IMG/VR virus record: IMGVR_UViG_2909309443_000001
DNA length: 13,370 nucleotides
Reading direction: 5' to 3' (one strand)
Source: a virus
Lineage: Duplodnaviria > Heunggongvirae > Uroviricota > Caudoviricetes
In this document: piece by piece, positions 1 through 13,370 of the stretch
Numbering within the stretch: the first letter of the stretch is position 1
Layout of the letters: each line of letters starts with the position of its first letter
Translations under genes and position numbers: made by a program
The notes under the pieces: model-generated
Database searches by the model: none
Told to the model about the DNA's origin: nothing
Seen by the model: only the letters and a program-made list of their open reading frames with translations

Positions 1-408
1 ATGGCAACTCTTAAATCAATAATGGCAATAACCACCTTAATAATTTCACTCAATGCATACGCAAACACGAATGACATTAAAACTCTTCAAAAACAACTGA
101 AACCATGGCGACCACTGGAAATCACAATAAAAGATAGCTCTCTTACCGTTGTTCTCCCTGGTAAAAAAATCACATCTGAAGCCTATAATCATTTAATTAT
201 GTCCGGTGTATGCACCCCACTTTGGACACATGACGCTCCTTCTTCATTTTTAAAAAATGTAAGTGAAATCAATATAGTTAACCAATATAAGTCTATTGGA
301 TATACCTTTGAAGACCCATTGGCCACATGCAATGAAATCGCTCCGTTAATGGAAAAACCTGCACAAACAGTGGTGTTATCCAAAACTCATACCTACACAG
401 GTAAGTAA
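1..408 (+). CDS. Hypothetical small secreted protein (135 aa) with a predicted N-terminal signal peptide
   Basis: ATG at position 1 and TAA at 406-408. The N-terminus MATLKSIMAITTLIISLNAYA has a hydrophobic core and an AxA-type cleavage site. Coding sequence is AT-rich. A hairpin terminator follows. No recognisable family. It lies outside the ogr end of the prophage, so it may be host or moron DNA. Confidence 0.5.
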   Translation: MATLKSIMAITTLIISLNAYANTNDIKTLQKQLKPWRPLEITIKDSSLTVVLPGKKITSEAYNHLIMSGVCTPLWTHDAPSSFLKNVSEINIVNQYKSIGYTFEDPLATCNEIAPLMEKPAQTVVLSKTHTYTGK

Positions 409-426
409 ATAGCTCAAATAAGATAA

Positions 427-450
427 AGCCCCTCGACTGAGGGGCTTTCT
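427..450. terminator. Bidirectional intrinsic terminator between the converging ORF 1..408 and ogr
   Basis: Stem AGCCCCTC (427-434), loop GACT, stem GAGGGGCT (439-446). A T-rich tract follows on both strands (TTCT on +, TTATCTTATTT on -). Confidence 0.6.
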
Positions 451-458
451 GCCTGTAA

Positions 459-677
459 TTACATCCACATAATTTGCTGCCCTGACGGCAACGGGTGCGG
501 CCTTACGGCGTGGACTTCTCCCGGCTTCACGATGTATCTCTGTACCGACTCATACGTGATGAACGTGGCGCTGCAATTCACGTTCTGGCACTGGTGATAA
601 CGCTCTTTTGTCGTGTCAGTGATATAGCGACTTGTACGCGCATGTGCGGCATGCTGGCATAAAGGACAATGAAACAT
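459..677 (-). CDS. ogr: Ogr, zinc-finger late-gene transcriptional activator (Ogr/Delta family), 72 aa
   Basis: Internal ATG at 677-675 gives MFHCPLCQHAAHARTSRYITDTTKERYHQCQNVNCSATFITYESVQRYIVKPGEVHAVRPHPLPSGQQIMWM, which matches my recollection of P2 Ogr including the CxxC...CxxxxC zinc finger. The longer ORF to 740 in the track is probably an upstream extension. Confidence 0.9.
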   Translation of the reverse strand: MFHCPLCQHAAHARTSRYITDTTKERYHQCQNVNCSATFITYESVQRYIVKPGEVHAVRPHPLPSGQQIMWM

Positions 678-758
678 CGCGAGCACCTCTTCCGGTTTTG
701 TTGATGGTGCTATTTTAGTTAATTTATCCTTATAAAACAAACAGATAAAATAAAAACA

Positions 759-1922
759 TCACTCATCATCTTCTGTTTCATACTCCACATCAGAAAGCCT
801 GACCTCAAGCTCCAAGGACGTCGTGAAGCCGCTATTATTCAGAAAATGTGTCACCTTAGTGATTGTCCAGTCCTGCTCGTCTATGACGCGCTTAAAACCT
901 GACACTTTGACCGGCGTTTCCGTGTAAATATCTGCCCGGCCGGTAGCCAGGCTGATGGAGAACTCTGCTACACCCCGTTGCAGTTTATCCCACTTCGCCT
1001 GAGCGGCACGCATGGCCTGTGCTTTCGTGGCATATACCGTGGTCAGGGCAAAAACGTTGTCAGCCTCACCGGCCATGTATTCACCTTCGCGCGCTTCCGG
1101 TACTTTTGGCGCTTTCTTCTGCCTGACCGGTTTCGCTTTCGGGTGCTCCAGTGCGCGCAGGTGTTTCTCTTTCTTTTTGCGTTTCAGTTTTACCTTCTGC
1201 TTTTGCGGCTTCGGGTCTTTGGTGTGAAGCCACTTTGCCGTTACGCCGGTATAGGCTCCACGGTCAGCAATCGCAAAATGGTGGCGGTCGCCGTCGCTGC
1301 GGGTTATGGTGACCTGCGGGATTTTTTTACCGCTGGCCGTCACCCCCTGCCCCGCTTTGAGAAACAACAGTTTTCCCATTTTTACCGAGACCTCACCACC
1401 GTTGCGTTCTGCAAGACGGGTCAGGAATTTCGCATCAGACTCCTGCGACTGGTCGATGTGCGGGATTTTAATTCCTGCCAGTGACGGCGCGACACTGGCT
1501 TCCAGCCTGTTACGGGAGGCTATCGCCTCAACAATCGCACCGAGCGTGGTGTCATGCCAGGAGCCTTCACGGCGGGAATTGAGCGTCCCGCGAAAATCTG
1601 CACTCCGGGCGCGGATGGTAACCACATCCGGTGCGCCCCGGTGTTCAACCTCATCAACGGTGAATTTCCCTTTGCATACCAGGGCAAAACCTTTCCAGCC
1701 GATATACACCGTCAGGACAGCGCCACGAACCGGCAGCCCGACCTGCCCGTCGGCATCGTTCAGTTCAATATCAAGCTGGTCAGCCTCAAAGCCCCGGTTA
1801 TCCGTCAGGGTCATGCTCATCAGACGGTCGCTGATATTGCCGGTAATATCCCTGCTGTCGAGCATCAGCATGTAATCCGGTGTCAGCGTACTGCCTGCAT
1901 CAAATGTCAGCGCATCCAGCAT
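759..1922 (-). CDS. D: Tail protein D (P2 gpD family), 387 aa
   Basis: 387-aa ORF, the same length as P2 gpD. It sits between U and ogr as in P2. Its ATG overlaps the U stop (TAATG). Confidence 0.88.
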   Translation of the reverse strand: MLDALTFDAGSTLTPDYMLMLDSRDITGNISDRLMSMTLTDNRGFEADQLDIELNDADGQVGLPVRGAVLTVYIGWKGFALVCKGKFTVDEVEHRGAPDVVTIRARSADFRGTLNSRREGSWHDTTLGAIVEAIASRNRLEASVAPSLAGIKIPHIDQSQESDAKFLTRLAERNGGEVSVKMGKLLFLKAGQGVTASGKKIPQVTITRSDGDRHHFAIADRGAYTGVTAKWLHTKDPKPQKQKVKLKRKKKEKHLRALEHPKAKPVRQKKAPKVPEAREGEYMAGEADNVFALTTVYATKAQAMRAAQAKWDKLQRGVAEFSISLATGRADIYTETPVKVSGFKRVIDEQDWTITKVTHFLNNSGFTTSLELEVRLSDVEYETEDDE

Positions 1923-2401
1923 TATCCCGCCCCCGTCATACCCGTGAATTTAGTCGCCATACTGCCAGCCTTACCGATGAGCGATTCCGCCTGTTTACCT
2001 ATATCGCCATAAAGCGCGGCCAGTGATTCATCAACGCGGGTAAGTGACAGCGTAAAATCAATTTTCCGGGGTGTGCCGTCTGCAAAGAAAATACTCCCTG
2101 TTTCACTCACCCTGCTGATGACATACATGCCGTAAATCATGCCGGTGCCATCCAGCAACGGCCACGCCCGGCCTTCCTCTGCCATCAGCCTGAGCGTGGT
2201 CATCGTCAGCTTGCCGCCGGTCAGTTCGGGATAAAGCACACCGGCAAGCGTGATGTTTTCCTCACCCACACCGAGAAACTGAAAGGCATCCCGTTTACCG
2301 ATACGGGAATTTGACGGCCAGCGATAATCTGATTCACGCTGCATGGTCTGGTGTGGCAGCGTCTGGCGCATAAAAACAAACATACCTAACGCGAGCATCA
2401 T
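1922..2401 (-). CDS. U: Tail protein U (P2 gpU family), 159 aa
   Basis: 159-aa ORF directly downstream of T and upstream of D, in the P2 order T-U-D. Confidence 0.88.
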   Translation of the reverse strand: MMLALGMFVFMRQTLPHQTMQRESDYRWPSNSRIGKRDAFQFLGVGEENITLAGVLYPELTGGKLTMTTLRLMAEEGRAWPLLDGTGMIYGMYVISRVSETGSIFFADGTPRKIDFTLSLTRVDESLAALYGDIGKQAESLIGKAGSMATKFTGMTGAG

Positions 2402-2415
2402 TGTTCGTCACCTCC

Positions 2416-4863
2416 TTAACCGTCATGCATCATGCTGGCACGGGCGCGCGCACGTTTATCCCGCTCGTATTTTTCGAGTGCATCCTGTAACTGGCGGTCA
2501 AGCTGTGTCCCCGGCGCAGTACCACCCGTAAGGCTGATGTGATATTCGTTTTTACTCTGGTCTACATAAGAGCGGCCAGCCGGTGCCGTGACCGGCTGAT
2601 AAGCCTGATAGCCTGCATAAGAGCTGGTCGCCGGAATATACCCACCGGTGCCATACGTGGCGGCATGAGTCCTTGCGGCGGTCTGGTCAAGTGTGTCTGA
2701 CTCTTTGTTGATAACACCGAGTTTTTCCAGTACCCAGTCAATACCGCTGCGCAGTTTGTTGAACGCATTAAGCGGCAGCATCAGCGCGTCAGCCAGTGCC
2801 TGCCCGAACATGACGCCCGTGTCACGGCAACGGTTCAGGGTGTCCCGGGTGGCTTTGACCGGGGCAATCAGGTTTTTAAACCACTGCCACGCGGCCTGTA
2901 ACTTTTCGCCCAGCCAGTCAAACACCGGCTTAAGTGGCGTGAACAGTTCCCCCACCGGCGCAAATGCCGCTTTCAGCCCTTCCACCACACCGCCAAAGAA
3001 TGCGCTGACAGGCTCCCAATATTTACGGATAAGCAACGCCCCGGCGACAATGGCGGCCACCACGGCCACAACCGGCCAGCTAATCGCCCCGATGGCCGTC
3101 ATAACAGCACTGCCAACCGTCGTGAAGATTGCCCCCATTGCGCCTGCTGCCGCGATGATGGCATTGATGCCAGTGATAACCGGCCAGGCTACGAGGCCAA
3201 TGGCACCGATGACAGCAGTCAGCGCCAGTGCACCACCGACAATGAGGCCGATGGTTGACGCCAGTGATTTGTTTTTCTGTATCCAGCCGTCGAGTTTTAA
3301 CACATACTTTGTGGCCGTCTGCGTGAGCTTACGCAGTGCGCCTTCCTGCTGGTCAAACAGGTCAGTCCCCACCGCCTCATAAGCGGACTGAAACTCCTTA
3401 AAGTCACCGCCGAGGTTGTCCTGCATGATATTTACCAGCTCGGCGGTCTTCCCGTCTGAGGCTTTAAACGCAGCGGTCAGTTTGTCCAGCTTTCCAGTTG
3501 AGGCGGCAGTCATCAGCACGGCGGCGGCTGAGCTGGCCTCCTCCCCGAAAATGGTTTTCATGTATTCAGCCTGCTGGGCAGTACCGAGCCGGTTTTTCTC
3601 AAAACTGGCCTGCATTTCTTTCAGAATGGTAAATACTGGTCGGGTGTTTCCCTTACTGTCTGAGGTTTTCACGCCAAGCTCTTTCAGTGCATCCCATGCT
3701 TTTCCCGTCGGTGCCTGCAGGCGACTTAACACGGCACGGCTTCCCGTCCCCGCCATTGAGCCTGTGATTTTTGCATCATGCAGCGCCCCGACCATTGCGG
3801 CGGTTTCTTCAATGCTGACACCGGCATTTTTTGCCACAGGTGCGGCATAGGTCAGCGCATCGCTCATGCCGTCAAAATCGGCGGCGGTTTTGTTCATCGT
3901 CATGGAGAGAACATCCCCGATATGAGCGACCTTATCGTTTGAAAGCTGAAAGGCGGATTTCATCCCCATCAGCAGGGCGGCGTTTTCTTCCATCGTGCGG
4001 CGGTTCGCCAGCGCCATATTCAGCGTGACCGGCGTTGCCGCCTGAATGGCATCAACATCCCCACCCGCTTTCGCGATGATTATCTGTGCACCGGCCGCAT
4101 CATCCGCCGAGGCGGCGGTATTGTCGCCGAGCTGGCGCGCCTGTTTGCGTAGCGCGGCCATTTCGGCGGAATCTTTTGCCACACCGAGCACGGCCTGCAA
4201 TTCTGAGTTTTTCTGCGCAAACTCATAACCGGGCATCAGCAGCTTAACTCCGGCCATCGTTCCCGCCGCCGCAATCCCCACACCGGCAGCGCCCACCGAG
4301 GCCATATTTCCGGCCAGTTCCTTGCCTGCCTGATAACGCTGTTTTACTGCGTTAAGTTTTGCCTGTTGTGCACTGACACGCGCCAGTGCGTCACGCTGAC
4401 GGTTAAGCTGTGCGGTGGTTTCACTGATACGGTTTTTCAGTCCCTGCTCATTATGTGCAAGATTGCGGGTATTAATTCCCACAGCGGCCAGTTCCCGCTG
4501 CTGGCGTTTAATGGAATCTGTCAGGCGGTTATATTTCGCCTGTAAGTCCTCCGCCGCACGCTTTGCGGATTCCAGCACTTTCGCCTGAGCACGGGTCGGA
4601 CGTTCAGTGTTTTTAAACTGTGTGGCAAGGGCTTCGGCCTCCTGCCGAGCCTTTTCAAGTGCATGACCAGTCACGGCAAGCTGTGCGCTGGTCTTGCGAA
4701 ATCCCTCAATACGGGATGCGTGACCGTTCAGCTCGCGCAGTGATTTTTGTGTTTCCCGGATATCCCCCGACAGCGACTTACTCGCTGTGCGGATGGATTT
4801 AAACGGGCGGGATGCCTGGTCAACAGCCCTGAGCAATACCTGTAATTTTACATTGTTACTCAT
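2416..4863 (-). CDS. T: Tail tape measure protein T (P2 gpT family), 815 aa
   Basis: 815-aa ORF, the same length as P2 gpT. Ala/Gly-rich with coiled-coil N-terminal part and hydrophobic central segments typical of tape measure proteins. The E' remnant stop overlaps its start. Confidence 0.9.
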   Translation of the reverse strand: MSNNVKLQVLLRAVDQASRPFKSIRTASKSLSGDIRETQKSLRELNGHASRIEGFRKTSAQLAVTGHALEKARQEAEALATQFKNTERPTRAQAKVLESAKRAAEDLQAKYNRLTDSIKRQQRELAAVGINTRNLAHNEQGLKNRISETTAQLNRQRDALARVSAQQAKLNAVKQRYQAGKELAGNMASVGAAGVGIAAAGTMAGVKLLMPGYEFAQKNSELQAVLGVAKDSAEMAALRKQARQLGDNTAASADDAAGAQIIIAKAGGDVDAIQAATPVTLNMALANRRTMEENAALLMGMKSAFQLSNDKVAHIGDVLSMTMNKTAADFDGMSDALTYAAPVAKNAGVSIEETAAMVGALHDAKITGSMAGTGSRAVLSRLQAPTGKAWDALKELGVKTSDSKGNTRPVFTILKEMQASFEKNRLGTAQQAEYMKTIFGEEASSAAAVLMTAASTGKLDKLTAAFKASDGKTAELVNIMQDNLGGDFKEFQSAYEAVGTDLFDQQEGALRKLTQTATKYVLKLDGWIQKNKSLASTIGLIVGGALALTAVIGAIGLVAWPVITGINAIIAAAGAMGAIFTTVGSAVMTAIGAISWPVVAVVAAIVAGALLIRKYWEPVSAFFGGVVEGLKAAFAPVGELFTPLKPVFDWLGEKLQAAWQWFKNLIAPVKATRDTLNRCRDTGVMFGQALADALMLPLNAFNKLRSGIDWVLEKLGVINKESDTLDQTAARTHAATYGTGGYIPATSSYAGYQAYQPVTAPAGRSYVDQSKNEYHISLTGGTAPGTQLDRQLQDALEKYERDKRARARASMMHDG

Positions 4864-5135
4864 TCGTGTTTCCGCTTCGCCGGAGCGCCTTTTCGCGCCA
4901 TGTGATGAGTTCGGTCAGGCTCATGGGATACAGTTCTGATGGCGGCCAGTGAAATATCACTGCCACATCCGCCATCAGGTCATCGACCGAGAGATTTTTC
5001 GGGAACGTTACTGCACCGAGTTCGGCGACAAAAAACCGACCACCTTACCGGCCAGCGCCACAAGGTCAGGCAGTTCCAGCGCGGCGACTTCCTGCTCGGT
5101 CAGCATCGGTGCCGTCATGCGCGGCAGCACCTTAA
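4856..5135 (-). pseudogene. E: 5'-truncated remnant of tail chaperone genes E and E+E', with the -1 frameshift module intact
   Basis: My translation of the minus strand gives ...VLPRMTAPMLTEQEVAALELPDLVALAGKVVGFLSPNSVQ* ending at TAA 5010-5008. An in-frame TAG at 5211-5209 lies upstream and there is no ATG for a full-length E. GGT TTT TTG at 5037-5029 carries the T TTT TTG slippery heptamer. The -1 frame is open from 5035 to the TAA at 4858-4856, overlapping the T start. Confidence 0.6.
5029..5035 (-). other. Programmed -1 ribosomal frameshift slippery heptamer T TTT TTG of the E/E' tail chaperone pair
   Basis: Plus strand CAAAAAA at 5029-5035. On the minus strand it is in frame as TTT TTG within the E remnant, and the -1 frame continues open for about 57 codons. 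Confidence 0.6.
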
Positions 5136-5136
5136 G

Positions 5137-5298
5137 CCGGAGAACATCGGGTCGCTGGGCGATATTGAGAAAGTGGCAAAGGTCTTTGTCCGCAATGAGC
5201 TTATCCCGCTACAGGACAGGATTCGGGAAATAAACGGCTGGCTCGGTCAGGAGGTCATCCGCTTTAAAAACTACTCACTGGACACTGACAACGGCTGA
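5137..5298 (+). pseudogene. Q: 3' fragment of portal gene Q (C-terminal ~54 codons)
   Basis: Plus-frame translation ...PENIGSLGDIEKVAKVFVRNELIPLQDRIREINGWLGQEVIRFKNYSLDTDNG* ends at TGA 5296-5298, followed by a strong terminator and then cos. This matches P2, where Q is read toward cos. The upstream part of ORF 4939..5298 in the track is antisense to E/E', so that ORF is a chimera. Confidence 0.5.
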
Positions 5299-5303
5299 AC
5301 ATC

Positions 5304-5325
5304 GCCGCCTGCGGGCGGCTTTTTT
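5304..5325 (+). terminator. Rho-independent terminator of the Q (portal) transcript
   Basis: Perfect GC stem GCCGCC (5304-5309), loop TGCG, stem GGCGGC (5314-5319), then a T6 run (5320-5325). It is oriented for plus-strand transcripts only. Confidence 0.65.
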
Positions 5326-5467
5326 ACACCCCGTCATCACGCCCTCACACGCTCACCACCGCACAAAACACCCCGCAGACACACCAACGCCCCGGCGCAC
5401 AATCTAAACGCCATCACGACGCGCTCAGACGCAGAAAAAATAAAATCAGCACCACCGCCAGCGCGCA

Positions 5468-5486
5468 GTGCTTTCCCCGCCTCGCC
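5468..5486. other. cos site: 19-nt cohesive-end sequence of the P2/186/P4 family
   Basis: Plus strand GTGCTTTCCCCGCCTCGCC is the reverse complement of GGCGAGGCGGGGAAAGCAC, which I recall as the shared 19-nt cohesive end of P2, 186 and P4. Its position between the A-distal cargo gene and the Q 3' end matches P2 genome ends. Confidence 0.7.
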
Positions 5487-5637
5487 CGCCCGCTTCATGG
5501 GTCGGTTTGAATGCAGTTGAATTACAACTACCAAACCAAGCAATCCCTACTATTACGCAGAAAATGCATACTGAAATACCTCGTGCAAATTGATGCAGCT
5601 AAGTATGCATAGGTTTTATGCCTCAACGTATACGTTA

Positions 5638-7470
5638 TCAAACAGAGCCCTGTTCAAAAACAGTATCAAAATATGGTAGGAGAGGATAAGCACACAGAAA
5701 GAAAATCAGGATGCATGCATATGTCGTTGTTTCATCGTAACAAGCATTAGTATATAAATTACCATGTGCTAATTTATGTCTTAAGGTTGCCCCACTCTTT
5801 CTGTTAAAAAGAACATCGATAGTCAAAACAAGATTTTTAGAAAAGATACTTTCCAAATCATCTCTGCATTTATCTAGAAGCTGAGAAATACTTGTTGACT
5901 CCTCTAATCCCTTATCCAAATATCTAGTAGCATCCTTTCCACTAAGCTCATAATAATAACGAACCATACCTTCCATTTGTGGTATTAAAAGATAAGCTGC
6001 ACTGATGTAATCTCCCTGCCATAATTTGTAAAAGCCCAAATTAAAAATCTCCCTAAACTCCGGCTTGACAATTGGACTAGTTGTAACCAATTTAACGAAT
6101 GTTGACAACGTCAAGCCATGTTCTTGAGAAAGTACATAGCGAGCAGGTTCAAAGACACCGTTTACAAAAATCTTATGAGTAATCTCGAAATTTCTTAGAT
6201 ATTGATCAATAACAACATCATCACTCATATCCTTTTTATTATCCAACGGCGGGATTGTATATATCTTACGCCCACTCTCATCATTAATTTCTGTTCCAAC
6301 AAAACTAGAGAATAAACTTTTTTCTGATAATCTTAAAACTTGTTCCCTCATGCTTTCAATATTTTCAATCGGTGTTTCACTCATTAAAACTTTGAATATA
6401 TCGGGCAAAGAACGCCCCGTCAGTTTTTTTTCACTTTCAGCAACCAAGTCACTAATATCAATAGAATGGCTTAAAGTGACATATTCACTCCTTACTTCTT
6501 CTCTCAAATTAGCAAGTTGTTCCTTTAAATCTTCTATCTGTTGGCTATCACCACCGTACTGTCTTAATTCAGAGATAGCTGTTCTTAACCAAGAGATCTT
6601 ACCCATATTATCAGGTCGTTCTGTTGCAACTTTAATAGTAATATTTGCAGATGCCAGTTTACATCTCTTGGCACGTTCATACTCACCATTTTTTTCATAA
6701 ATAACTGCACTTGTCATATAAAGTGATTTTACAGCATCATAATATTTTTTATCTTTATGCTGCTCAGCCATCTTCTCAGCATTTTCCGCATACTGCAGAT
6801 TATACCCATCAAAATCACGCACCATAAACCAAGTCAAATTATTGAAACCTTCAAAGATTAATCTTTCATTTTGAATACTATAAAGAGAATGAATGGCATT
6901 TTTAATCGCCATGTTTCCTTCTGATTTTCTAGGGTAGACCATTTTATTAATGTGCAAAGCCCTAGCAATATAATCACGAGCAAAAATAAAGCAATTTAAA
7001 TCACTTTCATCCATGCTTTCGTTTTTTATTATTGGCTTTTCAATTGCTATATTTAGCATTTCAGCATAGGAATCAATTGCTTTAATTGCCACGTCTTTAT
7101 TTTTCCGATTATTACACCAAACAACATCATATATTCTTGATAACAAAAATGGATTGGTTATTTTTTGAGAAACATATAAAAGACAGTCATTCACCTGCTC
7201 ATCAAAATCTTCAGGCAATATTGATCTTTTATTACCCCAAATCATTTGGGGTTCAAATGATGGAGTGTTGTTAACAACTTGCAAATTGAAACTATATAGC
7301 ATACCAAAAAGAGATGCTAATTTTTTCTCTTTGGGGTTTTCTGATGACTCAGCAATCCCATCCAGATATTTTTTTATTTTATGTGCATGAAATGTAACTG
7401 GTATATGCATAAAAACACTATAATCTAGTGTTTCAAGCTCTTCCCTTGTAAGAACAAAGATATCATTCAT
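5638..7470 (-). CDS. AT-rich cargo protein (~610 aa) at the tin/old position; candidate anti-phage protein with a C-terminal HEPN-like Rx4H motif
   Basis: Long minus ORF whose base composition is far more AT-rich than the flanking phage genes. ATG at 7470-7468 is preceded by AAAGGTGAAAACG (GGTG 6 nt upstream). The track's longer ORF to 7575 starts at a TTG only 15 nt after the A stop. C-terminus carries ...ATLRHKLAHGN... (R-x4-H). No Walker A motif. No recognisable family from sequence alone. Confidence 0.75.
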   Translation of the reverse strand: MNDIFVLTREELETLDYSVFMHIPVTFHAHKIKKYLDGIAESSENPKEKKLASLFGMLYSFNLQVVNNTPSFEPQMIWGNKRSILPEDFDEQVNDCLLYVSQKITNPFLLSRIYDVVWCNNRKNKDVAIKAIDSYAEMLNIAIEKPIIKNESMDESDLNCFIFARDYIARALHINKMVYPRKSEGNMAIKNAIHSLYSIQNERLIFEGFNNLTWFMVRDFDGYNLQYAENAEKMAEQHKDKKYYDAVKSLYMTSAVIYEKNGEYERAKRCKLASANITIKVATERPDNMGKISWLRTAISELRQYGGDSQQIEDLKEQLANLREEVRSEYVTLSHSIDISDLVAESEKKLTGRSLPDIFKVLMSETPIENIESMREQVLRLSEKSLFSSFVGTEINDESGRKIYTIPPLDNKKDMSDDVVIDQYLRNFEITHKIFVNGVFEPARYVLSQEHGLTLSTFVKLVTTSPIVKPEFREIFNLGFYKLWQGDYISAAYLLIPQMEGMVRYYYELSGKDATRYLDKGLEESTSISQLLDKCRDDLESIFSKNLVLTIDVLFNRKSGATLRHKLAHGNLYTNACYDETTTYACILIFFLCAYPLLPYFDTVFEQGSV

Positions 7471-7589
7471 CGTTTTCACCTTTTTCAGTATAAATTTGCA
7501 CACATTATTATTAGCAACATAATTATCAATAGTTAACACATGCAGATAAACAGCAATTTTACTATTATGCAACAAATTAAATCAGATGT
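7471..7589 (-). promoter_or_regulatory. AT-rich intergenic region between A and the cargo gene; putative cargo promoter and RBS
   Basis: About 119 bp of AT-rich DNA between the A stop (TAA, 7592-7590) and the cargo ATG. Contains TATACT and TTGATA hexamers on the minus strand and the GGTG RBS. No exact -35/-10 pair with ideal spacing was confirmed. Confidence 0.3.
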
Positions 7590-9872
7590 TTATTGCTCTG
7601 AATAACAATAAAACCAACTCCACTCATCAGCGACCGGATACGTAAATTTTTTCCCGTTGTAATTTACGATCGCGCCACGCGCCAGCGCCTCAAGCTCCCA
7701 TCGCTGCGGCCTGATACCGTTCTGAGCAAGGTCAACGCGGATACGGGTAATTTGCATTCTTTCCGACCGGGTCAGTCTGGCCGATGGCGCTATTTCATGC
7801 GGTTTTAACGGTCTTCCGTTTCTTTGCTGACGGTTTGGTCTTCTCAGGCCGTGTTTTAATGCGCCCCTGAGCGCCCTCACGACCTCCGGGTCATTCCATT
7901 CGATAACACCGTCATCAACCAGATTAAGCACTGCTGCGGCGTGCTCAGAAGGCGTGGGAGCCGGTAACGAAGTATCACCACCAGTGAGCTTTCCACAGTT
8001 ATTGACAGGACTCCGAGGCGCGGCGATGCCGCTTTTTAAAGTCAAAGGCTCAACGACCGGAACTTTCGGCACAATGCGCCAGTCCGTCGTTCTGGTGATA
8101 TGAATATGACGCGCGCCGAGATGCGGCGCGTAAATGCCGACCACTCTCTCGACTTCTTCCTCGTACTCGTTAACGTCATCCGACGGGCTACGGGCAACCC
8201 TGACAGTCTGACAATCGCGCGGGACATTTGCCCCACCCTGCGCGCTGATATACAACGCAAAATCACCACTGTCTGCAGCAGCGCGAGCAGCCTCGACGCG
8301 TTCGTCAAACTCATCAGCAATGCTGACGCCGCGAGGCAATTTGCGTAGTTCACGGTAAGCCCCCATTGTCGGCAGACCAACCGTTTTAAATTGCGGAATG
8401 CGCCACGTTGACGCCCATGCGGTAACAGCCGCAGCTGTGTCTTTCAGCGGCCTACCGGTATCATTATCGAGCTGACCATCCAGTGCATAGCCGTCGATGT
8501 TTTTTGAGATGTATTTCGCGATATATCCCGCAGCACCGCCCCGGTTAAGGTGTTTTGCCTGAAAACGGTTTCGCGCAGCTCCTCTTTCGTCGCCATCCTC
8601 TTTGAGCGCGTAGCGACGCATGATTTCAATAATCTGGTTACGCTGGCGTGGATTACAAAAAAGCATCATATGCCAGTGCGGCGTTCCGTCGTGGTGTGGC
8701 TCGACGACACGCAAACCGTAGACCTGTAAATCATTATCCTTGAATGCCGTGCGCATCAGGCTCCAGATATGGCAGAGATAACGCTGCGCATCCTTTGGAT
8801 TAAATGCCTCATCGTTCCAGCCGTGATTTAGCTGGACGGTTTTACTTTCGCCTTTTCCGACCTGACGTGTCGGGTGATACTTTGACGGCGCGGTAAGCGT
8901 GATAAACATCCCCACATCACCCTCTGCGGCGGCGTAACGCTCAATACCGGCAATGGTGTTCATCAGCTCCATCCGGCGAATTTCAGGATTAGAAATACTG
9001 CCCATCACCTTACTGATAAGGTCGATGCGTTCGCCGGTTTCCCTGTTTTCAAGGTCACACGATTTAAGAAATTCCAGATTTGCCTGGCGGCGTGCACGCA
9101 CATCACGAATGGCATGTTTACTGGCATAAGGTGAACGGTCTTTATTGACCTCCCCGACAGCAATCAGTAACGCCTCATGCCAGCGCATACGCTGGCCTTT
9201 AAGCTGACTAATCCACCACTCATCGTTAAACAGGCGGGCAATGGCAGAATATGCCTGCCTCGTGGTCATCTGTCCTTTACGGTATTTTTTCCAGTAGAGC
9301 GGGGAAATATTGAAAGCACGTGCAGCGCCAGCAACATGACCATAGAGGTGAGCCTGCGCCTCATCCGTAAACAGCGATTCTTTTTCGCCATGCGCATCCA
9401 CCCAGGCATCGCAGAGTTCCTCATACATAATGAAAAGCTGCGATGAGATACGGGCGGCAAACTTTTTCAGCTCCTTATCATTCATCCCCGGCAGACGCGC
9501 ATAATGGTCACGCTCTGCCAGAAACAGCAACGACGCGTCGGTGTTCATTTCATGGCGCTGATTCACGCGCTCAATGCGCGGCCATAAACGACGCTGAAAA
9601 GTGGATGTGAGGAAATAAAACCCGTGCACCGGGCTTTTATTGCGCCGGATGTAGTCATAGCGTGAAGTAAACAGCGAGCGCAAAAAGTAAGGCAGGCGGT
9701 TAATCGTGGATAAAACACCTTGCACCTGACGCATCTCGTCACGTGTAAGGGGTCTTTCGCGCCCGACGGCCTCGCGTGGCGCGTTCCATGCATAAGCACC
9801 GGTAAACGCCTTACCGGTGCCTGCAGCAAATGCTGACGGAGGGACAAAACGCCCGGAGGCTTTAACGGCCAT
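7590..9872 (-). CDS. A: Replication initiation endonuclease A (P2 gpA, rolling-circle initiator), ~760 aa
   Basis: First ATG at 9872-9870 gives MAVKASGRFVPPSAFAAGTGKAFTGAYAWNAPREAVGRERPLTRDEMRQVQGVL..., a length and N-terminus consistent with P2 A. The track's 774-aa version starts at a TTG. It follows orf83/B as in P2. Confidence 0.88.
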   Translation of the reverse strand: MAVKASGRFVPPSAFAAGTGKAFTGAYAWNAPREAVGRERPLTRDEMRQVQGVLSTINRLPYFLRSLFTSRYDYIRRNKSPVHGFYFLTSTFQRRLWPRIERVNQRHEMNTDASLLFLAERDHYARLPGMNDKELKKFAARISSQLFIMYEELCDAWVDAHGEKESLFTDEAQAHLYGHVAGAARAFNISPLYWKKYRKGQMTTRQAYSAIARLFNDEWWISQLKGQRMRWHEALLIAVGEVNKDRSPYASKHAIRDVRARRQANLEFLKSCDLENRETGERIDLISKVMGSISNPEIRRMELMNTIAGIERYAAAEGDVGMFITLTAPSKYHPTRQVGKGESKTVQLNHGWNDEAFNPKDAQRYLCHIWSLMRTAFKDNDLQVYGLRVVEPHHDGTPHWHMMLFCNPRQRNQIIEIMRRYALKEDGDERGAARNRFQAKHLNRGGAAGYIAKYISKNIDGYALDGQLDNDTGRPLKDTAAAVTAWASTWRIPQFKTVGLPTMGAYRELRKLPRGVSIADEFDERVEAARAAADSGDFALYISAQGGANVPRDCQTVRVARSPSDDVNEYEEEVERVVGIYAPHLGARHIHITRTTDWRIVPKVPVVEPLTLKSGIAAPRSPVNNCGKLTGGDTSLPAPTPSEHAAAVLNLVDDGVIEWNDPEVVRALRGALKHGLRRPNRQQRNGRPLKPHEIAPSARLTRSERMQITRIRVDLAQNGIRPQRWELEALARGAIVNYNGKKFTYPVADEWSWFYCYSEQ

Positions 9873-10137
9873 ATGAGCCAAAAGCCTCTGAACAACGCCT
9901 GCTGAGTTGCTCAACCTGCGCGTTTAAATCAGCAAAAGACTTTGCGCTTCCGGTCAGAATATCGTGATGCATCAGGCCGGAAACAAGCTGGCTTAATTTC
10001 GGGTAATAACCAACCACCGCCAGCCATTCCTGACCGGCGTTTTTACCGCTTTCCGCTCTCTTTTTCTCGTGGAGAATAAACTGGAAGCTGTCACTGGTAA
10101 CGACATAACGTTCGCCAATTTCAATACGAATACTCAT
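9862..10137 (-). CDS. Small hypothetical protein, P2 orf83-like (91 aa)
   Basis: ATG at 10137-10135 overlaps the stop of the upstream ORF (ATGA). Positioned directly upstream of A. Confidence 0.65.
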   Translation of the reverse strand: MSIRIEIGERYVVTSDSFQFILHEKKRAESGKNAGQEWLAVVGYYPKLSQLVSGLMHHDILTGSAKSFADLNAQVEQLSRRCSEAFGSYGR

Positions 10138-10358
10138 GCCGTTCTCCGGTAATGTTTGTTTTTTGCTTCAAAGACTGACTGACAGGAAACACAACGCGTG
10201 GCTGACGGATAAGCCGCACGACGGGCAGCAGGTATTGGCGCGTCACACTCTTCGCAAACCAGCGCAGAAGCACCGCAATGTTTTACCCTTGCCGCGTTAA
10301 TCTGGCGCTCCAGTAATTCAGCCTGTTGTTCCTGAATAAAATCTACGTTGTCCGGCAT
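10134..10358 (-). CDS. TraR/DksA-type C4 zinc-finger protein, P2 orf82-like (74 aa)
   Basis: Four cysteines arranged CxxxxxxxCxxC...CxxC (CGASALVCEEC...CVSC), typical of small phage TraR/DksA-family zinc-finger proteins. ATG at 10358-10356. Confidence 0.65.
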   Translation of the reverse strand: MPDNVDFIQEQQAELLERQINAARVKHCGASALVCEECDAPIPAARRAAYPSATRCVSCQSVFEAKNKHYRRTA

Positions 10359-10360
10359 TA

Positions 10361-10660
10361 TCAGTTCCTTTTATCGTTAAGTTTCCTGGATACATCAGCG
10401 CAATAACTGGCAAGTTCTGTCGTTAATTTTGTCAGTTCATCCACTGAGGAAATTTGCTTGTGGAATACAGCGCGTTTAACAAGTAAATTGACCACATCAG
10501 ACAGGAGGTTTAATTCATTCTGATAAATCGCGATAACAGATTCAGTGATGTCGCGTTTTTCTTTATCAAGACAAAGTTGAATAAGAGACAAATCGCCATT
10601 TTTCATAACGGCGATTTTTAAGGCGTTATTCAGTAATACAACTGAATGAGAACAGGACAT
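10361..10660 (-). CDS. Small hypothetical protein, P2 orf81-like (99 aa from ATG)
   Basis: The track's ORF starts at a TTG (10663). The next codon is ATG (10660-10658) and overlaps the stop of the upstream ORF (ATGA), suggesting translational coupling. Confidence 0.6.
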   Translation of the reverse strand: MSCSHSVVLLNNALKIAVMKNGDLSLIQLCLDKEKRDITESVIAIYQNELNLLSDVVNLLVKRAVFHKQISSVDELTKLTTELASYCADVSRKLNDKRN

Positions 10661-10884
10661 CAAAGTACCTCCCCGCGAGACAATCCGATATTGTGAAATT
10701 TTTCCGACTCCTGACTGAGCAGCTCGACTATCTCCACGCGGGATAACTCCGCCTTTGTGATGTGGCTAATCATGGCGTCAAGATGAGAAGAAAAGCGCGT
10801 CGCCGCGTCGGCCTGTGCTTCGGTTCTGGCCTGTTGCAGCAGTAATGCGTATTTACCGCACTGATTTTCAGAAACTGTATGCAT
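10660..10884 (-). CDS. Small hypothetical protein, P2 orf80-like (74 aa)
   Basis: ATG at 10884-10882 preceded by GGAGAAAGTC (GGAG about 8 nt upstream). Lies between B and the orf81-like gene as in P2. Confidence 0.6.
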
Positions 10885-10947
10885 GACTTTCTCCAGGCAA
10901 AAAGAAGCCCCGCACGATTAAGTGCGTTAAAAACTCTGGTTAATTAC

Positions 10948-11448
10948 TTAATGCAGATATTGCTCTGGTTTTACCGACGTCAGAATTGTCGGTGCATACT
11001 CAAACAGGCTGAATAATTCACGTAATGCACGGAATAAAGCATCACGCCAGTAACATGACTCTTCATTAATTCGCCAGTATGGCTGATTAAATTCTTTTTC
11101 AGTCAATCCGGCATGCATAAATAAAGTACGACGCTGACTGACTGTTAAAAAACTAATATATGCATACTCACTTGCGCCAACCTGACGGCGTTTTGAGAAT
11201 GCCCCACGCAGTTCATCAATTGCACAAACCAGCCGTTCACGTTCGACGTCGTTCATTTCTTCAAAACGCATCGTTGCGTGACGTTGTTTTAACTGCGCAT
11301 GAAAGCAAACTGTTAGCCGTTCGCGCTCCATCATCTGATTATAATAATCACATGTATCCTGCCAGCGAGGGACGGCAAGATGCTTACCAATTATCCGGCG
11401 CATAGCTGCTGGCTGTTTTTCGACGAGATTGAGCGTCATCACTGTCAT
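10948..11448 (-). CDS. B: Replication protein B (P2 gpB, helicase-loader-like), 166 aa
   Basis: 166-aa ORF, the same length as P2 B, beginning MTVMTLNLVEKQPAAMRRIIGKHLAVPRWQD.... Its ATG overlaps the stop of the preceding small ORF (ATGA). Confidence 0.85.
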   Translation of the reverse strand: MTVMTLNLVEKQPAAMRRIIGKHLAVPRWQDTCDYYNQMMERERLTVCFHAQLKQRHATMRFEEMNDVERERLVCAIDELRGAFSKRRQVGASEYAYISFLTVSQRRTLFMHAGLTEKEFNQPYWRINEESCYWRDALFRALRELFSLFEYAPTILTSVKPEQYLH

Positions 11449-11615
11449 TTCCAGACCCTCCGGCTTTTCAGAAAGGTCAGAGCCTTTTTTAACGGACTCT
11501 GTTTTTTGGTGCGGATAATGATTCCCTTGCGACCCTTCCCGTGGGTGATGGTGAAGTCAATCGCCCTGGGGCTTTCGTTACGCAATAACTGAGCAATACA
11601 ACGCGGCTCATTCAT
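11445..11615 (-). CDS. Small hypothetical protein, P2 orf78-like (56 aa from the internal ATG)
   Basis: ATG at 11615-11613 lies just after the cox stop. The track's longer version from 11642 would overlap the cox 3' end. Position matches the small ORF between cox and B in P2. Confidence 0.45.
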   Translation of the reverse strand: MNEPRCIAQLLRNESPRAIDFTITHGKGRKGIIIRTKKQSPLKKALTFLKSRRVWK

Positions 11616-11617
11616 AA

Positions 11618-11890
11618 TCACAACCCCATCCACAAAAGCCATGCATCACGCTGTTCAACCGGTCGGTTATAAAACGCCTCACGTACAGCGCGATTAAACT
11701 CAGGAATGAAAACCCATTTTTCACCGGCACGAGCCTTCGGTTTGCAAGGATCACGCAATTCAATAATTGGTAATTTATTTGCCTTCACCATTTCACTGAC
11801 GGCTGTCTTTGGCTTCCCTAATAAATCAGCAAATTTATCCACATGAACCGCATCAAGCGGATACTGAATCACATAATTTTCAGCGTCCAT
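11618..11890 (-). CDS. cox: Cox, excisionase and repressor of the lysogenic promoter (P2 Cox family), 90 aa
   Basis: ...ARAGEKWVFIPEFNRAVREAFYNRPVEQRDAWLLWMGL resembles the P2 Cox C-terminus as I recall it. ATG at 11890-11888 is preceded by GAGGGT about 9 nt upstream. It is divergent from C. Confidence 0.8.
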   Translation of the reverse strand: MDAENYVIQYPLDAVHVDKFADLLGKPKTAVSEMVKANKLPIIELRDPCKPKARAGEKWVFIPEFNRAVREAFYNRPVEQRDAWLLWMGL

Positions 11891-11905
11891 ATATGGTACC
11901 CTCAT

Positions 11906-12026
11906 AGGATCCAGCCCTTTCTAAACCACTCAAAACCGTTTAGACGCTGGTTTATTCTCAAATCAATGGAACCTATATAGGTTCCAGTTTTGAGGGAATT
12001 TAGTCCCTATATAGGCACCATGTCAA
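11906..12026. promoter_or_regulatory. Divergent early control region between cox and C (Pe/Pc promoters and operators)
   Basis: 121-bp intergenic region between divergent C and cox. Contains a perfect 18-bp palindrome GGAACCTATATAGGTTCC (11968-11985) and a second CCTATATAGG copy (12006-12015), each with a TATA-rich core suitable for -10 elements. Confidence 0.6.
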
Positions 12027-12320
12027 ATGAAATTAAGCGAAAAGATTAAGGCCTTGCGTGAGGCTGAAGGGCTAAGCCAATCAAAATTCTGTGAAATCAT
12101 AGAGTTACCGCTAAGCACACTTAAAAAATATGAAGGAGGAAACTTTGAACCCGGTGGCACAGCTTTGCTAAAAATCACTATGCATCCCACATTCCAAAAA
12201 TATGCTCTATGGCTTATGACAGATAAAACCGCGCCGGACGCAGGACAAATCGCACCGGCTCTCGCGCACATTGGGCCAGAGTCAACAGAGTCCAACCACT
12301 CCGCGAAAAGGATTGGCTAA
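12027..12320 (+). CDS. C: Immunity repressor C (P2 C family), 97 aa
   Basis: Small ORF divergent from cox and upstream of int, beginning MKLSEKIKALREAEGLSQSKFCEIIELPLSTLKKYEGG..., consistent with a small HTH repressor. The ...GQIAPALAH... segment resembles P2 C as I recall it. Confidence 0.8.
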   Translation: MKLSEKIKALREAEGLSQSKFCEIIELPLSTLKKYEGGNFEPGGTALLKITMHPTFQKYALWLMTDKTAPDAGQIAPALAHIGPESTESNHSAKRIG

Positions 12321-12389
12321 CTCTATATAAAGATTACATTTTCACCATTTGCTACCAAGATGGTGAATACAGCGCCGGAGGGCTTTCTT

Positions 12390-13370
12390 ATGGCAATTAA
12401 GAAGCTCGATGATGGTCGCTATGAAGTGGACATTAGACCTCGCGGTCGCGACGGAAAACGCATCCGCAGGAAATTCGAAAGAAAAGCTGAAGCACTAGCA
12501 TTTGAGCGATACACAATCGCCAATGCCAGTCAGAAAGAATGGGGAGGCCAGCGAGCAGACCGCCGGACTTTGAGTGAGTTGCTGGACATCTGGTGGAAAT
12601 ATCACGGGCAAAACCACGAGCATGGAACAAAAGAGTTTAATCATCTACTCAAAACCATCAGCGGCATAGGTGATATACCAGTGAGCAGGATGAGCAAAAG
12701 GGCTTTGATGGATTATCGTTCCATGCGACTACGTGATGGTATCAGTGCCGCAACGATAAACCGTGACATGTACCGATTATCCGGCATGTTCACAAAATTA
12801 ATTCAATTGGATGAATTTTCCGGGCAACACCCAATTCACGGACTGCCACCACTGGCGGAGGCCAACCCTGAAATGACGTTCCTGGAAAAAGCAGAAATCG
12901 AAAAACTGTTAAATGTTTTGGCTGGTGATGACTTACTTGTCGCGCTTTTATGTCTGAGCACTGGAGGAAGATGGACGGAAGTTGCCACGCTAAAACCAGC
13001 ACAGATTACAAATTGCAGGGTTACCTTCCTGAAAACCAAAAACGGTAAAAAGCGAACCGTGCCGATTTCTGAGGAACTGGAGAAAAAAGTTAAAGAGGAG
13101 GCCAGCGCCAAATTATTCAAAGTTGATTATGAGAAATTTTGCGGGATTTTACGCAGAGTGAAACCTGATATACCACCCAATCAGGCAACCCACATCCTGC
13201 GGCATACATTCGCAAGCCATTTCATGATGAATGGGGGCAATATAATCGCACTGCAACAGATTCTGGGACATGCGAGCATTCAGCAGACGATGGCCTATGC
13301 GCACCTTGCGCCTGACTATCTGCAAAATGCCGTCGCTCTGAATCCACTAAAGGGCGGAGTGACGTTATAA
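12390..13370 (+). CDS. int: Tyrosine integrase (P2 Int family), 326 aa from the second ATG
   Basis: MAIKKLDDGRYEVDIRPRGRDGKRIRRKF... matches the P2 integrase N-terminus as I recall it. C-terminal region has the HxLRHT...Y catalytic pattern (ATHILRHTFASHF...MAYAHLAP). GGAGGG lies 8 nt upstream of ATG 12390. An alternative ATG is at 12360. Stop TAA is at 13368-13370, the window end. Confidence 0.9.
   Translation: MAIKKLDDGRYEVDIRPRGRDGKRIRRKFERKAEALAFERYTIANASQKEWGGQRADRRTLSELLDIWWKYHGQNHEHGTKEFNHLLKTISGIGDIPVSRMSKRALMDYRSMRLRDGISAATINRDMYRLSGMFTKLIQLDEFSGQHPIHGLPPLAEANPEMTFLEKAEIEKLLNVLAGDDLLVALLCLSTGGRWTEVATLKPAQITNCRVTFLKTKNGKKRTVPISEELEKKVKEEASAKLFKVDYEKFCGILRRVKPDIPPNQATHILRHTFASHFMMNGGNIIALQQILGHASIQQTMAYAHLAPDYLQNAVALNPLKGGVTL

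Follow-up and report, generated by a model that had tools for sequence, protein, structure and literature searches.

The locus examined here raises the question of how the 3' ends of a portal gene, Q, and a tail chaperone gene, E, came to abut within a P2-like element. The whole stretch of DNA analysed, 13,370 nt, is referred to as the window. An earlier note had proposed a single deletion between Q and E, with its junction somewhere within 5120-5150. The reading favored here, with a probability of roughly 0.93, is a P2-like (Peduovirus) prophage that carries one internal, homology-independent deletion between the two genes.

The window was compared with P2 (AF063097) by blastn. Its orientation is opposite to that of the standard P2 map, and the two sequences have four collinear blocks in common. 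Window 425-5135, which holds ogr, D, U, T, E' and the 3' part of E, aligns to P2 24288-19578 (4711 nt, 97.1% identity, ungapped, E=0), and window 5134-5486, which holds the Q 3' end, tQ and cosL, aligns to P2 351-1 (93.2%, E=2e-149). The remaining blocks are window 5468-5530, which is cosR, and window 7620-11616, which matches P2 30286-26290 and extends from A through orf78. Both blocks in the stretch 4864-5300 are collinear with the P2 Q and E 3' ends, as the proposed deletion demands, and collinearity on both flanks is also seen with intact prophages at the same chromosomal site. In a three-line alignment the window follows the E-side parent until 5135 and the Q-side parent from 5134, placing the joint inside the interval of the earlier note at nucleotide resolution. 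The only bases common to both parents at this point are the 2-nt AA, and this is the full extent of the microhomology. A second intact parent gave the same joint call. The T/E-side match ends at window 5135 in the 2,241 complete genomes that match the joint stretch. The features at the joint are as follows.

5134..5135, no strand: deletion joint, AA common to both parents, P2 19578 joined to P2 351
5134..5298, plus strand: 3' fragment of portal gene Q, last 54 codons and stop (from translation)
5008..5135, minus strand: 3' fragment of tail chaperone gene E, gpE residues 51-91 and the joint codon (from translation)
4856..5035, minus strand: E' extension and E+E' -1 slippery site (GGTTTTTTG, about 5028), identical to P2
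5304..5325, plus strand: tQ, rho-independent terminator of the lost P operon (from P2 annotation and terminator mapping)
5468..5486, no strand: cos, intact 19-nt cohesive-end sequence, 19-mer GTGCTTTCCCCGCCTCGCC (from sequence and P2 blastn)
4939..5298, plus strand: chimeric 119-aa ORF created by the deletion, antisense E/E' in frame with the Q C-terminus

The two truncated reading frames have the form that the earlier note ascribed to them. The Q fragment is 54 aa long, is identical to gpQ residues 291-344 at 52 of 54 positions, terminates in IRFKNYSLDTDNG and a stop, and leads into tQ and the cos 19-mer. The minus strand from 5136 to 5008 translates as LKVLPRMTAPML...NSVQ and a stop, is identical to gpE residues 51-91, and thus spans codons 50/51-91 of E. 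An in-frame TAG lies 27 codons upstream of this fragment, there is no ATG, GTG or TTG ahead of the native Val codon at 5130 that could start it, and its pF promoter is gone. E' is also left on the minus strand, and both E' and the slippery site are intact yet orphaned and now functionless. Gene finders call the chimeric 119-aa ORF across the joint, and it is annotated as a gene in public assemblies; it is probably no real gene and is an annotation trap of which annotators should be warned. These data support the joint as a deletion scar at which two ORFs, both lacking their N-termini, abut.

The window lacks P2 352-19577, a loss of 19,226 bp (19.2 kb) when counted on P2. In the two closest intact relatives, the prophages of Ecol_867 and 377323_2f, the same two points are separated by 17.9 and 16.9 kb, respectively. 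The figure of ~15 kb in the earlier note was therefore an underestimate. By the P2 annotation, the loss covers most of Q; all of P, O, N, M, L, X, Y, K, lysABC, R, S, V, W, J, I, H, G, FI and FII; and the 5' half of E. It includes the lysis cassette, the baseplate and fibre genes, the terminase genes P and M, and the scaffold gene O. All four Ogr-dependent late promoters (pP, pO, pV and pF) also lie inside P2 352-19577, so Ogr has no remaining target and T-U-D has no promoter of its own. With N, O, P, M, Y, K, FI, FII and others gone, the remnant would be unable to make phage or to lyse the cell. The deletion also accounts for the position of T-U-D-ogr straight after cos, the cargo gene and the early region; the earlier note had already offered this explanation for the early and cargo region.

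The idea that the joint is an artefact of assembly, a chimeric collapse with the late genes really present, was evaluated by an exact-sequence look-up of the chimeric ORF. The window is 100% identical to CP024266.1, a finished E. coli chromosome, and the same joint occurs in the Logan assemblies SRR29077645 (2 SNPs over 13,370 nt) and ERR1937332 (1 SNP over the same length). The joint is not a misassembly because it is present in three independent assemblies, one a finished chromosome and two built from independent short-read sets. This is the outcome of the check for misassembly that the earlier note had named. The joint was found in 0/5,426 complete RefSeq E. coli genomes, and the exact 32-nt joint had no match in GTDB representative genomes or in metagenome contigs. 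This rarity is what can be said for an artefact beyond the general possibility of one. Against it, the contigs cross both flanks of the joint, and there is no collapse-prone repeat there, the two sides having merely 2 nt in common; an artefact is hardly credible. By these sequence comparisons, the joint is inherited within a narrow lineage, and the element is a lineage-specific defective P2-like prophage.

The scar fits a break in E, 42 codons before its end, that was joined at the 2-nt AA overlap to a break in Q, 54 codons before its end, with the removal of 17-19 kb. The ends were most likely joined by RecA-independent illegitimate recombination or by end joining in the integrated prophage. 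The integrated state is the most likely setting because phage propagation is impossible for a genome that has no head or lysis genes. By chance alone, 16.5% of random joints have an overlap of at least 2 nt, and because such overlaps are this frequent, the AA is weak evidence for a microhomology-driven mechanism. We did not detect an IS element at or near the joint or anywhere in the window, which rules out an IS-mediated adjacent deletion.

The deletion between Q and E proposed in the earlier note is borne out. Its singleness fits the one novel joint that we see, as would nested deletions. In the nested scheme the joint is the last of several deletions, and related remnants with smaller deletions (N::FI, P::FI and Y::T) could represent the intermediates. 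Those remnants have their own distinct joints and belong to other lineages, however, and the window has one joint only and no other lesion. A nested history is accordingly judged unlikely, and a one-step deletion is the probable course. The product is a 13.7-kb defective prophage that would give neither lysis nor particles and in which the following are left: the repressor, int, cox, B, A/ori, cos, a candidate defence gene, T, U, D and ogr. All of the genes left in the remnant are full length, and because every one of them is still intact, the event appears to be recent. No exact parent was found; among intact relatives, the best matches are mosaics with 97-98.6% identity. The remnant may persist as a harmless element whose immunity and defence genes are perhaps useful.

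The element as a whole measures 13,695 bp and sits between fieF and cpxP, with a copy of a 27-bp direct repeat, the att core, at each end. Its remaining features are as follows.

Just outside the window on both sides: att cores (L007 1-27 and 13696-13722, corresponding to L005 4874-4900 and 18569-18595)
459..677, minus strand: ogr, late activator, its four target promoters deleted
759..1922, minus strand: D, intact
1922..2401, minus strand: U, intact
2416..4863, minus strand: T, tape measure, 815 aa, intact
5638..7470, minus strand: cargo gene at the P2 old/tin position, DUF7380, PADLOC candidate defence PDC-S39
7590..9872, minus strand: A, replication endonuclease, intact
10948..11890, minus strand: B and cox, intact
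12027..13370, plus strand: repressor (not P2-type immunity) and integrase, intact

The putative ori lies near 8014, placed there from P2 29892. The integrase (window 12390-13370) has 70-80% nucleotide identity to P2 int over two short aligned stretches (window 12376-12514 and 13177-13350). Neither the cargo region (5530-7620) nor the immunity region (11616-12376) is P2-like, and the latter has no nucleotide match to P2. The element is thus a mosaic, with non-P2 immunity and att specificity (fieF/cpxP), yet with T-U-D and A regions that are 97% identical to P2. The cargo gene matches PADLOC PDC-S39 with E=1e-84 and, from this match, is probably a defence gene. It is co-directional with A, whereas P2 old/tin is not. 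The cargo region (window 5300-7700) is present in 55 complete genomes in which at least 80% of its length is matched, and the best matches are 99.4-99.8% identical. A 135-aa ORF (window 1-408, plus strand) lies between ogr and attR and has no Pfam or PADLOC match. It adjoins ogrK in 17-21 of 5,426 complete genomes (21 with any match, 17 with at least 80% of window 1-460 covered), and it is present at the same site in the intact relatives and missing from other prophages there. This ORF is probably a moron.

The intact elements P2, Ecol_867 and 377323_2f have the same gene order as the window and are 93-98.6% identical to it in nucleotide sequence on either side of the joint, and the Ecol_867 and 377323_2f prophages occupy the same att site (fieF/cpxP) as the window element. 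The cos site, tQ, the E+E' slippery site, T-U-D-ogr and the early operon are common to the window and to P2 and the intact relatives. The window differs from P2 in lacking 352-19577, in its non-P2 immunity and integrase, in having DUF7380/PDC-S39 in place of old/tin, and in having a further 135-aa ORF past ogr. Two other non-mobile P2 derivatives with accessory or defence genes are the ogrK/D' remnant of E. coli K-12, which is far more reduced than the window element, and the cryptic P2-like prophage of E. coli B. Eight other defective P2-like prophages, with different breakpoints in each, resemble the window: they still have cos with a fragment from the P/Q side, as well as U-D-ogr and the early region, and they no longer have genes for lysis, baseplate and fibres. 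A class of defective P2 elements with retained defence genes is already known (PMC13586616), and those elements and the window are alike non-mobile P2 derivatives with accessory or defence genes.

Two other classes were considered. The satellite P4 is like the window element in being small (11.6 compared to 13.7 kb), in having a P2-type cos and in needing P2 late genes for packaging. A P4-like satellite was rejected, as alpha primase, sid, psu, delta and the P4 integrase are absent and the Pfam content of the called genes is P2-type. An R-type or P2-like tailocin was likewise rejected, as the sheath, tube, baseplate, fibre and lysis genes are all in the deleted interval. High-identity P2 collinearity on both sides of the joint, chromosomal integration with att direct repeats, and the absence of essential late genes together with truncated ORFs at the scar were all found. 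The window element is an ordinary defective prophage, a known kind of thing.

The intact genes invite a different view of the remnant as a satellite-like mini-P2 that excises, replicates via A/ori, and is packaged through cos by a helper P2-like phage. All of int, cox, the repressor, B, A/ori, cos and ogr are intact. In addition, contig ERR1937332_8 is delimited exactly by the two 27-bp att cores, opening with base 1 of the left core and closing with the final base of the right one, and these are the ends that a coexisting P-core-P' junction would give. Logan graphs are built with k=31 (PMC12424806), and at this k an empty attB alone would add 3 host bases to each contig end. The contig ends, on which this point is based, suggest a P-core-P' junction (an excised circle or a tandem copy) beside the integrated form. 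A tandem duplication, however, accounts for these ends equally well. The three copies with visible flanks occupy one site and are 1-2 SNPs apart, a pattern that indicates clonal descent rather than spread. A capsid-size determinant is absent, and an element of 13.7 kb would require dimer packaging. Mobilization as a mini-P2 is highly unlikely, and a defective prophage inherited with its host chromosome is the preferred reading.

The window was used as a query to find many other P2-like remnants, and eight further joints were mapped. The sample is biased toward window-like structures, the remnants having been found by similarity to the window. The strains and their joints are as follows.

W13-16: Q::upstream of E
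38A23CPO011: P::T
PE15: P::FII
E3: N::FI
E423: P::FI
01G17CRGN001: P::FI
ETEC1748: Y::T
AF44: O::FI

Together with the window these are nine joints from independent events at three att sites, and the window joint is in none of the other eight. The bases at the joints are listed below.

TA: L002 9375-9376; L003 4643-4644; L004 8222-8223; L009 7731-7732
GTTA: L011 9255-9258
AA: window 5134-5135; L010 7327-7328
TT: L014 6556-6557
T|A: L013 ~3627

The joints fall almost solely at A/T dinucleotides, mostly TA, with A/T-rich overlaps of 1-4 nt, and the calls were unchanged with alternative parents. In a simulation on P2 as the null, the probability of TA given a 2-nt overlap was 0.011, and the probability of an overlap composed entirely of A/T, given one of at least 2 nt, was 0.127. 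Breakpoints also recur. On the late side, the remnants of 01G17CRGN001 (L011) and AF44 (L014) break at one and the same place in FI (CCGGTTACCG, P2 18031-18034), each with its own partner and att site, and the breakpoints of E3 (L009 7732) and E423 (L010 7328) are 15 nt apart (P2 18476 and 18461). The A/T bias over the nine joints suggests that joining is not sequence-neutral.

These observations are the case for deletion at quasi-sites by a sequence-preferring enzyme, either a 2-nt-stagger recombinase or nuclease or a TA/AA-preferring activity, and a Cin/Hin-type invertase adjoins FI in some of the intact relatives. The joints number only nine and come from an ascertained sample, however, and P2, on which the null was computed, is not the exact parent. 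Neither an extended motif nor a terminal inverted repeat was seen to be shared by the partner sites, and Hin/Cin half-site geometry does not appear to match the joints. Hin/Cin quasi-sites, IS630-type TA targeting, gyrase exchange and transposon-like excision each seem an unlikely source of the TA bias, as no terminal inverted repeats or half-sites appeared to fit. We found no enzyme or motif that accounts for the A/T bias and the breakpoint recurrence, and a literature search for TA-biased deletion joints returned nothing relevant. A sequence-preferring enzyme is doubtful, with some chance of being correct, and illegitimate joining is the preferred account of the window scar. In strain 167 (L015 6988-9911), an IS21 element (ISEc12) links the invertase gene by FI to a truncated A; this IS21-associated deletion took out cos along with every head gene and is a different route to a defective P2.

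The broader proposal is that P2-like deletions are non-random, occurring at TA/AA and at recurrent FI sites through a specific activity, and that the resulting cos+ int+ cox+ A+ remnants, the window element among them, may still be excising, replicating, helper-dependent carriers of defence genes. We give this proposal little credence. The A/T bias at the joints and the possible residual excision are leads, not findings.

The locus records that one E. coli lineage has disarmed a P2-like prophage while keeping its immunity and a candidate defence gene, which is of little significance in itself. If the A/T bias and the breakpoint recurrence hold, the set of scars may constitute a natural data set on prophage inactivation.

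Follow-up and report, generated by a model that had tools for sequence, protein, structure and literature searches.

Mobilisation of defective prophages by other phages has already been published, the P2 family included. Judged by its gene content, the closest published functional precedent for the element analysed here would be Sp13 of E. coli O157:H7 Sakai, a P2-like prophage that, like the element, is without head-formation and DNA-packaging genes and has kept integration, regulation and replication functions. Sp13 excises, replicates and yields DNase-protected DNA (Asadulghani et al. 2009, PMC2669165). However, Sp13 is about 21 kb long, carries a P4 epsilon-like gene and is inducible by mitomycin, and none of these properties was seen in the element. 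Cosmids built on P2 and P4 are circular replicons with a single cos that are cut and packaged by P2 terminase in trans, as the element would be, though they are engineered multicopy plasmids, whereas the element is an integrated single copy needing its own derepression, excision and replication. P2 terminase cuts at a 55-bp cos and prefers closed monomeric circles (as given in PMC2231350), and the natural flanking context of cos raises packaging efficiency (PMC9594776).

Phage satellites offer a further comparison. P4 and the element both have a 55-bp cos and an activator of the Ogr/Delta family, and both would depend on virions of the P2 type; P4-like satellites (11.6 kb, versus 13.7 kb for the element) also carry defence cargo next to cos (PMC9122126). 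However, P4 replicates with an alpha primase-helicase replicon and ori/crr, where the element has A and B of P2, and sid, psu, epsilon and the P4-type integrase and immunity genes were not found in the element by Pfam and PHROGs searches. The likeness to P4 raised in the original prediction is limited, among sequence features, to cos and the activator. The cos-type SaPIs (SaPIbov5) are, like the element, chromosomal islands with the cos of a helper; they are packaged by the helper terminase, and genome length relative to the capsid limits efficiency (PMC6893505). Unlike the element, they form conserved, widespread families with helper-sensing repressors, and their sequence and host are different. 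Of the general hallmarks of satellites, an integrase/excision module and a replication module of its own and a helper-compatible packaging signal are present in the element, and a conserved family across unrelated hosts was not found in the large collections searched.

The window, which is the whole stretch of 13,370 nt that was analysed, is an exact substring of the closed E. coli chromosome CP024266.1; it begins with the ATG that opens the first prophage gene, on the fieF side, and ends with the int stop codon. The P2-like (Peduovirus) prophage to which it belongs is 13,695 bp long in CP024266 and is inserted between fieF and cpxP. The window is flanked there by the att sites, which are direct repeats of 47 nt that differ at one position (G/T) and are spaced 13,695 bp from each other (L007, 4854-4900 and 18549-18595; int type specific for fieF-cpxP), and attL lies 117 bp past the int stop at the window end. 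P2 (NC_001895) was used as the reference and the fieF-cpxP prophage of E. coli Ecol_867 as the full-length relative. The gene order, 19-nt cohesive end and ori of the element are those of both P2 and Ecol_867, and Ecol_867 in addition matches the element in all 55 positions of the cos core, in the type of int, C and cox and in the cargo gene. P2 has head, terminase, lysis, baseplate, fibre, sheath and tube genes and late promoters that are absent from the element. The features identified are listed below with coordinates and strand.

1..408, plus: accessory gene between ogr and attR, 135 aa (phrog_3807, E 1.6e-59)
459..677, minus: ogr, late-gene transcriptional activator (Pfam Ogr_Delta; 72/72 identical to P2 Ogr)
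759..1922, minus: tail gene D, intact (385/387 identical to P2 gpD; blastn)
1922..2401, minus: tail gene U, intact (158/159 identical to P2 gpU)
2416..4863, minus: tape-measure gene T, intact (801/815 identical to P2 gpT)
4856..5135, minus: 3' remnant of E and E+E', P2 19857-19578 (colinear blastn block and P2 annotation)
4939-5298: junction ORF, 119 aa, in which 3' codons of Q are fused in frame to antisense E
5134..5135: deletion junction, P2 19578 joined to P2 351 (blastn and alignment to P2)
5134..5298, plus: Q remnant, last 54 codons plus stop (165 nt; match to portal phrog_68 in its C-terminal part only)
5304..5329, plus: tQ, Rho-independent terminator (terminator scan; corresponds to P2 160-181)
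5461..5515, minus: cos core common to P2 and P4, 55 bp (52/55 identical to P2)
5638..7470, minus: cargo gene in the cos-adjacent hotspot, 610 aa (DUF7380 domain, Pfam)
7590..9872, minus: replication initiator gene A with ori (Pfam Phage_GPA; 735/761 identical to P2 gpA)
9862..10884, minus: early genes orf83, orf82, orf81 and orf80, intact (protein comparison)
10948..11448, minus: replication gene B (165/166 identical to P2 gpB)
11618..11890, minus: cox, excision directionality factor and Pc repressor (Pfam Phage_Cox)
12027..12320, plus: C, immunity repressor (HTH_3 domain)
12390..13370, plus: tyrosine integrase specific for the fieF-cpxP site (Pfam Int_N and Phage_integrase)

Colinear homology to P2 was found by blastn in blocks at 425-5135, 5134-5530 and 7620-11616, with 87-97% identity. 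Window 425-5135 corresponds to P2 24288-19578 and holds ogr with its terminator, D, U, T, E' and the 3' portion of E. Window 5134-5486 corresponds to P2 351-1 (last 54 Q codons, tQ and cos), 5468-5530 to the right end of P2, and 7620-11616 to P2 30286-26290, from A to orf78/B. Across 11617-13370, which holds the immunity and integration genes, the window is only distantly related to P2. DNA identity to P2 is 96-97% over ogr-D-U-T and from B to A, and the 81 nt around the ori nick site (around 8014) are as in P2 except at two outer positions. In the other region, Int is identical to that of Ecol_867 at 325 of 326 positions (169/338 for P2 Int) and C at 96 of 97 (42/99 for P2 C), and Cox, which is not of the P2 type (36/94), is the same as in Ecol_867 at 90 of 90.

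P2 coordinates 352-19577, a total of 19.2 kb, are missing from the element, and this loss is its sole structural departure from a genome of the P2 type. The deletion removed most of Q, all of P, O, N, M, L, X and the lysis genes, together with R, S, V, W, J, I, H, G, the Z/fun region, FI, FII and the 5' part of E. The element thereby lost most of the portal gene and the genes for both subunits of the terminase, for scaffold, capsid and head completion, for lysis, and for baseplate, fibres, sheath and tube. Every Ogr-dependent late promoter lies in the deleted P2 interval, including pF (P2 17555-17628), the late promoter of T, U and D. No capsid, terminase or lysis ORF was found in the window (ORF list, blastn against P2, Pfam). 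The original prediction of a prophage lacking all capsid genes is thus borne out for capsid and terminase, although the structural genes are not all gone, as T, U and D of the tail are undamaged and E is still represented by a 3' fragment. From its gene content, the window is a defective derivative of a P2-like prophage that cannot form virions autonomously.

In protein comparisons with P2 and Ecol_867, no kept gene was shortened or interrupted by a stop, which agrees with the earlier statement that int, cox, C, B, A and ogr were retained. As no further damage is visible in the element, the deletion event looks recent. The orphan genes T, U and D now lie downstream of the cargo gene and the early operon, in the same orientation. 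The only strong terminator in between, tQ (5304-5329), points the opposite way to T, U and D, and a weaker minus-strand terminator-like hairpin is located between the cargo gene and T at 5056-5035. Read-through expression of the orphan tail genes is conceivable.

The junction (32-mer GCGCGGCAGCACCTTAAGCCGGAGAACATCGG) includes a 2-bp (AA) microhomology, indicative of illegitimate deletion. The 119-aa junction ORF served as a unique marker and was located on four contigs (L007, L008, L009 and L014). The same junction was found in CP024266, in the draft genome GCA_039690535 and in SRA runs SRR29077645 and ERR1937332, and these four independent assemblies are 0-2 SNPs apart over 13.4 kb, with identical chromosomal flanks where comparable (L007 versus L008). 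As an identical junction was present in independent assemblies, the deletion is genuine and inherited in one clone, and the structure of the element identifies it as the likely product of one illegitimate deletion.

A single copy of GGCGAGGCGGGGAAAGCAC, matching at every position, was found in the window, on the minus strand at 5468-5486; with up to 3 mismatches allowed, 0.01 chance matches would be expected in the window. This is the 19-nt cohesive end, identical to cosL/cosR of P2 NC_001895, and both its intactness and the presence of the Q 3' end and A-side flanks, as originally claimed, were confirmed by the blocks matching P2 351-1 and the P2 right end. The 55-bp core was placed through an alignment of the window with the joined genome ends of P2, P4 and 186. 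Phage 186 shares two of its three substitutions relative to P2; the third, an A-to-C change that gives CATTCAAACC, recurs in Ecol_867 and vB_EcoM-569R9 and is known from prophage-derived sequences only. The exact 55-mer of the window was also found in the full-length Ecol_867 prophage and in the phage record vB_EcoM-569R9. The flanks of cos are kept over 334 bp on the Q side, and the cargo side is contiguous. Over 5468-5637, which reaches from the cohesive end up to the cargo gene, the window and Ecol_867 do not differ, and the Q-side flank (5299-5467) has five substitutions relative to Ecol_867, the nearest 35 nt from the cohesive end. Mutation of the cos-flanking recognition region, which had been named in advance as an argument against packaging, was therefore not seen relative to the full-length prophage. 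As far as sequence goes, cos is predicted to be functionally intact with its three core substitutions.

The Q stop and the cargo gene are 340 bp apart, and cos sits between them at ~150-170 bp from each. With cos only ~170 bp from the Q stop and the cargo gene, deletions that spare the cargo gene would almost inevitably spare cos, and survival of cos between the Q stop and a kept cargo gene needs no selection for packaging. A 68-aa ORF (5337-5543, minus strand) extends across cos and matches phrog_17350, annotated as a hypothetical protein in several phage records. However, cleavage at cos would split this ORF in virion DNA, and it is probably not a real gene.

The cargo gene occupies the position next to cos that is a hotspot for anti-phage genes in P2-like phages (PMC9122126), and the same gene is present in the complete Ecol_867 prophage. 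Its product matches the PADLOC defence candidate PDC-S39 (E 1e-84) and phrog_5183 and gives a weak, sub-threshold Pfam match to DUF4209, a domain placed in the HEPN superfamily (PMC3710099). At window position 7034, CP024266 has G, giving Pro146 in the cargo protein, where L008, L009 and Ecol_867 have A, giving Leu. The Leu146Pro change appears derived and non-conservative, and might impair the candidate defence protein in the CP024266 genome. No Pfam match was obtained for the 135-aa product of the accessory gene (1..408). A gene of the phrog_3807 type adjoins ogr in 21 of 5426 E. coli genomes, and one encoding a 135-aa protein was also found in Yersinia phages P37 and GMS190.

A possible signal of an attP-type junction was seen in a public assembly. 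Logan contig L009, from run ERR1937332, is 13,722 bp long (13,695 + 27), and both of its ends consist of the 27-nt perfectly repeated part of att. At att position 20, attR has G and attL has T in the window lineage, and other lysogens have T in both copies. The mismatch at this position places strand exchange within the 27-nt right-hand part. In Logan, contigs are assembled with k=31 and singleton k-mers are discarded (PMC12424806), so a repeat of only 27 nt would not be expected to interrupt a contig by itself. A k=31 graph was therefore simulated from the CP024266 sequence under several scenarios. The integrated copy only gave an unbroken contig, addition of an empty attB gave 13,728 bp, a perfect 47-nt repeat gave 13,708 bp, mixed attR G and T variants gave 13,705 bp, and addition of an int-side/att/ogr-side (attP-type) junction gave 13,722 bp with the ends observed. 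Six scenarios were simulated, including attB plus attP, and L009 was reproduced only when an attP-type junction was included. As a control, contigs of intact phages of the same att type from other runs were found to start with the expected 30-nt (k-1) overlap; in other lysogens, T in both att copies accounts for contigs broken with this overlap (starts of L021 and L022).

From the assembly graph, we infer that at least two reads of ERR1937332 joined the two ends of the element, and apparently this also occurred in a second run, from which an identical contig was obtained. Such a junction would indicate either an excised circle or tandem copies. Unbroken Logan contigs had also been considered as a sign that no helper was present, and this argument was dropped, as bubble popping could mask a diverged second prophage.

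The monomer of 13.7 kb amounts to 41% of the length of P2 and 118% of that of P4, and a dimer to 82% of P2 and to 93-95% of the smallest P2-like genomes in the searches. Plasmids of 5-10 kb carrying cos are packaged as monomers (PMC2231350), P2vir1 transduces small cosmids at frequencies of up to 0.035 per plaque-forming unit (PMC9594776), and a head of P2 size can, with low efficiency, be filled by three P4 genomes (PMC6893505). Size is therefore no bar to packaging, and the concern that a ~13 kb monomer might be too small is weakened by the packaging of small cos plasmids and by cosmid transduction, though the stability and infectivity of a particle with a monomer in an underfilled head are uncertain.

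Regulation presents real obstacles. Repressors of the P2 type are not cleaved in the SOS response, and P2-type prophages are classically non-inducible (PMC2669165). As the C protein differs in type from P2 C, the element is expected to be heteroimmune to P2, and a heteroimmune helper alone would not derepress it. The A protein of P2 acts in cis, and thus A supplied by a helper would not replicate the element. The main obstacles to mobilisation are therefore regulatory and not a matter of size. No anti-repressor, capsid-size or helper-interference gene was found in the window by Pfam and PHROGs searches and inspection of ORFs of at least 50 aa, each of which could be attributed to P2, to the cargo or to the 135-aa accessory gene.

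Searches for the exact junction in 5426 complete E. coli genomes, INPHARED (50,697 phage records), PLSDB plasmids, IMG/VR viral contigs and JGI metagenomes gave no match; NZ_CP024266 itself is outside the RefSeq genome set. The genomes that carry the junction are all near-identical and belong to one clone. A full Q-cos was carried by 1526 of the 5426 genomes. When the whole window was used as the query, 22 records matched more than 62% of it in one place, and every one of them was a compacted P2 derivative. Compacted P2 prophages thus occur in no fewer than 0.4% of complete E. coli genomes. Altogether, at least five compacted derivatives were found, and four mini-elements of 10.9-14.8 kb are at fieF-cpxP. 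The other compacted elements examined are as follows.

W13-16 (NZ_CP080235): P2 607-19402 deleted, at a different integration site (junction at L002 10298-10325)
26561: P2 2119-23190 deleted, 12,892 bp (junction at L023 11197)
isolateD group, 7 genomes: P2 2118-21148 deleted, 14,823 bp (junction at L024 5643)
L017/L020: P2 1507-23187 deleted plus a small second deletion, about 10.9 kb (junction at L017 7189)
DC71: many deletions, with A truncated

The cos was kept in all of these, including DC71 in which the capacity for replication is gone, and each compacted-element junction is limited to 1-7 near-identical genomes. Several of the mini-P2 elements of 10.9-14.8 kb retain ogr and intact early genes together with cos. 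W13-16, with deletion endpoints 175-255 bp from those of the window, represents an independent event, and is the only one of the 5426 complete genomes with E adjoining the 3' end of Q. A common origin of such near-coincident endpoints with the window element was ruled out, as the breakpoints 351/19578 are unique.

The 26561 and isolateD elements have a common P-side endpoint, with kept sequence starting ACCCGTTCTGGTCGGGT, and 26561 and L017 have a common D-side endpoint, ending ...AGCCTGTTACGGGAGGCTA. Elements with common half-junctions are 2-3% diverged and joined to different partners, and their chromosomal flanks differ by 0.5-0.8%. The common endpoints abut small inverted repeats and plausibly represent deletion hot spots; they could also be derived by descent from a common mobile mini-element. 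Strain 26561 and the window lineage differ in their mini-elements although their flanks are near-identical. The fieF and cpxP flanks of DC71 (L012) and isolateD (L024) are identical, with no difference in 4.6 kb, and DC71 has many deletions and isolateD one large deletion at the same fieF-cpxP site.

A 14.8-kb record that starts at cos, vB_EcoM-640R3, was considered as a possible packaged mini-phage and was rejected, as it is a partial genome with late genes. P2-like segments (T/E or portal/cos, 97-99% identical) were also seen on large conjugative plasmids from Klebsiella, Salmonella, Citrobacter and E. coli (e.g. NZ_CP025141, CP067666 and NZ_CP019203).

Given the anatomy of the element, the integrity of its parts, its clonal distribution and the attP-type assembly signature, it is quite probable that this is a recently truncated, clone-restricted P2-like prophage that could in principle be mobilised by a helper and is not an evolved satellite. 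By analogy, it would be comparable to a natural cosmid or a helper-mobilisable defective prophage. If established P2/P4 biology applies, derepression would allow its own Cox and Int, acting on the att repeats, to excise a circle of 13.7 kb, which its own cis-acting A together with B would replicate from ori. The Ogr of the element would turn on late promoters, the element itself having no late promoter or useful virion gene, and a P2-type helper, either co-resident or infecting, would supply terminase and virions and cut cos. The packaged DNA would then be either a dimer or a monomer that underfills the head. The proposal that the element could be packaged by a helper in the manner of a satellite stands as far as the cis- and trans-acting parts are concerned, which are intact, though its restriction to one clone and the absence of P4-like helper-manipulation genes from the window argue against a satellite-like status. 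Neither its gene content nor its distribution in the collections searched showed a sign of adaptation to a satellite lifestyle or of success in it, and the clonal pattern of the compacted elements fits sporadic decay with selection for immunity and cargo, and does not fit a successful mobile family.

A possible but doubtful alternative is that the element is an immobile remnant, kept for the benefit that homoimmunity and the PDC-S39 candidate bring to the host, in which the mobility genes are undecayed but never act. The location of a cargo gene with a PADLOC match in a known cos-adjacent defence hotspot (PMC9122126) and the clonal distribution are in keeping with this, as is the classical non-inducibility of P2-type prophages (PMC2669165), and the retention of cos is accounted for by its position. 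However, the ends of L009 indicate a junction that needs either Int-mediated recombination or tandem copies, and Sp13, a comparable P2-like remnant, excises and replicates. The derived Leu146Pro change further argues against strong purifying selection on the cargo gene in CP024266.

It appears improbable that the element is actively helper-dependent, a nascent P2-derived satellite that excises and replicates by itself, is packaged via cos, spreads its defence cargo horizontally and may use Ogr on the late genes of a resident P2-like prophage. All of the modules needed are intact, the L009 contig ends point to an attP-type junction, other mini-P2 elements with cos, ogr and intact early genes exist, and potential helpers are common, given the number of genomes with a full Q-cos. 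Two pairs of elements each have one identical endpoint despite 2-3% divergence and differing flanks, and the window lineage and 26561 carry different mini-elements within near-identical flanks. However, each junction is found in just 1-7 near-identical genomes, and that of the window was absent from the IMG/VR, JGI metagenome, phage and plasmid collections searched. Anti-repressor, capsid-size and helper-interference genes are missing from the window, T, U and D would be ballast of no use to a satellite, DC71 retains cos with A truncated and no replication capacity, and the common endpoints at small inverted repeats may be deletion hot spots.

On the strength of the attP-type junction, the compacted derivatives, of which there are at least five, and the half-junctions common to diverged elements, a broader reading can be drawn, for which the likelihood is low. 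Here, P2 prophages with late-gene deletions that have kept cos, ogr, ori/A/B and int/cox would constitute a recurrent helper-dependent class of incipient satellites derived from their helpers, which excise, replicate, are packaged via cos by P2-like phages, whether resident or incoming, and exchange cos-adjacent defence cargo. An assembly or binning artefact that joined two parts of a normal prophage into a capsid-less arrangement can for practical purposes be discounted, as the junction is identical in CP024266, GCA_039690535 and the two SRA assemblies, which differ by 0-2 SNPs over 13.4 kb, and has a clean 2-bp microhomology.

As a recently truncated prophage restricted to one clone, the element presently provides a clean, datable case of prophage decay, in which one deletion took the lethal or costly functions and left immunity, defence cargo and mobility functions intact. 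If it is mobilised by a helper, a candidate anti-phage gene would be moved between strains by an element that encodes no capsid protein, and this would be a natural instance of the first step from phage to satellite, which is usually just postulated.

Follow-up and report, generated by a model that had tools for sequence, protein, structure and literature searches.

A perfect inverted repeat lies between a cargo gene and the cos site in the 13,370-nt stretch of viral DNA analyzed here (the window). We asked what it is: a terminator for the neighboring gene, a mark of the cargo module boundary, or a part of the phage itself. The window proved to be a P2-like (Peduovirus) prophage whose orientation is reversed relative to the P2 map, with the following landmarks.

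459-740, minus strand: ogr
759-1922, minus strand: D
1922-2401, minus strand: U
2416-4863, minus strand: T
5134-5298: 3' end of Q (portal gene remnant)
5468-5486: cos
7590-9914, minus strand: gpA
12360-13370, plus strand: integrase

The cos site sits between the Q remnant and the gpA-proximal hotspot, which is the P2/P4-type position. The segment from 5250 to 5750 is 99% identical to Escherichia phage vB_EcoM-569R9; the megablast match to other P2-like phages stops at about 5520-5530, and GC content falls from about 0.58 to about 0.35 across 5500-5650. The cargo gene of the hotspot encodes a 645-amino-acid protein that has a DUF7380 domain and a weak DUF4209 match and corresponds to the PADLOC candidate PDC-S39 (E = 1e-84). 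It appears to be a candidate single-gene defense system. Neither DUF7380, DUF4209, nor PDC-S39 is mentioned in two papers on the P2/P4 hotspots. A contig scan with the cargo protein alone returned no relatives, and these were gathered by a homologous-protein search followed by retrieval of the encoding contigs. All of the homologues recovered (53 to 67% identity; Klebsiella, Kosakonia, and Enterobacter) occupy the P2 slot A-cargo-cos-Q.

On the other side of cos, the prophage carries a deletion junction at 5134-5135 (context, 4863-5298). Up to 5135, the sequence is a contiguous T-E'-E tail-gene match found in many E. coli prophages, and from 5134 on it corresponds to the last ~55 codons of the portal gene Q of phage vB_EcoM-569R9. 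The genes from E to most of Q, about 19 kb for tail, lysis, and capsid functions, are absent at this point, so that either the prophage is defective or a chimeric join has produced the sequence. The open reading frame at 4939-5298 on the plus strand is a spurious fusion across the junction, and the junction itself was absent from every complete E. coli genome in our collection. In the "complete" E. coli chromosomes H23, H25, H26, H40, H47, and H59, the prophage region is found at about 4110-4354. This suggests that position 1 of those records lies near the start of prophage gene A, the records having been rotated to the phage replication gene and not to dnaA.

The inverted repeat exists as the preliminary description had reported it. 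Its arms, ATGCATACT at 5564-5572 and AGTATGCAT at 5602-5610, are 9 nt long, are 100% complementary, and enclose a 29-nt spacer. The placement given there, downstream of the cargo gene and before cos, was also correct: the repeat begins 28 nt past the stop codon of the minus-strand cargo gene (5638-7575) and lies 78 to 124 bp from the 19-nt cohesive-end sequence at 5468-5486. We then compared the repeat with chance. Across its full length, the window has 10 perfect 9-mer inverted-repeat seeds with spacers of 3 to 50 nt, against 3.2 ± 2.2 in dinucleotide shuffles. These seeds fall at six loci, so 9-bp inverted repeats are not rare there. Locally, dinucleotide shuffling produced an equally good repeat in 3.3% of trials for the 339-nt intergenic stretch and in 1.9% for its AT-rich part, 5520-5637. 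The sequence ATGCAT is a 6-bp palindrome, and two copies of it already form a 6-bp inverted repeat. The 9-bp repeat arises because two such palindromic copies pair together with three extra complementary bases (ACT/AGT), and this motif content accounts for the modest local excess over the shuffles.

A repeat so close to a stop codon might form an RNA hairpin that terminates or stabilizes the DUF7380 transcript, and the preliminary description had suggested that it may be terminator-like. An isolated 47-nt segment does fold with the 9-bp stem (-12.7 kcal/mol), and the terminator scan found no canonical terminator between the cargo stop codon and cos. The stem itself, however, is AT-rich, with only 3 G-C pairs in its 9 bp, and it closes a loop of 29 nt where about 3 to 8 nt would be expected. 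The tail is TTTCTGCG, and no U/T tract lies 3' of the stem in either sense (cargo-sense tail, TTTCTGCGTAAT; plus-sense tail, AGGTTTTATGCC). Scanning of both strands called nothing at 5564-5610, while the Q terminator at 5304-5319 was called. RNA folding, which the preliminary description had proposed as a check, also spoke against a hairpin. The minimum-free-energy fold of the cargo-sense RNA lacks the 9-bp stem (z = -0.73), and each of the nine stem pairs has a pairing probability of about 5% in its 146-nt cargo-sense context. The plus-strand fold includes the stem, but with a z-score of only -0.35, and neither strand's z-score is significant.

Comparison across loci gave the same answer. RNAalifold returned no consensus structure for 120 cos flanks, Rfam had no match anywhere in the window, and no conserved, covarying hairpin was found in homologous loci. 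The copies of the region in 55 complete E. coli genomes are ≥99% identical and hence hold no covariation information. The 53-67% cargo homologues lack the proximal arm and read TYYGATTT where the window has it; absence of the repeat from homologous loci is what had been named beforehand as counting against the original idea, and for the inverted repeat this is what we observed. In addition, one cargo homologue locus (L006) and phage 186 (t95b) have a true terminator upstream of the motif array described below. Loop, tail, AT-rich stem, and fold in context together rule out a Rho-independent terminator, and we consider a hairpin that terminates or stabilizes the cargo transcript to be extremely unlikely.

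We next looked at the cos side of the repeat. The 19-nt cohesive-end sequence of the window (GGCGAGGCGGGGAAAGCAC on the minus strand, GTGCTTTCCCCGCCTCGCC on the plus strand) matches exactly what NC_001895 annotates as cosR. When IMG/VR was scanned with the cos core, 120 loci were obtained; with other loci added, this gave 123 distinct right-arm flanks, which were aligned gap-free, with the cohesive end's first base as the anchor. In this alignment, a short motif recurred at fixed positions, all to one side of the cleavage site, as would be expected of a cosB-like element, at frequencies of 19 to 96% against a background of 0.2% per position.

-124, TGCAT: 43% of the 123 flanks
-120, TGCAT: 19% of the 123 flanks
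-111, TGCAT: 66% of the 123 flanks
-101, TGCAT: 69% of the 123 flanks
-35, TGCA: 82% of the 123 flanks
-29, TGCAT: 96% of the 123 flanks

At least two copies were present between -135 and -92 in 92% of the flanks and at least three in 57%; the control stretch from -300 to -257 never held two. Information content was 1.5 bits per position at -37 to 0 and 0.59 bits at -130 to -95 and was 0.05 to 0.08 bits beyond -135. Conservation thus drops to background level beyond about -135, so that in the window the conserved backbone ends at ~5616-5620 and the variable hotspot starts there. The array motifs are spaced roughly one helical turn apart. Only these short phased cores are conserved in the array, with the intervening bases varying, and the TGCAT core recurs as the -35/-29 doublet in the cos core. 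Motif variants include a TTGCATTA type with a 10-bp period, of which some lineages (for example, L027) have four to five direct copies, and a GTGCATGG type.

Both arms of the inverted repeat fall on copies of this motif, and two further array motifs lie in the spacer between them. The parts of the element, with the adjacent features, are as follows.

5468-5486, minus strand: 19-nt cohesive-end sequence (cosN region)
5487-5522, minus strand: cos-proximal conserved core, -1 to -36, 1.5 bits per position
5511-5515 (plus coordinates): TGCAT at -29 in the core
5518-5521: -35 TGCA of the core, degenerate (TTCA) in the window
5564-5572, minus strand: cos-proximal arm, an extra, lineage-specific ATGCAT at -82; the minus strand reads AGTATGCAT
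5583-5588, minus strand: array motif 3 at -101, inside the repeat spacer, degenerate TTGCAC where the flank consensus is TTGCATG
5593-5597, minus strand: array motif 2, TGCAT at -111, inside the repeat spacer
5602-5610, minus strand: cos-distal arm, which is array motif 1; the minus strand reads ATGCATACT, and TGCAT starts at -123 from cos
5638-7575, minus strand: neighboring cargo gene (DUF7380/DUF4209 protein, PADLOC candidate PDC-S39), listed for context only

The conserved core flank TGCAACTGCATTAAAACCG...AAGCGGGC was found on the right-arm side, where the window reads TTCAACTGCATTCAAACCGACCCATGAAGCGGGCG when set against the 123-flank consensus; the -35 TGCA is the degenerate part. The slot of motif 1 (-124 or -120) holds TGCAT in 62% of the 123 flanks, and in P2, 186, PSP3, and P4 motif 1 stands at -124, -123, or -120. 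The other copies in phages 186 and PSP3 and in the P2 reference are likewise at the positions given above. The proximal arm is a different matter. TGCAT occurs anywhere between -91 and -48 in only 4 of the 123 flanks, and the ATGCAT copy at -82 is confined to the window's lineage.

A second dyad, G+C-rich and of the form CGCCAG-N2-CTGGCG(CGG), lies between the distal array and the cos core, at -75 to -55, in many P2, 186, and P4 flanks (~0.43 bits). Examples are phage 186 (L143) and P4 (L141, 11560-11580). It is absent from the window (5541-5561) and from the P2 reference.

The preliminary description had also taken the repeat to mark the boundary of the cargo module. It was right about the position, since the distal arm is the last conserved element of the backbone, and wrong about ownership. 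The cargo-side DNA of the flanks (-400 to -150) falls into 74 unrelated clusters, and the array is present in 67 of the 74. It accompanies cargo as different as old/tin in P2, vbhT in vB_YpM_22 and STYP1, paraMORC3 in PhiR44_1, and an open reading frame in pro483. The homologues of the window's own cargo gene all have a block such as CACATGCATGCTTAGYTGCATGAGYTTGCATGTG, in register with CCTATGCATACTTAGCTGCATCAATTTGCACGAGG of the window, and the same block is found beside unrelated cargo. In satellite P4, ATGCAT, TGCATG, and TTGCATG immediately follow psu, at -124, -111, and -101 exactly, and six P4-like satellites from IMG/VR have the three copies at the same positions. Because it is present with unrelated cargo and in satellite P4, the array belongs to the phage backbone beside cos and not to the cargo.

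The occurrence of the array in P4 also points to a function. According to published work, P2 and P4 have no homology except for the 55-bp cos, and the 19-nt cohesive ends lie in this 55-bp conserved core (Ziermann and Calendar 1990, as cited in PMC3931495 and PMC9594776). The functional common ground of the two is packaging by the P2 terminase. We therefore compared more divergent phages. The phage phiCTX has CGCAGR at -108, -98, and -83 and again at -37 and -28, and HP1 has CACGGAAA at -102, -38, and -8. Across these three lineages, the layout appears to be kept while the motif changes with lineage, and the motif follows the packaging machinery: helper and satellite share it, and phiCTX and HP1 differ.

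Given these observations, we favor, at a probability of roughly 0.6, the reading that the TGCAT array of the P2-like cos flank, in which the inverted repeat sits, is part of the packaging signal, with putative terminase sites. The distal arm is array motif 1, and the proximal arm is the extra ATGCAT at -82 that is peculiar to the window's lineage. The array would supply recognition sites for the P2 terminase, to which either the small subunit gpM or gpP, through its N-terminal helix-turn-helix region, would bind. In concert with the doublet near cos, the sites of the array would place the enzyme for its staggered cut, in the manner of the R sites in lambda cosB. We infer both the binding of terminase and an effect on packaging from the sequence comparisons. 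The array is a well-supported conserved element, and the function we propose for it is a putative one. The preliminary suggestion of a protein-binding element is plausible on this reading, though for a different reason and on a different scale, the arms being TGCAT copies of the P2/186/P4 cos-flank array.

The packaging reading draws support from the TGCA(T) core, which occurs twice inside the 55-bp cos core, and the cos core is described as required for packaging. Cosmids of P4 with longer cos flanks gave transduction of 0.035 compared with 1.7e-5, a difference of about 2000-fold (PMC9594776). This gain agrees with a packaging role for the array and is only suggestive. Other observations weigh against the packaging reading. 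The published 55-bp core does not include the array, which spans -124 to -96. Two copies in the window are degenerate (TGCAC at -101 and TTCA at -35), and the same sequence is found in the isolated phage vB_EcoM-569R9, so individual copies must be dispensable. The phiCTX repeats lie within an attP-cos region annotated with several classes of repeat, and they could serve integration. Our literature search, which had the Ziermann and Calendar 1990 deletion study outside its reach, found no binding or packaging data for the array and no cosB-like description, array included, in P2-like phages; the array itself may be under-described.

Relative to the cos of P2 and P4, the window shares the exact 19-nt sequence, the conserved flank to about -36, and the same TGCA(T) core. 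It differs in the array and repeat beyond the 55-bp core, in the degenerate -35 and -101 positions, and in the extra copy at -82.

In lambda, cosB consists of the sites R3-I1-R2-R1, with the small terminase subunit gpNu1 binding R sites of a 16-bp motif. The P2-like array resembles it in general terms, with short motif copies on one side of the nicking site over ~100 to 130 bp, some of them inverted. The two differ in that the array core is about 5 to 8 bp rather than 16 bp and in that there is no IHF consensus between the array motifs: the consensus WATCAANNNNTTR had no match in the window and thus none between the proximal and distal motifs. P2 also differs in that its packaging substrate is a circular monomer. 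By analogy, the array may correspond to lambda cosB, and whether cosB or cosQ is the better analogue would depend on which chromosome end is packaged first.

The array might instead serve as the operator through which a transcription factor of the host or the phage controls the hotspot genes, with the inverted repeat as a dimer-binding dyad. CytR is one such candidate, its half-site GTTGCATT resembling the array motif. P2 has copies of both GTTGCATT and ATTGCATT, and in its genome the annotated starts of the old-tin transcript follow the array at a distance of 25 to 55 nt. The array is also enriched in inverted repeats of 8 bp or more, which are present in 30 of 120 flanks and in 1 of 120 shuffled ones. 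Yet the partners of these dyads vary between lineages. Motif 1 pairs with motif 3 in 186-like lineages and in the nearest cargo relatives (TCACATGCA/TGCATGTGA), with motif 2 in P4 (an 11-bp repeat), and with the -82 copy in the window; in two cargo relatives (L007 and L014), motif 3 pairs with an added inverted copy. These dyads stem from the palindromic nature of the core, to which some lineages add an inverted motif 1, and not from a conserved hairpin.

Position argues against an operator as well. The distance of the array is fixed to cos and not to any gene, and the array is present whichever orientation the adjacent cargo gene has. In P4, the end of psu lies just before the array, from which no gene is read outward. 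The same core recurs within the cos core at -35/-29. CytR operators further need flanking CRP sites, and a search near 5480-5700 for TGTGA-N6-TCACA, allowing up to 2 mismatches, found no CRP-like site, although GTTGCATT-like half-sites are present. We consider an operator for the hotspot genes quite improbable as the role of the array, which may nevertheless have a promoter-proximal or transcriptional role in some phages. The late promoters activated by Ogr/Delta have a dyad of the form TGT-N12-ACA, and by eye the array did not match it.

In the P2 genome (NC_001895; L142, 3425-3485), the old-tin mRNA starts are at 33424 and 33426. Because they lie 25 to 55 nt from the TGCAT array, the upstream region of the old promoter overlaps the putative terminase sites, and occupancy of these sites in the late phase could affect old/tin expression.

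Another reading is that the repeat is a functionless product of chance and the array is kept only as a homology anchor for the swapping of hotspot cargo. The array does lie exactly at the edge of the variable region, and given two ATGCAT palindromes, only three extra bases must match to make the repeat. An anchor, however, would be expected to be conserved as a block, whereas here only phased short cores are kept and the bases between them vary. P4, moreover, keeps the array though its hotspot lies on the other side of cos. An array maintained solely as an anchor thus seems improbable to us. The packaging reading already takes the inverted repeat itself to be a by-product, and under it the repeat as such is most likely lineage specific and incidental.

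A more speculative version of the packaging reading gives the extra copy a purpose. The distal array would be an undescribed second part of the packaging signal that fixes the inner edge of the hotspot. Motif 3, and with it an ancestral motif 1-motif 3 dyad, would have decayed in the window's lineage, and the new ATGCAT at -82 would have restored a terminase-binding dyad in compensation. We regard this as rather unlikely.

Two observations were made on related loci. In L007 and L014, ~40 to 80 nt past the cargo stop codon, there is a perfect 13- to 15-bp hairpin, GCATTAGTTTGCATC-GTTTTTT-GATGCAAACTAATGC. It consists of an inverted copy placed after motifs 2 and 3, and it is a second, independently added inverted copy within the cargo family. 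In E. coli CH436 (L002, NZ_CM166356.1), an IS21-family element, ISEc12 (istA/istB), is inserted inside the cos-proximal arm, at the equivalent of 5569-5574 of the window, with an apparent TACTGA target duplication. The array and the cargo gene are there ~2.5 kb from cos, and this insertion could serve as a natural test of a cis requirement for the array.

In all likelihood, then, the inverted repeat is a commonplace component of the packaging signal and not a terminator of the neighboring defense gene. It is best annotated as part of the cos flank of a P2-like prophage, neither a terminator nor a cargo-borne element. As a finding about the repeat, this is an ordinary one. The array can serve as a sequence marker for the inner boundary of the P2/P4 defense hotspot, about 130 bp from cos. 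It further suggests that packaging in these phages uses a functional signal longer than the usual 55-bp core. A longer signal would be relevant to the design of P2/P4 cosmids and transducing particles, for which the ~2000-fold gain from longer flanks has been reported without explanation (PMC9594776).

Follow-up and report, generated by a model that had tools for sequence, protein, structure and literature searches.

The 13,370-nucleotide window analysed here contains the gpA-cos region of a P2-like prophage. Between its replication gene A and its cos site lies a single uninterrupted minus-strand reading frame (5638-7575), which the initial annotation regarded as a possible, undescribed single-gene defence protein with a C-terminal HEPN-like motif. 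The locus raises the question of what this protein is, and whether it is likely to act against competing phages.

A solo gene of foreign composition in the gpA-cos slot

Gene A and cos bound the reading frame on either side (Table 1), confirming its placement in the gpA-cos (tin/old) hotspot of P2, and P2-family homology picks up again at approximately position 5522, past the gene. The GC content of the gene is 0.333 (GC3, 0.257), whereas genes A and T have values of 0.531 and 0.564, respectively, which bears out the AT-rich, foreign composition described for it at the outset. The gene is carried by 55 of the 2156 genomes that match a query made of the slot and its flanks, and by 55 of 5426 complete E. 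coli genomes. In its position between gpA and cos, in a slot of variable content, and with a foreign GC content, it has the attributes of hotspot cargo. Comparison of the slot across related prophages, as the initial annotation had proposed, placed homologues of 31-66% identity in the same gpA-gpQ slot in several genera (prophages of Klebsiella, Kosakonia and Enterobacter, as well as P2-EC46), and the family recurs in the equivalent slot of P2-like and 186-like prophages. In Enterobacter, the homologue is followed by a DUF2971 gene. By tblastn, family matches also were found on bacterial and haloarchaeal plasmids, and distant members on plasmids adjoin methyltransferase/helicase or restriction genes. 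Within the window, we found no partner ORF or meaningful repeat around the gene, and an Rfam search of the window returned no RNA family; this is a solo cargo gene. The prophage carrying it is defective after the loss of some 18 kb of structural genes. The gene persists in this prophage remnant.

Table 1. Features of the gpA-cos slot and of the 610-residue protein encoded in it
Feature	Position	Strand	Basis
P2 replication gene A, proximal hotspot boundary	7590..9914	-	ORF; replication endonuclease / Phage_GPA annotation in matching records
AT-rich intergenic region upstream of the 610-aa gene, presumed own promoter	7471..7589	-	RBS and consensus scan
CDS, 610-aa DUF7380/DUF4209 protein, stop codon included	5638..7470	-	ORF list and translation; PGAP; full-length matches to PHROG 5183 and PADLOC PDC-S39
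N-terminal DUF7380 domain, residues 4-184	6919..7461	-	Pfam PF24098
Central all-helical repeat region, TPR/SNAP/Rap-like, about residues 185-385	6316..6918	-	Boundaries approximate
C-terminal HEPN-like domain, about residues 455-606; DUF4209 match at 524-590	5653..6108	-	Pfam PF13910; topology
E500-x3-R504 (E500-G-M-V-R504), Ex3[KR] acidic motif of HEPN helix 2	5959..5973	-	Invariance in 54 homologues
R564-H565-K-L-A-H569, HEPN Rx4H motif, polar H after R	5764..5781	-	Invariance in 54 homologues
P2 cos cohesive-end sequence, distal hotspot boundary	5468..5486	-	Exact match to GGCGAGGCGGGGAAAGCAC

The reading frame allows two starts, ATG at 7470 and TTG at 7575, an ambiguity that had been left standing. 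A GGTGA Shine-Dalgarno sequence (7480-7476) precedes the ATG, the NCBI PGAP annotation of NZ_CP092233 gives this 610-aa product as well, and most of 13 aligned homologues begin at the residue equivalent to ATG 7470, with a longer N-terminal extension in one only. Because the ribosome-binding site, the PGAP call and the homologue starts agree, the real start is ATG 7470, giving a protein of 610 residues, and TTG 7575 was rejected. The identical protein is carried on chromosome CP024266.1. A consensus scan of the upstream stretch found two sigma-70-like sites (7592-7564 and 7536-7507), which are matches to the consensus only and no evidence of function; the same stretch is the "native promoter" cloned in pFR103 by Rousset et al., a construct discussed below.

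Domain architecture and family assignment

Pfam analysis of the protein revealed an N-terminal DUF7380 domain (PF24098), which scores 134.8 bits where the cutoff is 27 (E 3.7e-39) and aligns to positions 3-174 of the 177-position profile. RefSeq names the protein after it ("DUF7380 domain-containing protein"), and all 54 sampled family members match it. Within this domain R82, D88, R112, D115, W118 and R170 are near-invariant, being conserved in at least 90% of the 54 members, and they appear to make up a conserved charged patch. At the other end of the protein, the match to DUF4209 (PF13910) falls just under the cutoff of 22.3 bits, at 20.0 bits for the full-length protein and 21.8 bits for the isolated domain. 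Because DUF4209 is matched by 50 of 54 family members (best E, 9.4e-13) and by 25 of 26 C-terminal domains (best E, 1.4e-10) despite the sub-cutoff score of the protein itself, membership would hold at the family level, by transitive homology. Some copies are annotated as DUF4209 in GenBank or RefSeq, and Pfam searches with only the C-terminal domain of 26 sequences (E <= 10) returned DUF4209 alone and no further HEPN family.

The protein also matched PHROG 5183 over its full length. Of the 5027 models in the PADLOC library, those of the candidate system PDC-S39 alone were returned (PDLC05011, E 8.9e-85, profile positions 44-583 of 595; PDLC05012, E 8.3e-84, positions 8-599 of 615). The earlier statement that the protein could not be assigned to a named family does not stand: it belongs to DUF7380 and DUF4209 (C6orf70-type HEPN), PHROG 5183 and PDC-S39. 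An NCBIfam search gave no match, and profile searches of the PDB, with the full-length protein or with the C-terminal domain, yielded no real relative. The family is large, with 3374 cluster representatives (50% identity clusters) at E <= 1e-3, and among the 150 matches listed most proteins are 600 to 630 aa long. A second, word-index homologue search that started from the 54-sequence alignment recovered the 21 close relatives already found, and a search for related loci with the alignment of closer homologues turned up one locus.

The slot that the gene shares with old and tin suggests that it could belong to a named, validated system (Old, Tin, AbiD/F, AbiJ, PD-T7-4 or another) that had been missed, as does the weak similarity of DUF4209 proteins to AbiJ reported in the DefensePredictor supplement (HHblits probability of 62-73%, coverage of about 20%). 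P2 Old and Tin, the canonical occupants of the A-cos slot, are prophage-expressed exclusion genes, as the gene studied here may be. P2 Old, however, is an ATPase-TOPRIM nuclease of a family with an N-terminal ABC-type ATPase, which bears Walker A, and a C-terminal TOPRIM domain, whereas the 610-aa protein lacks a Walker A motif in both its strict and its relaxed form and gave no TOPRIM, AAA, Old or Tin HMM match. Identity with Old or Tin was rejected on these grounds, and the initial view that the protein is not Old was correct. Pfam likewise returned no Abi_2 or AbiJ match, and PDC-S39 remained the only PADLOC system recovered. Within what the searched HMM libraries can detect, membership in a known Abi family or other named system was rejected, and we regard it as very improbable.

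Conserved C-terminal motifs and predicted fold

The sequence RHKLAH is the sole R[NHQD]xxxH match in the protein (residues 564 to 569). The bare pattern is weak, occurring at least once in 7.7% of shuffled sequences. An alignment of 54 diverse homologues (21-64% identity) revealed that the only invariant columns are E500, R504, G560, R564, H569 and G570. Because R564 and H569 are unchanged in all 54 homologues, RHKLAH, on this comparison, is not a chance match. E500 and R504 also are invariant in the 26-sequence alignment of the C-terminal domain. The signatures of HEPN domains are an Rx4-6H motif whose arginine is directly followed by a polar residue (N/D/H) and, upstream, a conserved acidic residue, typically within Ex3[KR], in helix 2 (Anantharaman et al. 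2013, PMC3710099). Here, H565 directly follows R564, and E500 and R504 lie within a predicted helix (498-509). The HEPN motif first recognized near the C terminus is, in short, a family-invariant Rx4H paired with an invariant upstream Ex3R. HEPN domains fold as a four-helix up-down bundle in which an insert separates helices 2 and 3 and the Rx4-6H motif closes helix 3. The AF2 model (pLDDT 92.9) consists of helices throughout and resembles TPR repeats in its centre, and the C-terminal domain has a predicted helix/insert/helix topology compatible with HEPN. The gene probably encodes an RNA-cutting protein of the HEPN type.

The same features bear on whether the reading frame is a chance ORF or a decaying pseudogene in AT-rich junk DNA, as its foreign composition and defective host prophage might suggest. 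This is refuted by a 1.8-kb frame with 99.5-99.8% nucleotide identity across 55 complete E. coli genomes, by full-length homologues down to 21% identity in which the motifs are invariant, and by a fold predicted with high confidence; we give it almost no credence.

Anantharaman et al. assigned DUF4209, the C6orf70 family, to the HEPN superfamily (PMC3710099), where it is explicitly listed as "fused to TPR" and as occurring "in R-M related operons." C6orf70 (ERMARD)/DUF4209 proteins and the 610-aa protein share the C-terminal Rx4H, the TPR-like fusion and prokaryotic members near restriction-modification genes. The eukaryotic C6orf70/ERMARD relatives claimed by Anantharaman et al. are described as spanning the ER membrane once, and a role in RNA decay has been proposed for them (PMC3710099), whereas the present protein is phage borne and bacterial, has an additional N-terminal DUF7380 domain, and scores about 2 bits below the DUF4209 cutoff. 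Our literature searches on DUF7380, on ERMARD together with HEPN, and on P2-EC46 found nothing.

A defensive protein might instead use a noncatalytic HEPN-like module for binding or dimerisation; its effector or sensor chemistry would then lie in DUF7380, with the R82/D88/R112/D115/W118/R170 cluster as the functional site. The near-invariance of those residues in diverse members fits this notion, as do the lack of an assigned function for DUF7380 in Pfam and the existence of HEPN domains that serve in substrate binding (PMC3710099). However, HEPN domains without catalysis usually lose the Rx4-6H motif (PMC3710099), and in this family both the Rx4H and the Ex3R pairs are strictly invariant. The strict invariance of R564, H569, E500 and R504 therefore points to catalysis at the HEPN site, and a noncatalytic module seems improbable.

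Earlier descriptions and a possible role in defence

The suggestion that the gene may be undescribed has to be withdrawn. Rousset et al. (2022) listed it as P2-hotspot system 13 ("DUF4209"), ranking 13th among the cargo with 193 occurrences, and cloned the E. coli S88 copy with its native promoter as pFR103 ("Putative HEPN"). Their Table S5B sequence begins identically to the 610-aa protein, and in the pFR103 protein 395 of the first 399 residues, the part compared, are identical (99%), with four substitutions. System 13 has the same place after gpA and the same upstream region; unlike that entry, the copy in the window lies in a prophage without its approximately 18 kb of structural genes. 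pFR103 appears solely under "additional tested systems," outside the validated ones (Rousset et al. 2022), from which we infer that no protection was reported against the eight-phage panel. Eight phages on one host make for a narrow test of pFR103.

Two computational sources had also flagged the family. PDC-S39 is, like the gene itself, a single-gene candidate, and its HMMs match at near full length; since PADLOC PDC systems are computational candidates and PDC-S39 has no validated phenotype, membership is silent on function. DefensePredictor (2026) scores E. coli DUF4209 proteins as predicted defence genes. The literature and PADLOC already cover the gene, its predicted HEPN character and its standing as a defence candidate.

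Several validated solo HEPN proteins offer a precedent for the architecture. HEC-08 combines a DUF3644 HEPN with zinc-finger-like domains, DS-11 combines CBS with HEPN, and DS-38 and PD-T7-4 combine HEPN with a zinc finger; mutation of the HEPN catalytic residues of HEC-08 and DS-11 abolished defence. Each joins, in one polypeptide, a HEPN RNase and a separate sensor or regulatory domain, as the 610-aa protein appears to do. They differ from it in their HEPN families and partner domains, with no detectable similarity, and in having a validated defence phenotype, whereas the 610-aa protein is a candidate only.

We slightly favour (probability of roughly 0.55) the reading that the gene encodes a solo, prophage-expressed, sensor-coupled HEPN RNase that would act by abortive infection. 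The gene would be intact, horizontally acquired cargo in the variable gpA-cos slot of a now-defective P2-like prophage, transcribed in the lysogen from its own promoter. Of the three parts of the protein, the N-terminal DUF7380 domain and the TPR/SNAP-like helical repeat would detect an infection cue or keep the enzyme inactive, and the C-terminal DUF4209 HEPN domain, with its Ex3R and Rx4H motifs, would be the effector. Once activated, the HEPN domains, possibly as a dimer, would act as a metal-independent RNase on host and/or phage RNA; cleavage would arrest translation and abort infection by the competing phage. Counting against such a role are the missing report of protection for pFR103, the unvalidated status of PDC-S39 and the sub-cutoff DUF4209 score.

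A nondefensive reading would make the gene a moron, an accessory gene of the prophage, encoding for instance a stress-linked, RNA-processing or regulatory HEPN enzyme of benefit to host or prophage, comparable to the RNA quality control proposed for eukaryotic C6orf70. Such a role would fit a 99%-identical pFR103 without reported defence, the predicted nondefence roles of the C6orf70 family in eukaryotes (PMC3710099), and the retention of the gene in a remnant that has lost its structural genes, which suits any host-beneficial function. However, validated defence systems are strongly over-represented in the gpA-cos slot, distant members adjoin restriction-modification genes, two independent predictors (the PADLOC embedding and DefensePredictor) flagged the family, and the pFR103 panel was narrow. 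We consider an accessory role unlikely, while giving it some weight.

Returning to the abortive-infection RNase, an extension to the whole family is conceivable, although we put it at somewhat less than even odds: the family may be an unrecognized single-protein immune sensor-effector in which DUF7380 and the TPR-like region read a phage cue that was missing from the 2022 panel (for example, from temperate or P2/P4-type competitors) and the DUF4209 HEPN RNase then stops translation.

To the earlier descriptions, the present analysis adds the start codon, the invariance of Ex3R and Rx4H, a high-confidence three-module model, the conserved DUF7380 charged patch, and the persistence of the gene in a prophage remnant; it otherwise adds little, and the obvious first experiment was carried out earlier, with no positive outcome reported. 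The gene nevertheless is among the commoner cargo of the P2 hotspot and belongs to a very large family without a demonstrated function, for which an experimental phenotype would be useful. If the family does act as an immune sensor-effector, this would be the first function for DUF4209, DUF7380 and PDC-S39, and a family of eukaryotic ER proteins would thereby be tied to an immune ancestor in prokaryotes.

The candidate gene and its prophage

Sequence checks recovered the AT-rich ORF, the gpA-cos slot, and the RHKLAH motif described in the initial annotation (see table). That annotation left the start open between ATG 7470 and TTG 7575. The functional start is ATG 7470, giving a 610-aa protein, because GGTGA precedes it, PGAP (NCBI) gives the identical 610-aa product in E. 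coli M37H, and most of the 13 aligned homologs begin at the equivalent residue; just one has a longer N-terminal extension. The GC content of the gene is 33.3% (GC3, 25.7%), compared with 53.1% and 56.4% for genes A and T, respectively, and P2-family phage homology resumes at ~5522. As the initial annotation had stated, a motif scan of the protein found no Walker A motif; on this ground and from the Pfam and PADLOC results, assignment to Old, Tin, or a named Abi family was rejected.

The early operon of P2, which includes gene A, is under repression in lysogens, so a gene that the prophage expresses must have a promoter of its own. The AT-rich spacer preceding the candidate gene (119 nt) contains two sigma-70-like sites, which are consensus matches only. 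No partner ORF was found between the stop codon and cos, nor were repeats or Rfam families found around the gene in the window; it is a solo gene. A GC-rich 68-aa ORF that overlaps cos and spans the cohesive-end sequence is probably spurious; phage record ON470601 lists its counterpart (locus positions 5938-6135) as a hypothetical protein.

The P2-like prophage itself is a defective deletion derivative. Its alignment to phage vB_EcoM-569R9 falls into two separated matches, indicating that ~18 kb is missing. The lost segment starts within portal gene Q, most of which is gone, takes in the genes from P to FII (terminase, capsid, lysis, baseplate, tail-fiber, sheath, and tube genes), and ends with the 5' part of E. 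The remnant keeps the early region int-C-cox-B-A, the candidate gene, cos, a 165-nt tail of Q, and E'-T-U-D-ogr. In the source chromosome (CP024266.1), where it sits between cpxP and a cation-efflux gene, the prophage has this same layout; searches of 5426 complete RefSeq E. coli genomes and of PLSDB plasmids did not find the junction. Gene E survives as its 3' part, which has, just before its stop codon, a run that we take to resemble the P2 E/E+E' frameshift site; with the beginning of E lost, the remnant cannot produce the tail-chaperone pair.

Features of the candidate gene and its surroundings in the window
Feature	Window position	Strand	Residues	Remark
Uninterrupted ORF	5638-7575	-		ORF list and translation
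Candidate gene	5638-7470	-	1-610	From ATG
GGTGA	7480-7476	-		
DUF7380 domain	6919-7461	-	4-184	Pfam, E 3.7e-39
DUF4209 match			524-590	Pfam, 20 bits, below cutoff of 22.3
RHKLAH	5781-5764	-	564-569	Only R[NHQD]xxxH in the protein
P2 replication gene A	7590-9914			Flanks candidate gene on one side
P2 cos, GGCGAGGCGGGGAAAGCAC	5486-5468			Flanks it on the other side
68-aa TTG ORF	5337-5543	-		Probably spurious
119-aa ORF	4939-5298	+		Fusion artifact across junction
GGTTTTTTG	4986-5019	-		3' part of gene E
P2-like prophage	418-13370			
Match to vB_EcoM-569R9 9769-1536	5134-13370			
Match to vB_EcoM-569R9 31531-27747	1343-5135			
Deletion junction	5134/5135			

Family assignment and the HEPN signature

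The initial annotation could not place the protein in a named family, but profile searches can. In addition to the Pfam matches, PADLOC candidate PDC-S39 matched near full length (E 8.9e-85) and PHROGs family 5183, of unknown function, matched over the full length; an NCBIfam search gave no match. Searched exhaustively with HMMER, 1.84 billion cluster representatives yielded 3374 relatives at E <= 1e-3 (642 at E <= 1e-30), and most of the 150 listed align end to end and are 600 to 630 aa long. In a diverse sample of 54 members (21 to 64% identity), DUF7380 was matched by all 54 and DUF4209 by 50 (best E, 9.4e-13), so this architecture defines the family and the sub-threshold DUF4209 score of the window protein reflects divergence only. 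By these profiles the protein is assigned to DUF7380 and PDC-S39 and, at the family level, to DUF4209 (C6orf70-type HEPN).

As a bare pattern, R[NHQD]xxxH arises in 7.7% of shuffled sequences, and the significance of RHKLAH therefore rests on conservation. Across the 54 homologs, the only strictly invariant columns in the whole protein are E500, R504, G560, R564, H569, and G570, which were obtained again when the C-terminal domain was aligned alone. In the HEPN signature, helix 3 ends in Rx4-6H, whose R is followed by a polar residue (N, D, or H); helix 2 carries another conserved residue, which is acidic and usually part of Ex3[KR]; and a variable insert separates the two helices (Anantharaman et al. 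2013, PMC3710099). The same survey counts among HEPN families the C6orf70 family, which "overlaps with DUF4209 (PF13910)," has a conserved Rx4-6H, is "fused to TPR," is seen more often in bacteria than in eukaryotes, and is found in R-M-related operons. E500/R504 and R564/H569 form exactly E-x3-R and R-H-x3-H, and the aligned sequences thus agree with both motifs of that published definition.

An AlphaFold2 model built with the 54-member alignment (pLDDT 92.9, pTM 0.83) predicts an alpha/beta module at the N terminus, a long series of paired helices, a short beta element (~residues 393 to 406), and a helical domain at the C terminus. In the model, E500/R504 lie within helix 498-509, an insert with a beta-hairpin occupies 510-544, and R564-H569 end a kinked helix (545-568) that is followed by a long final helix (580-606), a topology compatible with the HEPN definition. 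In a whole-chain structure search, TPR matches swamped the results. Together, the two motif criteria and the compatible topology leave the HEPN assignment well supported as motif and as family, bearing out the "HEPN-like motif" of the initial annotation, and from them we infer a HEPN fold and RNase activity for the C-terminal domain.

In the DUF7380 domain, R82, D88, R112, D115, W118, and R170 are kept in at least 90% of the 54 homologs. This charged and aromatic set could line a pocket that binds a ligand or trigger, act as a latch between domains, or constitute a second active site. Its conservation favors a reading in which the key chemistry resides in the DUF7380 domain, which we consider improbable.

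Distribution in the P2 hotspot and beyond

A query spanning the slot and its flanks matched 2156 of 5426 complete E. coli genomes. Only 55 of these hold the DUF7380/DUF4209 cargo, at 99.5 to 99.8% identity, on which ground a pseudogene reading was rejected. One sequenced phage, vB_EcoM-569R9, carries the gene, annotated "DUF4209 domain-containing protein." Relatives occupy the gpA-gpQ slot in Klebsiella P2-like prophages (64% identity), in 186-like prophages of Kosakonia and a metagenome (53 to 54%), in a degraded Enterobacter P2-like prophage (31%), and in P2-EC46 from ECOR46, whose slot-sized record (AM157366.1, 2192 bp) is occupied by a gene of this type (32.5%). A second "DUF4209" system of different sequence (number 55, 76 occurrences) is listed by Rousset et al. 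(2022, PMC9122126, Table S5B); with the P2-EC46 gene, this indicates that at least two divergent lineages circulate in the P2 hotspot.

In Enterobacter sp. ECC-219 (NZ_CP143680.1), a DUF2971 gene for 303 aa (locus positions 9843-10754) follows the homolog (locus positions 7989-9836) after 7 nt and has the same orientation. It could be a partner in the Enterobacter branch; the window contains no DUF2971 gene. More distant members are solo plasmid genes in Cedecea, Aeromonas, Klebsiella, and the archaeon Natrinema; a few genes downstream of the Aeromonas copy come a methyltransferase and a DEAD-box helicase, and a restriction endonuclease lies near the Natrinema copy. This distribution is as expected for a mobile, self-contained module of the defense-island type.

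Published tests and proposed function

The suggestion that the protein might be undescribed does not hold. P2-hotspot system 13 of Rousset et al. (PMC9122126, Supplementary Table S5B; "DUF4209," 193 occurrences) opens MNDIFVLTREELETLDYSVFMHIP and is the window protein. The same study cloned eight additional P2 systems, three of them active; plasmid pFR103 (Table S2B: "Putative HEPN," P2, one gene, from E. coli S88) includes the same upstream region, and its protein is identical at 395 of 399 residues over the part shown. Its Methods give Table S2A as validated systems and Table S2B as "additional tested systems." The gene was thus carried on a low-copy vector and tested in MG1655 with a set of eight phages, with no protection reported, essentially the cloning and plaquing experiment that the initial annotation had proposed. 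PADLOC PDC entries are unvalidated candidates, and PDC-S39 appears in the literature as a detected candidate only. DefensePredictor (PMC13092281) scored other DUF4209 proteins from E. coli as predicted novel defense genes (log-odds 4.3 to 8.1), with weak HHblits similarity to AbiJ (probability 62 to 73%); its tested-unit Table S6 contains neither the scored proteins WP_000710784, WP_021514655, and WP_033814625 nor the terms DUF4209 and DUF7380. Searches on DUF7380, ERMARD with HEPN, and P2-EC46 found no further paper.

The best-supported model, to which we give a probability of roughly 0.55, is a sensor and an effector joined in one polypeptide. Its DUF7380 and TPR-like regions would sense an infection cue or hold the enzyme autoinhibited, and the HEPN domain at the C terminus, probably working as a dimer, would cut RNA and so abort infection. 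HEPN RNases are typically dimeric (PMC13092281). The proposed mode of action is that of HEC-08 and DS-11, validated solo HEPN defense proteins in which HEPN-motif mutations abolish defense, but the window protein has no detectable sequence similarity to them. That no protection was reported genuinely counts against the model, yet this evidence is narrow, covering a single host, a single expression level, and eight phages. The main rival, an RNA-directed non-defense function kept for its benefit to host or prophage, appears unlikely, if less so than chemistry centered on DUF7380.

Publications already cover the gene, the prediction that it encodes a HEPN protein, and its status as a candidate, and the cloning test is essentially done. 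The point that remains is that a family without a demonstrated function is very large and possibly has eukaryotic relatives.

What the first reader, a model, noticed from the sequence alone, without database searches (positions are those of the whole stretch)
6424..6431. Homopolymeric A8 tract inside the cargo coding sequence
The coding strand reads GAA AAA AAA CTG (E-K-K-L), an 8-nt mononucleotide run. Such tracts are slipped-strand mutation hotspots and could switch the gene on or off by frameshift, which may be relevant if the protein is toxic.
Basis: seen in the sequence. Interest (0 to 1): 0.2.

Follow-up and report, generated by a model that had tools for sequence, protein, structure and literature searches.

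The report
Slippage-prone A8 run in prophage defence gene
An eight-A run in the middle of a prophage-carried candidate anti-phage gene is real and is where the gene most often breaks by one-base slips in nature, but it looks like an ordinary by-product of AT-rich codons, not a built-in on/off switch.

Summary
The tract exists as described: T8 at + strand 6424-6431, which is A8 on the coding strand (GAA AAA AAA CTG; E347-K348-K349-L350). The gene is a 610-aa ORF (7470->5638, minus strand) with low GC. It sits in the variable cargo slot of a P2-like prophage, between replication gene A and cos. The protein is DUF7380 + TPR-like repeats + a C-terminal HEPN (DUF4209) domain, and it matches the PADLOC candidate PDC-S39.

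The run is not more than chance. Shuffles of the gene give a run of 8 or more in 31-79% of trials. Orthologues at 54-67% identity have no run at this site but carry A8/T8 runs elsewhere. The E-K-K columns are among the most variable in the family.

The tract is nevertheless the gene's top indel site. Of 55 complete E. coli genomes with the gene, 54 have A8 and one has A9. In public assemblies, A7 or A9 alleles recur on at least six haplotypes, about 1% of contigs. That is about 8 times the rate at an A7 control run. Several come from clean short-read contigs. Both shifts delete the HEPN domain.

Verdict: a genuine but ordinary slippage hotspot causing sporadic loss of function. A selected phase-variation switch is not supported.

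The parts
6424..6431 (-). A8 homopolymer (T8 on the + strand) spanning the last A of codon E347 (GAA), all of K348 and K349 (AAA AAA), just before L350 (CTG)
   Evidence: Read directly. The run is A7 or A9 in variant alleles.
5638..7470 (-). Cargo gene: a 610-aa protein with an N-terminal DUF7380 domain, TPR-like helical repeats and a C-terminal DUF4209/HEPN domain. It matches the PADLOC candidate defence protein PDC-S39.
   Evidence: Pfam DUF7380 scores 3.7e-39. DUF4209 scores 7.4e-4, which is below threshold here, but 46 of 68 relatives match it, best 3.2e-15. PADLOC PDC-S39 scores 9e-85. The AF2 model has pLDDT 92. Structure searches give TPR-like hits for the middle region and HEPN hits for the C-terminal domain.
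5764..5781 (-). Codons of R564-H-K-L-A-H569, the Rx4H motif of the HEPN domain. It lies downstream of the tract and is lost in both frameshift alleles.
   Evidence: R564, H569 and G570 are invariant in a 68-sequence family alignment. The motif definition comes from PMC3710099.
6689..6695 (-). A7 run (gene nt 776-782), used as an internal control for indel frequency
   Evidence: The run is listed. Its frameshift products were found on 3 contigs, against about 24 for the A8 run on the same N-terminal allele.
7369..7375 (-). Second A7 run (gene nt 96-102, I-K-K-Y). It is too close to the start for its frameshift products to be looked up.
7590..9872 (-). P2 replication gene A (replication endonuclease). 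It is the upstream boundary of the cargo slot.
   Evidence: Pfam Phage_GPA scores 1.6e-123.
5468..5486 (-). P2 cos sequence GGCGAGGCGGGGAAAGCAC. It is the downstream boundary of the cargo slot.
   Evidence: Exact match, with 0 of 200 shuffles matching. Its identity as the P2 cohesive end is from my own knowledge.
5135..5298 (+). 3' fragment of the portal gene Q. Homology to intact P2-like prophages stops at about 5134, where the sequence is fused to the gpE/E'-T-U-D-ogr tail block. The prophage is therefore a deletion derivative.
   Evidence: blastn of the window against intact loci L008 and L002. The megablast hits change from portal to gpE/tape-measure at query position 566.

Best explanation
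The A8 run is an incidental consequence of encoding Glu-Lys-Lys with the preferred AT-rich codons (GAA AAA AAA). The gene is horizontally acquired, about 33% GC, and sits in the cargo slot of a P2-like prophage. As the longest mononucleotide run in the gene, it is the site where replication slippage most often adds or removes one A.

Loss of one A (A7) stops translation at residue 349. Gain of one A (A9) stops it at residue 364. Either way the C-terminal 250-odd residues are lost, including the HEPN Rx4H catalytic motif. The result is almost certainly a null allele of a predicted RNase-type abortive-infection protein.

Such alleles arise again and again but stay rare (about 1%) and young. This is ordinary mutational decay, possibly tolerated or mildly favoured when the gene is costly. 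It is not a dedicated phase-variation mechanism.

Shown here: the tract and its frame; the recurrence and position of the A7/A9 alleles; the lack of conservation; the domain content. Inferred: that slippage is the cause, that the truncations are null, and that the protein is an RNase defence effector.
For: Composition and conservation:
- Shuffles of the gene give a run of 8 or more in 31%, 43% and 79% of trials. Lys is AAA in 32 of 44 codons and Glu is GAA in 36 of 50.
- Orthologues in Klebsiella, Kosakonia and a metagenomic contig occupy the same gpA-to-portal slot. At the homologous codons they read GAG GAA CAA, GAG AAA AAT and ACA AAT GAA. They carry their own A8/T8 runs at other positions.
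- In a 68-member alignment, the columns of E347, K348 and K349 have entropies of 3.67, 2.69 and 3.57 bits, against a mean of 2.44.

Allele frequencies:
- Among 5,426 complete E. coli genomes, 55 carry the gene at 99% identity or more. Of these, 54 have the same length and one (PE15) has A9 and a split gene. That is the only indel in the set.
- Exact look-ups of predicted frameshift products found A7 alleles on Ecol867-type, S88-type, O157-type and a fourth protein allele. A9 alleles were found on PE15 and on a Salmonella allele.
- Full-length alleles are on 716, 353, 194 and at least 1000 contigs. A7/A9 alleles are on about 24, 1 and 4.
- Control runs on the same allele: A7 at nt 776 gave 3 contigs, and A6 runs gave 0-2 each. 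The odds ratio for the A8 run against the A7 control is 8.

Quality of the variant calls:
- Short-read contigs L008, L014, L025 and L028 carry the A7 deletion as their only indel. L008, L014 and L025 have 0 SNPs against an A8 reference. L009, L012, L013 and L016 carry no other homopolymer indel within the genes.
- Salmonella A9 locus L021 differs by 1 SNP in 5.6 kb from Salmonella A7 locus L009.

Literature:
- Indel rate rises exponentially with run length in E. coli (PMC8510543).
- Selection against A/T runs becomes evident at about 9 nt (PMC1088944).
- Defence pseudogenes are rare (about 2%) in P2-like prophages (PMC13586616).

Against: - Recurrence of A7 and A9 on at least six backgrounds, and A7, A8 and A9 all on one Salmonella phage background, is also what a weak contingency locus would show.
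- Contig counts are inflated by clonal sampling and by the same runs appearing in more than one database. The 1% figure and the 8-fold ratio are therefore rough.
- No switching rate, reversion or read-level heterogeneity could be measured here.
- Anti-phage activity, RNase activity and toxicity of this protein are untested. PDC-S39 is only a candidate.
- In one haplotype (hap III) the A7 form is seen more often than the intact form, on 6 or so samples against 2 contigs. Local fixation therefore does occur.
Confidence: 0.8

Rival explanations
1. The A8 run is a selected contingency (phase-variation) locus. Slipped-strand mispairing reversibly toggles a costly or toxic HEPN defence gene, so that lysogen populations always contain both defended and undefended cells.
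For: - Length variants A7, A8 and A9 occur on nearly identical phage backgrounds, and A7/A9 alleles occur on at least six haplotypes.
- Frameshifts concentrate at this run, 8-fold over the A7 control.
- The gene product is a predicted RNase effector, which could plausibly carry a fitness cost.
- Homopolymer switching of single genes is documented elsewhere, for example the A7 run of inlA (PMC2831843).
Against: - The run is expected by chance given composition and codon usage.
- It is not conserved in orthologues, which have runs at unrelated positions.
- It lies in unconstrained columns.
- It is 57% into the gene, whereas contingency SSRs are enriched near N-termini, and E. coli as a species avoids SSRs (PMC3315296).
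- The OFF state is only about 1% of assemblies, and 1 of 55 complete genomes.
- The A6 < A7 < A8 gradient fits the neutral length-dependence of slippage.
- Eight bases is below the length at which selection on A/T runs becomes visible.
Confidence: 0.07
2. The tract is biologically stable, and all observed A7/A9 alleles are sequencing or assembly errors at a homopolymer.
For: - The chromosome-sized, evidently long-read contigs with A7 carry other homopolymer deletions within a few kb. L007 has six more. L010 and L011 also shorten the T8 run of the portal gene. L026 and L027 have G/C/A-run deletions.
- E. coli chromosomes with A7 are GenBank-only and absent from the 55 RefSeq hits.
- The sequencing technology of PE15 is unknown.
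Against: - Contigs of 9-156 kb, typical of short-read assemblies, carry the A7 or A9 change as their only indel, in some cases with zero SNPs against an A8 reference (L008, L014, L025, L028, L021).
- The same A9 contig occurs in 3 samples, and the A9 allele in 3 further independent runs.
- The Salmonella A7 allele occurs in several independent runs.
- Consensus errors at an 8-base run are uncommon in short-read assemblies (my own knowledge).
Confidence: 0.1
3. The run is a programmed recoding site. RNA polymerase slippage or ribosome sliding on A8 deliberately yields a second, truncated N-terminal isoform (DUF7380 + repeats without HEPN) alongside the full-length protein.
For: - A/T runs can support transcriptional slippage, in some organisms even at 8 As (PMC1088944).
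- The truncation point falls between the repeat region and the HEPN module, at the end of helix 340-350.
Against: - Both shifted frames stop almost at once, after 1 and 15 new codons, so there is no conserved extension.
- The run is absent from orthologues.
- Efficient slippage in most bacteria needs about 9 or more bases.
- There is no stimulatory element or conserved context.
Confidence: 0.03

Closest known systems
Homopolymer (SSR) frameshift hotspots and contingency loci, e.g. the A7 run of Listeria inlA (PMC2831843) and the SSR-controlled surface and restriction-modification genes of Neisseria and Haemophilus
   Same: A mononucleotide run inside a coding sequence whose +1/-1 length changes truncate the protein. 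Natural alleles with different run lengths exist on near-identical backgrounds.
   Different: The run is short (8). It is mid-gene, expected from composition, not conserved among orthologues, and variant in only about 1% of assemblies. No evidence of reversibility or of selection for the tract was found.
P2 tin/old variable region (P2 defence hotspot; Rousset et al. 2022, PMC9122126; PMC13586616)
   Same: It occupies the same slot, between replication gene A and cos/portal. It has low GC, is a single cargo gene flagged as a defence candidate, and is swapped between phages. A 32.5%-identical relative lies in the deposited 2.2-kb record of phage P2-EC46 (AM157366.1), which I take, from my own knowledge, to be that phage's TO region.
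   Different: The cargo here is neither tin, old, PARIS nor another validated system. It is PDC-S39, which is untested. This copy sits in a prophage that has lost its head, lysis and most tail genes.
HEPN-domain RNases of defence and toxin systems (Csm6/Csx1, HEPN-MNT toxins, AbiA C-terminal HEPN, RnlA/LsoA), specifically the C6orf70/DUF4209 HEPN family of Anantharaman et al. 2013
   Different: There is no solved close relative: profile and sequence searches of the PDB were empty. The N-terminal DUF7380 is of unknown role. There is no partner antitoxin or CARF sensor, and no biochemical data.

Membership tests
SSR-mediated phase-variable (contingency) gene | A repeat tract positioned so that unit gain or loss shifts the reading frame | tested here: met
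   The A8 run is in frame. A7 stops translation at residue 349 and A9 at residue 364.
SSR-mediated phase-variable (contingency) gene | Tract-length polymorphism among closely related strains | tested here: met
   A7, A8 and A9 occur on near-identical backgrounds, for example L021 against L009 (1 SNP in 5.6 kb) and L008, L014 and L025 (0 SNPs against A8 references). The frequency is low: 1 of 55 complete genomes and about 1% of contigs.
SSR-mediated phase-variable (contingency) gene | A tract longer or more frequent than base composition and codon usage predict | tested here: not met
   A run of 8 or more arises in 31-79% of shuffles.
SSR-mediated phase-variable (contingency) gene | The tract is conserved at the same position in diverged orthologues | tested here: not met
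   Orthologues at 54-67% identity have no run at these codons and carry runs elsewhere. The protein columns are highly variable.
SSR-mediated phase-variable (contingency) gene | 5'-proximal (or promoter) location of the tract | tested here: not met
   The tract begins at nt 1040 of 1833, 57% into the gene. N-terminal enrichment as a signature comes from PMC3315296 and PMC2831843.
SSR-mediated phase-variable (contingency) gene | High-frequency, reversible ON/OFF switching within clonal populations | not testable with these tools
   This needs read pileups or fluctuation assays. Only population-level allele counts were available.
HEPN superfamily (DUF4209 / C6orf70 family) | Sequence match to the family model | tested here: inconclusive
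   The window protein scores 20.0 bits (E 7.4e-4), against the Pfam cut-off of 22.3. Of 68 aligned relatives, 46 match DUF4209, best 3.2e-15.
HEPN superfamily (DUF4209 / C6orf70 family) | A conserved Rx4-6H motif | tested here: met
   R564-HKLA-H569, with R564, H569 and G570 invariant in 68 sequences. The motif definition comes from PMC3710099.
HEPN superfamily (DUF4209 / C6orf70 family) | HEPN helical-bundle fold | tested here: met
HEPN superfamily (DUF4209 / C6orf70 family) | RNase activity | not testable with these tools
   This is a biochemical assay.
PADLOC candidate system PDC-S39 | Match to the PDC-S39 profile HMMs | tested here: met
   PDLC05011 scores 9e-85 and PDLC05012 scores 8e-84, both nearly full length.
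PADLOC candidate system PDC-S39 | Demonstrated anti-phage activity | not tested
   In the papers found it is listed only as a 'phage defense candidate'. No experimental paper was found.
P2 variable-region (tin/old slot) cargo | Location between replication gene A and cos/portal gene Q of a P2-like phage | tested here: met
   This holds in the window, in E. coli and Salmonella loci, in orthologues in Klebsiella and Kosakonia, and in phage vB_EcoM-569R9.

The most novel reading that the evidence does not exclude
The A8 run works as a low-rate contingency switch for a costly HEPN abortive-infection gene carried by P2-like prophages. Slippage to A7 or A9 sheds the defence, and slippage back restores it. 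This would explain why all three lengths are found on the same Salmonella phage background and why OFF alleles recur on many haplotypes.
Probability: 0.06. Interest if true: 0.45.

Novelty: new member of a known kind. Interest (0 to 1): 0.17.

Why it matters
The practical value is modest.
- The run marks where this candidate defence gene (PDC-S39) is most often found broken. Defence-system catalogues and pangenome studies should therefore expect split calls of 349/364 aa plus 248-265 aa.
- Those calls should be checked for whether they are real A7/A9 alleles or long-read homopolymer errors.
- The result agrees with the recent finding that defence genes in P2-like prophages are rarely pseudogenised.
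- Anyone cloning the gene can remove the hotspot with a silent GAA AAG AAA change.

The run would matter more only if the switching rate turned out to be high enough to act as bet-hedging for an abortive-infection toxin.

Tried and rejected
- Chance test by three kinds of shuffle. The run is not enriched, so 'unusual tract' was rejected.
- Conservation in orthologues was tested and rejected.
- Exact look-ups of predicted A9 products on three common alleles (Ecol867, O157 and S88 types) found none. A9 is rarer than A7.
- Long-read chromosomes carrying A7 (L007, L010, L011, L026, L027) were set aside as evidence, because they have other homopolymer deletions nearby.
- Sequence and profile searches of the PDB, and NCBIfam, gave nothing useful.
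- The afdb50 fold library was unavailable.
- The promoter and terminator scan of the gene region gave only consensus-level matches, not distinguishable from shuffles for promoters. It was not used.
- The Lee et al. 2012 mutation-accumulation paper could not be opened. The exponential length-dependence is cited through PMC8510543 instead.
- Programmed recoding was considered and rejected, because both shifted frames terminate within 1-15 codons and the site is not conserved.
Full report
**1. The observation.**
The + strand of the window reads T8 at 6424-6431, flanked by G and C. The coding strand is the minus strand. There the run is A8, in the frame GAA AAA AAA CTG, encoding E347-K348-K349-L350. 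The ORF starts at the ATG at 7470 and stops at 5638-5640, giving 610 aa. The run is the only homopolymer of 8 or more bases in the window. The window holds five runs of 7, and two of them lie in this same gene.

**2. What the gene is.**
- The gene has GC 0.31-0.36, against 0.5-0.59 in the flanks.
- Upstream lies P2 replication gene A (Pfam Phage_GPA, 1.6e-123). Beyond that lie cox, C and an integrase.
- Downstream is an exact copy of the sequence I recognise as the P2 cohesive end, at 5468-5486.
- The gene therefore occupies the variable cargo slot of P2-like phages, where tin and old sit in P2. That slot has been described as a defence hotspot (PMC9122126, PMC13586616).
- The protein matches Pfam DUF7380 (3.7e-39) and, weakly, DUF4209 (7.4e-4). 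It matches the PADLOC candidate PDC-S39 at 9e-85.
- PDC-S39 appears in the papers I found only as a 'phage defense candidate'.
- A full-database search shows a large family: 2,733 50%-identity clusters, mostly proteins of 600-630 aa.
- In a 68-sequence alignment the invariant residues are R82, D88, R170, E500, R504, G560, R564, H569 and G570. This includes an R-x4-H motif (RHKLAH) near the C-terminus.
- DUF4209 was classed as a predicted catalytically active HEPN family, often fused to TPR repeats, by Anantharaman et al. (PMC3710099). Of the 68 relatives, 46 match DUF4209, best 3.2e-15.
- An AlphaFold2 model of the whole protein is confident (pLDDT 92.1, pTM 0.80). Its structure-search hits are TPR-like helical repeats.
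- The architecture is therefore DUF7380, then TPR-like repeats, then HEPN. The most likely role is a single-protein abortive-infection RNase. That role is inferred, not shown.

**3. Is the run more than chance?** No.
- The gene is 34% A. It encodes Lys as AAA in 32 of 44 codons and Glu as GAA in 36 of 50.
- A run of 8 or more appears in 31% of mononucleotide shuffles, 43% of codon-order shuffles and 79% of synonymous shuffles that keep the protein.
- Orthologues at 54-67% identity in Klebsiella, Kosakonia and a metagenomic contig lie in the same gpA-to-portal slot.
- At the homologous codons they read GAG GAA CAA, GAG AAA AAT and ACA AAT GAA. They carry their own A8 or T8 runs at unrelated positions.
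- The three protein columns are among the least constrained in the family, at 3.67, 2.69 and 3.57 bits against a mean of 2.44.
- In the model the residues sit at the end of helix 340-350, between the repeat region and the HEPN module.

**4. Do alleles differ in tract length?** Yes, at low frequency.
- Of 5,426 complete E. coli genomes, 55 carry the gene at 99% identity or more. Fifty-four match over exactly 1,836 bases.
- One, strain PE15, is one base longer and is annotated as two CDSs. The extra base is an A in this run (A9). It is the only indel among the alleles compared.
- I then built the predicted products of A7 and A9 alleles on the common haplotypes and looked them up by exact sequence in the 15-billion-protein collection.
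- The A7 product (349 aa, ending ...AESEKN) exists on the Ecol867-type, S88-type and O157-type alleles and on a fourth allele.
- The A9 product (364 aa) exists for PE15 and for a Salmonella allele. The matching C-terminal ORFs of 256 and 265 aa are also on record.

**5. Real variants or sequencing errors?** Both.
- The chromosome-sized contigs carrying A7 have other homopolymer deletions close by. L007 has six more. L010 and L011 also shorten the T8 run in the portal gene. L026 and L027 have further run deletions. These were set aside.
- Contigs of 9-156 kb, typical of short-read assemblies, look clean. L008, L014, L025 and L028 carry the change as their only indel, and the first three have zero SNPs against an A8 reference.
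- L009, L012 and L016 (Salmonella; host flank 86.7% identical to E. coli) and L013 have no other homopolymer indel within the genes.
- The Salmonella A9 allele is on one contig shared by three samples, plus three further runs (L021-L024). It differs by one SNP in 5.6 kb from the Salmonella A7 locus.
- A7, A8 and A9 thus all occur on one phage background. Counting only clean contigs, the frameshift has arisen on at least six backgrounds.

**6. How often, and compared with what?**

| Allele or control | Contigs |
|---|---|
| Full-length, Ecol867 type | 716 |
| Full-length, O157 type | 353 |
| Full-length, S88 type | 194 |
| A7/A9 on the N-terminal allele shared by Ecol867 type and hap II | about 24 |
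| A7 on O157 type | 1 |
| A7 on S88 type | 4 (at least two from error-prone assemblies) |
| Control A7 run at gene nt 776, same N-terminal allele | 3 |
| Control A6 runs | 0-2 each |

- The A8 run is therefore the top indel site, about 8 times the A7 control (odds ratio 8). The variant state is still only about 1% of assemblies.
- The counts are not independent samples, because of clonal sampling and duplicate deposition, so these figures are rough.
- The graded A6 < A7 < A8 series is what the exponential dependence of indel rate on run length predicts (PMC8510543).
- Eight bases is just under the length (about nine) at which selection against A/T runs becomes visible in bacterial genomes (PMC1088944).
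- The low frequency also agrees with the report that defence pseudogenes are rare, about 2%, in P2-like prophages (PMC13586616).

**7. Consequence of the slip.**
A7 stops translation after residue 349 and A9 after residue 364. Both remove E500/R504 and the R564-x4-H569 motif, which is the whole HEPN domain. I infer a null allele. The variant alleles are young, with 0-1 SNPs from intact relatives. That fits short-lived loss-of-function mutations.

**8. Mechanism and rivals.**
- Best supported (confidence about 0.8): the run is a by-product of AT-rich codon usage and is the gene's most slippage-prone site. It produces sporadic, recurrent, mostly -1 loss-of-function alleles.
- A selected contingency switch (0.07) cannot be excluded without rate measurements. 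It fails four of the tests that could be run: enrichment over chance, conservation, 5' position and a high OFF frequency.
- 'All artefact' (0.1) is contradicted by the clean short-read contigs and by the same variant in several independent runs.
- Programmed recoding (0.03) is unlikely. The shifted frames end within 1-15 codons and the site is not conserved.

**9. Novelty and interest.**
A homopolymer indel hotspot inside an AT-rich horizontally acquired gene is a well-known kind of thing. This instance is new only in that it is documented for PDC-S39 in P2-like prophages. Its practical value is as an annotation and cloning caveat. Interest is low (0.17). The most novel reading still open is bet-hedging of an abortive-infection toxin through a weak A8 switch. 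I give it about 6% probability, and it would be moderately interesting if true.

**10. Context noticed along the way.**
- The window's prophage is a deletion derivative. Homology to intact P2-like prophages ends at about 5134, inside the portal gene. It resumes inside gpE, followed by E', T, U, D and ogr.
- The cargo gene nevertheless remains intact here.
- The gpE/E' region keeps the T6G motif (5030-5035 on the minus strand). I recognise this as the P2 programmed -1 frameshift site. It is a conserved slippery run, in useful contrast to the unconserved A8.

Noticed in passing
window 4863-5300 (junction near 5134/5135): The P2-like prophage is a deletion derivative. A 3' fragment of portal gene Q (+ strand, to about 5135) is fused to a 5'-truncated gpE, followed by E', tape measure T, U, D and ogr. 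All head and lysis genes and most tail genes are missing, yet the cargo gene is intact. One complete genome (W13-16, H56) covers 86% of the junction query in two joined pieces, whereas the next best hits cover only the gpE/tape-measure side; I did not inspect its junction.
   Followed up: partly
window 5030-5035 (minus strand GGTTTTTTG): A T6G run sits in the remnant of gpE. From my own knowledge this is the conserved programmed -1 frameshift site that produces gpE+E' in P2-like phages. It is a functional slippery run in the same window, in contrast to the unconserved A8.
   Followed up: no
RefSeq records H5, H17, H18, H20, H29, H38, H45, H48; L001 positions 1-2283: At least eight 'complete' E. 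coli chromosome records place this cargo gene at positions 2397-4235. The records were therefore rotated to start at the prophage gpA replication-endonuclease gene rather than at dnaA. This is probably an artefact of the assembler's start-gene choice.
   Followed up: no
L003 about 6165 (portal gene; not present in the window because of the deletion): A T8 run in the P2 portal gene is shortened to T7 or T6 in the long-read chromosomes L007, L010 and L011. It is a handy marker for homopolymer errors in assemblies that carry P2-like prophages.
   Followed up: partly
L002 10253-11254; L020 9070-10675: The content of the cargo slot varies. CFSAN061761 has an extra 333-aa hypothetical ORF between this gene and the portal gene. 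The Kosakonia locus has three further unannotated ORFs.
   Followed up: no
L015 (SRR4179879 contig), 1302-3584 and about 6348 in L003 coordinates: The hap III A7 lineage also has gpA split into 200 + 559 aa and a non-homopolymer 1-base deletion in the portal/terminase region. The prophage in this lineage seems to be decaying more generally. The A7 form is seen more often than the intact form (6 or so samples against 2 contigs).
   Followed up: partly
AM157366.1 (phage P2-EC46, a 2,192-bp record): A 32.5%-identical, full-length relative of the cargo protein lies in this deposited fragment of P2-EC46, which I take to be its TO region. This protein family has therefore been sitting in sequenced P2 variable regions for about two decades without functional study.
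   Followed up: no
window 5638-7470 protein, residues 1-185 and invariant R82, D88, R170: The N-terminal DUF7380 domain has its own invariant charged residues and a small beta-hairpin region (62-73). It has no recognisable relative in the PDB. It could be the sensor or a second catalytic site, but nothing here says which.
   Followed up: no
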